Below are positions 1 through 64,000 of a stretch of 64,000 nt of DNA, piece after piece. Under the pieces are notes generated by a model. It saw nothing but the letters and a program-made list of their open reading frames with translations, was not told where the DNA came from and ran no database searches. How positions within the stretch are numbered: the first letter of the stretch is position 1; each line of letters opens with the position of its first letter. This DNA comes from a virus. Location of the stretch: the IMG/VR virus record IMGVR_UViG_3300027795_000039, positions 1-64,000 of that record. One strand, written 5' to 3'. A program made the position numbers and the translations under genes.

Positions 1-621
1 ATGATTAAGAAATTCATCATTGCCGCGGCTGCAGCCGCATCTCTCGGTGCAATTGCATTTACCGCTCCCGCTGCAAGCGCTGCCACAACCACACCAGTAG
101 CCGCCAAACCGCTGCCGGTAATCGAGCGTTTGTCTACGATTACCACCAGTGCAACGTGTGGTGCAGTCATCGGTGGCGACAGCGGTGGTCCTGGCCCGTG
201 CAAGATGACCATCAACGCCAGCACGGTACCGTATATCACACTCGAGATTACCGGCCCACGCTTGTCACCTGGCTACTACATCGATGTCCTCGGAAACGGC
301 CGAGCGCTTACCCGCGGTTACCTCGCAGAAGGCCGGGTCATCAAGGTTACCGTACCACGTGGTACGCGGACGCTGCAGGTGGTGACGAATCGGCAGCGTG
401 TTACCTACCGGACGACGATGAGGATCACTTACGAGTCGGTATTTACCGAGCCAGTACACCGTGTCGCAACAGTGGTATGCTTGCCGAAGACACCATCTGG
501 TACGTGTTATACCCCAGGCGAGTTCTGCTCGACGGTGCAACACGAGGTGACTGGGAAAGACGCGCAAGGCGTAGCCATTAAGTGCGTGGATAACGATGGC
601 TGGCGCTGGGAAGCTGTCTAA
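1..621 (+). CDS. Secreted protein with C-terminal Cys-rich domain
   Basis: Signal peptide (MIKKFIIAAAAAASLGAIAFTAPAASA); C-terminal CLPKTPSGTCYTPGEFC...CVDNDGWRWE shared with the next gene. Confidence 0.7.
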   Translation: MIKKFIIAAAAAASLGAIAFTAPAASAATTTPVAAKPLPVIERLSTITTSATCGAVIGGDSGGPGPCKMTINASTVPYITLEITGPRLSPGYYIDVLGNGRALTRGYLAEGRVIKVTVPRGTRTLQVVTNRQRVTYRTTMRITYESVFTEPVHRVATVVCLPKTPSGTCYTPGEFCSTVQHEVTGKDAQGVAIKCVDNDGWRWEAV

Positions 622-668
622 GTCATAACACCACGTACCACTTACGCTTACTAAACACGAGGAGTATC

Positions 669-1037
669 ATGGTCAAGAAGATAGTTATCGCTACCGCATT
701 TGCCTCAGTCGCAGTCCTGGCAGGGTGTGGTAGCACAAGCAGTAGTAGTACCCCTGCATCACATCCTTCCTCACCGAAGGCGGCTACCTCATCACCTTCA
801 TCAGCAAGCACCACGATGGAGCCGACAACCAAGCCGATGACACCATCGGAATCAGCTTCCAAGATGGCACTCGCGGACTGTCACCCGTACACTACGAAAG
901 GAACTTGCTACACCGTGGGCGAGCAATGCCCGAAAGCTGACTACGGTGACGGTGGTGCAACTGCAGCCGGCATCGTTATCACATGTGAAAGCGTTAAAGG
1001 CGTGTGGCGCTGGGAAACGGCACCGAGTGGAAAATAG
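669..1037 (+). CDS. Lipoprotein with Ser/Thr linker and Cys-rich domain (paralog of 1..621 C-terminus)
   Basis: Lipobox VLAGC; CHPYTTKGTCYTVGEQC...CESVKGVWRWE; AGGAG RBS. Confidence 0.75.
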   Translation: MVKKIVIATAFASVAVLAGCGSTSSSSTPASHPSSPKAATSSPSSASTTMEPTTKPMTPSESASKMALADCHPYTTKGTCYTVGEQCPKADYGDGGATAAGIVITCESVKGVWRWETAPSGK

Positions 1038-1386
1038 AGTAATTACTGCAATTAACGCTGATGAATCAGTTACAGCACTAGTAAATACCCCACTAGGTAA
1101 GATCATATCACAGATTCAAAATAATCAATCAACTACACCAGACGATGCTAGTATCGGTAGCTATAATTCATTTAGCGCTGATATTACCAGTTATCCAGTT
1201 GACTACGTGAGAAGTGGAACTAAACAGATGAATAACACCGTTATAGCTGAACTAGCGGCAAAGACTACTGGCACTCCACTAGGAAAGATTACAGCTCAGA
1301 TTCAATCGGATACCATGGATCCATCACTAGACTACGAGGTCAACTCGAGTTTCACCAGCTACAACGGTTTCAATAATAACAGGTGA
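1027..1386 (+). CDS. Tandem RiPP (triceptide/FxSxx-like) precursor peptide(s)
   Basis: Two similar units (TPLGKIISQIQ...YNSFSADI and TPLGKITAQIQ...FTSYNGFNNNR); GTG at 1027 and internal in-frame ATG at 1228; directly upstream of an FxsB-like rSAM. Confidence 0.65.
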   Translation: MENRVITAINADESVTALVNTPLGKIISQIQNNQSTTPDDASIGSYNSFSADITSYPVDYVRSGTKQMNNTVIAELAAKTTGTPLGKITAQIQSDTMDPSLDYEVNSSFTSYNGFNNNR

Positions 1387-1387
1387 T

Positions 1388-2509
1388 GTGATCGTGTTCA
1401 CTGAGATGATCCTTAAGATCGCTAGCAGGTGTGATCTAGCATGTGATTACTGTTACATGTATGAACTCGGTGATAATGGCTGGCGACAACAACCTCGTTT
1501 TATGTCACCGGCTGTGATACATGCTGCTGCTTCAATCGCAGGCGATCATGTTAGTAAACATGACCTAAGTTACTTCCGTATTATCTTGCACGGCGGTGAG
1601 CCGTTGCTTGCTGGTACTGATACGATCAACGCCATCGTGAACGAATTTTATTCGTGTATGCCTGTGGGGGTTAAACTGCAGTTTGGCATGCAATCAAATG
1701 GTGATCTGCTAACCGAAGAAATTATGGCAAAACTACCGTATGAACTTCGGATCGGAATCAGTATCGATGGTGATCAACAAGCTACTACCCGGCACCGGCG
1801 ACGCGTTAACAATACCGATACACATCATGATGTGGTTCGTGCGCTGTCACTACTTCAATCGCATAGAGAGCAGTATGGCGGAACACTTTCTGTTATTGAC
1901 CTGCTCAACGATCCAACCGTAACATATAACGCGATACGAGAACACACACCACCAGTCGCAGATTTTCTGCTACCGCTAGCGACACATGATACGCCACCAC
2001 CGTACCACAAAGAAAACGATGTAAGCTACGGAAAATGGCTCGCAACATTGTTTGATGCGTGGTACCTAGATAAGGATCCACGAGCACCAATCGTCCGAGT
2101 ACTTACGTTGATCGTTGAGCGACTGCTGGGTCAGGATCGCCGGTCTGGTTTTATTGGACCACCGCCGAGGACTGATTCACTTGTGGTTCAAACCGACGGC
2201 TCAGTTGAGTTGCTTGACGCACTACGTGTTACTGGCGATGGTCAAGTACTGACTAACCTAAGTGTACTGGAAAATACACTAGATGAAGTTTCTCAGCATC
2301 CTGGTTATACTCCACCTGAACCATGTGACACGTGTAAGGTGTGCCCGGTGTTTGAGGTATGTGGTGGTGGTTACTACCCACACCGGTTTTCAACCGTAAA
2401 CGGCTACGATAATCCATCCGTGTACTGCGGTGACCTCATGTACTTGATTCGCCACATCGAATCACGGTTGACTGAGTTGACTGTTACTGTTGACTTACAC
2501 ATGGTATAA
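1388..2509 (+). CDS. FxsB-family cyclophane-forming radical SAM/SPASM peptide maturase
   Basis: ILKIASRCDLACDYCYMYE (CxxxCxxC), LHGGEPLL, C-terminal SPASM CDTCKVCPVFEVCGGGYYPHRF...NPSVYCGDL. Confidence 0.85.
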   Translation: MIVFTEMILKIASRCDLACDYCYMYELGDNGWRQQPRFMSPAVIHAAASIAGDHVSKHDLSYFRIILHGGEPLLAGTDTINAIVNEFYSCMPVGVKLQFGMQSNGDLLTEEIMAKLPYELRIGISIDGDQQATTRHRRRVNNTDTHHDVVRALSLLQSHREQYGGTLSVIDLLNDPTVTYNAIREHTPPVADFLLPLATHDTPPPYHKENDVSYGKWLATLFDAWYLDKDPRAPIVRVLTLIVERLLGQDRRSGFIGPPPRTDSLVVQTDGSVELLDALRVTGDGQVLTNLSVLENTLDEVSQHPGYTPPEPCDTCKVCPVFEVCGGGYYPHRFSTVNGYDNPSVYCGDLMYLIRHIESRLTELTVTVDLHMV

Positions 2510-2549
2510 TTAGTAATAGCAGGAAAAGTTCGAGAGAAGGAAGAGGAAA

Positions 2550-2783
2550 ATGGGCGTACGAGTGGGTGCAGAAGAGCACGTCGGACCATTCTGGATCAGC
2601 GCAAGTACCCGCGTTGGAAAACACCGGCGTAATACTAGGCACAGCATGCACCTGGGATGGATCATCCTGGTTGCGGTACTTCTTACCGCGGTACACGCTG
2701 GCTGGATCGCGATCCTCCTGACTGGTATCGTAATGGCTGGCGTGCAGCACATCGTCTCGCGTCATCAATCGTCACGTAGGTGA
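2550..2783 (+). CDS. Small membrane protein
   Basis: Hydrophobic C-terminal half; follows TGGTATAAT promoter and purine-rich leader. Confidence 0.6.
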   Translation: MGVRVGAEEHVGPFWISASTRVGKHRRNTRHSMHLGWIILVAVLLTAVHAGWIAILLTGIVMAGVQHIVSRHQSSRR

Positions 2784-2931
2784 TCACGATGATCCATGTA
2801 ATTCTCGGAGTCATCGGGCTGATTTTCTCTTTGGTTAGCGTGTATTACTCATGGCAAGCTGACAGGTGGCTTCGTAAGGCAGAGAGAATAAGACAGAACC
2901 GAGCATGCGAGGCTGCTAAGCAGAAGCAGTC

Positions 2932-3552
2932 ATGACCATTAGTGTGGTAAGCTATGCTGCAATGGTTAAGGTAAGCGCAGAATCTGATCCGGCTGAGTAT
3001 GATGGTTACCCAAGGACACTAACCGTACTCCGTGTACTGGCTGATGCTGGTGACACCGGTATTCTTGCCCCAGATATCGCATACCGATTCAATAAACCAC
3101 TTAGCCAACAGCGACGAAACTCAGTTGTTAACCAAATCCTGATAAGGCATGGCATTCGTGGACACGCTTTCCGTGTTTCAGCGCGGTCATTCCGTTACCA
3201 CAACGTACAAACTTACCGGTGGTTTATCACTGATACCGGTAATAAATACCTGGAATCTGGTGGTTATCATGCTGCTATTGCAGATATCCGTAGAGATGCT
3301 GCAATAACAGCACAAGAACGTGAGCAACGGCTCATCAGACGACAGTTGGTTCTTAAAGCTGCACCAGCACTAGTAGCACAGCTACCACCAGGATGTAATA
3401 AATCTCGCGCTGAGCTAATCATAAAGTTGTACGACCAGGGACTGGTAATGGAAGAAATCGGCCAGCTGTTTGGCCTAACACGAGAACGCATTCGTCAGAT
3501 TAAACGGGACATTAATGTAAGACCATGTGCATGTTGGAACTGCATACCGTAA
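2932..3552 (+). CDS. DNA-binding protein with sigma-70 region 4-like HTH
   Basis: GLVMEEIGQLFGLTRERIRQI motif near the C-terminus. Confidence 0.7.
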   Translation: MTISVVSYAAMVKVSAESDPAEYDGYPRTLTVLRVLADAGDTGILAPDIAYRFNKPLSQQRRNSVVNQILIRHGIRGHAFRVSARSFRYHNVQTYRWFITDTGNKYLESGGYHAAIADIRRDAAITAQEREQRLIRRQLVLKAAPALVAQLPPGCNKSRAELIIKLYDQGLVMEEIGQLFGLTRERIRQIKRDINVRPCACWNCIP

Positions 3553-3563
3553 GGAATAATACC

Positions 3564-3704
3564 ATGGGAAACATCGGCAGGAAGCTTCGTGAAAATCCCA
3601 TCATCCTCGAACCATTCCCGGATGAAGTACCAGCGGAGCCAGTAATGCCAGCTGAGCCAGCTGTGGTACCTGATACCGAACCTGTACTCGTTCCAGCTAA
3701 GTAG
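3564..3704 (+). CDS. Small Pro/Glu-rich peptide (46 aa, not in ORF track)
   Basis: AAGGAA RBS, ATG 3564, MGNIGRKLRENPIILEPFPDEVPAEPVMPAEPAVVPDTEPVLVPAK*. Confidence 0.55.
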   Translation: MGNIGRKLRENPIILEPFPDEVPAEPVMPAEPAVVPDTEPVLVPAK

Positions 3705-3709
3705 TCACG

Positions 3710-4726
3710 GTGATCTGCCCACGCCACTTCATGAACCATTTGGTAACAGCTGAAGAGTATACCGTGAGTATGATCTTGAGAAGTGGTGACCTTCAACTCG
3801 AGATATTCGCGTTGTCATTGAACGCGTGGGTAAGATCGCAACTGGACTACGCAACACCAGCTGCATCATCAGCCTGTGATGTCGTGACACGACTACTTAA
3901 CCTACCAGACTGGCTACAACAACGAGCGATTAGCATTATCTACAACCAGGATCCAGTTAATGACATTGAAGATGATCTTCACAGCATCAACTACGAACAC
4001 CGGTCAACTGGTGCGTATGGATTTACTGAAGATGGTACACCAGCTAAGTATGACACAGCAGCTGGCAGTGTTATTGGTTACCGCCAATGGAAACTATACA
4101 ACGGTGTACTAAATGGTGCCTACGGTATCGCCTGGTCACCATGCACACGTTATGATGGACGGTACACAGCGAAGTGTCACTCAAAAGATTGCAAAAACGT
4201 ACCAAATGAAAATAATTGCGGTTGTGGTTTCTGGGCGTACTGGCTACCGAAAGACGTACAGACTAGCATGTACGACTATAAAATTGTTGGTGTCATCGAA
4301 GGTAGCGGTAAGGTAATCCTCGGTGAAAAAGGATTCCGGTCACAATATGCGGTAATTCGCGGGCTAGCACTTAATAACCTAAGAGAAAAAGAAGAACCAG
4401 AAATTTTCATGGGAATGCTAGCTCCATACCGAGTACCGGTGTATGATGATGTAAAATCACTTACCGCCGCAGTTGGTACTGATCCAGTATATTCACCTAC
4501 TGCAAGAATTACGAATGTTTTCAGCGCTGTAAGTAATGAACAGTTGAGATCTTACCACGCTATTATCCGTGAAATATCATTCATTATGAAATCGTGTAGT
4601 AAATCAGCTCGCATATTTTCAGATGAAATGCTTCATGATTACGGAAAACTTACCCAGGAAAGTGAATACGTCCAGCTGGTGCTATCAAACCGGCTACGAC
4701 AACCAGTTATCCCACAGGAAAGGTAA
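3710..4726 (+). CDS. Conserved actinobacterial/phage hypothetical protein
   Basis: GYRQW...C...CGCGFWAY...GVIEGSGKVILGEKGFRSQYA pattern; long ORF. Confidence 0.6.
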   Translation: MICPRHFMNHLVTAEEYTVSMILRSGDLQLEIFALSLNAWVRSQLDYATPAASSACDVVTRLLNLPDWLQQRAISIIYNQDPVNDIEDDLHSINYEHRSTGAYGFTEDGTPAKYDTAAGSVIGYRQWKLYNGVLNGAYGIAWSPCTRYDGRYTAKCHSKDCKNVPNENNCGCGFWAYWLPKDVQTSMYDYKIVGVIEGSGKVILGEKGFRSQYAVIRGLALNNLREKEEPEIFMGMLAPYRVPVYDDVKSLTAAVGTDPVYSPTARITNVFSAVSNEQLRSYHAIIREISFIMKSCSKSARIFSDEMLHDYGKLTQESEYVQLVLSNRLRQPVIPQER

Positions 4727-4735
4727 GAAATCATC

Positions 4736-5020
4736 ATGTATGGCCAAGGACACTACTTCTGCCAGCAATGCGGTCACGCGGTGTACGCGCGCCAAGGTGG
4801 ATGCCGTACCTGCCAGACACCGCTGGTAAACCTCATGCTCCTTGACACCGCGTTTGACCAAGGATTCGCATACCGCGATCAGATCAGCTTCGATCCATTC
4901 GACGGTAACTTCGCGTTCAACATCCCTGGTACCGATCTGGCTGTTGAGCCGGATGGACAACTCGATGTTGAAACACCGTGGGGTGACGTACCGCTCGATG
5001 ATGGTTTTAGCAACTGGTAG
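4736..5020 (+). CDS. Small Zn-finger protein
   Basis: CQQC...CRTC followed by acidic repeats. Confidence 0.6.
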   Translation: MYGQGHYFCQQCGHAVYARQGGCRTCQTPLVNLMLLDTAFDQGFAYRDQISFDPFDGNFAFNIPGTDLAVEPDGQLDVETPWGDVPLDDGFSNW

Positions 5021-5028
5021 ATAAAACC

Positions 5029-5057
5029 TGTACACCACGTTGGTGCTGTGGTATGAT
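5029..5057 (+). promoter_or_regulatory. Sigma-70-like promoter
   Basis: TGTACA-N17-(TG)TATGAT followed by CAGGAACAGGAA leader. Confidence 0.7.
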
Positions 5058-5097
5058 GTACTCGTAGGCAGGAACAGGAACGAGGAAGGCAACACAG

Positions 5098-5697
5098 ATG
5101 AACGCGTACACTAGCCACAGCACCACCACTCACCAGTACGCTACTGATGGTCAGATCAATTACCTGAAGGACCTGCTCGCTAAGAATGAGCTGTACGCCG
5201 GTGAGTATGACCGGCTGTGGAAGCTGCTTGCGGTCCACGAGCTGGACATCCGGACCCCAGGTGACGGTACTCGGATGTCGTTCGCCCAGGCCAGCGCTAG
5301 CATTGACTGGGTGAAGCGCCAGGTCGCTAAGATCAAGCAGGCTGCACCAGCTGAGGCACCCGAAGTCGTCAAGTTCGGTGTTTACCAGAAGGATGGTGAG
5401 GTTTACCTGGTTGTGCCGAACAAGGCTGGTGACCGGGTCTACGCGAAGCGGCTCGTGGAGTCCGAGCAAATCACCGAGGCTGGTGTTACCATTGATTTCA
5501 CCTGGGAGTACGCCCCGCGGATCGTCTGGAACCTGGCTGAGGCAGACCGGATGAACCTGGAAGACGCTAGCAAGCTGTCGATCCGGTACGGCAAGTGTCT
5601 TCGGTGTCATCGAACATTGAAGTCAGCTCACACGCTTCACACCGTCCAGGAAACTGGTATCATGATCGGGCCGGTCTGCCGTAAGTATTTTGCTTAG
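5098..5697 (+). CDS. Hypothetical protein with C-terminal DUF6011-like Zn motif
   Basis: CLRCHRTL...GIMIGPVC. Confidence 0.65.
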   Translation: MNAYTSHSTTTHQYATDGQINYLKDLLAKNELYAGEYDRLWKLLAVHELDIRTPGDGTRMSFAQASASIDWVKRQVAKIKQAAPAEAPEVVKFGVYQKDGEVYLVVPNKAGDRVYAKRLVESEQITEAGVTIDFTWEYAPRIVWNLAEADRMNLEDASKLSIRYGKCLRCHRTLKSAHTLHTVQETGIMIGPVCRKYFA

Positions 5698-5707
5698 AAT
5701 AGAAAAA

Positions 5708-5744
5708 GTGTCTGCCACTCCTGATGGGGAGGAGTGGCAGACAC
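5708..5744 (+). terminator. Stem-loop, probable terminator
   Basis: GTGTCTGCCACTCCT / AGGAGTGGCAGACAC perfect 15-bp inverted repeat right after a stop codon. Confidence 0.65.
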
Positions 5745-6062
5745 GACTGTGGAGGAATCATGGCTGATGCAACGTACCGGCTTTGTACCCGCGTTCGTAC
5801 CAATCCATTTTTGATGCTGGAGCTATCACCAGACGCAGCCATCACTACCGGACCGTGTTCACGGTGCGACGTGATGGTGTGGGTTGACGCGGCTCAGCCA
5901 ATTCCTGATGGTGTTCCAATTGAGATCATCCTGCTGTGTACTGAGTGTGCGCTCGACGACTCGCACATCAATCAAACACTTGAGCAGAACTTGATGACAG
6001 CTTATTTGAAAAAGCAGATACTCGGCCAGACACACGTTTGGGAAATCGATGATGGTAAGTAA
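5724..6062 (+). CDS. Hypothetical Cys-rich protein (likely start ATG 5760)
   Basis: GGAGG RBS before MADAT; CSRC and CTEC motifs. Confidence 0.5.
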   Translation: MGRSGRHDCGGIMADATYRLCTRVRTNPFLMLELSPDAAITTGPCSRCDVMVWVDAAQPIPDGVPIEIILLCTECALDDSHINQTLEQNLMTAYLKKQILGQTHVWEIDDGK

Positions 6063-6175
6063 ATATGAAGCTCTGTCGATACAAACGAACTAACGGTACT
6101 CGAGTGTATAAGCTGGTATGACAGGTTGGCACGTGATATACTGGTTCGTGACGACATATTGCCAGCGAGTCGCTA

Positions 6176-7414
6176 GTGCTTAATACACCTCAAAATGACA
6201 CTACATCTCGCCTCATACTTCACGGTAATCCACCGTTCGCCCCAACCGGCTACGGCAGCCAGATGGCTATCTGGCTGCCACGATTTGCTTCTCTCGGCTA
6301 CGAGGTAATAGTCAGCTCATTCAGTAACCTATCCGGTGCCCCACTAACCTGGGAAAACAAGTACCGGATCATGCCCGCAGGCCAGGATCCATTCGGCGCT
6401 GATGTCCTCGTAGCGCATTGCCGTGCCATGAAGGCAGATATGGCAATCACGATCATGGACTGCTGGCCGCTAAATGGTCCGATGCTGAAAGGCCTGCCAT
6501 TGGCGTGCTGGTGCCCAGTGGATACCGACAGGCTCAGCGATGGTGACCGGCGGTTCTTCGATGATTCCGGTGCCATCCCAATCGCCATGAGCCATCACGG
6601 TGAGCGGTTGCTGACCGAAGCTGGGTATAATCCGTTGTACGTGCCACACGGCATTGACACGAGTATATTCGCACCACCGGTTAACCGGGATGAAATCCGC
6701 GAAGCAGCAGGGCTCAGCGGTAAATTTGTCATCGGCATCAATGGGGCGAATAAAGATGCAGTCCGGAAAAGCTTTTTCCCCCAGTTTGAAGCATTTTCTC
6801 GGTTCCACAAAAAATATCCTGAGTCGATACTACTGGTTCACGCAATTACCGCGGGACCAAACGCACCTGACCTTCGCCGCATGGCAGAAGAATGCGGTAT
6901 CATCGATGCTATTAAATTCAGTGACCAGCTTCGCTACATGATGGGCATGTACGCGCCACCTGATGTGGCGGCTTGGTATGGGATGCTGGATGTTTTGTCG
7001 AATACCGCTATGGCAGAAGGATTCGGGCTGACACCTCTCGAAGCACTGGCGTGCGGGGTACCAACCGTCGTTACTGATTGCTCAGCCATGACCGAGCTAA
7101 GCCTTGGGCCGGAGTGGATGGTCACCGGTGAACCATTCTGGAATCCCACCCATTGCGCCCGGTGGATCACCCCGAGCATCGACCAGATCGCAACACGGTA
7201 CGATTATGCGTACCAGCTAAGTCATAATACCGAAGCGTGGGAGCACGTGAGTAAGCAAGCTCGAGAAAAAGCGCTTGACTACGACGCTGACGTGGTACTG
7301 GGGCGGCACTGGAAGCCGGCACTAGCGGAAATCACCGCTCGGTTGGATAAAAGGAAACCAGGATCGGTTATCCAGGCATCAGATGCGGTTAAGGCACTAG
7401 CGGTTAGCCGATGA
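6176..7414 (+). CDS. Glycosyltransferase family 4 (GT-B)
   Basis: PTGYGSQ N-terminus, VPHGID, EGFGLTPLEALACGVPTV. Confidence 0.9.
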   Translation: MLNTPQNDTTSRLILHGNPPFAPTGYGSQMAIWLPRFASLGYEVIVSSFSNLSGAPLTWENKYRIMPAGQDPFGADVLVAHCRAMKADMAITIMDCWPLNGPMLKGLPLACWCPVDTDRLSDGDRRFFDDSGAIPIAMSHHGERLLTEAGYNPLYVPHGIDTSIFAPPVNRDEIREAAGLSGKFVIGINGANKDAVRKSFFPQFEAFSRFHKKYPESILLVHAITAGPNAPDLRRMAEECGIIDAIKFSDQLRYMMGMYAPPDVAAWYGMLDVLSNTAMAEGFGLTPLEALACGVPTVVTDCSAMTELSLGPEWMVTGEPFWNPTHCARWITPSIDQIATRYDYAYQLSHNTEAWEHVSKQAREKALDYDADVVLGRHWKPALAEITARLDKRKPGSVIQASDAVKALAVSR

Positions 7415-8367
7415 AAGTAGCGATTACTGGTGCGGCTGGGTACATCGGTGGTTGGCTTATGGCTGAGCTGTCAGACCGTGGTCACGTTGTCTACGCCCAG
7501 GACCTAGTAAAACCAGATGGTCCGGCAAACTGGGCAACATTCCATACCTTCGACCTAGGAAGCCAGGAGCGTATCACCTGGCTTCGTACCACGGAACCTG
7601 AGGTTGTCATCCACCTCGCTGCCTTGTATGGCAGGGTCTGGGGTGAAGTTGACATGGTAAAAACAGCTGGCACCAATGCGGGACTAACGGGGATACTAGC
7701 CCGTGATGTAGAAACCCACGGTGCTCGGCTTATGTATATGTCATCGAGTGAGGTATACGGTAGTGCTGCTAGCACTGGAACCGTGTACCCGAATACTCGA
7801 CTTTACCCGGTTAACATGTATGGTTTGTCGAAGAAGTGGGGCGAAGAAGCCGCTCGGGTATACGCACCTCGCGGCCTCATGATCACCCGCCTTAACATGC
7901 CGTATGGTCCAGCGCGGTACCCACCACCGAATGGTGTGATACCACAGACGTCTGGTAAACCCGGAACACTCGGTTACAACGTACTTCACTCCATGGTCTG
8001 GGAAGCCGAGCACGGCTATGACCTGAAGGTTCATGCCGGTACCACTCGGTGCCTGACCTGGGTTGGTGATACGGTACGTGGCCTGGCTATGATCCTCGAA
8101 TCTGGTAAAACCGGAACCTGGAACGTGAACAGGAATGATGATCACCGGCCAGTAGCTGACCTGGCTCACCTGGTAGTGGACATCACCGGCAGCACATCTA
8201 AAATCAATGTCGAAGATCCACCAGATCGCGTTACTCTTCGCAAGTCACTGGATAATACCGAGCTACTCGAACTCGGCTGGCAGCCAACCGTCGACCTCGA
8301 AGAGGGTACCAAACGAGCGTGGGAGTACTTCCGTCAGTTTGACCGGTCTGGAGTGTGGTGCGGATGA
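7411..8367 (+). CDS. NAD-dependent epimerase/dehydratase
   Basis: GAAGYIG, SSSEVYG, YGLSK. Confidence 0.9.
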   Translation: MKVAITGAAGYIGGWLMAELSDRGHVVYAQDLVKPDGPANWATFHTFDLGSQERITWLRTTEPEVVIHLAALYGRVWGEVDMVKTAGTNAGLTGILARDVETHGARLMYMSSSEVYGSAASTGTVYPNTRLYPVNMYGLSKKWGEEAARVYAPRGLMITRLNMPYGPARYPPPNGVIPQTSGKPGTLGYNVLHSMVWEAEHGYDLKVHAGTTRCLTWVGDTVRGLAMILESGKTGTWNVNRNDDHRPVADLAHLVVDITGSTSKINVEDPPDRVTLRKSLDNTELLELGWQPTVDLEEGTKRAWEYFRQFDRSGVWCG

Positions 8368-9329
8368 ATCGGATCCTCGTCACCGGCGGTGCAGGGTTCA
8401 TTGGCAGCAACTTGGTGCGCCAGCTTGTTGTTGACGGTCACCAGGTTCGCGTCCTCGATAACATGTCTCGAGGTAAGCTACGACGCTTGGATGGCGTCAG
8501 CTGCGAGGTTACTAATGGCGACGTCCGAGACCAGAACACCGTTAATGCCGCCATGCACGGCTGTGATACGGTTATCCACCTCGCGTATCTGCAAGGTACC
8601 CAAACGTTCTACGCTGAACCACGCCAGGTGCTTGACGTGGCCATGCGTGGTATGCTCTCCGTGCTAAGTGCGTGTGAAGTAACTGGTACTAGTAACCTGC
8701 TTCTGGTGTCTTCATCTGAGGCATACCAGGTCGCGAGTGTTGTCCCCACACCTGAGAACATCCCGTTGACCGTTCCTGATGTACTGAACCCGCGTTACAG
8801 TTACGGTGGCGGTAAAATTGCCTGTGAACTTATGGCACTAGCGTGGGCGCGAACCGGCATCCTAGACCGTGTCATCATCGCTCGGCCACATAACATCTAC
8901 GGCCCTGACATGGGCCGTGAGCACGTTATCCCCGAATTCGCGCTGCGGATGCGTGACCTAGACGAGCAGCACATTCCTAATGAAGTTATTCCATTCCCCA
9001 TCCAAGGCACTGGTGAAGAAACTCGGTCATTCTGCTACATCACCGATTGCGTGAGTCAATTCACAACGCTTTTGGATAAAGTTACTGAACCAGCATCAGT
9101 TTACCACGTTGGTACCATGGATGAACGTACCATTGCGGATGTGGCACACGGGGTGGCTGAAGTATACGGTCGAGAGATTAAGATCCTGCCGGGTGCCTTG
9201 CCGAAGGGTTCACCACCACGTCGGCTACCGGATACCGCAAAAATTAGAGCAGCTGGCTGGACACAAGAGCCAGTTGGTTTTGCAGTTGGTTTGATAAAAA
9301 CCGTTCGCTGGTACCAACAACATGGGTAA
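8355..9329 (+). CDS. NAD-dependent epimerase/dehydratase
   Basis: GGAGFIG, SSSEAY, YGGGK, HNIYGP. Confidence 0.9.
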   Translation: MVRMNRILVTGGAGFIGSNLVRQLVVDGHQVRVLDNMSRGKLRRLDGVSCEVTNGDVRDQNTVNAAMHGCDTVIHLAYLQGTQTFYAEPRQVLDVAMRGMLSVLSACEVTGTSNLLLVSSSEAYQVASVVPTPENIPLTVPDVLNPRYSYGGGKIACELMALAWARTGILDRVIIARPHNIYGPDMGREHVIPEFALRMRDLDEQHIPNEVIPFPIQGTGEETRSFCYITDCVSQFTTLLDKVTEPASVYHVGTMDERTIADVAHGVAEVYGREIKILPGALPKGSPPRRLPDTAKIRAAGWTQEPVGFAVGLIKTVRWYQQHG

Positions 9330-10449
9330 CGTGACACGGTGTGGTATCTGTAGCAGTAGTAAACTAACACCAGTACTAGATCTGGGAGAACAACCACTCG
9401 CAGAGCGCGATACTGGCGAACGATACCCGTTGAAGCTACTGCGCTGCTGTGATTGTTTGCTGGTTCAGCTTAGCTACATCGTGGACCAAGAAACCGTGTT
9501 CCCACCAGATCATCCATACACATCAGGAAACACAGCTGCACTGAAGCGTCATGCTCGCGATCTGGTAATGTCAATTGAGCGTAACCTGAAGATCAATGAC
9601 ATGATCGTGGATATCGGTGCTAATGATGGCACACTTCTATCCGCATTTGCTTACCCGAATAAGTTGAAGTTGGTCGCCATTGAACCAACAGATCAAATTA
9701 ACAAACGTCATAGTAAGCAGATTATCGCGTATCAGGAGTTTTTCACGGCGCAGCTTGCCATGAAAATTGCTGCAAAACACGGCTGGGCGCGAACTATCAC
9801 CGCGTGTAACGTGCTAGCACACGTACCAGATCCACGTGACTTCATGGCTGGGATATCTATCCTGCTTGATGATGATGGTGAATTTATCACTGAGAACCAT
9901 GACTGGGCATCAGTTGAAGATGGACTGCAAATTGACACCATCTACCACGAACATCTGCGTTACTACTCCGTAGCGTCATTGACTCATCTGCTGGAAATGT
10001 ATGATTTCCGGGTAACAAGCGTGGAACCAATTGCAATTCACGGCGGTTCATTCCGAGTACGTGCTCGGAAAAAGATTGCCACACCGTTTACTGACCGAGT
10101 GATGCTGGAGCAAAGTGCCATCCAAGACATCGTTTACGCAGCGAGTAATCATGGCCCAGTATACGGCATCGGAGCCACCACCCGCGCTACACCACTTATT
10201 CACTTCACCAACATTGCCGGTTACCTGGACCGAGTGTGTGAGGTAGCTGGCAGTGATAAGATTGGTACCACCATTCCAGGCACGAACATCTCCGTGGTAG
10301 ATGAAGCGTGTCTGGTAACAGATCAGCCACCATTCGCGTTGTTGTTGTCTTGGCATCTAGCTGATGATATCATCCCGAAGATCCGAGAACTCGGGTATTA
10401 CGGCAAGTTCATCATACCACTACCAGAAGCGAAGGTTATCGATGGCTGA
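9322..10449 (+). CDS. NDP-hexose C-methyltransferase
   Basis: N-terminal Zn site CGIC...CCDC, DIGANDG, DTIYHEH, HGGS, LLSWH; architecture of sugar 3-C-methyltransferases. Confidence 0.85.
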   Translation: MGNVTRCGICSSSKLTPVLDLGEQPLAERDTGERYPLKLLRCCDCLLVQLSYIVDQETVFPPDHPYTSGNTAALKRHARDLVMSIERNLKINDMIVDIGANDGTLLSAFAYPNKLKLVAIEPTDQINKRHSKQIIAYQEFFTAQLAMKIAAKHGWARTITACNVLAHVPDPRDFMAGISILLDDDGEFITENHDWASVEDGLQIDTIYHEHLRYYSVASLTHLLEMYDFRVTSVEPIAIHGGSFRVRARKKIATPFTDRVMLEQSAIQDIVYAASNHGPVYGIGATTRATPLIHFTNIAGYLDRVCEVAGSDKIGTTIPGTNISVVDEACLVTDQPPFALLLSWHLADDIIPKIRELGYYGKFIIPLPEAKVIDG

Positions 10450-10798
10450 CCGGTTTGAAGATGAACGTGGTGTAATCAAGGACCTTCTTGTTACTTCACT
10501 GGATGGGGTAACTGAAATTTTCACAAAGAAAGGCGCTGTTCGCGGTAATCATATTCACAATGATACCGTGCAGTGGACCTACATTATATCGGGTAGCATG
10601 CGGATGGTTGCGCGTTACCCTGATGGTTTTATTACCGATAAGGTATATAGCCCAGGAATGATTGTCTGTGATGAGCCTCGAGTGGCCCATGCCTGGAAGG
10701 CTCTGGAAGACACAAAGGTTCTCGTATTCACCAAGGGACCGCGATCTGGACAAGCATATGAGAGCGATACGCAACGTCTAGAAACATCACTTTTGTAA
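10442..10798 (+). CDS. Cupin sugar isomerase/epimerase (WxcM/FdtA-like)
   Basis: FEDERG, VRGNHIH, PRVAHA; ATG 10442 overlaps the upstream stop region. Confidence 0.75.
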   Translation: MADRFEDERGVIKDLLVTSLDGVTEIFTKKGAVRGNHIHNDTVQWTYIISGSMRMVARYPDGFITDKVYSPGMIVCDEPRVAHAWKALEDTKVLVFTKGPRSGQAYESDTQRLETSLL

Positions 10799-10832
10799 AA
10801 TTACTGTTAAAAACAAAGAGAAAGTAGAACGC

Positions 10833-11699
10833 ATGAGCGCCAACAAAGCATATATCACTATTAAAGGTATCAATCAGCAAGCAGCGTCACTATCTACACT
10901 AACTGATGTTTTTACCGAAGAAACACTTAACACTTCACTATGGACATCATTTAATGACGCTGATTCTAGCGCGATTACAACAGATGATGGTCTAGTTGTT
11001 GATACTACGGCCACGGTAGATTCAACAACGGCTGGCATATGGTCCAATACCATTTATAATCTAATTGACAGTGATATCACTATTAATGTCGTAGACGTTA
11101 GCGAAAGCATTTTGACATACGGTGACAAAACAACTGCAGGTATTATACTAAATACAGCTAAACCAAATATTGATGTTACCACAGGAACTGCTATTACTTT
11201 CTACATATCTGAAGGTAACCTTGCTGGTTCATATTACATAAATGGCGACAGGACAACAGAATTTAGTATAGCGTATGATTCATCCACAATGCAATGGCTT
11301 CAGATCATTGAATCAGATGGCGTCGTTTATTTTAACACATCGCCTGATGGTTCAATGTGGACAACACAAGGATCGTTCGCAGATCCATTTAATATTACTG
11401 CATTGTATGCTGGACTTGCCGCTATTGATGCGGGTGGTGATGTAACTGGTAGTATTACTTTTACAAGTCTTAATTCTGGTGCATCACCAGCAAATGGAAC
11501 GGCAGTTATATATGTTACAGCTATTATTATCACTTGTGATGGCGCAATCGTAGCTTCACCAGGTGTTAATCTACCGGAAGTGATTCCAGTGGTGTTTAGT
11601 TATGGTGCTTCTAATCAAGATATCCGAGCTGCTATTTGGGCTGCAGTACAGTCTGCTGCAGATGATGTCACACTCAACGTTAACCTAGTGACTGATTAG
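10833..11699 (+). CDS. Beta-sandwich (lectin/virion-like) protein
   Basis: Thr/Ser/Asp-rich, AT-richer than neighbours; WLQIIESDGVVYFNTSPDGSMW. Confidence 0.55.
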   Translation: MSANKAYITIKGINQQAASLSTLTDVFTEETLNTSLWTSFNDADSSAITTDDGLVVDTTATVDSTTAGIWSNTIYNLIDSDITINVVDVSESILTYGDKTTAGIILNTAKPNIDVTTGTAITFYISEGNLAGSYYINGDRTTEFSIAYDSSTMQWLQIIESDGVVYFNTSPDGSMWTTQGSFADPFNITALYAGLAAIDAGGDVTGSITFTSLNSGASPANGTAVIYVTAIIITCDGAIVASPGVNLPEVIPVVFSYGASNQDIRAAIWAAVQSAADDVTLNVNLVTD

Positions 11700-11734
11700 A
11701 CAGCAAAAATTAGTCGACAGGTGAGTGTGATGCA

Positions 11735-12520
11735 GTGATATACGATTCATTTATGTTGAATGACGAACTTGATGTTTTGAAAATGCGATTGATCGAATTC
11801 GATAGCTACCCAGAGCTAGTGACTCACATCATCGTAGAAGCGCCTATGACCCACCGTGGTAAAGTAAAACCGTTGCATTACCAAGAAAACGTTAAAACAT
11901 TCGCGCGATGGAGTAATCGTATTGTGGCTATCACCGCTAACGAATTGCCATCGCTTACCAAAAATCCAGACCCATGGTCGAGAGAACATGCTCAACGTGA
12001 ATATGTTCATCGTGGTCTGGTAAACGCTAAACCAGATGACATCATTATTCATGGTGATGTAGATGAAATTCCACGAATGAATGCGCTAGAAGAAGAAGTA
12101 AAACTAGTACGCGAATCACCAAATGACGTATTTGTACTCGGTATGAGTCTTCACTGTAATGCCGTTGACTGGGTGGTACCCAATGGTTATGAATGGAAAG
12201 GTACAGTTGCCAAGCAGCACGGTAATGTAGTTTACTCATTCAAAGAAATGCGTGATCTACGTGCTTCTGCATCAGTAGTGCATAATGGTGGCTGGCATAT
12301 CAGTGGACTAGGTGGACCTGAAGTACAACGACATAAAATCGAAGAACTAACTTGTCATCTAGAGCTACCAGAAGAATTCAAACACTCGGTAGCATCAGGA
12401 CAGGCATACCGTGAAGGTAGTCTTGGTGATATCCAGCAGATACCACTGGAATCACTAGATGATATGCCACAGTATATACGAGAGCAACATTGTCCAGCTA
12501 ATTGGTTCCGGCCCAAGTAA
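11735..12520 (+). CDS. GT17-like glycosyltransferase
   Basis: IYDSFMLNDELDVLKMRL, W.REHAQR, GDVDEIP, GWH. Confidence 0.8.
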   Translation: MIYDSFMLNDELDVLKMRLIEFDSYPELVTHIIVEAPMTHRGKVKPLHYQENVKTFARWSNRIVAITANELPSLTKNPDPWSREHAQREYVHRGLVNAKPDDIIIHGDVDEIPRMNALEEEVKLVRESPNDVFVLGMSLHCNAVDWVVPNGYEWKGTVAKQHGNVVYSFKEMRDLRASASVVHNGGWHISGLGGPEVQRHKIEELTCHLELPEEFKHSVASGQAYREGSLGDIQQIPLESLDDMPQYIREQHCPANWFRPK

Positions 12521-12544
12521 AAACTCAGTGAAGGTATCGTTTCT

Positions 12545-13480
12545 ATGAAAGTATGTCACATCGTTAATTCATTTGATCCTGCGTGTGACGTGTTGCGATG
12601 CGTTCGTGAGCTAAATCTGTACAGCCGGCACTCTCATACTCTTCTTGTGAAAGAACCACATCCACTACAATACGTTTACCAGTATGAGCAGCCGGAAAAA
12701 CCCGGTTGGCTGCTGCCATTCCAGGAAATACTGAAGATGATGGATGAGGCAGATATTCTTATCTACCACTTCGTTGGCTGGGAAAATGGCTGGAGTAACG
12801 AGTCAAAGCCATCTGCATTCCGAAACGTAAATATCTACTACAACCATGATGAAGACCGGTTCTGGAGCTCACCAGACTATAATGCTGCGTCGTATGACCG
12901 CTACAAGCTCGTGGCTTCATCTCACGTCGGTGCTGTAGACTTCATGCCAGATAACCGGTTCCGGTGGCTACCAGACTTGCTGCCACTCGATGGCGCCTAC
13001 TCGTTTTTCCCAGCAAAACGGCCGCGACCAGCCATTAGTTATATCAAACATGCTGATGAACTGCAAAAGTATGACCTTAAAGGTAGCATACATCATATCG
13101 ACTGTTCTCATACCGCTCATGCTGATGTCCTCAGAAAGCGTCAGTCATTCGCTTCCGTGGTAATTGACAACGTATGTGATGGACATTATGGACTAGCAGG
13201 ACAGGAAGCTGTCATCATGGGTCTGCCTGTGGTGGTATTCAATCACGAGAAAACGCTGGCAACAATTGGTGACTGGGAAGTATCCAATACGATCTTCCCG
13301 TTTATCCAGGCTACGACGGTAACAGAAGCAGCTGATATCGCCACGTTGTATGCTAAAAAAGCTGGACGATCACAGCGTCTTCACCGGCAGATGATCCGGA
13401 ACTGGGCTGAGGAATTCCTCGATCCACGTGTTCTCATCGCCGCGTACTGGGACCCATTCATCGAGGAGCTAGCAGCTTAA
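12545..13480 (+). CDS. Putative GT-B glycosyltransferase
   Basis: VVIDNV..GHYGLAGQEAVIMGLPVV. Confidence 0.65.
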   Translation: MKVCHIVNSFDPACDVLRCVRELNLYSRHSHTLLVKEPHPLQYVYQYEQPEKPGWLLPFQEILKMMDEADILIYHFVGWENGWSNESKPSAFRNVNIYYNHDEDRFWSSPDYNAASYDRYKLVASSHVGAVDFMPDNRFRWLPDLLPLDGAYSFFPAKRPRPAISYIKHADELQKYDLKGSIHHIDCSHTAHADVLRKRQSFASVVIDNVCDGHYGLAGQEAVIMGLPVVVFNHEKTLATIGDWEVSNTIFPFIQATTVTEAADIATLYAKKAGRSQRLHRQMIRNWAEEFLDPRVLIAAYWDPFIEELAA

Positions 13481-14113
13481 ATGATCCGTATCTCCGTGCT
13501 TTGCCCAACCCGTGGTCGGCCAGAAATGCTGAAGAAATCCATCGCGTCACTACTAGATAACGCTGATGATCCTGATCAGGTTGAGATTCTACTTGCGGTA
13601 GATCCAGATGATGAATCATCATATGATGACGTACTTAACATTGTTGGTATATCTGCTTGGCCAGCACCACAGCGTTTTGGTTACCAGAACCTACACCGAT
13701 ACTACAACGAGCTTGCTCGCCAGGCGTATGGTGAGTGGTTGTTCATCTGGAATGACGATGCAATCATGAAAACCAGTGGCTGGGATACCGTGGTGGTTAA
13801 TCACGCACCTGCGTTGCTATTTTCACCACCAGAAGAAGCACCACATTGCAACGCGTTTCCTATCATACCGACAATATGGGCACGAGTGTTGGGCCACCTT
13901 AGTCAGGGCGCGTACGTGGATACCTGGCTACAAGTAATCTGTGAGCAACTCGGTGTACAGGAAAAGGTACCCATCGAAATTGCTCATCATGCACCACCGG
14001 ATATCACCTGGCAACAAGGTCGTGCGATAACACCATTTGGTGGGCCAGAGCTTGAGCCAGGTATGACGCGAGACACAGAGAAATTGCGTGAATACCTTAG
14101 AGGAATTCAATGA
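13481..14113 (+). CDS. Glycosyltransferase family 2
   Basis: ISVLCPTRGR, WNDD motif. Confidence 0.8.
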   Translation: MIRISVLCPTRGRPEMLKKSIASLLDNADDPDQVEILLAVDPDDESSYDDVLNIVGISAWPAPQRFGYQNLHRYYNELARQAYGEWLFIWNDDAIMKTSGWDTVVVNHAPALLFSPPEEAPHCNAFPIIPTIWARVLGHLSQGAYVDTWLQVICEQLGVQEKVPIEIAHHAPPDITWQQGRAITPFGGPELEPGMTRDTEKLREYLRGIQ

Positions 14114-14754
14114 ACCGGCCGCACATCAGCGTTATCATACCAACTGTACCTGGCCGTGAAGATCACCTGAGGCGATGTGTTGGTGCCTACACGGCTCTCA
14201 TTGCTGATTATGATGTTGAACTCATTATCGAGTATGATCATCCCACTTGTGGTATGGCTTGGCAAGCTGGCTGGGAAAAATCAACTGGTGACTTTATCCA
14301 CCTTACCAACGATGACATCGAACCGAAACCAGGCTGGCACGCACCTGCCATTGAGGCAGTAGAACGTGGTTTCCTACCCGCACCACTTGTCTTCGATCCG
14401 AGTGGTGCACCACGTTCCTGGCCAGTGGTAGGGCAAATCGGCGAGGACTGGGCGCCGGTACACATGAGCGCACTTCCATTCGCTTCACATGCGCAGATGG
14501 AGAAGATTGCGCCGCTGTTTACCGCTCACTACTACACCGATGACTTTTTCTCCACCCGAGGTATCATGGCTGGCTGGCCGTGTGTGCTTCGTACTGGCTA
14601 CGCGTTCACGCACTGGTACGCACAGGTGAAACGTGGCGCGGGTATGAGTGAGCCAGCGCGAATGGATTACGACCGAGGCTTGTATGAAAGAGCCATGAAG
14701 ATGGTGGAAGATGGCACCTGGGATAAGCCATGGCCGCCAGGTGGTCACGCGTGA
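14110..14754 (+). CDS. Glycosyltransferase family 2
   Basis: ISVIIPT, TNDD, YYTDD. Confidence 0.8.
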   Translation: MNRPHISVIIPTVPGREDHLRRCVGAYTALIADYDVELIIEYDHPTCGMAWQAGWEKSTGDFIHLTNDDIEPKPGWHAPAIEAVERGFLPAPLVFDPSGAPRSWPVVGQIGEDWAPVHMSALPFASHAQMEKIAPLFTAHYYTDDFFSTRGIMAGWPCVLRTGYAFTHWYAQVKRGAGMSEPARMDYDRGLYERAMKMVEDGTWDKPWPPGGHA

Positions 14755-15560
14755 TTTACGATCTATTTCTCTTTAATGATGAACTTGACATGCTCGAGTG
14801 TCGACTAATTGAGTTTGATCAACGTGATCGAAATAGCAGTGAACCAGTCATCCACGTACCTATTGAGGCACCATTCACTCACCGTGATGAACCGAAACCT
14901 CTTTATTGCCGCAGGAACTGGTCACGGTTTGAGCGATGGCATGAATGGCTGTTGCCGATCGTCGCGAAAGAGCTGCCAACGGCTGCCGAAAATCCAGACC
15001 CGTGGTCGCGGGAACACGCCCAACGTGAATATGCTGGTAAAGCACTGGAAGCACTTAAGGCGAAACCCGATGATGTGGTTCTTCATGGTGACGTAGATGA
15101 GATTCCACGAATGAATAAACTCGTTGAAGCGTGTCAGCTAGCCCGAGAAAATCAGATCACTGTCCTCGAGATGCGATTGCACTCATATGCAATTGACTGG
15201 TACGCCGATAAATACCCGTGGCGCGGCACAGTCGTAACTGCGATAAAAAACTTGCCGGCGAATTTTACTCAATTCCGTGATATGCGTAATCTGGTAAATC
15301 CGATATGTGATGCTGGCTGGCATCTGACGTGGCTCGGTGGTAACGAGGCAATTCAGCGGAAGTTGAAAACGCACTGTCACCTGGAGATGACAGCTGAAGA
15401 AGAGTACTGGCCTGCATCTGGCCAGTCATACCACATGGGACGAACACACGGTGGTATCATCCAAATACCAGTCGATGACCTAAGCGATTACCCGATATAC
15501 ATCCGTGAGCGAATGTGTCCAGAGTCATGGTTCCGTCCACGTTACGATGAGGTGCAATGA
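14751..15560 (+). CDS. GT17-like glycosyltransferase (paralog of 11735..12520)
   Basis: IYDLFLFNDELDMLECRL, NPDPWSREHAQREY, HGDVDEIPRMN shared with the paralog; GTG 14751. Confidence 0.8.
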   Translation: MIYDLFLFNDELDMLECRLIEFDQRDRNSSEPVIHVPIEAPFTHRDEPKPLYCRRNWSRFERWHEWLLPIVAKELPTAAENPDPWSREHAQREYAGKALEALKAKPDDVVLHGDVDEIPRMNKLVEACQLARENQITVLEMRLHSYAIDWYADKYPWRGTVVTAIKNLPANFTQFRDMRNLVNPICDAGWHLTWLGGNEAIQRKLKTHCHLEMTAEEEYWPASGQSYHMGRTHGGIIQIPVDDLSDYPIYIRERMCPESWFRPRYDEVQ

Positions 15561-16006
15561 GCGAACTAGCTAAACTGAACCTCGGTAGTGGTATCGACGC
15601 TATCCCCGGTTATGTAAATGTAGATTCTGTTGCCATACTCGGTGTTGATGCGATCTGGGACCTTAACCAAGAACCGTGGCCGTGGGCTGATGAAAGCGCA
15701 TCAGAAGTCCGCGCGTATGATGTGTTCGAGCACGTTGATGATCCGTTGTTGTTCATGCGAGAGTGCTATCGAGTACTCGAGTATGGTGGGTTGCTGAACA
15801 TGCATACTTGCTTCTGGAAGAGCCAGAACGCTTTTACCGATCCCACCCACAAACGATTCTGCACTGAAGAAACGTGGGATTACTGGATACCGGGAACGTA
15901 CCTACATAGCCGGTATGGTGCGGCGTACGCTGGTAAAGTGGCTTTCGTAAAGGAGATAGTGGCGCTGGATGGAACTGAACTCGCGATTCAGCTCAGGAGA
16001 GCCTAA
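15557..16006 (+). CDS. Class I SAM-dependent methyltransferase
   Basis: LNLGSG, VFEH, DPTHKR. Confidence 0.8.
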   Translation: MSELAKLNLGSGIDAIPGYVNVDSVAILGVDAIWDLNQEPWPWADESASEVRAYDVFEHVDDPLLFMRECYRVLEYGGLLNMHTCFWKSQNAFTDPTHKRFCTEETWDYWIPGTYLHSRYGAAYAGKVAFVKEIVALDGTELAIQLRRA

Positions 16007-16760
16007 GCAACCAGTTGTCTTTACCGCGTTTAACCGGCCGAATTACCTGCGCCGCGTGCTGCGAACCTGGTCGCAAGTGCGCGGTATCGAACGAACTGAA
16101 CTAGATTTTCACGTAGAACCAGACCAGCCAGCAACTCTAGCCGCGATTAGCGAAACTGCCACGTTCGCACCCATGATCATCAAAGCCAATGATCGTCATC
16201 TCGGTCCACAAGCCAATCCGTTTTACACTATTCAATGTGCATTTACGAATGCGTTTTCAAATCCATCACCACGTGACTTCGTGATCTTGGCCGAGGATGA
16301 CTTCATCGTGTCGACTGATATCCTCGAGTACCTAACCTGGGCACGCGATGAATTCTACCATGATGAGCGTGTGATCGCTGTGTCCAGTACTCAATTCGAA
16401 GAACAACCTGGTGGGTTGTCACAGGTCATGCTCATCCCGAGTTGGACTGGCTGGGTGTGGGGAACCTGGCGAGACCGGTGGGAAAATATGATCGCGCCGA
16501 ACTGGACATTTAACCACGAGTATGGTGGCTGGGACTGGAAGATGGTTCGATACTGGTGTGGTGAACGCGGATATCTCACCGCAGTACCAGCGCTGTCACG
16601 ATCGCAACACATCGGTAAACACGGCGGTAGCTATACCACGCCTGCTGCGTTTGCGGCTCACACCTCACGTTGCTTCGTGTCTGAGGTGCCACCGCAAGCG
16701 TACACCTGGGATCGAGACGCGGTACCACAAGCGATTTCGTACCACCATACTAATACATAA
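15969..16760 (+). CDS. GT-A fold glycosyltransferase
   Basis: FTAFNRPNY, LAEDD, WGTWRDRW, GWD, SRSQHIG. Confidence 0.75.
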   Translation: MELNSRFSSGEPKQPVVFTAFNRPNYLRRVLRTWSQVRGIERTELDFHVEPDQPATLAAISETATFAPMIIKANDRHLGPQANPFYTIQCAFTNAFSNPSPRDFVILAEDDFIVSTDILEYLTWARDEFYHDERVIAVSSTQFEEQPGGLSQVMLIPSWTGWVWGTWRDRWENMIAPNWTFNHEYGGWDWKMVRYWCGERGYLTAVPALSRSQHIGKHGGSYTTPAAFAAHTSRCFVSEVPPQAYTWDRDAVPQAISYHHTNT

Positions 16761-16997
16761 TTTAGTTATTGTTTGTTTTGCGAACTTAGCCATGGCTACC
16801 GCATTGGTATGATTCTTCGTGAGCAATGAAGCGATGCCAGTGACAGCTGCCGGGATCAAGATATACAAAGCAACCTGGACTGGTGCAGGCACCGCGCCGT
16901 GAAACGCGTATGTAGATAGCGCCCATGTGGCCACACCGCTGATGGCACCAGCGATGGTACTGTAAGTGGGAGCTGTTGGTGTGGGGATGTTAGTCAT
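16665..16997 (-). CDS. Putative holin
   Basis: Two TM segments, small size, end of the lysis region. Confidence 0.55.
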   Translation of the reverse strand: MTNIPTPTAPTYSTIAGAISGVATWALSTYAFHGAVPAPVQVALYILIPAAVTGIASLLTKNHTNAVAMAKFAKQTITKLCISMVVRNRLWYRVSIPGVRLRWHLRHEAT

Positions 16998-17016
16998 ACC
17001 ACCTCACGTTTAACAA

Positions 17017-17865
17017 TTAAGACGGTGCCAGTTGCTGGATCATACCGGGTGTCACCTGCACGGTCAGTTGTTCACCAGTAATTTCCTGGTAATCCGTTTG
17101 TAGCTGCGCCAGGTCGATACCAGCGAGAAACTCCGCACTACCAAAGTACTCGGGCCAGATGACTACCCAGGCTTCATCCACACCGTGAGCCCAGTACTCG
17201 TCCGTAAAACTTGTTTCGGTTGCCCAGGTGATAAACCGTTCATCTGCTCCCATGGGTGCTGTTGCTGACCAGCCGTATCCACCCGTGATGACCGAGTGTC
17301 CGCCTGCGTCCTTGCTTCCCTTTACCCAGTTCCACGGCTGGTTCTTCGCGAATTGTGCCATGTTCGCGTTCTGCACATCAATACCAGTCCAGATGTAGCC
17401 GAAGATAGCGATAGCGGCTTTTACCTCATCAGTGTTCATCGGATTAACCGCGGCAAACGCGGCAGCTTGACTGCCATCCGGACCAGGGTTGTTGACCAAA
17501 TACTCGAGCAGTGTCTGGATATCCATTCCATCATCTTCAGTGCTACCAGGACCGTCCGTGTCTTCAGTTCCAGCCGGGTTAAACTTCGGGTTTTGGGTTT
17601 GGTAAAGCTGCCATACCTGGGTCTGGCTGGGATACACCGGCTTACTCGATAGCTTGGTTGTCACCAACCGCCGCACGTTCGCCCACGTAACCGCGACACA
17701 ATCACCAGCGACGTCATTACCCAGTTCCTGCCAGCCACCATTAAGCTCAGCCAGGTAATCTGCAGCCACTGGATGTACTGGAACAACACCAGTTAGGAAT
17801 GAGGCCAGGCGGAGGCTAGGCGCGCGCTTTGGTGCTCGGCGACCGAATTTACCGGGATGTTTCAC
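17017..17865 (-). CDS. Papain-like cysteine peptidase-fold protein
   Basis: GND..GDCV, GGHSV, ITWA. Confidence 0.65.
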   Translation of the reverse strand: MKHPGKFGRRAPKRAPSLRLASFLTGVVPVHPVAADYLAELNGGWQELGNDVAGDCVAVTWANVRRLVTTKLSSKPVYPSQTQVWQLYQTQNPKFNPAGTEDTDGPGSTEDDGMDIQTLLEYLVNNPGPDGSQAAAFAAVNPMNTDEVKAAIAIFGYIWTGIDVQNANMAQFAKNQPWNWVKGSKDAGGHSVITGGYGWSATAPMGADERFITWATETSFTDEYWAHGVDEAWVVIWPEYFGSAEFLAGIDLAQLQTDYQEITGEQLTVQVTPGMIQQLAPS

Positions 17866-18035
17866 TTCATTGTACCTGGCATCAATATGTCAATGCGAGG
17901 TCGTGGCAACGGTCCAGTAAAATGCTTTTCCGGTTGGGTTGTTGAAACAAACATCTCACACGTTCGTTCGATGGTCAATTCACCAGTAGCTTTATCAACA
18001 GGCACATATATAAGTGGAGTCACTTGCATTCCTCT

Positions 18036-18755
18036 TCAACCATTTAGTAGCGCCAGATCAGCTTGCAACGCTGCTAGGTTGATACCGTGGCCGTCATCAG
18101 CAGCGGTGTTTATCTCTCCGGTGATGACGGCCCACGCTTCATCCGCGATCCGGTTCCACGCAGGGTAAGCGATCTTCTGAATCGCGCCCCAGGTTACCGC
18201 GTACAGGTACTGGTCATCATATGCCACGATTGGGATACAATGACCACCTGCCACCTTTCCAGCAGCTGTTTGCATGGTCCACGGCTGGCCATTGCTAAAC
18301 GCAGTTTGCATGGCACTGTAAACAGTGATACCGGTGTAAGCGAAGTCGTACGCGTCGATGGCAAATTGCAATGTTTGGATGTCTGACACAGTAACTGGCG
18401 CGTAAGCGGTTACGGTATGACCGTAGTAACCACTTTGTTGCACGTATTGCAGATACTGGGAGAGGACCACACCATCATCCTGGCCACTCGTGTATGCTAG
18501 GTAGTAACTAACTGTTTCCTGGTCAGTTGGAAATCCTTCAACATGATCTGTGTCAGTGGCATCAGCCATGAAACCGTGTTGGAGTCCCGCAACACCGCAG
18601 TCACCCACCGAGTCATTTCCGAGCATGCCCCAGTCTGCGATATCAGGTATCGCTACTGATGCAGGTGGTGTGGGAAGCGAACCAGCACGATAGTATGTTA
18701 GGTCACGAAGTCCAGCAGGGAAAAGTGCTGGTTTCCGACCGAGCTTAAGTGACAT
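18036..18755 (-). CDS. Papain-like cysteine peptidase-fold protein (paralog)
   Basis: GNDSVGDCG, GGHCIPIVAYD, VTWG. Confidence 0.65.
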   Translation of the reverse strand: MSLKLGRKPALFPAGLRDLTYYRAGSLPTPPASVAIPDIADWGMLGNDSVGDCGVAGLQHGFMADATDTDHVEGFPTDQETVSYYLAYTSGQDDGVVLSQYLQYVQQSGYYGHTVTAYAPVTVSDIQTLQFAIDAYDFAYTGITVYSAMQTAFSNGQPWTMQTAAGKVAGGHCIPIVAYDDQYLYAVTWGAIQKIAYPAWNRIADEAWAVITGEINTAADDGHGINLAALQADLALLNG

Positions 18756-18823
18756 GTAAACAGTTCCCATCCAGCTGTGGTATAATTATCTTATTAACTA
18801 TTCATCCATGCTGAGGAGCACGT

Positions 18824-19411
18824 GTGCGTATTTCGTTGCCGGTAATCGCGGGTTCCATTATCGCGGCAGCAACACTAAGTGGCTGCCAGGGCAGCCTAGG
18901 TAGTGCAGCTGGTGCCAGGTTCCTACCAGGTCATGGTTATGAAGCTCAAGGTCAGATTCATCCACATGATGAAGATAAATGGTGCTTGACGACCAGTACA
19001 ACCGCATCAACCACGGTTAACTATGACCCAATCTATGTGGAGCCATGTACCACAAACAATGATGTACGGCAAATATGGCACATCGTGCAAGTCAGCGGTG
19101 TCGGTCAAATTCAGATGTACGCTGCACCATTTTCCATTGGCCAGCACGGTGCACTAACCACCGCTCGTCTGATCAAGAATGATAGTAGTGAAGCGACCAA
19201 GTCATTGTATACGGTTACGCTCACCGAGGTACAGCACGAGTGGTGGACCATCACGCTACCCACGTTTCGATTTAAGGGCGGTGCGTACTTGACAACTCCC
19301 AAGAATTTGAATGGTAAGACTGATATTTATGGAGTGTATTGGCAGTCATCACAGCCACCAGCTACAGCAAACCAAAACTGGGATTTGCCGGTATTTCACG
19401 AGGTAAACTGA
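18824..19411 (+). CDS. Ricin-B-lectin-like lipoprotein
   Basis: Lipobox LSGC; WCLT...EPC...QIW, QNW repeats. Confidence 0.6.
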   Translation: MRISLPVIAGSIIAAATLSGCQGSLGSAAGARFLPGHGYEAQGQIHPHDEDKWCLTTSTTASTTVNYDPIYVEPCTTNNDVRQIWHIVQVSGVGQIQMYAAPFSIGQHGALTTARLIKNDSSEATKSLYTVTLTEVQHEWWTITLPTFRFKGGAYLTTPKNLNGKTDIYGVYWQSSQPPATANQNWDLPVFHEVN

Positions 19412-19421
19412 CATCACATGA

Positions 19422-19450
19422 TGTACATCGATATCACAGTATGGTATAAT
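19422..19450 (+). promoter_or_regulatory. Sigma-70-like promoter
   Basis: TGTACA-N17-TATAAT. Confidence 0.7.
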
Positions 19451-19484
19451 GATATCAGGAAGTAGGAACGAAAGAAGCGATAAG

Positions 19485-20477
19485 ATGAAACTGACAAGCG
19501 ACCAACTAGACCGCGCCGCTGGTGTCCTCGTGGGTGTGGCCGTGGGAGACGCTCTCGGTGTTCCCTACGAGTTCCAGCCAGCAAGCATCACCAGTGCCAC
19601 CAACTTCGTGCCGAAGATGATTGGTGGTGGACTCGGTCCATACGATCCCGGTGAGTGGTCAGACGATACTCAGATGACGATGTGCATCGCTAAAGCTTTG
19701 AGTGGTGGAGCAGATCCACTTACCACACTTGGATTGGACTGGATCGCATTGAACTTTGCGGATTGGATCCGATCTGGTGCTACAGACGTGGGTGGCCAAA
19801 CTCGTTACGTTCTCGAGAGAACGAATACCATGATCGATCGTAATTCAGGACGTCATGCATCGCTTGCCATGAAGAGAGCTGCAATCTCAGCTCACCAGAG
19901 ACTCGGTAAAAGTGGTGGTAACGGCTCATTGATGCGAACCGCACCAGTCGCTCTCCGGTACCTCGATGACCCCGAGAAGATGGCAGCCGCGGCTATCGCG
20001 ATCAGCAAGCTGACTCACTTCGATGACCTCGCTGCTGATGCATGTGTCATCTGGTGCACGCTCATTCGTCACGCGGTGCTTACTGGTAACCTGCTCACGA
20101 TTGTTGACCTTATCAAGGTGATTCCACCAGATCGGCGACAGTTCTGGCGCAAAAAACTGATACAGGCAATTCACGCTAACCCAGCTAAGTTCTCTCCCAA
20201 CGGCTACGTAGTTACTGCATTGCAAGCAACGTGGGCGGCTGTTACTTTGGCGGTATGGGCGGCCGAAACATCAGAAGAGACGTTCCGCGACGGTATCATC
20301 CGCGCTGTTAGTGCCGGTAACGATACTGACACTGTGGCTGCAATTGCTGGTGCAGTTCTCGGTGGACTCTGTGGCCTCGATGCTATCGATGGTCAATGGA
20401 AAGCAGCCATCAACGGCTGGCCCAGTAAGTCGAATGCTGCCACGCTTATCGAGCTCGCCCAGTCACTTACCGCGTAA
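19485..20477 (+). CDS. ADP-ribosylglycohydrolase (DraG/ARH family)
   Basis: GDALG, WSDDT, GNGSLMR, GNDTDT. Confidence 0.92.
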   Translation: MKLTSDQLDRAAGVLVGVAVGDALGVPYEFQPASITSATNFVPKMIGGGLGPYDPGEWSDDTQMTMCIAKALSGGADPLTTLGLDWIALNFADWIRSGATDVGGQTRYVLERTNTMIDRNSGRHASLAMKRAAISAHQRLGKSGGNGSLMRTAPVALRYLDDPEKMAAAAIAISKLTHFDDLAADACVIWCTLIRHAVLTGNLLTIVDLIKVIPPDRRQFWRKKLIQAIHANPAKFSPNGYVVTALQATWAAVTLAVWAAETSEETFRDGIIRAVSAGNDTDTVAAIAGAVLGGLCGLDAIDGQWKAAINGWPSKSNAATLIELAQSLTA

Positions 20478-20496
20478 ACTGTGGTATAGTTGTTAC

Positions 20497-21057
20497 ATGG
20501 AAAACGAACAGGAACGAATGAACAGCGGGAAAACGGGTGGCTCGGTTAAGTGGAAGGACCGAGCCACTCTCGCGTATAACGTACAGCGGTTGCGAGATGA
20601 ACGTGATTGGTCACTCGAAGACCTAGCGAGCGCATCTGGTGTACACCTCACCACGATCCGCGGCATCGAGCGTGGTAATCACATGCCATACATGAGAACA
20701 GTATCACGGCTAGCTGCAGCCTTCGGGTTGTCAAATCCAAGTGAACTTCTTAGACCTGAAAGATCACCAGAACCGGAACCACAACAACCACAGGAAATTC
20801 CGCTGGTCGCACAGCTCATCCAGACCAGCTACAACAACTACACTACGACGTCACAGCAGCTGATAGAAAACTACCAAGGTCAAATCGATGAACTGAGAGC
20901 GACGCTTTACCTCATTCGTAATGAAATCGGGAAAGCTATCAGAAAACCATACGTGCCTTCTACTCACTACATCGACACGCTGTTGTATCCATCACCAGAA
21001 ATGATCAGTGAACTAGCCATCGAGTATGGTAATGAGCGTAAGAACGTTAACCGGTAA
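20497..21057 (+). CDS. XRE-family HTH protein
   Basis: LRDERDWSLEDLASASGVHLTTIRGIERG; TGTGGTATAGT just upstream (leaderless). Confidence 0.8.
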   Translation: MENEQERMNSGKTGGSVKWKDRATLAYNVQRLRDERDWSLEDLASASGVHLTTIRGIERGNHMPYMRTVSRLAAAFGLSNPSELLRPERSPEPEPQQPQEIPLVAQLIQTSYNNYTTTSQQLIENYQGQIDELRATLYLIRNEIGKAIRKPYVPSTHYIDTLLYPSPEMISELAIEYGNERKNVNR

Positions 21058-21814
21058 TCAGTGCTGCCCACGTAGCTGGTCCCACGATACCATCCACGCT
21101 GATGCCAGCGGTAGTTTGTATCGCCTTTACCGCTACTTCGGTATCTGGCCCGAATACACCATCCACCGCGATACTCCGCCCACGCGCCACGCATAGTCCC
21201 TGGATGGTACGGACGGTATTACCAGTCGCGCCTGATGCGACAGTAGGAAGCGATTGCATGATGGTAACCTGCCAAGCTGGTTCCGACGGTGTGGGTACAG
21301 GTGCTGGTATGGTATCCCAGAATGGGAGAGATGATTCGGCTGTAGACAGATCCCAGGCGCTAAATGATGCCCACTGTGTTATGACATCACCGGAAACAAC
21401 ACCAGCTCGGTTTGTCCAGTCCGCTCCCCAGTATAGTCCATCAGGGTTTTGATTTTCACCAACGATGGACTGGGAACCGTATACGATAAGCTTGTAGCCA
21501 CTGGACTGAAGGCCATGATATACGCTAAGAATGTAAGTCGGATCTTCTGCTGTTTCAGTATCCCAGGCGACCAGGCACCCATCAGGTGCATCAAGGACGT
21601 GTAGTTGAGATACCGCGGTGATAACATCTGCTGTTGAACTAGCGGCAACTGGGTTACTTCGTACGAAAATGGGGAGCCGGTAGCGTGCGCGCTGGGTTTC
21701 AAGCTCAGCTTTCGTCCACACGTGAAACGTATCACCGCCGATATAAAAAGCTACACCATCTGTTGCAGGTGGGTTAGCTGGTGGAAAGGCGGCATCGTAA
21801 AAGGTCAAAGTCAC
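21047..21814 (-). CDS. Endolysin (GH25-like catalytic domain plus peptidoglycan-binding domain)
   Basis: YDAA, DTE; C-terminal VDGVFGPDT...VDGIVGPATW. Confidence 0.85.
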   Translation of the reverse strand: MTLTFYDAAFPPANPPATDGVAFYIGGDTFHVWTKAELETQRARYRLPIFVRSNPVAASSTADVITAVSQLHVLDAPDGCLVAWDTETAEDPTYILSVYHGLQSSGYKLIVYGSQSIVGENQNPDGLYWGADWTNRAGVVSGDVITQWASFSAWDLSTAESSLPFWDTIPAPVPTPSEPAWQVTIMQSLPTVASGATGNTVRTIQGLCVARGRSIAVDGVFGPDTEVAVKAIQTTAGISVDGIVGPATWAALITG

Positions 21815-22170
21815 ACGTGTCTCCTGGTATCGCCGTTACTACCGTGTGCATCGTTGTTTTGTGTCACATGTATTTTCATTTCTCGATGTCGTTTATCCAC
21901 GTGATCTGCGGTGAGTCCGGTGGTAACCAAAGAAAACGTGGCGGCAAACAACGGGATAACAGTCAACATCATCAGCGCTGACAACACGTATGGTAGCCAG
22001 CCATGTGGAACAGCTGGACTGTTACCACTTGTGGTTGCAACACCGGTAGCGTAGTACAGCCCTTGTCCTAGTGATATGCTATTCGCGAAAGCGTATGCGA
22101 CGCCGAGGCAGACGTCCAGCACGACGGCTAGGATAAGTACCTTTACTGCTTGTTGCTTATGAACATTCAT
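21811..22170 (-). CDS. Two-TM membrane protein with K+-channel-like pore segment
   Basis: TM-GLYYATGVATTSG-TM; the GYG filter is absent. Confidence 0.5.
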   Translation of the reverse strand: MNVHKQQAVKVLILAVVLDVCLGVAYAFANSISLGQGLYYATGVATTSGNSPAVPHGWLPYVLSALMMLTVIPLFAATFSLVTTGLTADHVDKRHREMKIHVTQNNDAHGSNGDTRRHV

Positions 22171-22556
22171 ACTTCATGATCCAGGCGAAGGCTGATGTTT
22201 TTGAGGTGTGTGCAGATTTCTTCGAGTATCTCACGTTCTGATCGTTCTGGTCGAGCGAGATGCTGATGTTTACCACACCATGGTGTACCATTAATGCGGT
22301 GTTTGCCCAGGCGCCAGCAACCGTCCATGTGACAGTTATGAACGTGCCACATCGAGGTAACAGCACCGAGCAGCGTAAGCACAGTAAGTGCCGGGATGAA
22401 ACCTGATTCAAGCTGGTATGTCCACGGTGTACCCTGTGGTACTGGCCAGATACCAAGAGCGAACCGAGTACCGAATGGATGAGTAACAGCAACAATGATG
22501 AGCGCAATAGTAAGTGCAGTAAATACTGCTAGTATCCACTTTACCGCGCTCATCAT
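22167..22556 (-). CDS. Membrane protein with C-terminal Cys/His motif
   Basis: Two TM; HNCHMDGCWRLGKH...WCGKH. Confidence 0.55.
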   Translation of the reverse strand: MMSAVKWILAVFTALTIALIIVAVTHPFGTRFALGIWPVPQGTPWTYQLESGFIPALTVLTLLGAVTSMWHVHNCHMDGCWRLGKHRINGTPWCGKHQHLARPERSEREILEEICTHLKNISLRLDHEV

Positions 22557-23011
22557 GCGCCTCCGGGGAGCGTTACCGCGCATATCAGAACAGCGATAAC
22601 AGCCACGGTGACTACTGCGCTTACTGCCAAGATGGAACGAAACCGGGTACTGGTAAATGGTACTGGCCGAGCAAAAGCGATAATAACAGCTATAACCGCA
22701 CATATCGTAAGTGACAGTGCAATTGCCACGGCGCCATGTACCATCGCGAATGGTATGGCAGGAAGCACGCAACCGATACCAGTTGCCAAACCGAGTATGG
22801 CGGATGACTGGAAACCGCACCGAGAATCAGACAACCACTCAAAGCCAGTCATTGACACAGCTGATGAAATACCACTCGAAATAGCGGCTGGCAAGACGAG
22901 TGCGGGATGACCAGACAAGTAAAAAACAGTACCAAGGAGGCTAGTCATACCATCACCGAGGCCGAAGATAACAGGTCGTATCAGGTCGCGATTACGTGGG
23001 GTTACTTTCAT
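22553..23011 (-). CDS. VIT1/CCC1-like membrane protein
   Basis: IFGLGDG, SMTGFEWLS. Confidence 0.65.
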   Translation of the reverse strand: MKVTPRNRDLIRPVIFGLGDGMTSLLGTVFYLSGHPALVLPAAISSGISSAVSMTGFEWLSDSRCGFQSSAILGLATGIGCVLPAIPFAMVHGAVAIALSLTICAVIAVIIAFARPVPFTSTRFRSILAVSAVVTVAVIAVLICAVTLPGGA

Positions 23012-23384
23012 CGTCTTCTACCATCTGAATTGGCTCGGTACCTGGATGTTCATTTCTTCTTACCCCGCGAACTTGCTCGATAACGATCATTACACCACGC
23101 CAGATGACAATAATACCGACTAGCCAAAGTGCGACTACCTCTACCCATAGTGCTGCTGAATCTGAGGTGATATGCATGCCAAAATCACGCGATAGGATTG
23201 ATGGAAAAAGTGCGAGTGATATAGCCAATTCAAGAAGCATAATGTTGGAGCCCCAGGCGCTTTTCCACCACGGCCATACTGCACTGATGGTAAGCAAGAA
23301 ACTAATTGATGACCAGAAAGCGACGTTAAGACCCCAGTTAGCTAGGTTATTGATGATGTCATTCACGACGGCGCGCTCCTTCAA
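22992..23384 (-). CDS. Membrane protein (holin-like)
   Basis: Three TM, WWKSAWG. Confidence 0.55.
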   Translation of the reverse strand: MKERAVVNDIINNLANWGLNVAFWSSISFLLTISAVWPWWKSAWGSNIMLLELAISLALFPSILSRDFGMHITSDSAALWVEVVALWLVGIIVIWRGVMIVIEQVRGVRRNEHPGTEPIQMVEDDESNPT

Positions 23385-23586
23385 TAATCTTTACCAGCGC
23401 CTCCGCTACGTGATTCTGATCGTGTAGCTGACGAATTGTCGGTACGATTGTGGCGTGTTCTTCAGCTAGTCGTTCTCTTTGAGTAGCGACATCACTCGCG
23501 GCTGTTTCGGCCGATTCTTCCGCGGCTCGTCTCGCTACTTTGATTTCGGCTTCCGTATCCCGGCGGTGTTTCCGAAACCACTTCAT
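23359..23586 (-). CDS. Hypothetical lysis-region protein
   Basis: Coupled ORF, QNHVAE motif. Confidence 0.5.
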   Translation of the reverse strand: MKWFRKHRRDTEAEIKVARRAAEESAETAASDVATQRERLAEEHATIVPTIRQLHDQNHVAEALVKIIEGARRRE

Positions 23587-23875
23587 GACCGGCTTGCGCT
23601 CTCACCGCATTGATTGCGCCAGCAACCAGCTGAAGTGCATCCACGGTTGCATCGCCACGGGAGCTGGCAAGACGAAGCGCATCTCTGGTTCTTTCGTGCG
23701 CTTCGCATTCTTTCAGGTAGAGATCTTTCCACTGATCGCGTTCGCTCTCGATGCGATCCGCTTCCTTGGCGGTTATGATCCAGCCGAAAAGATGACTCGC
23801 TAGCCAGATACCAGCGACACCCGCATTGGCCAAGTATGGTAGGAGTGTTTCCCACGGTGCACTCACTTCCGGCAC
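23492..23875 (-). CDS. Membrane plus coiled-coil protein
   Basis: N-terminal TM then ERDQWK coiled coil. Confidence 0.55.
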   Translation of the reverse strand: MPEVSAPWETLLPYLANAGVAGIWLASHLFGWIITAKEADRIESERDQWKDLYLKECEAHERTRDALRLASSRGDATVDALQLVAGAINAVRAQAGHEVVSETPPGYGSRNQSSETSRGRIGRNSRE

Positions 23876-23956
23876 ACGCTAGCGGTGCCGTATGATACAC
23901 GTGCTTACCGAGAGATGCGCGAGGTCTAGTCGCATCATGTAGTATACTCCGATCAC

Positions 23957-25714
23957 TTACTCACTCAGCCAAACAAGGCCGAACGTTGACTGGTGACCCG
24001 CGGTAACAACAGTGTTAAACGCGCCTCCATTCTGCTGCATGTACTGGGGCTGAACAGTATCGCCAGCTCTCAGGTAGTAAAGGCCAATGGCGTCTGCACC
24101 TGGCTCGAGAGTGGTTGAGCTCGCGGAGATGTGCTGGTATACATCTGGTGAACTTGAACCCGCTGGTGTCTGAGCTATGGCAGCTATGCATGATGCTGGT
24201 GGTGTAACTGGAACTGACTGGGTGTAACTAGCCACAGCAAGGTACCAGCCATCAATCGGTGCGGTAAACACACTAGTGCTGCTATTCCAGCCGCCATATG
24301 AATCACCAGGTGAACCGTGAACAATACCACCAACAGTATTCATGTTGATAACATGGTAAGCATTTTGAGTAAGTGAGGTCTGTGCTGTGGTCTGATACGC
24401 GAGCAGGTATGGCTTATACAACAAAAACGAAACATCATTAGTAAGGTGAGTTTGGAACGCAACAGTAAGAGTTGTACCTGATGTTCCAGCTTGCCACCGG
24501 TATGATGTATCGGGTGGTGTCCACGTTAGTATGGTATTTGATGGTGCCAATGCTGAAAGCCAGATAAGTGCGAAACGACATTGATCAGGTCCATATGAAC
24601 TACTCGCCCCAGCATAAGCGGCAAGTGATACCAGATCACCAGCATTCAAGTCCAGCAACCGAGTAATCTGGCACATCGTTGGCACCGTGGTAAATGAGTA
24701 AGCAGGACCGTAAAAAACTGTGCTGCCGTTTACCAGGATAGCAGCATAGGCACCCGTGCTTCCTGCTGCAAATGACACCGTACCATGTACCAGGTAAACA
24801 CCACTCAGCGGTATAGAGTAGCTATGCGAACTTTGCGTCCACGCCGCGTATGTATCAATCTGAGCGATGGTAAGCGCCACTATGGTTAGTGTAGTAGCTG
24901 CCACACTGCCACTTATTACAGTAGCAATCCGTAGCATCGGTGGATTGTTTAGCAGCTGAAGTGGGCCACCAATTGCTTGCGCGTTCAATACGATAGCACT
25001 GACTTGACTCGTACTATTCCATGTTGGTGGTTCTGGAATTTCGGTGACTGTGGTGCCGCCAGTTAGAATGCCACCATAAAAACCAGAAAACCGAGTTGAT
25101 TCACCGGAGTAATCAACGCCACCAAAAACGTAATTGTAGTTGCTGCCTGATGAATCAGCACACCAGCCATTAAGCGATGCGATGGTACCGTTGTAGAAAC
25201 CAAATATATCGAGTACGTAACTGCAATTATGCTCATTGGTTGATGATAGCTGCTTACCACCAATAACCTGGGTAACTGTTGTCCCCGTGTAAGTGATGAT
25301 AGCGCCAGAAGCACCAGCATGTGTGGTAGCGGAAAACGCTGGAAAACCCCAGACAACATAGTTGCCACCCTCAGTCGATGCGGTACCACCATGCCCGCTG
25401 GAACCGGGAACAGCCGGATCTAGGTAACCGTTTGCGTTGTCGAAAGCAGCATCAGCACCAGGACCATACAAACACGAGTTATCAAAATAGTTTCGCCAGT
25501 TGCCGCTGCCGCGAAGTGAAGTAGTAACACCACCTGTAGCGCTTTGCTGTGTCAGTTCAACGGCTAGTGCTTCGACAAGTACAGGGCGGTTTGCGTGAAA
25601 CAAGATACCGGTGGGAGTAAAGTTATTACCAGGATCAAACGTGTACAGCGCCGTATTCATTGCTTTAGCAGTAAGCGGCTGGAATGAGTCGAAGAAAGGT
25701 GGATCTAGTGGCAT
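23957..25714 (-). CDS. Minor tail protein with C1q-like domains
   Basis: Two repeats of IPLSGVYLVHG / APIDGWYLAVA...LRAGDTV. Confidence 0.7.
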   Translation of the reverse strand: MPLDPPFFDSFQPLTAKAMNTALYTFDPGNNFTPTGILFHANRPVLVEALAVELTQQSATGGVTTSLRGSGNWRNYFDNSCLYGPGADAAFDNANGYLDPAVPGSSGHGGTASTEGGNYVVWGFPAFSATTHAGASGAIITYTGTTVTQVIGGKQLSSTNEHNCSYVLDIFGFYNGTIASLNGWCADSSGSNYNYVFGGVDYSGESTRFSGFYGGILTGGTTVTEIPEPPTWNSTSQVSAIVLNAQAIGGPLQLLNNPPMLRIATVISGSVAATTLTIVALTIAQIDTYAAWTQSSHSYSIPLSGVYLVHGTVSFAAGSTGAYAAILVNGSTVFYGPAYSFTTVPTMCQITRLLDLNAGDLVSLAAYAGASSSYGPDQCRFALIWLSALAPSNTILTWTPPDTSYRWQAGTSGTTLTVAFQTHLTNDVSFLLYKPYLLAYQTTAQTSLTQNAYHVINMNTVGGIVHGSPGDSYGGWNSSTSVFTAPIDGWYLAVASYTQSVPVTPPASCIAAIAQTPAGSSSPDVYQHISASSTTLEPGADAIGLYYLRAGDTVQPQYMQQNGGAFNTVVTAGHQSTFGLVWLSE

Positions 25715-25738
25715 ACCTTCACCTCCACTCCGATGTAA

Positions 25739-28700
25739 TTACCAGGCAAGAGTAGTTGAACCTAGTGTGTCCTGGTCCGCACCACCATCAGGAATTAGCA
25801 CCGTGTTTTCCTGGATGTAGGGTGACAACTGGTATGATGTATTCCAGACCCCAGGACCGATTTCATGCGTAACCTGTTCACAGATAACTGGAAGTGAGTA
25901 TGCTGGCGCACCTATTGGACGCCGGTTTACCACAGCAATATCAGACAAGTCAAATTGCAAAATTGATGAGAATGATTGTGGATTTGTGGCTGCATCAACT
26001 GTGATATTAGAAGCACGTAGTTGTGGCTGCTTGTATTTGGCTAGGTACCAGTAAGCCACGTCATAAGCATCTTGAGCGGAGCTACCATTAACTGTAACAC
26101 TTTGTGGTCCTCGAGCTAGGTAAGACGCGATCGATTGCTGGTCTTTTTCAACCGGCGCAATCAAAGTGTTGGGACCTTGCGTCAGCGTTGCCTGCGTTAC
26201 GTTCTGCAGGTACGTGTTATCATAGTCAAGTCCAAGGCTTCGCAAGTATGGTATTTCAGCACTCGCGTTTACCAGTGTTACGTGTTCCGCGTAGAAACTC
26301 GCATCAGCACCCGAGATACCGAGGAATGGGTAAGCCGCCACCGCAGTTGATGGTGCAGTAGCGGTAAGCGTAATAAATGTCCAGGTTGCTGGCTGTATTA
26401 TCATAGTCTCGGTGGCTGAACCATCAGCCACACCGCCTGCTGCAAGCCAGTAAATACTAATCGTCGTATTGGTTTGCTCGGTCCAGACCCAGGCACTGAC
26501 TGTGTAACTATTGTTTCCGATGATGCTTGCTGGTGAAGTTTGCTCCCATATCCCACCAGTGGTTCCACCACCACCGCCACCAGCCTCATCGAGAATTGGG
26601 TCATCAAGTTCATCATCGATGTCACTACCGGCTTCATCGAGGATGTCGTCGACGTCAGTTTCAGTATTCGGCGTTAGTGGATACGCGGTAATACTAGCTT
26701 GAGCGGTAAGAAGTGATACGCTGATACCAGGTGATGGTTCAAGTGGAACACCTGGTACCATGATGCCAGGTACCGCAATACCTGGTACAGCGTTACCAGC
26801 GTTTACACTGACACTGCCACCAGACTCATCGAGGATGGCATTGCCAGCTTCATCGAGAACATTACCGCCTGCTTCATCGAGGATTGCGTTGGCAGCTGCG
26901 ATGATTGGTGGGTAAGCGGTGGAAGTCGATTGTGCAACAGACAGATTGACGACCACGGCACCTGTTGGTGCAGACTCGTCATATACCTGGTTGCCAGCCT
27001 CATCGAGGATGCCATTACCGGCCTCATCGAGGATTGCATTATGACTTGTTTCTGGTGTTGGTGCGTAAGCTGCAACATTACCTTGTGCAACTGCTAGTGA
27101 TACGTTCTTACTGCCAGCCTGTGCTATGGTGTAAGCAGTGCTGGTAACTCTCGCAACAGGAAGTGTTATCGTACCAGGACCGGTAATACTATGCGCAGCT
27201 GTGCTAACCTGAGCAACAGGGAGTGTGATCGGTCCAACTACTGAAGCAAAAGAGTGGGATGCCTCATTAACTCGCGCGACAGGGAGAGCAACACCAGCAC
27301 CAGTTATCGCTATTACTGGGTAGCCAGCTTCACTTACCTGCGCTCTCGGGAGTGAACGACCAACACTTGAACCAACAGTGTGTGATGCGATGCTGGTTTG
27401 AGCGACAGGAAGCGCAACAGTTTTGGCACCTGTGGTAAGCAAGTGCGCAGCTTCTGTTACCTGAGCTGTTGGCAGGTTAACAGCAACGTTGTTGAGGCTG
27501 GCAATCCATACCCCAGAATAACTGGGATACATGGATGATACCTGTTCATACCAAACGAGACCAAGTGAATCTGTAAATGTAACATTAGCATCACCAGTGG
27601 TATAACGAGAGTTGGCCGATATTATGGCCACAAGCAAAGTGCCACTTGTTGGTGGCGACAAGAAAACAGCTGTCTGGGAGACGCTTGTCGTTTCAAAGCC
27701 AGCGGGAGTAAGACCAACAGCTGTTGCAGTAGCTGTTTCCGCAAGAGTACCAGCAGCTAGGATCTCCGTTATCGCCGCAGTAAAGTACGCGTTATCAGGC
27801 GCGGATCCACCTAGAGTAACTGCACTATTCGCAGTTGTGGTACTTGTACCCCGAAATGTACCGTAGATAATTTCATTAGGCGTATCTATGGTATTTTGTA
27901 TGAACGTGGTACCAGAAGCAGCAGTGTATGCTGAAGTGCCAGAAACAGCGAAATTTGCGGTTACCGCACCGTAAACAAGACTACCAGAAGCAGTTGGTGT
28001 TAGCGAAATTGATGGTGCCTGTGATACACCGCCACCGTAAGTAAAGTTAAACGCGGCGTTGTTAAAGATGTACTCAGCTGATGTCGCACCGCTAATCATC
28101 TTAACCGCCAACACTACACCTGGGGTACCCTCAGGGTAGTTAACGGTTGCGGTAACTGAGTATTTTGCTACTGATCCGGTAATGGTAAGAACGATAAAAC
28201 CGACGCTAATATCACATACTTGCGGGCTGGTAAAAACAGGCGTTGGTAGCCCAGCGATAACACTTCCCAGCGCGTCATACAATCCAACAGCGCACGGGTA
28301 GACAACTGTTCCCGGCTGAGTTGGAAGCGCCTGCCCGAACACTGGGATTTCGTAGTTCAACCCAGCTGGGTAAACAACGTTCTGGTAACCAGCATTACCT
28401 GCACTGGCAACTGCGCCAGCGATTACCAGTACAAGTTGAGATGAGCTTGCGCTTGGATAGCTAGTCGTATATGAAGTAGCATTTGTGCCACTGGAACCGA
28501 ATGAGTGACTGACGATTGTCGCTGCAGGGTATGCCGCTATGTATGCCGCAATACTGCACGTTGCAGCCATCGTGACGGTGTAACTGGCTGGTTCACTACC
28601 AGCTGTCTTATAAAAAACGCTGACACCAGACGTGGACAACGCTGTCCAGCCGGATGGTGTGTCTGCCGATACCGCAGTTCCCGATGTACTACCGCCAGTC

Positions 28701-28816
28701 ACCGTCATAACCAACAGGTTTCCTGTGGTATACGTCAGCGGTGGGGTAATAGTAATCGTTGTTGCTGAACCGTTAAGTGGTGTTGTCGCGATGCTGTAGC
28801 TAATCATCGCAGACAT
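25739..28816 (-). CDS. Large tail/tail-tip protein with LPVAQV and ILDEAG repeats
   Basis: Likely start MSAMISY at 28816, just after the upstream stop; tail-hub-like C-terminus. Confidence 0.7.
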   Translation of the reverse strand: MSAMISYSIATTPLNGSATTITITPPLTYTTGNLLVMTVTGGSTSGTAVSADTPSGWTALSTSGVSVFYKTAGSEPASYTVTMAATCSIAAYIAAYPAATIVSHSFGSSGTNATSYTTSYPSASSSQLVLVIAGAVASAGNAGYQNVVYPAGLNYEIPVFGQALPTQPGTVVYPCAVGLYDALGSVIAGLPTPVFTSPQVCDISVGFIVLTITGSVAKYSVTATVNYPEGTPGVVLAVKMISGATSAEYIFNNAAFNFTYGGGVSQAPSISLTPTASGSLVYGAVTANFAVSGTSAYTAASGTTFIQNTIDTPNEIIYGTFRGTSTTTANSAVTLGGSAPDNAYFTAAITEILAAGTLAETATATAVGLTPAGFETTSVSQTAVFLSPPTSGTLLVAIISANSRYTTGDANVTFTDSLGLVWYEQVSSMYPSYSGVWIASLNNVAVNLPTAQVTEAAHLLTTGAKTVALPVAQTSIASHTVGSSVGRSLPRAQVSEAGYPVIAITGAGVALPVARVNEASHSFASVVGPITLPVAQVSTAAHSITGPGTITLPVARVTSTAYTIAQAGSKNVSLAVAQGNVAAYAPTPETSHNAILDEAGNGILDEAGNQVYDESAPTGAVVVNLSVAQSTSTAYPPIIAAANAILDEAGGNVLDEAGNAILDESGGSVSVNAGNAVPGIAVPGIMVPGVPLEPSPGISVSLLTAQASITAYPLTPNTETDVDDILDEAGSDIDDELDDPILDEAGGGGGGTTGGIWEQTSPASIIGNNSYTVSAWVWTEQTNTTISIYWLAAGGVADGSATETMIIQPATWTFITLTATAPSTAVAAYPFLGISGADASFYAEHVTLVNASAEIPYLRSLGLDYDNTYLQNVTQATLTQGPNTLIAPVEKDQQSIASYLARGPQSVTVNGSSAQDAYDVAYWYLAKYKQPQLRASNITVDAATNPQSFSSILQFDLSDIAVVNRRPIGAPAYSLPVICEQVTHEIGPGVWNTSYQLSPYIQENTVLIPDGGADQDTLGSTTLAW

Positions 28817-28817
28817 A

Positions 28818-30848
28818 TCAGTTCGCCTTATTCCAGTACATGGTAAAGCTGCCAGCAGACTTATTAAATGGACCTGGGTACTGGTTAAACCCATCGGTAC
28901 TAGTAATAACGCTGAATACTGGAATCGGGTTATTGCTGATAGCTGGCGTTGTTGAAATACTCGTAAAAGGAATTGTATCGTAATCAGGCAACTGGTATGG
29001 TAGTTCTTGTTCAATGCCAACAATTGCGTTCCCAACTGGGTAAATCCATCCCCAGGTTGATGGCACGCCTGTTGTAGCGTTGTAAGAGACGCAGCCAACG
29101 TTGGTTCCGAGAACACTTTTAACCTCAGTGTAGCTCCAACCCTGGGTGTGATTAGTAATTATCGCATACCAGAATGTGCCATCACAATCAAGTGTCAGTG
29201 ATATTGAATTCCCAGCGCCGGTTGGGAATGCTGTTGTACTCCACAATTCACCTGCACCACCACCGCCACCAAACCACCACGACCAGCAGCTTGTGTTAAC
29301 ATTCCCTGTGTAACCGCTGCTAGCTGACATGAAAATGCCAACCTGGTAAATATCTGCGACACCAATCCACACTGAACAGTCAGATGACGTGTTAACTGGC
29401 ATCGATGATGGAATAGTAAAGGTGGCTGATATCCCCGTGTATGAGGTATGTTCAAGAAATTGATAGCCGGTTATGTAGACACCAGCGACTGGCACCACGA
29501 CGAACGTGGCGGCAGCACCAGCCCAGGCAGAGCTGGTACCGGAAGTTCCGGAGTAAGTATAGGTAGTAGCACCAACAGCTTGCCGGTAACCAGAAACACC
29601 GCCGATAGCATGCGACCCAGCACCGACGATGTCTGTGTAAGATGTTTCATTGGTCCACCCACTAGCGGTGGCGGTGATGCTGCCGGTATTACTGACGATG
29701 GTACCGATACCCACGATGAAGTGAGTGTAGTAAGGGATGGTTGTCCCGGTGGCTGTTGACGTCCAGCTGGTGCTAGTACCACTATCACTCGATGAGGTGT
29801 CGTAGAAAATAGATCCGGATACCTCATATACCCAAGCAAGGATACCTGCCGTGGTCGTGATGATAACCACGGATGTTGCTGCTCGAGCTATGTTCGTGTT
29901 TGACCAAACTTGAGCATTGTTGGCGCTTGATGCCGATACTTGAGCGTAGGTATCGATGGTTCCACCGAGTGCGATACTGGTGACACCACCACCAAAGAAA
30001 CCGCACATGGCAACGATAAGGCCGTTGCCAACCACGGTGTTCTCAGGTAGAGTAAGAGTAAGCGACGTGCCCGTGGTGTGGCCCGAGATTACCTGGCGGA
30101 AACCGGTACTTGATCCAGTTACCGGATACGCTGCTTCACTAACCGGAATCACAGGTAGTGATACATGCTGGTTAATGCCCTGGAGTCCGAGCGGGTACGC
30201 TGATTCAGCCACCTGGATAACAGGGAGGTTAATGGTAACAGGGCTGTTAGTTTCCCGGAGTAGGACAGCGATACCATAGATATCAGATGCTGTTCCAGCC
30301 CATACCGGCTGCTGTGCTGAGTTAGCGCAACTCGCGTTCCAGCACGCGCCATTGCCGTTGCCATCAACCTGGTACGTGTAACCACTCGTGGATCCTGCTG
30401 TCGCTGAACTCGAGTTGAACGCGTACCCGAAGTAGAGTTCACCTGATCCGTGACCAGGTGTCAGTGATGGAAAATCAAGAGTACTCGTTGATACGGTACC
30501 AGAAACATCCAGTATGACATTAGCATACCCGGCAGTGGTACTGAATTCCGTCCAGAATAGCCTGATCGTTGGGCTACCCGTGTTGAATGTTACTGTAACT
30601 GTCGCAGTTGAGGTACTGGTAACCTGGCCGATAAAGATCGTGGAAACATACAAACTGCTCGTTGCAGGGAGCGCGGTATGTGCGACGAGTACTGACCAGG
30701 TGACGTTGGTGCTGGACAAAGCGGTGGCATAGTCGGCCACTGTTTCCGAGATAACCTCAACCAGTATCAGGTCACCGACGGTGCTGGGTGTCATGGAGAA
30801 TGTTGAGGTTGTGGCATAGTTGTAGTTGGTTCCACCACCGAATGCCAC
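28818..30848 (-). CDS. Virion protein with C-terminal G1 glutamic-peptidase-like domain
   Basis: ISATFTIP, SVWIG..IYQVG, NHTQGWS, GIEQE..LPDY pattern. Confidence 0.6.
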   Translation of the reverse strand: MAFGGGTNYNYATTSTFSMTPSTVGDLILVEVISETVADYATALSSTNVTWSVLVAHTALPATSSLYVSTIFIGQVTSTSTATVTVTFNTGSPTIRLFWTEFSTTAGYANVILDVSGTVSTSTLDFPSLTPGHGSGELYFGYAFNSSSATAGSTSGYTYQVDGNGNGACWNASCANSAQQPVWAGTASDIYGIAVLLRETNSPVTINLPVIQVAESAYPLGLQGINQHVSLPVIPVSEAAYPVTGSSTGFRQVISGHTTGTSLTLTLPENTVVGNGLIVAMCGFFGGGVTSIALGGTIDTYAQVSASSANNAQVWSNTNIARAATSVVIITTTAGILAWVYEVSGSIFYDTSSSDSGTSTSWTSTATGTTIPYYTHFIVGIGTIVSNTGSITATASGWTNETSYTDIVGAGSHAIGGVSGYRQAVGATTYTYSGTSGTSSAWAGAAATFVVVPVAGVYITGYQFLEHTSYTGISATFTIPSSMPVNTSSDCSVWIGVADIYQVGIFMSASSGYTGNVNTSCWSWWFGGGGGAGELWSTTAFPTGAGNSISLTLDCDGTFWYAIITNHTQGWSYTEVKSVLGTNVGCVSYNATTGVPSTWGWIYPVGNAIVGIEQELPYQLPDYDTIPFTSISTTPAISNNPIPVFSVITSTDGFNQYPGPFNKSAGSFTMYWNKAN

Positions 30849-30902
30849 GTCTCACCCGCCATATCACTTAAGCTTAGTCAACGTATGCTTATCAGTGTGG
30901 TT

Positions 30903-31370
30903 TTATACCGCTGCGGTAAACGTTACCAGACCACTACCGTTAACATCGAGAGTAAATGTTGCGCTAGATACAGATTGCGAACCGCCAAAGTCGAATATAG
31001 CGAGCAATGGCCGAGTGGCATCAGTAGTAGAACTATCTGTTTCATCGTGAATCCAGCCGTACACAGTGGAAAATGTTGCTGATGACCACGCTGGATTTGC
31101 CGCAGTGAATGTACCGACAAGACCTGAGTTTGTCCAACTGACACTTGTCAATGCCTGCCGAGAATATCCACCACCTGATACTTCTGCTAGCGCGCTGCCG
31201 TTGTTAGCGAGTAGCTGGGAAACATACTCGTATCCTTCACTCGTGCTCCGGGTAGCCAATGTGCCTGTAGCGATGAGACCGACCTCAAACGTGTCAGTGC
31301 TCATGTTCACACCTTTTGCACCGAGGTGATTAAGCATGAACGATGGCTGGAAGTAAGCTGCTAGTGCCAT
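30903..31370 (-). CDS. Minor tail protein
   Basis: EVSGGGYSRQAL, PLLAIFDFGGS motifs typical of small tail proteins. Confidence 0.7.
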   Translation of the reverse strand: MALAAYFQPSFMLNHLGAKGVNMSTDTFEVGLIATGTLATRSTSEGYEYVSQLLANNGSALAEVSGGGYSRQALTSVSWTNSGLVGTFTAANPAWSSATFSTVYGWIHDETDSSTTDATRPLLAIFDFGGSQSVSSATFTLDVNGSGLVTFTAAV

Positions 31371-31405
31371 GTGTTTCCTCCATAATTAGTCGTTCTCTGT
31401 GTTAA

Positions 31406-34276
31406 CTAATCAATTACACAGAAAGCGGCATTAAGGTATGGTGAGTTAGCTGGTGGTTCCTGTGTAACTGATATGACACCAGAAGGCACACTTGACCAGC
31501 CAGCTTCACCGAAGATGAAATCAGGGTTTAGGTTCAGTGTCCGGATTGCGTTATCACCGAGTATCATACTCACAGGCTGGCGGTACAGCGCCGGTCGTGG
31601 TAGTACCACGAGGTTACCATTCGCGTTACCGAACCAGGTTGCACCTGACGATTGTGCATCACTGTTAAGCGCGTCAGCAAACGAGTTACCACCGGTACTG
31701 TAAGCAGCAGACAACTGGAACGCATCAGTAATACCACCGGGGCCAGCTTCATTAAGGTTTGACTGGGCCCATGCTTGGTACCGGCCAAACCGTTGCATGA
31801 TACTGTCACCAGCGAAGCCAGTATTACCTGAGTTATAGTGTGAAGCATACCGAGTAGCGCCGAGTTCATTAGGGTAAACGCTGCCGTAAGCGAGAGAGTA
31901 ATTCCAGCGAGCGTGAGTGGTACCAACTGAGTAAGTAGCGGCACCAAAAGTAACTGCGGTAATTGGCCCTGTCAACAGGTCAATTCCACCCATGATCGCA
32001 TCACCGTTTAGGTATACTGTCAGATCGCCAGTTGAACTAATATCGAGCGCCAGGTGACACAGTGTGTCAAGTGGAAATACCGCGAAACTAGTGTTAATCG
32101 TCGTTGACTGTGACCATTGAACAAAACAAACGGTTGTTCCACTATCATCTGTTCCAGGAAAGTAAACACCAACAGCAGCAACCCAGCCGGGCGCTAGGTT
32201 CGCGACACCGTTTGATTCGATGTATGGTTTACCGAAGAACTGGATAAGTGGCGTGGGCTGACCACCAGGTTCCGTGTTTTCTACACCAGGTACCGTGGTC
32301 CATAGTTCAAATGCCATACCGTTTGTCTGGCCGATAACCGGTAGCTCATAGTCTGGGCCGTATACCGCACCAGATCCACGCAGCGGTGTTGTAGTGTAGT
32401 TACTGTAGCTACTAACACCCATGCCGGTACCAGAGTCACCCTCGAAGTTAATTGTCTGGCCGGTTTCTACTGGTACATCTCCAGATAGGTAACTTGCGGT
32501 ACGCTGGTTTACTCTCGAAGTATTAACAACAATCAAGCCGCTGGCGTCAGTGGCAGTCGATTGAGCACCGTTAATCGTGTTCGCTGTTATCTGGTATGAT
32601 TCGCTAAATGGGAAACACGCATATGGTTCATCGGTTAGGATTTCACCTTGTACCGCTGATGGCATGTTAACTGCGTTGGCAATACCCACGGTATCCGTCG
32701 CTACCATAGGGGAAAACCCCCATTGTGGCAGGTCAGGCCAAGTCTGCGGCCAGCGTTCCACGTAGCCGTAGCCGATGGGGAATCGTTGCCCTTCCCAGAA
32801 AGCTGATACACGGACTGGAGTTTGTAGCTTAACAAGGCCGGTTTGTATCCCAGCGACACCAACGGCAAGTGCTGCTTCCGCAATGTAGAATGTTGTGGCG
32901 TTTGATGGTGTGCCATCAAAACCACCAGCGATAATGGCAAAAACTGCACTTACCGGTGCTGTTACCTGGTCGGTGGTTACCTGTATCCAGGTATTTGATG
33001 GTATGGCGGTAACAGCACCAGTAGTGGAACTAATTGAGTTGCTGTTGACGTCAAACCACTGGATGATAGCGATGGCACCTGATGCCCAGCCAACGGGTGA
33101 GTATATCCAGAATGAGAAAGTGTAGGTTGGATTAATATACCTTGCCAGGTTAATCAACGTACTTGACTGGAATCCAGGCGAGCTCGCGGTACCAGATGGT
33201 GTAACCAGCATGGAGTATGAAGCGGTTACGTTGATTCCAGTAGCGTAACTGTAGGTATCTGATTGAGACAGCGTGGCATCATTAACCGCAACCCAGCCGT
33301 GAGTATTAGACTGAAATGACATGTTAGTGTTAAGTGCGTTACTGTAGTAGTGGCTACCAGGCCACGCAGGATCAAAAGCACCATCAACGTTGTTCAACAA
33401 GACATTCATCTCGCCAGCTTCTGGTGTGGCGAGTTCATACTGACGCCCTCGAGTTACTGTGATTCCAGCAACTTCACCACCAGCGATGGCACGTTGAGTA
33501 ATATCAGTCCACTGGCCATCAAGAATACTCTGGGAAAAATCACCGGGTGTCGTACTGAATGCTGCTTCTACTCGGACAACCGGGAAATTCGGGTTACCAT
33601 TCCACGGTGGGTAGCTTGTCTGGCTGATACCGATCATTACACCAGCGCCAGTAATCGCACCACTCTCTGCTGTAAATGATACGCTTACACTACTTGACTC
33701 GGTAAATGATGCGTATGCAGAAATTAGGCGACTTGGAACAGGGAGAGATATCCACGGTGATGCTGGGAAATTAGTCGAGCTTGTCTGACATAGTGCACAC
33801 ACGAAACAGTAGTCAGCTTGCTGTGCCACAGCTGAGAATGTAATATCTGTGGTTGACAAGCTCGTGTATGGCACGGTGAAATCAATAACGGAAGTGTAAC
33901 CTGCCGGCAAGCCGGTAAATTCTGCTACAACACAATCAATTTCACCAACGTAGCCAGCAGCTGAAATGGACCACCAGCCCGATGATGGAATCGCAAGTGC
34001 GTTATCACATACCCAGATCGCGGTACGAAGCGGCATATCTGGTACGTTACCGGTGTCTCCAATTAGTCGCCACCAGTTACCGACAGAGTCACATACGGTC
34101 ATTGCAGGCATTACAGCGGATGATGACATGGTTGCCGTGCTGGTGATGATTGAGGCAAACGCTACCAGCATGTTACCCGCTGTATTGAGCAGGTTAAGAG
34201 ACTGTGGCCCGATATTACTCGTTGGTGATGTTGGGAGCCAGTAATTTGAAGTGGTCCTGACCAGTGAAAATGCCAT
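31406..34276 (-). CDS. Tail-tip/hub protein with CBM and LamG-like domains
   Basis: Follows tape measure; RGRQYEL...LNNVDGAFDP; GYVERWP. Confidence 0.75.
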   Translation of the reverse strand: MAFSLVRTTSNYWLPTSPTSNIGPQSLNLLNTAGNMLVAFASIITSTATMSSSAVMPAMTVCDSVGNWWRLIGDTGNVPDMPLRTAIWVCDNALAIPSSGWWSISAAGYVGEIDCVVAEFTGLPAGYTSVIDFTVPYTSLSTTDITFSAVAQQADYCFVCALCQTSSTNFPASPWISLPVPSRLISAYASFTESSSVSVSFTAESGAITGAGVMIGISQTSYPPWNGNPNFPVVRVEAAFSTTPGDFSQSILDGQWTDITQRAIAGGEVAGITVTRGRQYELATPEAGEMNVLLNNVDGAFDPAWPGSHYYSNALNTNMSFQSNTHGWVAVNDATLSQSDTYSYATGINVTASYSMLVTPSGTASSPGFQSSTLINLARYINPTYTFSFWIYSPVGWASGAIAIIQWFDVNSNSISSTTGAVTAIPSNTWIQVTTDQVTAPVSAVFAIIAGGFDGTPSNATTFYIAEAALAVGVAGIQTGLVKLQTPVRVSAFWEGQRFPIGYGYVERWPQTWPDLPQWGFSPMVATDTVGIANAVNMPSAVQGEILTDEPYACFPFSESYQITANTINGAQSTATDASGLIVVNTSRVNQRTASYLSGDVPVETGQTINFEGDSGTGMGVSSYSNYTTTPLRGSGAVYGPDYELPVIGQTNGMAFELWTTVPGVENTEPGGQPTPLIQFFGKPYIESNGVANLAPGWVAAVGVYFPGTDDSGTTVCFVQWSQSTTINTSFAVFPLDTLCHLALDISSTGDLTVYLNGDAIMGGIDLLTGPITAVTFGAATYSVGTTHARWNYSLAYGSVYPNELGATRYASHYNSGNTGFAGDSIMQRFGRYQAWAQSNLNEAGPGGITDAFQLSAAYSTGGNSFADALNSDAQSSGATWFGNANGNLVVLPRPALYRQPVSMILGDNAIRTLNLNPDFIFGEAGWSSVPSGVISVTQEPPANSPYLNAAFCVID

Positions 34277-34278
34277 GG

Positions 34279-37200
34279 CTACCCACCAGGCCGCATCGTG
34301 CCGGTTACAGCCCCTGAATTCCTGATGTTATAACGGAATGTTTGTTGTTGAACTGCAGACCATAGTTCTTTATCATTTACTTTTCCTGATACTTCACTGC
34401 GCAAGTTGACAACAATCGGCTGAGTGGTACTTGCTACAGTTCGATGGCCACTACTTAGACTTGCAGTCCCTGCAGTTGCGGCACTGGACAGCTTCCCAGC
34501 AGCTTGTGATACTCGTCCCGCACCTGATTCCATTCCTCTGGCCAGGCCTTCTGCTACCATCAAACCATGCTGGATCATGACCCGAGATGGTGAACTGATG
34601 CCAAGTTCTTTCTTCAGCGTTGACACCATGTTAGTAGCGATTTTCTGCATCTCAGTGTTGATAGCTGATTCTTGCGACTTAAGACCGCTTAGGAAACCAG
34701 CACTAGCCTGAGAACCACCTTCATACATGATGTTGGCAGCAGATTCACCGAGTGATGTTGACATTGCACCGATTTGGGTTTGAGCGGCGTTAATCTGGCC
34801 TATTTGAGCGAGGTTCGCACCGGCAAGTTCAGCTGCGAGCTGACCGCCTTGAACCGGCCCCATCGCAATAATCTGGCTGATGTAGTTTTTATTCAGCCCC
34901 ATCTTAGCGATTTTCTGCAGGTTTACTTTAAACGAGCGAATCTGGCCCACGTCACCGCTTAGCGTGGAAATAATCTGGTTAACGCTGGCCACGCCACCAC
35001 TGCTATTTGTCATAGCTGAGCTAAGGTCGAAACTCGATACGGTAGCAGCAGCTGTTCCCTGAGCGAACTGAGCAGCATCAGCAATTTCGTGCGCGATGTT
35101 AGTACGCTGGGTGGCAAGTTTGGTAAGCGTGGTATTATCGTTTGACAACCACTTTGAAAGCGACGATTCTTTGGTGGTGCTGATGACATCACCAGCTGCA
35201 GCTGTCTTCAGCGTATCATTAATCGATGAAATTACCGTGGAAACTTGAGCTGCAGTGCCTTTTGTTAGTTCTTTTTCCATGCCACCAGTAAGTGCACTGT
35301 TAAGTGCGTTACTCAATTGTGATTTCAATGCGCTTTGCTGTGCACTAGAAATAGCGCCAGTCAAAGCAGCAATAGTAATCGTGTTACCAATCTGGCTGGC
35401 TGTGGCTTCTACATGTGCCTTGCTGCCATTCATGCCAAGCGCCAGACCAGTCATGATCTGAGTACCGATTTCAGCGAACACGGTACTCGGTGAAAAAACG
35501 CCGAGAACAGTTTTTGCCGCGCCAATAATACTCTTACCAATGTTTTCAACGGCTTTTATCGGATCAGTTGCAATTGCTTCAATACCACTGACCAAGCCGT
35601 GGATAACATCTTTACCGGCGTTAACAAGCCATGTTGCAGCATTCTTGAAGTAACCCAGGATGTCTTTACCAATTTTCTTTACCCATTTTATAACATCATT
35701 GTAACCGGTACTAAAGGCGTTTACAATTTGTTTCCAGTGCGTGGTAACGAATACGACAACAGCTACAAGTGGTCCACCGATAATTGAAATTATCAGCTTC
35801 CAGTGTATTTTTACAAAATCAATAACGTCATTAATAGCAGTAGTAAAGAAGTTTTTAATTTGTTTCCAATGCGTGGCTACCAGAACAGCGATAGCAGCAA
35901 TTGGACCACCGAAGATAGCAACTAGCAACTTCCAGTGGGTTTTAACAAATGAAATAACATCACCAACACCTTTTTCAACAGCGTGAAGTGCAGTGAGGAA
36001 ACCAGTTTTAAGTGCTCGGCCAACGTCATTAACCACATCACGGAATGTTTTAAAGTGAATATAACAAAGAATCACGATGGCAACAAGTGCAATAATTGCG
36101 ATCGTGATAATCACGATGGGGTTCATATCCATGACAAAGTTAAATGCTGCCTGAATACCAGTCCAGACCTTAGTTGCTGCAGCACTTATCTTCGACCAGA
36201 TTGTCCAGCCTTTAATCGCGGTAACAGCTTTGGTAATGTTGCCGCCGAGTGTTCCCCACATTCCAGTTGACTCAGCTGCTGCTTGATCAGCATCATTCAT
36301 CCCCTTTTTCAGGTTGCCGAGTGATGCCGATGGATAACTTAGTGCTTTCTTGATGGCCCCGCCGGCGGTACCCCACGGTCCAGTAGCCTCGCTGGCGGCT
36401 TTCTTAGCGTCATTGAAACCACTACTAAGGTTTTTGAGGTTCTTGGTTGTCGTCGTGATAGCCGTGTAACCACCCTTAAGAGTGGTAAACCCTTTACTCA
36501 CTACACCGAAAGCCTGGCCTGCGATTGATTTATACATCATGAGGTTCATGATGTTTTCAACCAGCGCACCGTGTGTTTTCATGAATGCGTTGGCAAACTG
36601 CAACAGACCTGGCACGTACTTCATCCAGACCATGTTTGAGTCACTACCAGCCATATCACCGATAAATTTGCCGGCAATTTCAACGAGGTTTTTCAGTTCA
36701 TTAACAACAGTCGGACCATTTGTCTTAACCATCGTCATGAACTCAGCAAAACCCTGTGTCTTCGACAAGCCCGCAGCCCACTTGTCGAAACCACCTGTCA
36801 TGCTGGTAAGGCCACTCAACACAACCTGAGCGAATGGTGCAAATGCTTCGAGCAAGTGCCCGATGCCGCCAGCCAAATTCATGATTGACTGAAGAATTTT
36901 CTGGATTGCTGGACCAGCATTCTTCGACATAGTCGTCATGAATGATACTAGTCCACCTGGCTGGCTAGTAAGCTTAACACCAGCACGGTTAGCAATTTGC
37001 CTCATCCCATTCGAGAAACTTTGTGCTGGTGCCATCGCAGCCCTGAGCTCGTTAACAATACTGGTCAGCGCTTTTTCGGTTGGCGGCAAGAAAGGCTGAA
37101 GCAGTTGCAACGCGCGCGGTAGCAGGCCGATACCCGCGGCCATAATCTGCGATACGCCGGATGAGTTAGCTTTCTCGAATGAAGTAAGGCTGGTTTTTGC

Positions 37201-38016
37201 GGTGGTGATTGACTGAGCAAGTGCAATCTGCCCGCTGTTCAAGCCTGCATATGCTGCCTTAAGCGCAGCAACCTTCGTGGCTTGTGCTTGCGCAATTGAC
37301 CCAGCTTCACCTTGAGCCACGAGTTGTCTTTGGAATGCTGTGGTTGCTGTGTCGGCAATTTTCGCATATTGCGTTTGAGTAGATTTTACTGAAGAAGCGT
37401 AAGCTGTATTGGCAGCAGCAGCGGCTGTGGCAGCTGTTGATGCGGTGGTAAATGAGCTCTTCGCAACCAAGGCGAAAGCACCGAGACCGATACCAGCTGC
37501 AGCGATGCCGGATAGGAGACCACCGGTGATAGCAATAAGCCCAGCAGCCATCGGTTCCAAAGAACTAGTAGCGAAGCCGGCTATCACCCAGATCTTCTTG
37601 AGCATCCCCATTTCCATGAAACTCTGGTTAGATGCATCTTCAGCTGATTTTGCCACCTTTTCATTTGAGTCAGAGAGACTTTTATTCGCGTTGGTAATCG
37701 CCTCTTGCAACGCTGCCAACTCGAGATCAGCTTTGATCTGGCTCTTCGTAGCATCTGTAGCAGCTTTTGTCGCGACAGTGAGTTCAATCTCACCATCAGC
37801 GTACTTGCTAGCCGCGTCTTTTGCGATGTCCATGGCAGCAGCAGCCCTATCTGCCGCTTCCATGGTCTCCAGACCCATCTGCCGAGCCTTCAACGCTGCG
37901 GTATCGGTCCGGTCACCGAATTGTTGAGTAGCTGCGATGGCTTTCTGCAGCGGCTCAGTGTACTGCGTGATGTCAGCGGTAAACTTAGCTATTGCGGGAG
38001 GCAACTCGGTGGCCAC
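34279..38016 (-). CDS. Tape measure protein
   Basis: 1245 aa, Ala-rich helical, W-spaced repeats, LGISSPSRV motifs. Confidence 0.9.
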   Translation of the reverse strand: MATELPPAIAKFTADITQYTEPLQKAIAATQQFGDRTDTAALKARQMGLETMEAADRAAAAMDIAKDAASKYADGEIELTVATKAATDATKSQIKADLELAALQEAITNANKSLSDSNEKVAKSAEDASNQSFMEMGMLKKIWVIAGFATSSLEPMAAGLIAITGGLLSGIAAAGIGLGAFALVAKSSFTTASTAATAAAAANTAYASSVKSTQTQYAKIADTATTAFQRQLVAQGEAGSIAQAQATKVAALKAAYAGLNSGQIALAQSITTAKTSLTSFEKANSSGVSQIMAAGIGLLPRALQLLQPFLPPTEKALTSIVNELRAAMAPAQSFSNGMRQIANRAGVKLTSQPGGLVSFMTTMSKNAGPAIQKILQSIMNLAGGIGHLLEAFAPFAQVVLSGLTSMTGGFDKWAAGLSKTQGFAEFMTMVKTNGPTVVNELKNLVEIAGKFIGDMAGSDSNMVWMKYVPGLLQFANAFMKTHGALVENIMNLMMYKSIAGQAFGVVSKGFTTLKGGYTAITTTTKNLKNLSSGFNDAKKAASEATGPWGTAGGAIKKALSYPSASLGNLKKGMNDADQAAAESTGMWGTLGGNITKAVTAIKGWTIWSKISAAATKVWTGIQAAFNFVMDMNPIVIITIAIIALVAIVILCYIHFKTFRDVVNDVGRALKTGFLTALHAVEKGVGDVISFVKTHWKLLVAIFGGPIAAIAVLVATHWKQIKNFFTTAINDVIDFVKIHWKLIISIIGGPLVAVVVFVTTHWKQIVNAFSTGYNDVIKWVKKIGKDILGYFKNAATWLVNAGKDVIHGLVSGIEAIATDPIKAVENIGKSIIGAAKTVLGVFSPSTVFAEIGTQIMTGLALGMNGSKAHVEATASQIGNTITIAALTGAISSAQQSALKSQLSNALNSALTGGMEKELTKGTAAQVSTVISSINDTLKTAAAGDVISTTKESSLSKWLSNDNTTLTKLATQRTNIAHEIADAAQFAQGTAAATVSSFDLSSAMTNSSGGVASVNQIISTLSGDVGQIRSFKVNLQKIAKMGLNKNYISQIIAMGPVQGGQLAAELAGANLAQIGQINAAQTQIGAMSTSLGESAANIMYEGGSQASAGFLSGLKSQESAINTEMQKIATNMVSTLKKELGISSPSRVMIQHGLMVAEGLARGMESGAGRVSQAAGKLSSAATAGTASLSSGHRTVASTTQPIVVNLRSEVSGKVNDKELWSAVQQQTFRYNIRNSGAVTGTMRPGG

Positions 38017-38036
38017 GGATCGCCTCCACTCAGCTA

Positions 38037-38065
38037 TTTACATCACGGTGGTAGTGTGGTATAAT
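38037..38065 (+). promoter_or_regulatory. Sigma-70-like promoter
   Basis: TTTACA-N17-TATAAT with TG extension. Confidence 0.8.
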
Positions 38066-38085
38066 GGAACTATCAGGAACAAGGA

Positions 38086-38250
38086 ATGGAGCAAGAAGTG
38101 ATCGAAGAAATGGATGCGTTCCAACAGGCAATGTATGACGCCACGGTCGCAGGTATCACCAGGTTTGATCCAAATCGTTTCCCTGAGAAGAGCTACTACT
38201 GGCTGAGGAAGTATCAGGAAGAGCTGGCAAAGTACGCGGAAGTCATTTAG
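38086..38250 (+). CDS. Small hypothetical protein (54 aa, not in ORF track)
   Basis: After the promoter and CAGGAACAAGGA leader; MEQEVIEEMDAFQQAMY...AEVI*. Confidence 0.6.
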   Translation: MEQEVIEEMDAFQQAMYDATVAGITRFDPNRFPEKSYYWLRKYQEELAKYAEVI

Positions 38251-38684
38251 TACAAACCGCACGCGTTCTTGAACGCACTAATCGCCGCATCACGTGCCTT
38301 CATCTGCCACTTCAGCTGTGCCGGTGCCACGTACGGCCGAGGTGGCAGGTGAGACTTGTGACCTTTACCAGCCCAGCCGCCCAATTCCTGGATTCTCGCG
38401 TACACCGTCGTACCACCCACGGTCGCGGTCCACTGTCCATTACCTGTTGGTTCCAGCCTCGTCATCTTCACGGACCGACGAAGTTGACCGCTGATAAGCG
38501 ATGGTGGTGAGCCAGGTGGTGATGGAGTTGGTGTACCAGCTGGGTGAGACGACCGGCTTAGCTCGAGTTGGACACCACGAATGAGAACCGCACCAGACGC
38601 CTTCGCCGCTGCTTTTGCTGCCTCATCTGCGTGATCAATCAGGCGTTGTAGTGCGTCTTCGAGACTCTCGAAGCCAGTAGCCAT
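38247..38684 (-). CDS. HK97 gp10-like tail completion protein
   Basis: SGQLRRSV, VYARIQELGG, LPPRPY. Confidence 0.8.
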   Translation of the reverse strand: MATGFESLEDALQRLIDHADEAAKAAAKASGAVLIRGVQLELSRSSHPAGTPTPSPPGSPPSLISGQLRRSVKMTRLEPTGNGQWTATVGGTTVYARIQELGGWAGKGHKSHLPPRPYVAPAQLKWQMKARDAAISAFKNACGLY

Positions 38685-38686
38685 GC

Positions 38687-39285
38687 TTACCTCCGACGTG
38701 GGCCAGATGGTGGTGAAGAAGCGTTACCTTTCTTTTCGATGGCATGTGCTTCTGCTGCTTCGATTTCCGGCCACCACGTCACCGCATCAAGTGACGATTC
38801 TTCGGTCATCTCTTCAGTGAACCCATACGTCCTGGCGAAGAATCGCTTTGTGAAGGTATCAGGTGGCATTTTCTCCGGGAGTGGCAATTCATACTTACCA
38901 TTACTCATGAAGAGGCCGCGGAGGCGGGTGACGTCTCGAGGTTTGGGACATCCACCACCTTGGCTAGCATTGGTGCGAAAATCTTTTCGAGTGCGTTCCA
39001 GTCATCGATATCCAGTGCTTCACCGAAAGCATCACGAACATGCTCGTGCCACAGCTTCGAACTGCCGGTGCACTCCGGACACGCATGACGACTCGGTAGC
39101 TCATCTGGCAGTGACCAGTCTTCCAGCAGCCGAGATAGCAACGCTGTTTCCATGAGTGACAACGTGCCACCAGATGCCTCACCGGAACCGACGATGCTGA
39201 CAGCATTCTGAACGGCGAATTTATCTTTGGCGCGAAGTGCGGTTCTAATCTCTGCTGTTGCACCAGAGGGCAGGTCAACCTTCAT
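38687..39285 (-). CDS. Tail assembly chaperone pair with programmed -1 frameshift
   Basis: ORF 39285..38905 has C CCA AAC at 38947-38941; the -1 frame reads PRDVTRLRGLF into ORF 38908..38687. Confidence 0.8.
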
Positions 39286-39317
39286 GTCACGACTCTCCCA
39301 TCAAGAGACGTTGGGTA

Positions 39318-39346
39318 TTTACATCACCACCATGATGTGGTATAAT
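39318..39346 (+). promoter_or_regulatory. Sigma-70-like promoter
   Basis: TTTACA-N17-TATAAT then CAGGAACAGGAA. Confidence 0.8.
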
Positions 39347-39379
39347 GTACTTAATCGCAGGAACAGGAATGAGGTAAAG

Positions 39380-39715
39380 ATGAGTGAGTCCCGTACCACC
39401 AAGTTCAACAGCGTACGAGTACTAAGCGCCGTCAAGAAAGTGTATGCAAGCTACATCATCGCCACCACGTGTGATTTTCCAGTCCTCCGTCAGGATCAGC
39501 GAAAGAACTGGCAGATCGTGTGGGAGGATGGACCCGTGGAGTGGGCGGTGTATTTCGCTGATGCCTGTCCACTCGGGTCTGACAGCCCAGATAAGGCAAC
39601 ACCAGTTCGTGACGCATTTTCTGGCGTTGCACAGTACCCGGCTCCCACAGGCATTCCGAGTGGCTTGCTACTCGAGCCGCAGAGTGATCACGTTCTCGGA
39701 GTCTACATGGTGTAG
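39380..39715 (+). CDS. Hypothetical protein
   Basis: GAGG RBS, follows promoter; IVWEDGPVEWA. Confidence 0.65.
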   Translation: MSESRTTKFNSVRVLSAVKKVYASYIIATTCDFPVLRQDQRKNWQIVWEDGPVEWAVYFADACPLGSDSPDKATPVRDAFSGVAQYPAPTGIPSGLLLEPQSDHVLGVYMV

Positions 39716-39804
39716 GCCCATCCATTACACCAGCAGCTTGGTATTTACATTAACGTGATGCTATGATATAGTTGTAACTAAGAACAGGAACGGGAGAAAA
39801 ACCA

Positions 39805-40188
39805 ATGAAATGCGCATCAGTTGACTTCGATGGTGTACTTCACTCATTTGAGCTAGGCTGGCATGACGGTCTTATTTATGGTCGCATCGATGTCAGCCTG
39901 ATCACAGATCTTCAGGAAGCCGGTTACGCGGTTGCAGTTTCCACCTGCCGCTCGGTCATCCAGACCGGTGAAGTACTTCGCTCCCACGGCGTTTTGGTTT
40001 ACATCGACAGGAGCCGTGTTTGCACGTCCTGGAATGATCCACGTCGAGTCCTAGTCACCAACATGAAAGTTGCAGCTTCAGCTTACATCGATGACCGGGC
40101 GATCAACTACCGTTTCGATCGAAAGTCTGGTTCTCGCAGAGAAGATGTAGTTGATCTGGTACGAAGCATGTCCTACCACCTGCAATGA
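39805..40188 (+). CDS. HAD-superfamily-like protein
   Basis: VDFDGVLH, YIDDRA; promoter TTTACA 39744-TATAGT 39767. Confidence 0.75.
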   Translation: MKCASVDFDGVLHSFELGWHDGLIYGRIDVSLITDLQEAGYAVAVSTCRSVIQTGEVLRSHGVLVYIDRSRVCTSWNDPRRVLVTNMKVAASAYIDDRAINYRFDRKSGSRREDVVDLVRSMSYHLQ

Positions 40189-40307
40189 TACTCATACCTC
40201 ACGCAATCACAGTACCAGCAGCCTGGCTGCTGGTACTCTTGTTTACACCACCGGTAACAGATGGTATAGTAGTACACAGGAACACGGAACGATGACTGGA
40301 GAGGCAC

Positions 40308-41120
40308 TTGCAGATTAACGTCACCGCGGAGCAGTTTGAAGCACGGGCTGAGTACCTGGACAGCCTGACACTGGGACGTAAGATGTTCCGTATCAATGAG
40401 CTGAGGTTGATGAAACCATCATTTCAGCGAACACCTAACAAGCAGCACATCACGAAAATCGTAAATGAGTGGCAACCACACCGTTTCGATGACCCTGTCG
40501 TGATCATCTGCTCAGATGGTACTCATCTTCTCGATGATGGCCAACATCGCGTTGAAGCAGCTGCAGTTAAGCTCGGCGAAGATGCTGAAATCCTGTGCCG
40601 AATCGGTTACAGTGATACTCCTGGCCTAGAATTTGTCGCACTTAACAGCACTCGCCGGCTCGTAACGGCGTACTGGAAGCACACGGCTCATCTGTCAGAT
40701 GGTGAGGATATCGCTGTTGGTGTTACGGCTATGGCTAATAACCACGGCCTGAACATCACCAAGGGTAACACACCGCGTACCATCAGTGCGGTTAATACAG
40801 TTACTAATTTGTACCAGCGAGATCAACTGGCACTCGACAGGACACTGTATGTGCTAGCCAATGTCATCGAAAACCGTGAAGATGAAGTTGGTTGGCTAAA
40901 AGCCAATGTCATCCAGGGAGTATGGTATGTCATCCATAGTTATGACTGTGATGACAAGCTCATGATCCGCGGTCTCAGTAAGATTACGCCAGAACGAGCA
41001 GCACCATACAGCGCGAACGACACGTCACGCAACGCAAGTGACATCATCATCGCTTACAATAAGGGTCAACGGGATAACAGACGAATTAACATCGCACAGC
41101 CACGTGAGGTGGAGTACTGA
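40308..41120 (+). CDS. ParB/DUF6551-like protein
   Basis: FQR, LDDGQHRV; promoter 40242-40270. Confidence 0.7.
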   Translation: MQINVTAEQFEARAEYLDSLTLGRKMFRINELRLMKPSFQRTPNKQHITKIVNEWQPHRFDDPVVIICSDGTHLLDDGQHRVEAAAVKLGEDAEILCRIGYSDTPGLEFVALNSTRRLVTAYWKHTAHLSDGEDIAVGVTAMANNHGLNITKGNTPRTISAVNTVTNLYQRDQLALDRTLYVLANVIENREDEVGWLKANVIQGVWYVIHSYDCDDKLMIRGLSKITPERAAPYSANDTSRNASDIIIAYNKGQRDNRRINIAQPREVEY

Positions 41121-42377
41121 TTAGTAAGTGGGAACGTTATTCGTCAAACTGACGGTAATTGGTCCGAGACCACCAGATCCACCGATGTTCGTGGAGTTGG
41201 CGATGCACTGGATCTCATCATCATATCCGACTAGTACCGATGACCGGTTTGGCTTTGCACTCGTGTAACCAGCTTCCTGAGCATTGATAACAACCTGGAT
41301 CAGGTTGGTACCACTGAGGCCGTTGGTAACGGTGACCTGCATCGGTGGCTGCTCGTTTTGAAGCATGCGTGTCAAACCGGTTTCATCAGTTGCCACCGAG
41401 TACATGAGTGAAGCTGTGGCATCGAGTGTACCACGGGCGATGATGAATGGTGACTGAGTACCTTGCGCGGTCCAGTAAACCTGTAGCTCTCGTTTGATGC
41501 TGAAACCATATTCGCCTGCCTGCGTCATGGTGCTACCACCGATGTCGATGACAGTTTCCCAAGCAGCGATTGGTACTGCAGGTGATGGTACGTTGACCGG
41601 CTTACCGGATCCAGCAGCCGGAACGCTCAGCCACGAGTTACCGCTTACCTTCATCTCGAATAGTTGCTCGGTATTACCGGTAATGTCGACCTGGCTGCAG
41701 CACAAGTCTGAGTAAGAACGAGCACCTGTCACCGCAGTGATGCCAGTGTAGTCTGTCGCGGTGAGCAATGGTGGCTGGCCGCTGCCGCTGTTGAGGATAG
41801 CGAATGTGTGGGTATACGGCCCCGCCACCGTCCACGCGGAACCGGTGGGGTGAGCGAACCGAGTGGGCGTATTCGCGAAGCTGATAACGGTGCCGGTGAT
41901 GGCGCTGATGATGACGACCTCAGCGATGGAACCGGTATCGAGTTGTACCGTGGAACCGGTACCGTAACCCGCTACTGATGACACGGTAGCAGACACGCCC
42001 CCGATGGGGATGGTGCCACCGAATGAGACGCCGTTGGTTGGCGAGCTGCCAGTTGATGACATGTCACCGAAAGTGTTATCGAGAAAATATCCCTCAATAT
42101 CACCGTAGAATGGGCCACCGTAGCTGAAAGTGGCATCTTCCGGGCCTTGGATGAGCTGGAAGACCTGAGCCATTGAACCACGGATGGATGTATCCATCAA
42201 CCAATGTGGCGTATCCTGTGGTTCGTACGATGACTTATCCAACGGGATGGTGCTCGCCATTCCACTGATGCCAGGATACACACCAGGGAGTTGCGCCACA
42301 CCTGGTACAGGCTGACGTGACAAGCCGAGGTAGGTAAGAGATGCTGGATAAACAGCGCTGAGCGAGGCGGCAGTCAT
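41121..42377 (-). CDS. Major tail (tube) protein
   Basis: Position between terminator and chaperone; YTHTF, LTNNVPTY end. Confidence 0.75.
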   Translation of the reverse strand: MTAASLSAVYPASLTYLGLSRQPVPGVAQLPGVYPGISGMASTIPLDKSSYEPQDTPHWLMDTSIRGSMAQVFQLIQGPEDATFSYGGPFYGDIEGYFLDNTFGDMSSTGSSPTNGVSFGGTIPIGGVSATVSSVAGYGTGSTVQLDTGSIAEVVIISAITGTVISFANTPTRFAHPTGSAWTVAGPYTHTFAILNSGSGQPPLLTATDYTGITAVTGARSYSDLCCSQVDITGNTEQLFEMKVSGNSWLSVPAAGSGKPVNVPSPAVPIAAWETVIDIGGSTMTQAGEYGFSIKRELQVYWTAQGTQSPFIIARGTLDATASLMYSVATDETGLTRMLQNEQPPMQVTVTNGLSGTNLIQVVINAQEAGYTSAKPNRSSVLVGYDDEIQCIANSTNIGGSGGLGPITVSLTNNVPTY

Positions 42378-42454
42378 GCGTACCCCTTCATGTGGTCGTT
42401 CTTATGGTATAATGACTACGTCAAGCTCAATGAAGTAAACGTAGGAGTACTGGT

Positions 42455-42649
42455 ATGAATTACGATGATGCACTAACCGAACTCGGTGAGCAGTGGGGTT
42501 TTGGAGAAGATGATGCTCAGGCGATGCTCAACCTAGCCGCTAACCTCGGCTGGTGCGCCGTGGCGTGTTTTCCCGGTACCCCAATCACCGTGAAGTACCT
42601 GGATGAGCAGTATACGGTGACCACGCTCACGATTGAAACAGCTCAGTAA
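42455..42649 (+). CDS. Small hypothetical protein
   Basis: AGGAG RBS, upstream TGGTATAAT. Confidence 0.55.
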   Translation: MNYDDALTELGEQWGFGEDDAQAMLNLAANLGWCAVACFPGTPITVKYLDEQYTVTTLTIETAQ

Positions 42650-43145
42650 TCGTTAGTGAAATCTGGCCATCATAGCGATTGTAACTTTGATCGCTAAGTG
42701 ACCGCAGATCTATCTGGTAGCTCATCTTCTCACCCACGTCGATAAGCCACGATTGCGTCTCATCATACGGGTCCACTGCCAGGATCGGGTTCTGACAGGT
42801 CCGGAACGCCTTCATCACAGCATCCACGATCGATGGAAACAACGTATCACTGTTCGGGTCATCATCTTGCCCGAAGTACACGATCCACACGTCCATCGCG
42901 TGGACGTCGTTCTTCCACCCGCTCGGTGTTCCCGGACCAGTGTTCCGTGGTAGCGTACCAGCGGCTGGACCGCTATTGGTACGTGACTCATCACCACGAG
43001 ATGGCCAGACGTACGCCGTCGGGATGTCCGCCTCGTCATTCGGGTCTGGCGGAGTGATGTAAGCGGTGAGCGGTGGGATGCTGCCGTAGAGTGGCAGACC
43101 GTTGATGATCTGTTGGATGGCGAGCTGGGTGGCGCCGATGGTCAT
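42627..43145 (-). CDS. Putative tail terminator
   Basis: Start MTIGATQ with GGAGG RBS; directly upstream of tail tube gene. Confidence 0.6.
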   Translation of the reverse strand: MTIGATQLAIQQIINGLPLYGSIPPLTAYITPPDPNDEADIPTAYVWPSRGDESRTNSGPAAGTLPRNTGPGTPSGWKNDVHAMDVWIVYFGQDDDPNSDTLFPSIVDAVMKAFRTCQNPILAVDPYDETQSWLIDVGEKMSYQIDLRSLSDQSYNRYDGQISLTITELFQS

Positions 43146-43213
43146 TGACGCCTCCAGGTTGTTTACATCATAATGCGAGTGTGGTATAATAGAACTACCA
43201 GCAGGAACCAGGA

Positions 43214-43492
43214 ATGGAGCAGGAAATGAGCAAGTACACGAGATGGTATGGTCCAAAGGCCAAGGCTCAGGGACTGCGCCCGCAGAAGTGGATCGTCAGT
43301 GACCTGATCGAGAAGCTTGGTGAACAGTTCACGGTATTCGTCTCATTTGGGCACGTGAACGGTATCGAGGGTTTTGGTCGAGAGACTGGTAAGGTAGAAG
43401 ATGACCACTTTGTCGTCCGTACAAACGATGGAACTGGTCACGTAATCACGCGTTATCGCCTTGACAGTTCTATTCGCATTCTAGTCAAGTGA
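43214..43492 (+). CDS. Hypothetical protein in a promoter cassette
   Basis: Promoter TTTACA 43162-TATAAT 43185. Confidence 0.6.
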   Translation: MEQEMSKYTRWYGPKAKAQGLRPQKWIVSDLIEKLGEQFTVFVSFGHVNGIEGFGRETGKVEDDHFVVRTNDGTGHVITRYRLDSSIRILVK

Positions 43493-43729
43493 ATAAAACG
43501 GTAATCTGAGTGACGCCGATGGTCATCAGATTACCGTCTCAATGTGAAGGCCTCAAACAGGCTGAGACAAACGGACATCTGATCATACTTGGCTGGTAAA
43601 CTGACTTTACTGATGGATGAACCGTGGCCTCTGTTTTGGCGGGCTTGATAAAGTACACATCAGCTGTTTACACTACCACGTTGATGTGGTATAATTGAAC
43701 TATCAGCAGAAACCAGGAAGGATCAAACA

Positions 43730-44059
43730 ATGGACGCAATGGCCGTTGAAGTCCTCGGTCATCTAGAAGTCAAGTTCACCGGCGTGGACATTCGTTGGGA
43801 GCCGGCGGAAGACAAGTTCTCACCCGCCCATTACTCGGTCTGGCCAACGTTTTCCGGCGTGGACCGCGAGCGCTCATCTGGTTGGGGCACGGGCAAGAGC
43901 CGGCCGCTGGCGAACCGGCTGGCGAAGGCAATCCGAGCTGGTGTGGCCATCGCCGACCTCGAGGTGCTCACCAACGTGAACGGCGAAACATACGTGAGCT
44001 ATCGGCACGTGGTTGGCGCTCGGCATCTGAACGCGGATCTGAAGCGACTCGGTTTCTAA
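43730..44059 (+). CDS. Hypothetical protein in a promoter cassette
   Basis: Promoter 43667-43695. Confidence 0.65.
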   Translation: MDAMAVEVLGHLEVKFTGVDIRWEPAEDKFSPAHYSVWPTFSGVDRERSSGWGTGKSRPLANRLAKAIRAGVAIADLEVLTNVNGETYVSYRHVVGARHLNADLKRLGF

Positions 44060-44133
44060 CACCGGCTATTTACATCAGCCTGATGGTTTGGTATAATTGA
44101 ATTACAGGCAGGAACAGGAATGGAGACAGAACC

Positions 44134-44397
44134 ATGATCGCTTACACGCTCACCATCCACGATGAGAAGTACCCCACGCAGCCGGATCAAGTCGGTGGCA
44201 TCTTCACGGAACCGGCGAAGGCGATGGACCTCGCCGGACACATCTGGACCACGATGGCAGGCGCAACTGCTGCACCTCTTCACTTCAACTCCTGCGACTC
44301 TAGCTACATCGGCCTGGACTTCCACGTCGCCAGCGGTTACCGCGATTTTACTGCTGGTAAGGTGACTTTCTCAATCAACGGCTTCAACGTCAAGTAA
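44134..44397 (+). CDS. Hypothetical protein in a promoter cassette
   Basis: Promoter 44069-44097, CAGGAACAGGAATGGAG leader. Confidence 0.65.
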   Translation: MIAYTLTIHDEKYPTQPDQVGGIFTEPAKAMDLAGHIWTTMAGATAAPLHFNSCDSSYIGLDFHVASGYRDFTAGKVTFSINGFNVK

Positions 44398-44611
44398 CAC
44401 GCGACAGTGATCAGCACCGGCAGGAACAGGAATGGAGCAAAAAATGGATAACAAGCAGATCGCAAGTATCATGGAGCAAGCCAAGGTGATCGTGGAAGAC
44501 GTTTTTCCTAAAGTTATCGTCATGCAGGCTGCCGCACTACCCCAGGTGGTCCAGATGCTTATTGACAACGAATCGCTGGTCACTTACCGATAACACCAGG
44601 TAAACTCGCTT

Positions 44612-44640
44612 AAGCACCGGCAGGTTATTGCCGGTGCTTT
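44612..44640 (+). terminator. Rho-independent terminator-like hairpin
   Basis: AAGCACCGGCA-loop-TGCCGGTGCTTT. Confidence 0.6.
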
Positions 44641-44838
44641 CGCATCAGATTATGCAATGAAACGGAGCATGTAATGGACGCTGAAACAAAGATGCACGTA
44701 TTGAACCAGGCAGCTGATCGCTTGGAAGACGGCGTGGACGTGATCACGGTACTCGGCGAGGTATTTTCCAGTGGTTACGGGTACGGCCTGTACCAGGGTC
44801 ACTACGATAATGAGTGCCACCCTGGCTGAAGCGATGGG

Positions 44839-44870
44839 TCAGATCACTCGCCGGAATGGTGCTAGCAGCG
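44839..44870 (-). repeat. Duplicate of the last 10 codons of the head-tail connector gene
   Basis: 30/32 identical to 46266-46297; both encode LLAPFRRVI*. Confidence 0.8.
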
Positions 44871-44907
44871 GCTTGCTTATTAGCTTATATCAAAACACTT
44901 GCTAAGA

Positions 44908-46266
44908 TCATGCGAATGATTGCTGCAACACTGAAATGTTTTCGAGATCTTGTTGCGCCGCCTCACGCCACTTTTTGCCGTTAACCTTACCATTTACTTT
45001 TATTTCGGCGCTTACTGCCGCGTAAAGAGCGTTAATTTTGCCGGCGGCGCTTGAATCACCGGTGACAATAGCCTGAATTACATCTGCAGATTGCGCACCA
45101 ATCGCGCCGCCATGGCGGCCACCAAGACCTTGAATAGCGTCAATTTTTTGCTGCACTTCTGATTGCAATACCGGTCTGGCGCTTATTGCTTCGCGTTCAG
45201 CAATCTCGTTTTGACGAGTCTGAGCGCTCGTGAATGCGGTGCTTTCTTTTTCTATGCTGTTTGGTACCTGACGAACTGGGATGGTAAACACACCACTTCT
45301 TTTATCACGTGTTACCTGACCAGTTACTTGTAGGCTACCGCCAGATAGCCACTCAGCTTGATCCTTAAAGTCCAATGCGGCATATGGTTCTAGCTGAAGC
45401 GCTTGCGCACCTGGTTCAAGCTTCAGGATTACACCGATACGTTCTTGTTCCGGATGATATTCAACTGGCTTATTGCGACCAGAAAAACCACCGGAAATAT
45501 TCTCACGAGAGCTCCATGAACCGATACCATGATCAAAGGTATCACCTGGCTTAAGAGCGGTTAGGTCCTTAAGGCGCCGGTGTGTAGCCGCATCAAATTT
45601 GGTGGTCTGGATTCCACGGTAAAGTGAAGGTGCGTTAGACGGCGAGGCAATCACCGCTTCTCGCATCGCATTACTGATACCAGCCATAGGGCTACGTGTG
45701 TAAGCATCGATATCATGGTGAAGCCGGCGCGTGTAAGCGGTTTCAGCCGGTAGCTTACCGGCATTCAATGATATGGCAGCATTTTTAGCGTCATCTGTCG
45801 ACTTTACTGGCACGCTCGTCGTAGAATCTACGACATCGTTGACTGGATTCTCATTGATTTTAACCGGTATTTTTTCTTCAACGACGTCGCGTTTGGTTTT
45901 GCCGGAATTGTAATGACTCGCCAACGCTGATACTGCGGTCGACCGATCCTTATGATTAGAGACATGAGCATCTGAATGAGATGTTACATATTTACCAGCA
46001 TCATTTTTACCGATATGTCCAACCGCATAGCCAGACGGTTTATGAACCACGGTGCCATCGCGTTTGACTGAAAGATCTGAGGCTTTGAGTTTGTCTGGCT
46101 GTTTCCCACAGGGAGGCCGCACGCAGATAAATCCGTGAATGTAACCCTCAGCGCCGACCTTAACGATGTCCGGTGCTACTGGCATGAGAGTTGTAAAACG
46201 CTTTAGCGCGATTTGATCAATCTGCCGCTTTACCGCGACCAAATCACCAAACAAAGGCGCTACCAT
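44908..46266 (-). CDS. Putative head-packaged ADP-ribosyltransferase
   Basis: KVGAEGYIHG N-terminal motif; LYRG, SWS, QAE (R-S-E ART triad). Confidence 0.6.
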   Translation of the reverse strand: MVAPLFGDLVAVKRQIDQIALKRFTTLMPVAPDIVKVGAEGYIHGFICVRPPCGKQPDKLKASDLSVKRDGTVVHKPSGYAVGHIGKNDAGKYVTSHSDAHVSNHKDRSTAVSALASHYNSGKTKRDVVEEKIPVKINENPVNDVVDSTTSVPVKSTDDAKNAAISLNAGKLPAETAYTRRLHHDIDAYTRSPMAGISNAMREAVIASPSNAPSLYRGIQTTKFDAATHRRLKDLTALKPGDTFDHGIGSWSSRENISGGFSGRNKPVEYHPEQERIGVILKLEPGAQALQLEPYAALDFKDQAEWLSGGSLQVTGQVTRDKRSGVFTIPVRQVPNSIEKESTAFTSAQTRQNEIAEREAISARPVLQSEVQQKIDAIQGLGGRHGGAIGAQSADVIQAIVTGDSSAAGKINALYAAVSAEIKVNGKVNGKKWREAAQQDLENISVLQQSFA

Positions 46267-47213
46267 CAGATTACTCTCCGGAATGGTGCTAGCAGCGACT
46301 GCGCTTGTTGAGTAAGCGTGGCTACCTTCGCACCACCACCGTCACTGCTCCCACCTGGGATACCCTGCACCGTGGTGGAAGTAGCACCTCGTGTCATTGC
46401 CATACTCGAGGCGAAGAGGATATTCGCCCAGGTCACCGACTGCGGTAGCGTCGTTACCACGACACCAGGTTGGTGAGAAAACGCGAGTGGTGCGGCGAGC
46501 GTCAGCGTTCCAGGTCCCGCTACAACACTCGCTGCGGTGACTTGCACCAGCTCTTGCTGACCGGAATCGAGGACCGTACCAGCAGCACCAGTGACATTTG
46601 AGAACGGCGTGGTGATGGCCCAACCCGTGCAATCATCCACGGTCAGCGTGCTGCCACCAGCAGTCGCGGTTGCAGTCAACCCGCAGTGTGGGAATCCGTT
46701 GTAATACTGCACCTGGATGATCACGCCCTGGCGGCCGTTGTCCCAGTTCACGTAGCCAGGTGCGATGATGATGGACTGGCCACCTTCACCCGCTGATGAT
46801 GGTGCGCTCGAGCCGTAGATGCCGATGGGTGGGTACTCCGGTTCGAAGTAACCACTGGGAACTGAGATCCACTGACGTGGGAACACGTTTGCGGCAGCAA
46901 CCTGGATCGCCACCACGTCGAGCACCGGTCCACGCTGTAGCACGATCCGACCGTTACGTGAGCCGTTCTGGATGGTAACCCGGAAGTCAGGACCGCGGAA
47001 CACCTCGGTGTCCAGCGTGGCTCGGAGTACCTGGTTGCAGTACGAGTCAGTCTGAGCAGTGGACCGAGCACACAGGTTGGACTGCTCCGCGTATCGCATC
47101 GCGGGGGTGACACCGCTGCCTGGTGGAATCGTGGACCATGATATACCCGTGGGAGCGGTAACCAGTACCTCAGGTGTGACGTACGGCGACAGCGGGCCGG
47201 TGGGTGTTGTCAT
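46266..47213 (-). CDS. Head-tail connector/adaptor protein
   Basis: Start MTTPTG; DSYCNQ, C-terminal LLAPFRRV. Confidence 0.7.
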   Translation of the reverse strand: MTTPTGPLSPYVTPEVLVTAPTGISWSTIPPGSGVTPAMRYAEQSNLCARSTAQTDSYCNQVLRATLDTEVFRGPDFRVTIQNGSRNGRIVLQRGPVLDVVAIQVAAANVFPRQWISVPSGYFEPEYPPIGIYGSSAPSSAGEGGQSIIIAPGYVNWDNGRQGVIIQVQYYNGFPHCGLTATATAGGSTLTVDDCTGWAITTPFSNVTGAAGTVLDSGQQELVQVTAASVVAGPGTLTLAAPLAFSHQPGVVVTTLPQSVTWANILFASSMAMTRGATSTTVQGIPGGSSDGGGAKVATLTQQAQSLLAPFRRVI

Positions 47214-47351
47214 GTGCTGGCACTCCCATCGGCAACGTGGTATAATGAAATTCCAATTTTCGCTGATTACCTTCAGTAGCTTGTTTACATTGCGCCGGCA
47301 AGTTGGTATGATTGCCTTACAGGCAGAAGCAGAATAGAAAGGAAGCACGAT

Positions 47352-47558
47352 ATGGCATCGGCACAGGACCAGGAGTTTGGCTTCGCGCTCGATGGCGGTA
47401 ACATCGTCACTGGCTTTGAAAGCTACGATCAGGCTATGAACGCGGCAAGCGTCTGGCAGCGTGGCATGGGACCAGAGATTGTACTGACGGTGGGACCCGT
47501 TACCCGCGCCACGGACTGGAAGCGCGGTAGTGTTCCAGTTCAACCGAATGCCGAGTAA
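47352..47558 (+). CDS. Small hypothetical protein
   Basis: Promoter 47284-47312, AAGGAA RBS. Confidence 0.6.
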   Translation: MASAQDQEFGFALDGGNIVTGFESYDQAMNAASVWQRGMGPEIVLTVGPVTRATDWKRGSVPVQPNAE

Positions 47559-47776
47559 GCACCTGCGGCACGACCTGGATCCAGCGCTGATCATCAGTCC
47601 AGTCCGGTTGTCGATTATGATGGTGCTGGACAGGCGCATTACCGCGCTGCGTAGCATCCTGGATCACAGCCAGTTCATGCGGTGTGGCTAAGCGCGGCCA
47701 CTAGCCTGTTTACACAGCTAGGCAACCGTGGTATACTGGCTACGTAGCCACAGCAAGGCAACCGAAAGGAACCGAA

Positions 47777-48061
47777 ATGGAAACCGCAACCGCAGTCACG
47801 ACTGAGCTTCCGCAAATCGTCATACCGCTCGACTTCGCCTACGGTGACGACCGGTCAGTGCTCACCGCTCTCGAGGGCACGCACGACCACGGTGCCGGTC
47901 TGGTAACCGTGACTGTCTTGATTGAAAATGGCCCTGGCGGTGGCTGGCCAATGTGCATCGTGAAAGGAACAGCACCGGCGTTGCTCGCGTTCCTGCTCAA
48001 GCACTACACAGGTGGCCAACTCACTGGTCCGAATGGAGCACTCGGCCTGCTCGACGAGTAA
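47777..48061 (+). CDS. Small hypothetical protein
   Basis: Promoter 47709-47737; GPGGGWP. Confidence 0.6.
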   Translation: METATAVTTELPQIVIPLDFAYGDDRSVLTALEGTHDHGAGLVTVTVLIENGPGGGWPMCIVKGTAPALLAFLLKHYTGGQLTGPNGALGLLDE

Positions 48062-48119
48062 CCGACACCGGTAAGTCCAGCAGCCAGGCGGATCACTTTA
48101 CCGCCTGGCTGCTGGTATT

Positions 48120-48740
48120 TCAGATACTCGGTACGCTGCTGATGTCATCCTCGAGTGACGTGGGTCCTACCGGTGGGATAACCCGAGCAGGCCGTGTTTC
48201 ACGCATCTCACGTGACTGACGTGGCTGGCGAACTGGCTTAGATACCGCAGTTGGCTCGACCACGGGAGCTGGCGACGGTGCTTCGGCGGTAACAGCTGCT
48301 GTGCTGACAGGCTGCTTTATCACACCGAGTTGTATCCCACACTCGCCACAGAAGTGAGCGGTGGGGAAATTATCGTGGCCATCCGAGCATCTGACCGTGC
48401 CCTGTTCGGCGGTCTGGATGGCCACGTTCTTCATCAGGTCACCCGCTGGCATACCGGCGATCCGAGCGAGTGCCATCGTCATGACATCGTCACGGTTGCG
48501 AGCGAAGAGGATATCCGCGTTTTCCTTACCGCGTTCCTCATCAGGTGTCGAGGGGATGTCAGCCAGGTTCCCTGACCAGAGCGGGTCGTTGGCAAGGTAT
48601 CCTTGGCACTGGGAGCACGCAAGCTTCCAGATTTTAACTGGGGCGCCTTGCACAACGGGTCGAGTGTGGGAGTTTCCACACCCTCCGTGCGCTTGGCCGA
48701 TGCTGACGCTCATCACGTCAGCGCGGGCGTAAAGTGGCAT
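48120..48740 (-). CDS. Zn-ribbon protein
   Basis: GGAGG RBS; CSQC, C..GH.N....FCGECG. Confidence 0.6.
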   Translation of the reverse strand: MPLYARADVMSVSIGQAHGGCGNSHTRPVVQGAPVKIWKLACSQCQGYLANDPLWSGNLADIPSTPDEERGKENADILFARNRDDVMTMALARIAGMPAGDLMKNVAIQTAEQGTVRCSDGHDNFPTAHFCGECGIQLGVIKQPVSTAAVTAEAPSPAPVVEPTAVSKPVRQPRQSREMRETRPARVIPPVGPTSLEDDISSVPSI

Positions 48741-48792
48741 ATTGCCTCCTGTATTTGTGTACGCCACCTAATTGAGGTGGTACTATACTTAC

Positions 48793-49005
48793 ATGGTAAA
48801 TTTTGGTGAGGCACTTACGGCAGTAAAAGCTGGTAGTAGCGTTTATCGTGTGGCCTGGCGAGACATCGGGTATGAACCTGTACTACGTCTGCAAAAAGAG
48901 CCTTTTGCACTACTCGTGATGGATTATCCGGGTCGAGGACCGATGTCAGTGTTTGCTGGTGCACAAACAGATATCCTCGCCGAAGACTGGGAGATTTTGG
49001 ACTGA
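48793..49005 (+). CDS. DUF2829 / Tad2-like anti-Thoeris sponge protein
   Basis: MVNFGEALTAVKAG..VYR.AW...QTDILAEDWEI. Confidence 0.75.
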   Translation: MVNFGEALTAVKAGSSVYRVAWRDIGYEPVLRLQKEPFALLVMDYPGRGPMSVFAGAQTDILAEDWEILD

Positions 49006-49077
49006 GGTTGTTTACACCACCCAGCCAAGGTGGTATAGTAAGCCTCGTAACCAGGAACAGGAACCAAGGAGGAACCC

Positions 49078-49428
49078 GTGAGCCAGGACACCAGCATCGT
49101 CCGCCCGCAGCCCGCTCCGCTCGCCGTACCCGAGGACGTGAAGGGTATTCGTGAGAAGCTCATCGAACTGCACCCGGATGCTGTCAAAGGCACGGTCGCT
49201 GAGATCAGCCCTGAGCTCGACGAGGCGTACCGGTACGCGAAGTGGGCCATCGACTACTGGACGAAGCAAGCAGATGCTGCCGCACTTCGTATCCGTGAGC
49301 AGATGGGTGATGCGGAGAAGGCAGCTGTGGATGGCGTCCCTGTCTTCTCCCGCCGCCAGTACCCGGTTAAGGGTCACTGGGTGGAAGGTTTCAACAACGA
49401 CGCCTTGTATCCGGTGGCTGGCCGGTAA
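49078..49428 (+). CDS. Hypothetical protein
   Basis: Promoter 49011-49039, AAGGAGG RBS. Confidence 0.65.
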   Translation: MSQDTSIVRPQPAPLAVPEDVKGIREKLIELHPDAVKGTVAEISPELDEAYRYAKWAIDYWTKQADAAALRIREQMGDAEKAAVDGVPVFSRRQYPVKGHWVEGFNNDALYPVAGR

Positions 49429-49548
49429 GCAACGCAGCACTAAGTGATCCTGCAGCGATGTAGCTAACTCGAGTACGCTATCTCGGGTTAGCTTCACCGT
49501 AGTAGTGAAGCTACGGAACCAAAGCCGGAACAGAAAAGGCCAGGAACT

Positions 49549-50007
49549 ATGTTTGAAACCACGTCAGAAACCGCCTCGAATACCGCGACTCTCGACCTTA
49601 CCATCGTTGTCACTCGTGACCAGTACAAGGAAGCCATCACCAAGCTTCTCGATGAGCTGGACCGAGTCAGCAGCGAAATGCGCTGGTGCAGTGAGCGACA
49701 CCGTTACTTCAACGCGGTGATGGACGAATACTGCGATGGGGACGCTGACTTCGGCTTGGTACCCGAAGACACCAACTACGCGGCTCGGCTTCGTTCCATG
49801 CGAGCTCGCATCCTCTGGTACGCCAGGGCTGAGACGATCAAGCTGGACCTTGCGAACCGTCTCTTCACGGCTATGGGACTTCCCGAGTATGGTGGTGGCA
49901 ATAAGGCAGGTCCGAGGTACCGCGTGGAGTTGAATCTGGAACTCAGTGTCAGCGGTGACGACGGTCGTCGTTACCTTCAGCGAGAACTGAATGACATGGT
50001 CGCTTGA
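49549..50007 (+). CDS. Hypothetical protein (frame stays open 46 codons past the TGA)
   Basis: ORF track; manual extension to TGA at 50146-50148. Confidence 0.55.
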   Translation: MFETTSETASNTATLDLTIVVTRDQYKEAITKLLDELDRVSSEMRWCSERHRYFNAVMDEYCDGDADFGLVPEDTNYAARLRSMRARILWYARAETIKLDLANRLFTAMGLPEYGGGNKAGPRYRVELNLELSVSGDDGRRYLQRELNDMVA

Positions 50008-50138
50008 TCACTCGATGGTATACCGCAAAAGGATGACAATCGCTACATTCCCGGTTCGATCACTCTCGTGAGCACGCCATACGTTACCACTGTGACTAAC
50101 GAGGTGGTAGTCAACATCCAGGACACCGAGCGACCGAG

Positions 50139-50420
50139 CTACACCTGAGCATCTGACACCATCTCAGCATGACACCGCGGACATTCCGTGGCCCAAGCCT
50201 GACCATGAAACCGGCACGCGGTACACCGCGTGCCGGTTTTGGTTCCCAGGCTGAAAGACATCGGTGTTACCAGGCCGATGCTCCGGTGCTGCGAGCTGCG
50301 CAGTGACTTAGCGTCGTGATCTTCGAGAGTGATCGTGCCATTCGAGTTAGGTTTCAGTACCTCACCACGCATGGTAGTAAAACCTTGGCAGCCTGGCGGC
50401 AATGAAACCGTCTCACTCAT
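50139..50420 (-). CDS. Small Zn-ribbon protein
   Basis: CTAC...CPRC. Confidence 0.6.
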   Translation of the reverse strand: MSETVSLPPGCQGFTTMRGEVLKPNSNGTITLEDHDAKSLRSSQHRSIGLVTPMSFSLGTKTGTRCTACRFHGQAWATECPRCHAEMVSDAQV

Positions 50421-50432
50421 GTTTAGTTTCCT

Positions 50433-50702
50433 TCACTCATCAGTACACAAATGGTAACTAAGTGTTGCAGAGCTGGCAGCGATGGCATACAACGTGCTGC
50501 CAGAACTAGTTGGGTACCCCACGTAGGTAACAGTCGAGCTGGTACCAACGAGAGCTCCCGTGGCAACAGTAACTGCCGTACCGGTACCAATCGCTACAGC
50601 GGTACCGCTTGCTACTAGTGCCAGTGTAAATGGACCGGGTGGTACACGCAGTACGGTTACTGCGGTACCACCGACTACGACCTGCCCAAGATCCAATGCC
50701 AT
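50433..50702 (-). CDS. Small virion (decoration-like) protein
   Basis: Paralogous VTVATG / LYAIA pattern. Confidence 0.55.
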   Translation of the reverse strand: MALDLGQVVVGGTAVTVLRVPPGPFTLALVASGTAVAIGTGTAVTVATGALVGTSSTVTYVGYPTSSGSTLYAIAASSATLSYHLCTDE

Positions 50703-51187
50703 TAGACTGACAGCGCCGTAACACTCAGGTTAGTGGATTGTGAGGTAAGTACAAGTGCAACAGTACCGCCATTGACGTGATCAAGACGAGTTGGACTAGT
50801 GATACTGATTCCGGTGCCACCAGTGAGAGTGGACACAGTAACAGTTTCTGCCGCACCACTGGCACCCACGACGAGTACTTCACCAACACTGTAGTTACCG
50901 GATGACGTTAGCGCCACCGTGGTACCGCCAGCGGCAGCGTTTGACGCAAGCGTGGTTCCGGTACCGGTGGTACTCACCGCTCCAATCGCGTAGAGAGTAG
51001 ATGGTGCGTTGGGGAATGCCACTTCTGCGTTTACATACAGCGGCAATCCAGTCGCTGACGTTACATCAGAACCACCCAGGTAGATAACACTTGGACCTGA
51101 GTTGTAGATGGTAACGCTGGGACTGTGCGCCGATGGATTCGGCACGAACACCGGTACTGCCACGTTACCTACCGCGAAGTTCGCCAT
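50702..51187 (-). CDS. Small virion (decoration-like) protein
   Basis: VTIYNSG..VIYLGG..VTSATGLPL, LYAI. Confidence 0.6.
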   Translation of the reverse strand: MANFAVGNVAVPVFVPNPSAHSPSVTIYNSGPSVIYLGGSDVTSATGLPLYVNAEVAFPNAPSTLYAIGAVSTTGTGTTLASNAAAGGTTVALTSSGNYSVGEVLVVGASGAAETVTVSTLTGGTGISITSPTRLDHVNGGTVALVLTSQSTNLSVTALSV

Positions 51188-51227
51188 CGGCGCCTCGCCT
51201 CCTTCTGGCTAAGTTGGATCCGGTAAG

Positions 51228-51560
51228 TTAGTCCACGAGGCCTTGCGTGGTAAGACCAGCGTTGATGGTCGTGGTACCAGCTGCGGTGATGGCATACAGG
51301 TCGTGAGTGGTGGTACCACTCGTGGTGCTGTACCCCTCAATGAGGACTTGCTGACCTGGTGCGAGTGGCAACGCAGCGCTAGTAGTACTGGATCCGCCGA
51401 TGAATGCGGTCGTGGTACCTGAATTGAAGAGAGTGACGTTCTTAAGCGTCACCGCAGGGGTGATCGCAGCCAGCGTGGTGATTGAGCCACCGAACACCAG
51501 TGTGGCGCTGTTGGTGACGCTGGTGCTTTGGTACGCTGGGCCGTTGGCGTAAATAGCCAC
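51228..51560 (-). CDS. Small virion (decoration-like) protein
   Basis: VTLFNSG..TAFIGG...ALPL, LYAI. Confidence 0.6.
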   Translation of the reverse strand: MAIYANGPAYQSTSVTNSATLVFGGSITTLAAITPAVTLKNVTLFNSGTTTAFIGGSSTTSAALPLAPGQQVLIEGYSTTSGTTTHDLYAITAAGTTTINAGLTTQGLVD

Positions 51561-51624
51561 GAGGCTGTCCTTCCGGTTGATGATGTGGTATAATTACAGT
51601 AAGAAGGAAAAGGAAGTGAAGATC

Positions 51625-52041
51625 ATGACCGAAGAAACGGCCCCACGAGTTATCCTTAGTGAGATCGTGTGGCCTGAGTACAACAGCATCATGTACGTCA
51701 TGGCCACGCCAACTGCTGGTGGTGCAGTAACGGCCACAGTTATGGTCGGCGGTTACCCGATGGCATTCATGGATAGCTCCTACCAGCTGACCCCGCTAGT
51801 AGACCCGGATGCTGACCAGTTCAGCGAGAGCGTTACCAACCTGGTTATCTTCTACGCTCACATCGGCGTAATTCGTAAGGATGTCGTCACCAGGTGGCTG
51901 GCAAACCAGGAAGAGCGATCACTACGAGCCATCCTTGATGACAGTGGTGACCAGGGTTACGAGTGGCTCGCATTCAGTGAGACACTTGCCATGCTGCTTC
52001 ACCGGATGTACCCAGACTCGATGCCGAAGCCGGAGGTTTAG
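51625..52041 (+). CDS. Hypothetical protein
   Basis: After TGTGGTATAAT and purine-rich leader. Confidence 0.6.
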   Translation: MTEETAPRVILSEIVWPEYNSIMYVMATPTAGGAVTATVMVGGYPMAFMDSSYQLTPLVDPDADQFSESVTNLVIFYAHIGVIRKDVVTRWLANQEERSLRAILDDSGDQGYEWLAFSETLAMLLHRMYPDSMPKPEV

Positions 52042-52047
52042 TCCACG

Positions 52048-52632
52048 ATGGGGTATGACATCGACTTCGATGGGCAGGTTACCGTCACCCCGCCGCTTAA
52101 TGCGGCGGAGGTGGCGTTTCTGAAGCGATTTGCTAAGACACGTCATTGTGCGTGTCAATCGAGTAAGTGGGTCGCTGATGAAACGCTTTACTGTCCACCA
52201 GACAGACGTACTTATTGTACAGCTTCACACCTTGATAATCCCGGTTACTACTGTAAGTGGGAACCAAGTGATGATGGTACCACTATCCAGTGGAATGAGC
52301 AAGAAAAATTCGATGATGGTGAAGAATGGATGCAATTCCTCATCGAGGAATTTCTCAAACCAAACGCAAACATCTTTACCACGTTGATTCCAGTTATCAA
52401 CGGTGTGGCGGTTACTGACGCTCACCTTATCTTTGAGATAAGCGGCCACGTTCTCAATGGTGTCATCGACGCGCAGGGTGAAGAACCGGATGACCGGTGG
52501 AAGCTTGTGGTAAAAGACAACGTGGTTACGGTAGTGGAACCCACAGTTACCTGGCCTGTTGATGATGAGCCGGTAATCGTGAAGAGCTACGTGGTCGCCG
52601 GTGAAATCGAGAGTGGTGACGTGAAGTCATGA
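52048..52632 (+). CDS. Conserved phage hypothetical protein
   Basis: MGYDIDFDG, PGYYCKW, LNGVIDAQGEE. Confidence 0.65.
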   Translation: MGYDIDFDGQVTVTPPLNAAEVAFLKRFAKTRHCACQSSKWVADETLYCPPDRRTYCTASHLDNPGYYCKWEPSDDGTTIQWNEQEKFDDGEEWMQFLIEEFLKPNANIFTTLIPVINGVAVTDAHLIFEISGHVLNGVIDAQGEEPDDRWKLVVKDNVVTVVEPTVTWPVDDEPVIVKSYVVAGEIESGDVKS

Positions 52633-53054
52633 GCGATAGCAACTGGTCATACGACCCACGAGATGATATCGCAAATCTGCTGAGCGAGCTTCGGCCGCTG
52701 TGGGAATCACGTAAGCTTGGTCCAGCAGCTGCACATTATGAAGCCATCATCGAGGGACTCGGACAAGCTCGACTACTCACGATGGGTGAGTGGCAGGCTG
52801 CTGTCGACGAGGCATTGCCACAGCCAGTTACCCAGCATGAAGATCGCTGGAAGACGATGCAGACTGCGCGACGAAGCGTGTATGAACTCGCGGTGCAGTT
52901 CGCGATGCTGCAAGAGGGTAAGGCACGTGGTAGCGCTGATGCTCTCGAGCTTAAACACGACGATTACGCGAGGTTCTTCGCGGGGCAATACTCGGCGTGG
53001 GGTATTGCGCGATCTTACCTCGAGGCTGGGCTCAAAGAAAACGACAAGGACTGA
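52629..53054 (+). CDS. Hypothetical protein
   Basis: ATGA coupling. Confidence 0.55.
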
Positions 53055-53062
53055 GGAGAATC

Positions 53063-53455
53063 ATGGCGAAGATGAGCAGCGCTAAGTTGCTTGAGGCATT
53101 CAAGGAAATGACCGTGCTCGAGTTGTCCGAGTTCGTGAAAACATTCGAGGAGACATTCGAGGTGAAAGCCGCGGTACCGATGGTTTCCACGGATGGTGGT
53201 GGTACTGGTCCAACCATACCTGTCATCGTGGAAGATGAGGAGCCAGACGAGTTTGATGTTATCATCGAAGCTGCTGGTAGCACTAAGATCCAGGTCATCA
53301 AAGAGGTGCGTGTTCTTACCAAGCTCGGGCTGAAGGAGGCCAAGGACCTGGTGGACGGGGCACCGAAGGTGGTACTGGAAGCTGTTAATAAGGAAACCAT
53401 GGAGAAGGCGAAGGCTTCTCTCGAGAGTGCTGGTGCCACCATCACGGTTAAGTAA
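53063..53455 (+). CDS. rplL: Ribosomal protein bL12 (L7/L12)
   Basis: [26 protein letters not shown]; [26 protein letters not shown]; GAGGAG RBS. Confidence 0.95.
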
Positions 53456-53476
53456 CTAACTCAGGAGAATCAACAC

Positions 53477-54091
53477 GTGATTGCTCAGATTACCGCTCCG
53501 ATCATCATCGGAACTGCGTTGTTGAGTGGTATGGCAGCGCAGCCATCATCACCAAGACTATCGCCGATTCCACAAAAAGCGATAACAGAAGGTGAGGCAT
53601 ACACAGCCACAGGTCAGATCCGGCCAGCGGATAACGCACACTGGTGCTTGACTGCAGACAGTAGCACGGGGAATAATACCCCACTATACGTGCTACCGTG
53701 CATTAAAGGATCATCGCTGCAGACCTGGTTCATGTACCGAATTCCACAGTCTGGTGGAATTAACCTGGAGGCGTACCCGGACGCGATCGTGGGGCAACGC
53801 GGATCATCGCATAACGCGGTGATCATCAACAACGGTCCGAACCCTACACCGAGTAACACAACCACTCTCGTGTACTTCACACCATATGAGAAGGGATGGC
53901 TTCTCGACGTTAAGAAGGGGAAGCTGCTCTGGTTCCTGACGATTCCATCACACCTGGTGGCTAGGAAGATGTACACCGTGCAGTGGAGCTCGGTAACAAG
54001 TAACAATAAGAAGAGCGTGGAGTGGCTGCTACCAGATTGGCAAGACCTGGATACTGAACCAGTAGTTCCAGGTGCTGGTAAGACGAAGTAA
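53477..54091 (+). CDS. Secreted ricin-B-lectin-like protein (paralog of 18824..19411)
   Basis: Y.A.GQI.P......WCLT...PC....Q.W shared. Confidence 0.6.
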   Translation: MIAQITAPIIIGTALLSGMAAQPSSPRLSPIPQKAITEGEAYTATGQIRPADNAHWCLTADSSTGNNTPLYVLPCIKGSSLQTWFMYRIPQSGGINLEAYPDAIVGQRGSSHNAVIINNGPNPTPSNTTTLVYFTPYEKGWLLDVKKGKLLWFLTIPSHLVARKMYTVQWSSVTSNNKKSVEWLLPDWQDLDTEPVVPGAGKTK

Positions 54092-54507
54092 TGGATGAAC
54101 GACCAGAAGAGGCATTCAACTCTTCATGCATGCGACACGACATGGATGCCGCGAAGTGGGCGTTGCGACGGGAGCGGTACTTGCGATCGATGATGTCGGA
54201 TGTTAGCTACCTCATCGGTAACAACGCCGCTTGAGGAGATGCGTGGTTCGAGGAGTGTCAGCAGGAACGGCGGTGGCTGGGAGCGGAGGCTAAGATGATG
54301 ATGTGTGCTTACCGTGGTGAATTGTAAATGTGAGAAGGGATTACTATGACAACACCGATTGAGGCAGTGCAGGTGATACTTGCGCAAGCGCGTGGACTTC
54401 AGATGGCGATTGACGAAGCTAGAACAAACGGTTGCTCATGCAGTCCATGTGAGACACTGCGTGGTATGGCGATGACCATGGATACTACTGAGTCGTAGTA
54501 CGTAATA

Positions 54508-55836
54508 TTACACGTCATTATCTGGCATAACAACACTTAGGTTTACTGTTCCGTCTGCATCCACACTATCTACACGATACGTGGTTCCTCGAGGGAGGAT
54601 ATGCTCCTGTACTCCCTTATCACCGTTTACCATGTTGTACCCACGTGGTATGGTAATTTTCATCACGCGAGGAGTACCAGGTGTTATTTTCAAATCAACG
54701 AGTGGTGATTCAGTTTGCCCAGGCTGCAGTTGACCAGCGCGCGCGTAAGCAAAATTAGTCGCTTCTTCTTTGCTTTCAGTCGTTGATCCAAATGCTTTGT
54801 CGGTGAATTTCATACCTGGTTTAAGCTCAAAATCAGCGGGAGCTGACATTCCACGATACACCGTGGTATCTTGTCGTGCCCAGCTTTTAGCGATTGCACT
54901 ATCTAGGATCCCGATGTCACCGCTTACACCAGACAGATATGAACCGTCACCTCGTCGCAGTGCAGGGTTAAAGTAATCAGCGCCACCACTACGTGGTCTT
55001 TCGTAATCCTTTAGTAGGTACTTTTCTGGGTTTGATAGCTTACCAAATGGTGCATCTGGGTTATCTGCAACGCGTTTTGGCTCAGACAACGTCATTCGCT
55101 TAGACGCACCAGGACCAGGGATACCATCATATTTAATACTATTAGATAGTTTAAATGCTTGAGATCTTCTCAAACCAATCGGTGTATCTTTGTTGTTAAC
55201 GTGCCACGCTTGAGAAGCCAAATACAGATGATGATATGCCAGCGTTGGTGAACTATTATTAAGCGCTTCTTCTGCCTTAGGCAAGTGCTTACCGACAATT
55301 TTTTGCTCATCTTCTGGCAAGCTAGTGAATTGTTGTTGAATAGCTGGATCATTACTCAAAATTGAGAAGTGATCTGGTTCCACTTTATCGCTAACGACAT
55401 CTTCAACGTGATTAGCTGGTGTACCAATCGTTTTCTTTGGTGGTTTTACACCATCTTCACGTTGTGTTTTACCAGAATTAAAGTGACCTGCCAATGTTCT
55501 AACAGCAGTTTCACGGTCTTTATGAGATGAGGTATGACCATCTGAGTGTGTGGCCGTGTATTTACCGGTAATACCGCGGTCAACGCGACCAACACTGTAA
55601 CCAGACGGTTTATGTACCACGGTGCCATCACGTTTTACTGACAGATCGGCTGTTTTTAGCTTATCTGGTTTATCACCACAAGGAGGACGCACGCAGATGA
55701 AGCCGTGGATATACCCTTCAGCACCAACCTTAATGACATCTGGTATCACTGACATAAGTGGCATCAGTCGCTCAAACGCACGTTCATCTACCTGGCGCTT
55801 GGCGTCAGATAGATTACTGAACAGCGAAGCGATCAT
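54508..55836 (-). CDS. Putative head-packaged VIP2-like ADP-ribosyltransferase
   Basis: KVGAEGYIHG N-terminus; NPALR, VYRG, FGSTT, EHILPRGT. Confidence 0.8.
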   Translation of the reverse strand: MIASLFSNLSDAKRQVDERAFERLMPLMSVIPDVIKVGAEGYIHGFICVRPPCGDKPDKLKTADLSVKRDGTVVHKPSGYSVGRVDRGITGKYTATHSDGHTSSHKDRETAVRTLAGHFNSGKTQREDGVKPPKKTIGTPANHVEDVVSDKVEPDHFSILSNDPAIQQQFTSLPEDEQKIVGKHLPKAEEALNNSSPTLAYHHLYLASQAWHVNNKDTPIGLRRSQAFKLSNSIKYDGIPGPGASKRMTLSEPKRVADNPDAPFGKLSNPEKYLLKDYERPRSGGADYFNPALRRGDGSYLSGVSGDIGILDSAIAKSWARQDTTVYRGMSAPADFELKPGMKFTDKAFGSTTESKEEATNFAYARAGQLQPGQTESPLVDLKITPGTPRVMKITIPRGYNMVNGDKGVQEHILPRGTTYRVDSVDADGTVNLSVVMPDNDV

Positions 55837-55842
55837 GATGCC

Positions 55843-56640
55843 TCAATTATTCATGCCGATGTTGAGCGCCTGGTGGAGAGTGGGGATGAAGGAGTTGTTG
55901 TCGATGGAAGCGTGGGTGATGCGATGAGTACGATAACCTTTTTCAAGATGATATGTATCGCGTTTTGCATCATGTACCCGAGCCGAATGAGCGGTGTGAG
56001 CTAGACCATCGATTTCGATGTCTAGATTACATGATGGAATAAACAAATCTATTTCGTGACCGGTATCGATGTAATGTGGATCATATTCGATACCAATTTC
56101 ATCTAGATATGTCGCTACAATTGACTCATACGGATACAGTGGTGTATTTTTAAGCAATTGAAGCATGCGTTGCTTCGCTTGCTCACGATGCCCTTCACGA
56201 TCCCAGTGATACAACGGTTGATTAGGATCATCCCAGAGTCGGCGAGCGATTTCTGCTTGTTTTTCACGCTCTGCTGGGTCTTCGTACCGTTTGATCATCA
56301 TCTGACGCTGCGGTTCACGCATCTCAGGATTATTACGGTAGCTTTCTCGACCTTTCGCCTGAGCTGCACGAAATGTTTCAGTTTCACGGAACCGTCGTTG
56401 CGCCTCGTGCCATGCTTCTGATTTATTCGCGCCGTTAGAACCTTGTTTTTGGACTTCAACACCGGCATTAACGAGCAATTCTCGTGCTCTCCAATATTGG
56501 ATATCGTACAGCTCACCGAGCCTGCTTAGACTACCAGTGCGTTCATAATCAGCTTGAAGCTGTTCTCTACTAAGAGCAGACGCCGCCAGAAAATTTTGTT
56601 CGATTTCCTGGCGGCGCTGCTTACCACGATTATTTCCCAA
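55843..56640 (-). CDS. Free-standing Vsr/DUF559 (EDxHD-type) homing endonuclease
   Basis: IDLFIP..NLDIEIDGLAH...HDAKRD..L..KGYRTHRI; N-terminus paralogous to the intron-5 ORF. Confidence 0.75.
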   Translation of the reverse strand: MGNNRGKQRRQEIEQNFLAASALSREQLQADYERTGSLSRLGELYDIQYWRARELLVNAGVEVQKQGSNGANKSEAWHEAQRRFRETETFRAAQAKGRESYRNNPEMREPQRQMMIKRYEDPAEREKQAEIARRLWDDPNQPLYHWDREGHREQAKQRMLQLLKNTPLYPYESIVATYLDEIGIEYDPHYIDTGHEIDLFIPSCNLDIEIDGLAHTAHSARVHDAKRDTYHLEKGYRTHRITHASIDNNSFIPTLHQALNIGMNN

Positions 56641-56716
56641 TTAACTGGACTCTTGTGGGATAATTTGGCTCACCAAATTATTATACCATAGAGAAATGTC
56701 ATTGGAAAATAATATA

Positions 56717-59700
56717 TTATGAGTATGGCGTGGTGTCCGATACTTGACAGTAAACTTTGTTACCAGTAAAATACTGGGCTAAGTCGTTTCCGCTTAGCTC
56801 TACGTGTTTCCACGCAGCTCAGACTCTCTCTTCATCTCGTTACACGAGAGCATCGTACATAGTCGTTGAACCTTCCCATCGCTTTCGCAGGTGGGCTCGG
56901 CTGCTGATTTTCCCTACTACCAGCTTCTCAAACCATCACGCTCATGTTTTCACATCACGTTGTGGTGCTGATATTTAATGGGAGGTTCCAGCAATTCTCG
57001 ATGTTATTGCCCGTTTCTCGCGAAACGGCGACCCTCACATTGTCGAAAGGCCTTGTAGAATTCCGGAGTAGAATGGCGCGTAGCTGACGAGCGCTCCATA
57101 GCAAGCTGTTACTACATGATTACTCATGCGACCAGATCGTTTCCGTCTGGTTCTCATGATTTACCATCTCATGAGATCGGACTGTCTCTTGATCTGCGAT
57201 ATTAACCACGTAATGCCTCGTAGCTGATATCATAACACAGATCCGGTACATACAGTCTCTGCACGCTGGTAGGCATTACCAACGCTCAGGATTCCCTATT
57301 ATAATGCAGGTAGGGTTCCCTGAACAGTACCGATTCACTTATTCTGTTACCAGAATAGTGCCCCTAATAAACGAGGAACAATGAATATCGGAAGGACGCG
57401 TCAATTACAGGCCACGCGATACTAACATAATCCTGGACGCCTTTTTGTTACTTAATTGAGCCATTATAGCTGCAATTAGAATTGGTCATTTCTGCCAATT
57501 TCTTACTATCTCCAGTAAGAACAGAGCACATCTTCATCCTGTTTCCAGGAGCCACGTGCATGCTCGTTGAACCTTCTCGTCATCATATGATAGGCGAGCT
57601 CGGCTGCTGATTTTCTCTGTCATTAGTTTCTCAAACCATCACGCTCGGTTTTTCAACTCACGTTGTGGTACTAATGCTTACCGAGATGTTCCAGCAATTC
57701 TCGTGGTTTATCATTACTCGTTACCGAGTATGGACCCGCTAATTCAGGTCATTTCCCAGGCATTCAGTATTGTTAAGTGCATATTAATACGCACTGCTTA
57801 GTCATTTCTGCTAAGCTCTGCATGTCTCCATGCAGCTCAGCCCATATCTTCATCCGTAAAGGACGCACCGTACATGGTCGTTGAACCTTCCTGTCGCTTT
57901 TTAAAGCAGGCAGGCTCGGCTGCTGATTGCCCCTGCTAACGCATTCTCAGGCATTCGCGTTTGCATTTTCATGCTACGCTGTAGCTGCGTTAGGTGGTAC
58001 GGGTTTTCCAGCAATTCTCGGTGTTTTCACTCACTCGTTACCGAGTGAGGCGCCAATTTTTACTTAGCGACGTTCGTCCACGTCTGCGGCAACTGATACG
58101 TTTGCAGCAGTGCGGTGCCTTGCGTAAGCCACGGGTGAACGACGAGGTTAAGGATAGACCGGGTAATCGGGTTCTGGAACTGCGAAACCGCCGCACCGAT
58201 CTTAACGCCACCAACATCAGGCTGGTCAAGGAACAGCCGGTAGTTCGTGGCTGCACCCTGGCTGATGATGTCGGTGGAGAGGCGCATGAGGTCGCCACCG
58301 TCGCCGACGATTTCCGCCGGGTCAGCACGGAACGCGCCTGGGTTGGTGAAGACGGATTCCCACAGTCCATCCAGCGCCTGGTAAATCGCGTTGTAGGAGA
58401 GATGGGTGCCGACATTCGGGTTGTAGTAGCCACCCTGCCACCCGGATGGGTAGACACTGGAGGTGGCTGACTTACCGGTCAGCGTCGGGATGATGCCTTC
58501 CATCCTGGTGTTCGCGCCGGTGCCAGTGTCGGTCGTCGGAGCGGTGGTGCCGATGGTTGGAATCGCACCCTGGAGCGTATAACGGACACCACCAACACCG
58601 GTGGCCATGCGGTACTGGTTACCCGCGCCCGTGGTGGTGCTGGCATAGATGTTGTACTGCAGCCCCGCATTGACGTATGGGATGGTAACGTCAACAACGC
58701 TACCAGTCGTCAGGGTGATGGAGCTGTTGGCGCTGCTGGCAGCCGTTTCGCCGTAGTAGTTCGTGGCGGTGACAGTGACGTACAGCGTGCCTGAGGTTGG
58801 AGAGAGTGGAGTTTCATTGGAACCTGCGGTACGAAGAGTGCAGGTTGGAGCGGATGGAGTTGTTAGCTTGACGCTGGAGTGGGAGAGCATTGCATATTCT
58901 TCGCCCCATTTTGTTACTCATCACTTACGTGATGGGGCACGTTATTTCTACGTGCCTCTGCAGGTTTACCATACCAGCAGTTCGGACTGTCTCTTAATCC
59001 GTGGCTAATCATGCATGTCGCTTCACATAAATTATCCGTAGCGGATTCGGTACATACAGTCTCTGCACACCATAAAGCGTTATGGTGCTCACGATTCCCC
59101 AGTAACATGGTGGGGTTCCCTGAACAGTACCATACATCTACACAATTACTTGCGTAGCGGACCAGCGATGATCATCATCTCTTGCAAGAGAATCAGGGAT
59201 GCCAATGCACTTACATCTTCGAACGGAGTTGTTACTTCCTAATAACTGAGAGTTATTTACTCTCATTGTCATCATCAGGAGAGCAGGTCATTTCTGCCTG
59301 CTTCTGCATTTTTTCCATCAATGCAGACCGGACTATATCATCGTCACTTTTTCGTCTACCAACTTGTGCCGACCGTAGAAGTCCATACGTACGTTGAGGT
59401 GAGCGAATTGTACATTCTGGGTTTTCTTCCGCTGGAATGCTGAGTGATCTAACACATTCATCCGCATGAGCGAATATGTCTTCAGCTGCGAATCTTACAA
59501 TTTCTATCCCAGAATCACGTATCTCTCGTGATCGCTTTACGTTGTACTCTTCCATAACACGATCTGGCTTAGCATCAATTTCGATAGCGAGAAGCCGGTC
59601 ATGAAGAAGTACATCAACGTAGTATTTACCACGTAGTACGATGGCATTTGAGGTAAATGAAACTGACGCTCGTTTAAGAGCATCTTGCAATTCAGCTTCA

Positions 59701-64000: not shown

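Follow-up and report, generated by a model that had tools for sequence, protein, structure and literature searches.

An uncultured soil phage carries its apparently single HK97-fold major capsid gene in 11 pieces, within a record of ~132 kb that is estimated to be 93% complete; relatives of the phage are located in Actinomycetota genomes. We analysed a 64,000-nt stretch (the window; positions 1 to 64,000 of IMG/VR record IMGVR_UViG_3300027795_000039), in which the gene runs on the minus strand from 61848 to 56717 and introns make up 64% of its 5.1-kb span. Very probably, this capsid gene has been invaded ten times by mobile group I introns and still gives a functional, spliced product of 608 amino acids. 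It is the most interrupted phage gene that we have found on record.

Phage genomes are considered to face strong pressure to stay compact, and each particle needs hundreds of copies of the capsid protein. Each capsid mRNA of this phage would require ten accurate splicing events. If the gene is expressed, bacterial ribozyme splicing would be fast and accurate enough for an intron burden that only organelles and giant viruses have shown to date. In that case the locus would also offer a compact natural system for studying how group I introns that are alike and arranged in tandem avoid skipping exons of 19 to 23 nt, whether a core-less intron borrows the ribozyme of its neighbour, and how an intron without a terminal G completes ligation.

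Eleven colinear exons encode one protein

A preliminary description of this locus, made from the sequence alone, had proposed 11 exons that join into a stop-free frame of 608 amino acids. Joining them on the minus strand reproduced this frame (1827 nt, that is, 608 codons and one terminal stop) and all ten junction peptides (FTAG-S-LG, PFD-L-VA, RLI-Y-PV, NVP-Y-RF, GQG|FE, EMM-M-GE, NVA|NAW, EMT-C-VQ, SLF-L-YG and LQG-L-QV). Exon 1 (61443-61848, 406 nt) has its start codon at 61848 and encodes a mostly helical N-terminal region. It is followed, in the 5' to 3' direction, by exon 2 (61136-61178, 43 nt), exon 3 (61053-61075, 23 nt, encoding VAPSRLI), exon 4 (60523-60753, 231 nt), exon 5 (60192-60250, 59 nt), exon 6 (59171-59223, 53 nt), exon 7 (58066-58906, 841 nt, which includes a 276-aa ORF at 58060-58890), exon 8 (57746-57764, 19 nt, encoding NAWEMT), exon 9 (57374-57440, 67 nt), exon 10 (57048-57101, 54 nt) and exon 11 (56717-56747, 31 nt including the TAA stop).

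Comparison with intron-less homologues, which had been suggested as a check, found the spliced product colinear and free of gaps at all ten junctions. The joined product is 80.2% identical to P0001, an uninterrupted homologue of 607 amino acids, with no gap across any junction, and the junction residues also match, gap-free, those of 11 uninterrupted homologues. In addition, a custom-written protein-to-DNA spliced alignment, run blind to the proposed exons with P0001 as the query, returned the identical 11 blocks. The coding sequence thus lies in 11 colinear exons. In-frame stops are present in each of the ten inserts, so each must be removed, and we infer that excision occurs by splicing. The exons have a GC content of 57.1% vs 46.7% for the introns.

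The gene is overlooked by gene callers, as had been anticipated: only exons 1 and 7 surface as called ORFs, and many database 'proteins' of the capsid family begin or end at intron sites.

The product is a predicted HK97-fold capsid protein

The AlphaFold model of P0001, built from 82 sequences, had a pLDDT of 83 and a pTM of 0.80. In Foldseek searches with this model the top PDB matches were all phage capsids (SPO1, E 6.5e-11), all 50 of the listed structure matches were capsid or encapsulin shells, and the best BFVD matches were major capsid proteins. VIA-align gave Z scores of 19.3 for SPO1, 17.5 for phi812 and 16.0 for HK97 (1ohg), the last with an rmsd of 3.7 over 250 of 280 residues. The HK97-type capsid expected from structure prediction was therefore recovered, and the gene product is a predicted HK97-fold major capsid protein, with the fold modelled on the 80%-identical homologue and not on the joined product itself.

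No Pfam family was matched by the exons or by three full-length homologues, and the only family match of the protein is PHROG 13692, of unknown function. In the absence of PF05065 membership, we file the protein at the level of the fold and not in PF05065. It has no sequence relatives in the PDB. Since the capsid gene escapes both standard gene callers and Pfam throughout the lineage, there are consequences for virome annotation and for phylogenies based on capsids. Neither tblastn nor a search for PF05065 found a second capsid copy in the 132-kb record. The neighbouring genes are mostly unannotated, with an Alt-like ADP-ribosyltransferase, a NUDIX enzyme and a weak match to a 'virion structural protein' among them. 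Among the cultured phages in INPHARED there was no match by megablast of the region or by tblastn of exon 7.

Nine inserts carry predicted group I cores

The inserts had been described as ten group I-type introns. Nine of them are complete group I introns by sequence, with ribozyme cores of three classes and lengths of 264-305 nt, or 968 nt where an endonuclease gene is included; intron 2, of 60 nt, is without a catalytic core. Class A comprises intron 3 (60754-61052, 299 nt, whose last base is A), intron 7 (57765-58065, 301 nt), intron 8 (57441-57745, 305 nt) and intron 10 (56748-57047, 300 nt). Class B consists of intron 1 (61179-61442, 264 nt), intron 6 (58907-59170, 264 nt) and intron 9 (57102-57373, 272 nt), and class C of intron 4 (60251-60522, 272 nt) and intron 5 (59224-60191, 968 nt). 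All of these lie on the minus strand.

When the proposed check with a group I covariance model was run (Rfam RF00028, curated threshold 50 bits), five of the ten inserts reached the threshold: intron 7 (69.5 bits), intron 10 (67.6), intron 4 (55.4), intron 8 (52.5) and intron 3 (50.7). Intron 9 fell just under it (48.8 bits, E 2.4e-10), and introns 1, 2, 5 and 6 had no RF00028 match. Searched alone against Rfam at E<=10, introns 1 and 6 gave chance snoRNA-like matches only. Their assignment to group I therefore relies on intron 9, with which they align and to which homology and covariation link them. A class-B consensus structure from seven introns (introns 1, 6 and 9 and four from relatives) contains 66 pairs, 47 of them compensated, and the compensated pairs cover P2, P4-P6, P7, P8 and P9. 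Read by eye, P3 is CAGUAC/GUACUG in intron 1 vs CGGUAC/GUACCG in intron 9, and CGCGC/GCGCG in intron 4 vs GCUGC/GCAGC in intron 5. Intron 1 matches the nhmmer class-B profile with an E of 3e-60, but belongs to the introns that make up the profile.

On either side of its ORF, intron 5 can be aligned with intron 4, and the nhmmer class-profile matches within it are at 60154-60021 and 59345-59270. Across the whole record, all class-profile matches with E<0.01 lie inside 56745-61441; as far as such profiles can detect them, every intron of the 132-kb record is confined to the capsid gene. A pairwise identity matrix of 20 introns gave a background of ~60-70% and did not resolve orthology.

Splice-site signals

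All ten upstream exons end in T, and nine of the ten inserts end in G, the exception being intron 3. A P1 helix of 3-6 bp headed by U.G can be drawn for all ten introns. The earlier statement that each exon-final U is paired to a guide G is compatible with this, but the cognate helices are barely longer than mismatched ones (mean 4.5 bp vs 3.3 bp in 90 mismatched exon/intron pairings, with overlapping distributions). P10 support, previously attributed to most junctions, was found as a contiguous helix of at least 4 bp in only five of the ten introns. The P1 register of the Rfam alignment places the 5' splice site where the protein comparison does in two of the six aligned introns (introns 7 and 8); in intron 7, the U10.G21 pair of the model coincides with the splice site. 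Given the weak P1/P10 signal and this partial agreement in register, the splice sites rest mainly on protein colinearity.

The guide GGGUC is common to introns 2 and 8, where it faces the exon end GACCU, and intron 10 has the same guide against GGCCU. For intron 1, the best P1 returned by our script (6 bp at intron nt 45) is spurious and lies inside the core; inspection by eye points to GGGU/GCCC at intron nt 7 as the likely P1.

The full introns would excise themselves by the standard two-step, guanosine-initiated pathway. Splice sites would be chosen by short P1 and P10 helices on the guide sequence of each intron, so that the micro-exons of 19-67 nt would be kept and not skipped, and the 608-aa capsid protein would result.

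Related loci, assembly support and intron build-up

Of 40 related loci, 23 are uninterrupted and 17 have between one and five interruptions, which fall at about 14-17 positions other than those seen here. This indicates that the introns are optional and mobile in the lineage; the most interrupted of these loci has five. Interruptions of less than 200 nt, and those ahead of residue 40, were left out of the counts, as the spliced aligner produces breaks by chance where conservation is poor (the first 40 residues) as well as a few short gaps. The 40 loci are not independent because the same contig may come from two collections (e.g. L008/L030, L015/L033 and L028/L035). The 65-nt 'gap' of L038 was discarded as artefactual, since this contig begins within an intron.

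With relatives' introns at many different sites and a soil metagenome of ~10x depth as the source, co-occurring strains with few introns each could have been threaded into one assembly path that inflates the count. We regard such a chimera as highly improbable. A 14-kb Logan contig, made by a second assembler from the likely source run, matches the 5351 bases of the region without a single difference, although the reads behind both assemblies are probably the same and rare variants are lost from contigs. At >=90% likeness, the contigs of that run included neither an alternative nor an intron-less version and showed no joints. It is a DNA run and the only sequencing run listed as containing the sequence, with no RNA run listed. 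Moreover, a single read is longer than any of the 19-67-nt micro-exons and thus ties adjacent introns together physically.

If ten introns did accumulate in one gene, as we favour, two nuclease genes at the locus are candidates for having driven the process. The ORF within intron 5 (59253-60068, minus strand, 271 aa) encodes a putative homing endonuclease with HTH_58 and DUF559 (Vsr-like nuclease) domains, which score 23.8 bits (cut-off 23.8) and 23.2 bits (cut-off 20.6), respectively. A free-standing nuclease ORF (55843-56640, minus strand, 265 aa) begins 76 nt downstream of the capsid stop, and its N-terminal 65 residues are 54% identical to the intron-5 ORF. Build-up probably proceeded via homing driven by these two related nucleases and via recombination among co-infecting relatives that carry capsid-gene introns at other sites.

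Comparison with known systems

The background given in the preliminary description, of one to three introns per phage gene and mostly in DNA-metabolism genes, is dated. Phages LittleE and Tuc2009 are each described with one capsid-gene intron (PMC3706429), a crAss-like capsid gene is reported as split into five fragments, i.e. with four interruptions (PMC7886860), and 12 introns, of which five belong to group I, interrupt the capsid gene of Faustovirus (PMC6247863). The view of ten introns as extreme stands, as the number is well above that of any phage gene we found in the literature. Four interruptions is the most that we found in print for a phage gene, in a search that was not exhaustive and covered the text of the papers cited, whose supplementary tables may hold higher counts.

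The Twort orf142 gene similarly contains several related group I introns (PMC10136302, PMC11878797) and has a 23-nt micro-exon between two similar introns, with exon skipping described (PMC10136302). It has three introns, in contrast to ten here, and its splicing is experimental where ours is deduced (PMC10136302); no core-less or A-ending member is mentioned in the accounts consulted (PMC10136302, PMC11878797). A crAss-like Zeta-group phage (cMAG OLRF01000054) is likewise uncultured, with a capsid gene fragmented by group I introns on which gene callers fail (PMC7886860). However, its capsid gene is in five fragments, up to 14 introns are distributed across an entire genome, and the Jug phages are reported with a mean of 18.5 introns per genome and terL in 2-3 pieces (PMC7886860, PMC12880540), whereas here all ten inserts detected in the record fall within a single gene.

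Outside bacterial viruses, the capsid gene of Faustovirus E12 resembles ours in having more than 10 introns (13 exons), micro-exons as short as 13 bp and homing endonucleases carried by introns (PMC6247863). It differs in belonging to a giant virus of amoebae, in an average intron length of 1273 bp with only 5 of 12 introns of group I, and in that its splicing is backed by RNA-seq (PMC6247863), whereas ours is deduced from the sequence. The mitochondrial cox1 gene of Agaricus bisporus, termed the 'largest reservoir of mitochondrial group I introns', is likewise a conserved gene with high expression that has become a sink for many group I introns, although it is an organelle gene of ~30 kb (PMC2987802).

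Introns 2 and 3

Two anomalous introns flank the 23-nt exon 3. Intron 2 (61076-61135, minus strand) retains the P1 GACCU/GGGUC (5 bp, with U.G; identical to that of intron 8), a 7-bp P10, a P2 hairpin with a GUAA loop and the terminal G. Its P1-P2 region resembles class-A introns. It contains an in-frame TGA, no catalytic core was found in it, and it is absent from all homologues compared. As predicted from these parts, intron 2 cannot self-splice. Its size, retained splice-site helices and lost core fit the small degenerate group I type of 56-81 nt. Like the degenerate introns of fungal nuclear SSU rDNA, it is ~60 nt long and group I-derived with most of the core lost; those introns, in contrast, lie in a nuclear rRNA gene and have no adjacent full-length sibling (PMC3160393).

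A short, in-frame insert of 60 nt with an internal stop codon might instead stay unspliced and be crossed by read-through or by a translational bypass of the T4 gene 60 kind. This is extremely improbable. The insert has a group I-type P1, P10, P2 and terminal G, with a class-A-like P1-P2, and read-through would add 20 residues within the most conserved motif of the family. Bypass is rejected because the take-off and landing codons mismatch (CUU before the gap, AGU before the resumed GUC).

Intron 3 has an apparently sibling-like guanosine-binding G-C pair in P7 (read by eye) but ends in A, which suggests that its second splicing step may be poor. No alternative G-ending site preserves the RLIYPVY spacing of the family: of the 3' sites enumerated by hand, one lengthens the conserved spacing of five residues between AP and P, and the other removes the nearly invariant Pro161. 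Coxiella burnetii offers a parallel in its 23S rRNA gene, with a 34-nt exon between two group I introns (PMC10136302), one of them without a canonical terminal G (PMC10136302, PMC3428280); there, however, the gene is a bacterial rRNA gene and both introns are full ribozymes (PMC10136302).

The same two introns raise the alternative that the other introns are real and the gene is dead or dying, part of a defective prophage whose capsid cannot be expressed as the core-less, TGA-containing intron 2 and/or the A-ending intron 3 is not removable. The clustering of both anomalies around one small exon is in line with this, and the classification of the record as a provirus in IMG/VR makes a recent inactivation possible. 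We nevertheless consider a dead gene unlikely. All 1827 exon bases are open, their product shares 80% identity with an intact homologue and no junction shows a gap, and self-splicing is reported, in the title of a paper cited in PMC3428280, for the Coxiella intron that lacks a canonical terminal G. Intron 2, in turn, keeps exactly its substrate parts, which argues against random decay.

On our favoured reading of a functional, spliced gene, intron 2 would be a deletion remnant of a class-A intron of which the substrate domain alone is left. It would most likely be spliced by docking into the core of a sibling, probably intron 3, located 23 nt downstream; this is the weakest step of the proposed mechanism.

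More speculatively, and less likely than not, the capsid gene could be a self-sustaining 'intron sink', in which class-A introns spread to look-alike sites, a core-less copy is spliced by a sibling and the load is kept for nuclease attack. The 60-nt substrate-only intron may then be spliced in trans or in cis, with one core serving two ordered splicing events, and the intron-borne and adjacent nucleases may let the phage cleave, and thereby convert, capsid genes of relatives that infect alongside it.

Folding of the segment from exon 2 through intron 2 and exon 3 to the start of intron 3 was not significant (z = -2.0, equalled by 9 of 200 shuffles). Separately, we noted a candidate 8-bp complement between the 3' part of the mini-intron and the exon 3/intron 3 border.

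An eleven-exon capsid gene

The capsid gene occupies positions 61848-56717 on the minus strand of a 132,026-bp record that IMG/VR labels a provirus, with a completeness estimate of 93%; the window covers the first 64 kb of it. As the preliminary description anticipated, ordinary ORF finding overlooks the gene, showing just two sizeable pieces in this region, a 142-aa ORF (61848-61420, minus strand) and a 276-aa ORF (58890-58060, minus strand). The 276-aa piece has hundreds of uninterrupted relatives of 600-610 aa (518 matches among longer proteins), and tblastn with three full-length relatives as queries found eleven colinear pieces. When the exon lengths proposed in the preliminary description (406, 43, 23, 231, 59, 53, 841, 19, 67, 54 and 31 nt) were placed on these pieces, the claimed joining was borne out, giving 1827 nt, or 608 codons, with a single terminal stop. 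The joined product shares 80.2% identity over 605 aligned positions with P0001, an uninterrupted homologue of 607 aa. Alignment with 11 intron-less homologues is gapless at all ten junctions, and the codons split by junctions restore the residue present in homologues. A purpose-written protein-to-DNA spliced aligner, blind to the proposed coordinates, recovered the identical 11 blocks with P0001 as the query. The eleven-exon anatomy is real and has good support. The introns, at 46.7% GC against 57.1% for the exons, account for 64% of the gene span. Every insert contains in-frame stops, so that read-through is impossible for any of them.

A major capsid protein by the predicted fold of a homologue

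The exons and three full-length homologues matched no Pfam family, and no relative of the protein was found by PDB sequence search or among the cultured phages of the INPHARED collection; its sole sequence-family match was PHROG 13692, of unknown function. Since sequence tools gave no name, an alignment of 82 members of the family was used to predict the structure of P0001 (pLDDT 83, pTM 0.80). The top Foldseek matches of this model in the PDB were all phage capsid proteins, led by SPO1 (E 6.5e-11) and followed by Pa223, SU10, T5 and HK97, and the model's best BFVD matches carry major-capsid annotations. VIA-align gave Z-scores of 19.3 for SPO1, 17.5 for phi812 and 16.0 for HK97 (rmsd 3.7, 250/280 residues), and all 50 entries listed were HK97-fold shells. 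The HK97 fold expected for the product was thus found in the predicted structure of an 80%-identical homologue, which supports its identification, at the level of fold, as the major capsid protein. A search of the 132-kb record for a second capsid copy or a PF05065 match found neither.

Residues about 295-385 of the P0001 model, corresponding to exon 7 of the window, form a beta-sandwich domain inserted in the capsid fold. Taken by itself, the domain resembles Ig-like phage proteins, those of tails among them (BFVD ranks 18-25), so a role in surface decoration is probable. A weak extra tblastn match to P0001 residues 130-153 (60% identity, E 0.01) lies far from the gene, at 79859-79933 of the record (minus strand). 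These residues adjoin a linker, modelled with low confidence, that joins the helical N-terminal region to the capsid fold, and the match may represent a shared protease-cleavage or targeting motif.

Intron classes and splice sites

The group I assignment was confirmed for half of the inserts by the Rfam model RF00028 (cut-off 50 bits), which scored 69.5 bits for intron 7, 67.6 for intron 10, 55.4 for intron 4, 52.5 for intron 8 and 50.7 for intron 3, with intron 9 just below (48.8 bits, E 2.4e-10); introns 1 and 6, scanned singly at E<=10, gave no match to the model. Across the 132-kb record, RF00028 matches only introns 3, 4, 7, 8, 9 and 10. By alignment, introns 3, 7, 8 and 10 (each ~300 nt) form class A, introns 1, 6 and 9 (264-272 nt) class B, and introns 4 and 5 class C, the 968-nt intron 5 being alignable with intron 4 on either side of its 271-aa ORF. 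A class-B consensus, drawn from introns 1, 6 and 9 and four introns of relatives' capsid genes, has 66 pairs, 47 of them with compensatory changes, in helices P2, P4-P6, P7, P8 and P9. Significant matches to the class profiles (E<0.01, whole record) are confined to 56745-61441.

The nine full introns would each self-splice by the standard guanosine-initiated two-step route, exon ends being chosen by each intron's own guide sequence. The splice-site rules first proposed fared unevenly. All ten 5' exons do end in U, and a P1 of 3-6 bp headed by a U.G pair can be drawn for each, but mismatched pairings are nearly as long: the mean P1 length is 4.5 bp for cognate pairs versus 3.3 bp in 90 mismatched exon/intron combinations, so that P1 alone proves little. 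P10 support, attributed to most junctions, amounts to a contiguous helix of at least 4 bp in just five of ten, and the Rfam P1 register coincides with the protein-derived site in two of six introns. Protein colinearity is thus the main basis for the boundaries. Nine of the ten introns end in G. The unlike guides of the neighbouring class-A introns 7 (GGCG) and 8 (GGGUC) would favour keeping the 19-nt exon 8 over the skipping that occurs in part in Twort orf142 (PMC10136302).

The 271-aa ORF within intron 5 encodes a putative homing endonuclease, since its matches to HTH_58 and to DUF559, a Vsr-like nuclease domain, reach or exceed the Pfam cut-offs. A free-standing 265-aa nuclease ORF (55843-56640, minus strand) begins 76 nt beyond the capsid stop codon; it has weak MTES_1575/DUF559 matches and a PHROG match to HNH/homing endonuclease, and over its N-terminal 65 residues it shares 54% identity with the intron-5 ORF. 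The ORF-less introns may owe their homing to this nuclease; in cyanophage psbA work, a free-standing endonuclease was reportedly able to promote homing of an ORF-less intron.

Two anomalous introns border a 23-nt exon

Introns 2 and 3, on either side of the 23-nt exon 3, are both anomalous. Intron 2 is only 60 nt long, with no P3-P9 core in that length. It retains a 5-bp P1 with a U.G pair (GACCU/GGGUC), a 7-bp P10 with exon 3 adjacent to P1, a GUAA-loop hairpin resembling P2 of class-A introns, and a 3' terminal G. Because its P1 is identical to that of intron 8, its guide is the same as that of intron 10 and its P2 is common to both, intron 2 is most likely a descendant of a class-A intron. 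With no core of its own, it would have to rely on the ribozyme of a sibling, for which intron 3, 23 nt downstream, would be the obvious candidate. The 3' part of intron 2 has an 8-bp complement at the exon 3/intron 3 border; the local fold around intron 2, exon 3 and the start of intron 3 is not significantly stable (z -2.0). Intron 3 itself ends in A, and its guanosine-binding P7 pair resembles those of its siblings, as read by eye from the alignment. Two nearby G-ending 3' sites were rejected, as one lengthens the conserved spacing of a family motif and the other removes the nearly invariant Pro161.

For the run that is probably the source, an independent second assembler produced a contig, probably from the same read set, that is identical over all 5351 bases at ~10x depth, so the anomalies of introns 2 and 3 are not slips of one assembly program. 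That agreement, together with read-length linkage across the micro-exons, makes it very improbable that the locus is an assembly chimera pooling introns of several strains. Ribosomal bypass of the 60-nt intron 2 is less probable still, there being no matching take-off and landing codons. Recent death of the gene in a defective prophage deserves somewhat more weight but is unlikely, given that the exons are intact and the substrate parts of intron 2 selectively preserved.

Introns in related capsid genes

We compared 40 related loci (22 from IMG/VR and 18 metagenome contigs, several being the same contig fetched twice), leaving out interruptions shorter than 200 nt or in the poorly conserved first 40 residues. 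On this count 23 loci have no interruption, seven have one, three have two, three have three, three have four and one (L007) has five, so that the window is the most intron-loaded example among the loci compared. Among the 22 IMG/VR loci, the Rfam gathering threshold is reached by only three introns, from two loci, indicating that the general model often misses these introns. The relatives' interruptions fall at about 14-17 approximate positions, and many database 'proteins' of the family start or stop at such positions, from which we infer that in this lineage optional and mobile introns have a hot spot in the capsid gene. Contigs carrying relatives belong to Actinoallomurus, Streptomyces, Cellulomonadaceae and Streptosporangiaceae, suggesting that the hosts are actinobacteria.

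Intron sites were inspected by eye in L007, L024 and L037. Three introns of L007 lie one to four codons off the sites of introns 7, 8 and 9, not at them. L037 shares the intron 4 site: its 291-nt intron (5546-5836) falls exactly there, where it splits the Tyr codon that follows NVP between bases 1 and 2, and by crude identity looks nearer to class A than to the class-C intron 4 of the window; one site may thus be usable by different intron classes. L024, a relative with 54% identity, has a stretch (2653-4298) in which introns of 1345 and 269 nt enclose a 30-nt micro-exon (SRLIYPVYTV), a few codons from the position of exon 3. Family-wide, at least six different insertion sites fall in the 30-codon stretch around GLVPFDL..YPVYTVFRNK.

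Comparison with known systems

The phenomenon itself is known, and the locus stands at its quantitative extreme. A single group I intron is described in the capsid genes of LittleE and Tuc2009, with splicing shown for LittleE (PMC3706429). The highest loads per phage gene found in the article text searched are three introns, in Twort orf142 and among polymerase and terminase genes of Bastillevirinae (PMC11878797); a terL gene split into two to three pieces, in Jug phages, whose genomes carry 18.5 introns on average (PMC12880540); and a capsid gene in five fragments, in the crAss-like Zeta group (PMC7886860). The same article text yielded no phage gene with ten introns. Beyond phages, 12 introns interrupt the capsid gene of Faustovirus, group I introns accounting for five (PMC6247863), and fungal cox1 genes have more still (PMC2987802). 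The core-less intron 2 and A-ending intron 3 are qualitative oddities and lend the locus its experimental appeal. Fungal rDNA is described as harbouring group I remnants of 56-81 nt (PMC3160393), and Coxiella 23S rRNA has a micro-exon between two introns, one without a terminal G (PMC10136302; PMC3428280).

Neighbouring genes

Upstream of the capsid gene, at 69063-72257 of the record (minus strand; 7063-10257 of locus L029), a 1064-aa protein carries an Alt-like ADP-ribosyltransferase domain (Pfam E 7e-24), and is accompanied by ORFs of 1373 and 2162 aa, both very large and neither matching a known family. Three ORFs at 54508-55836, 62058-62765 and 63589-63969 (all minus strand) contain the near-identical short peptide ..PDV(I/T)KVG(P/A)(E/K)GY(I/E)HG.., and one of the three has an ADP-ribosyltransferase domain.
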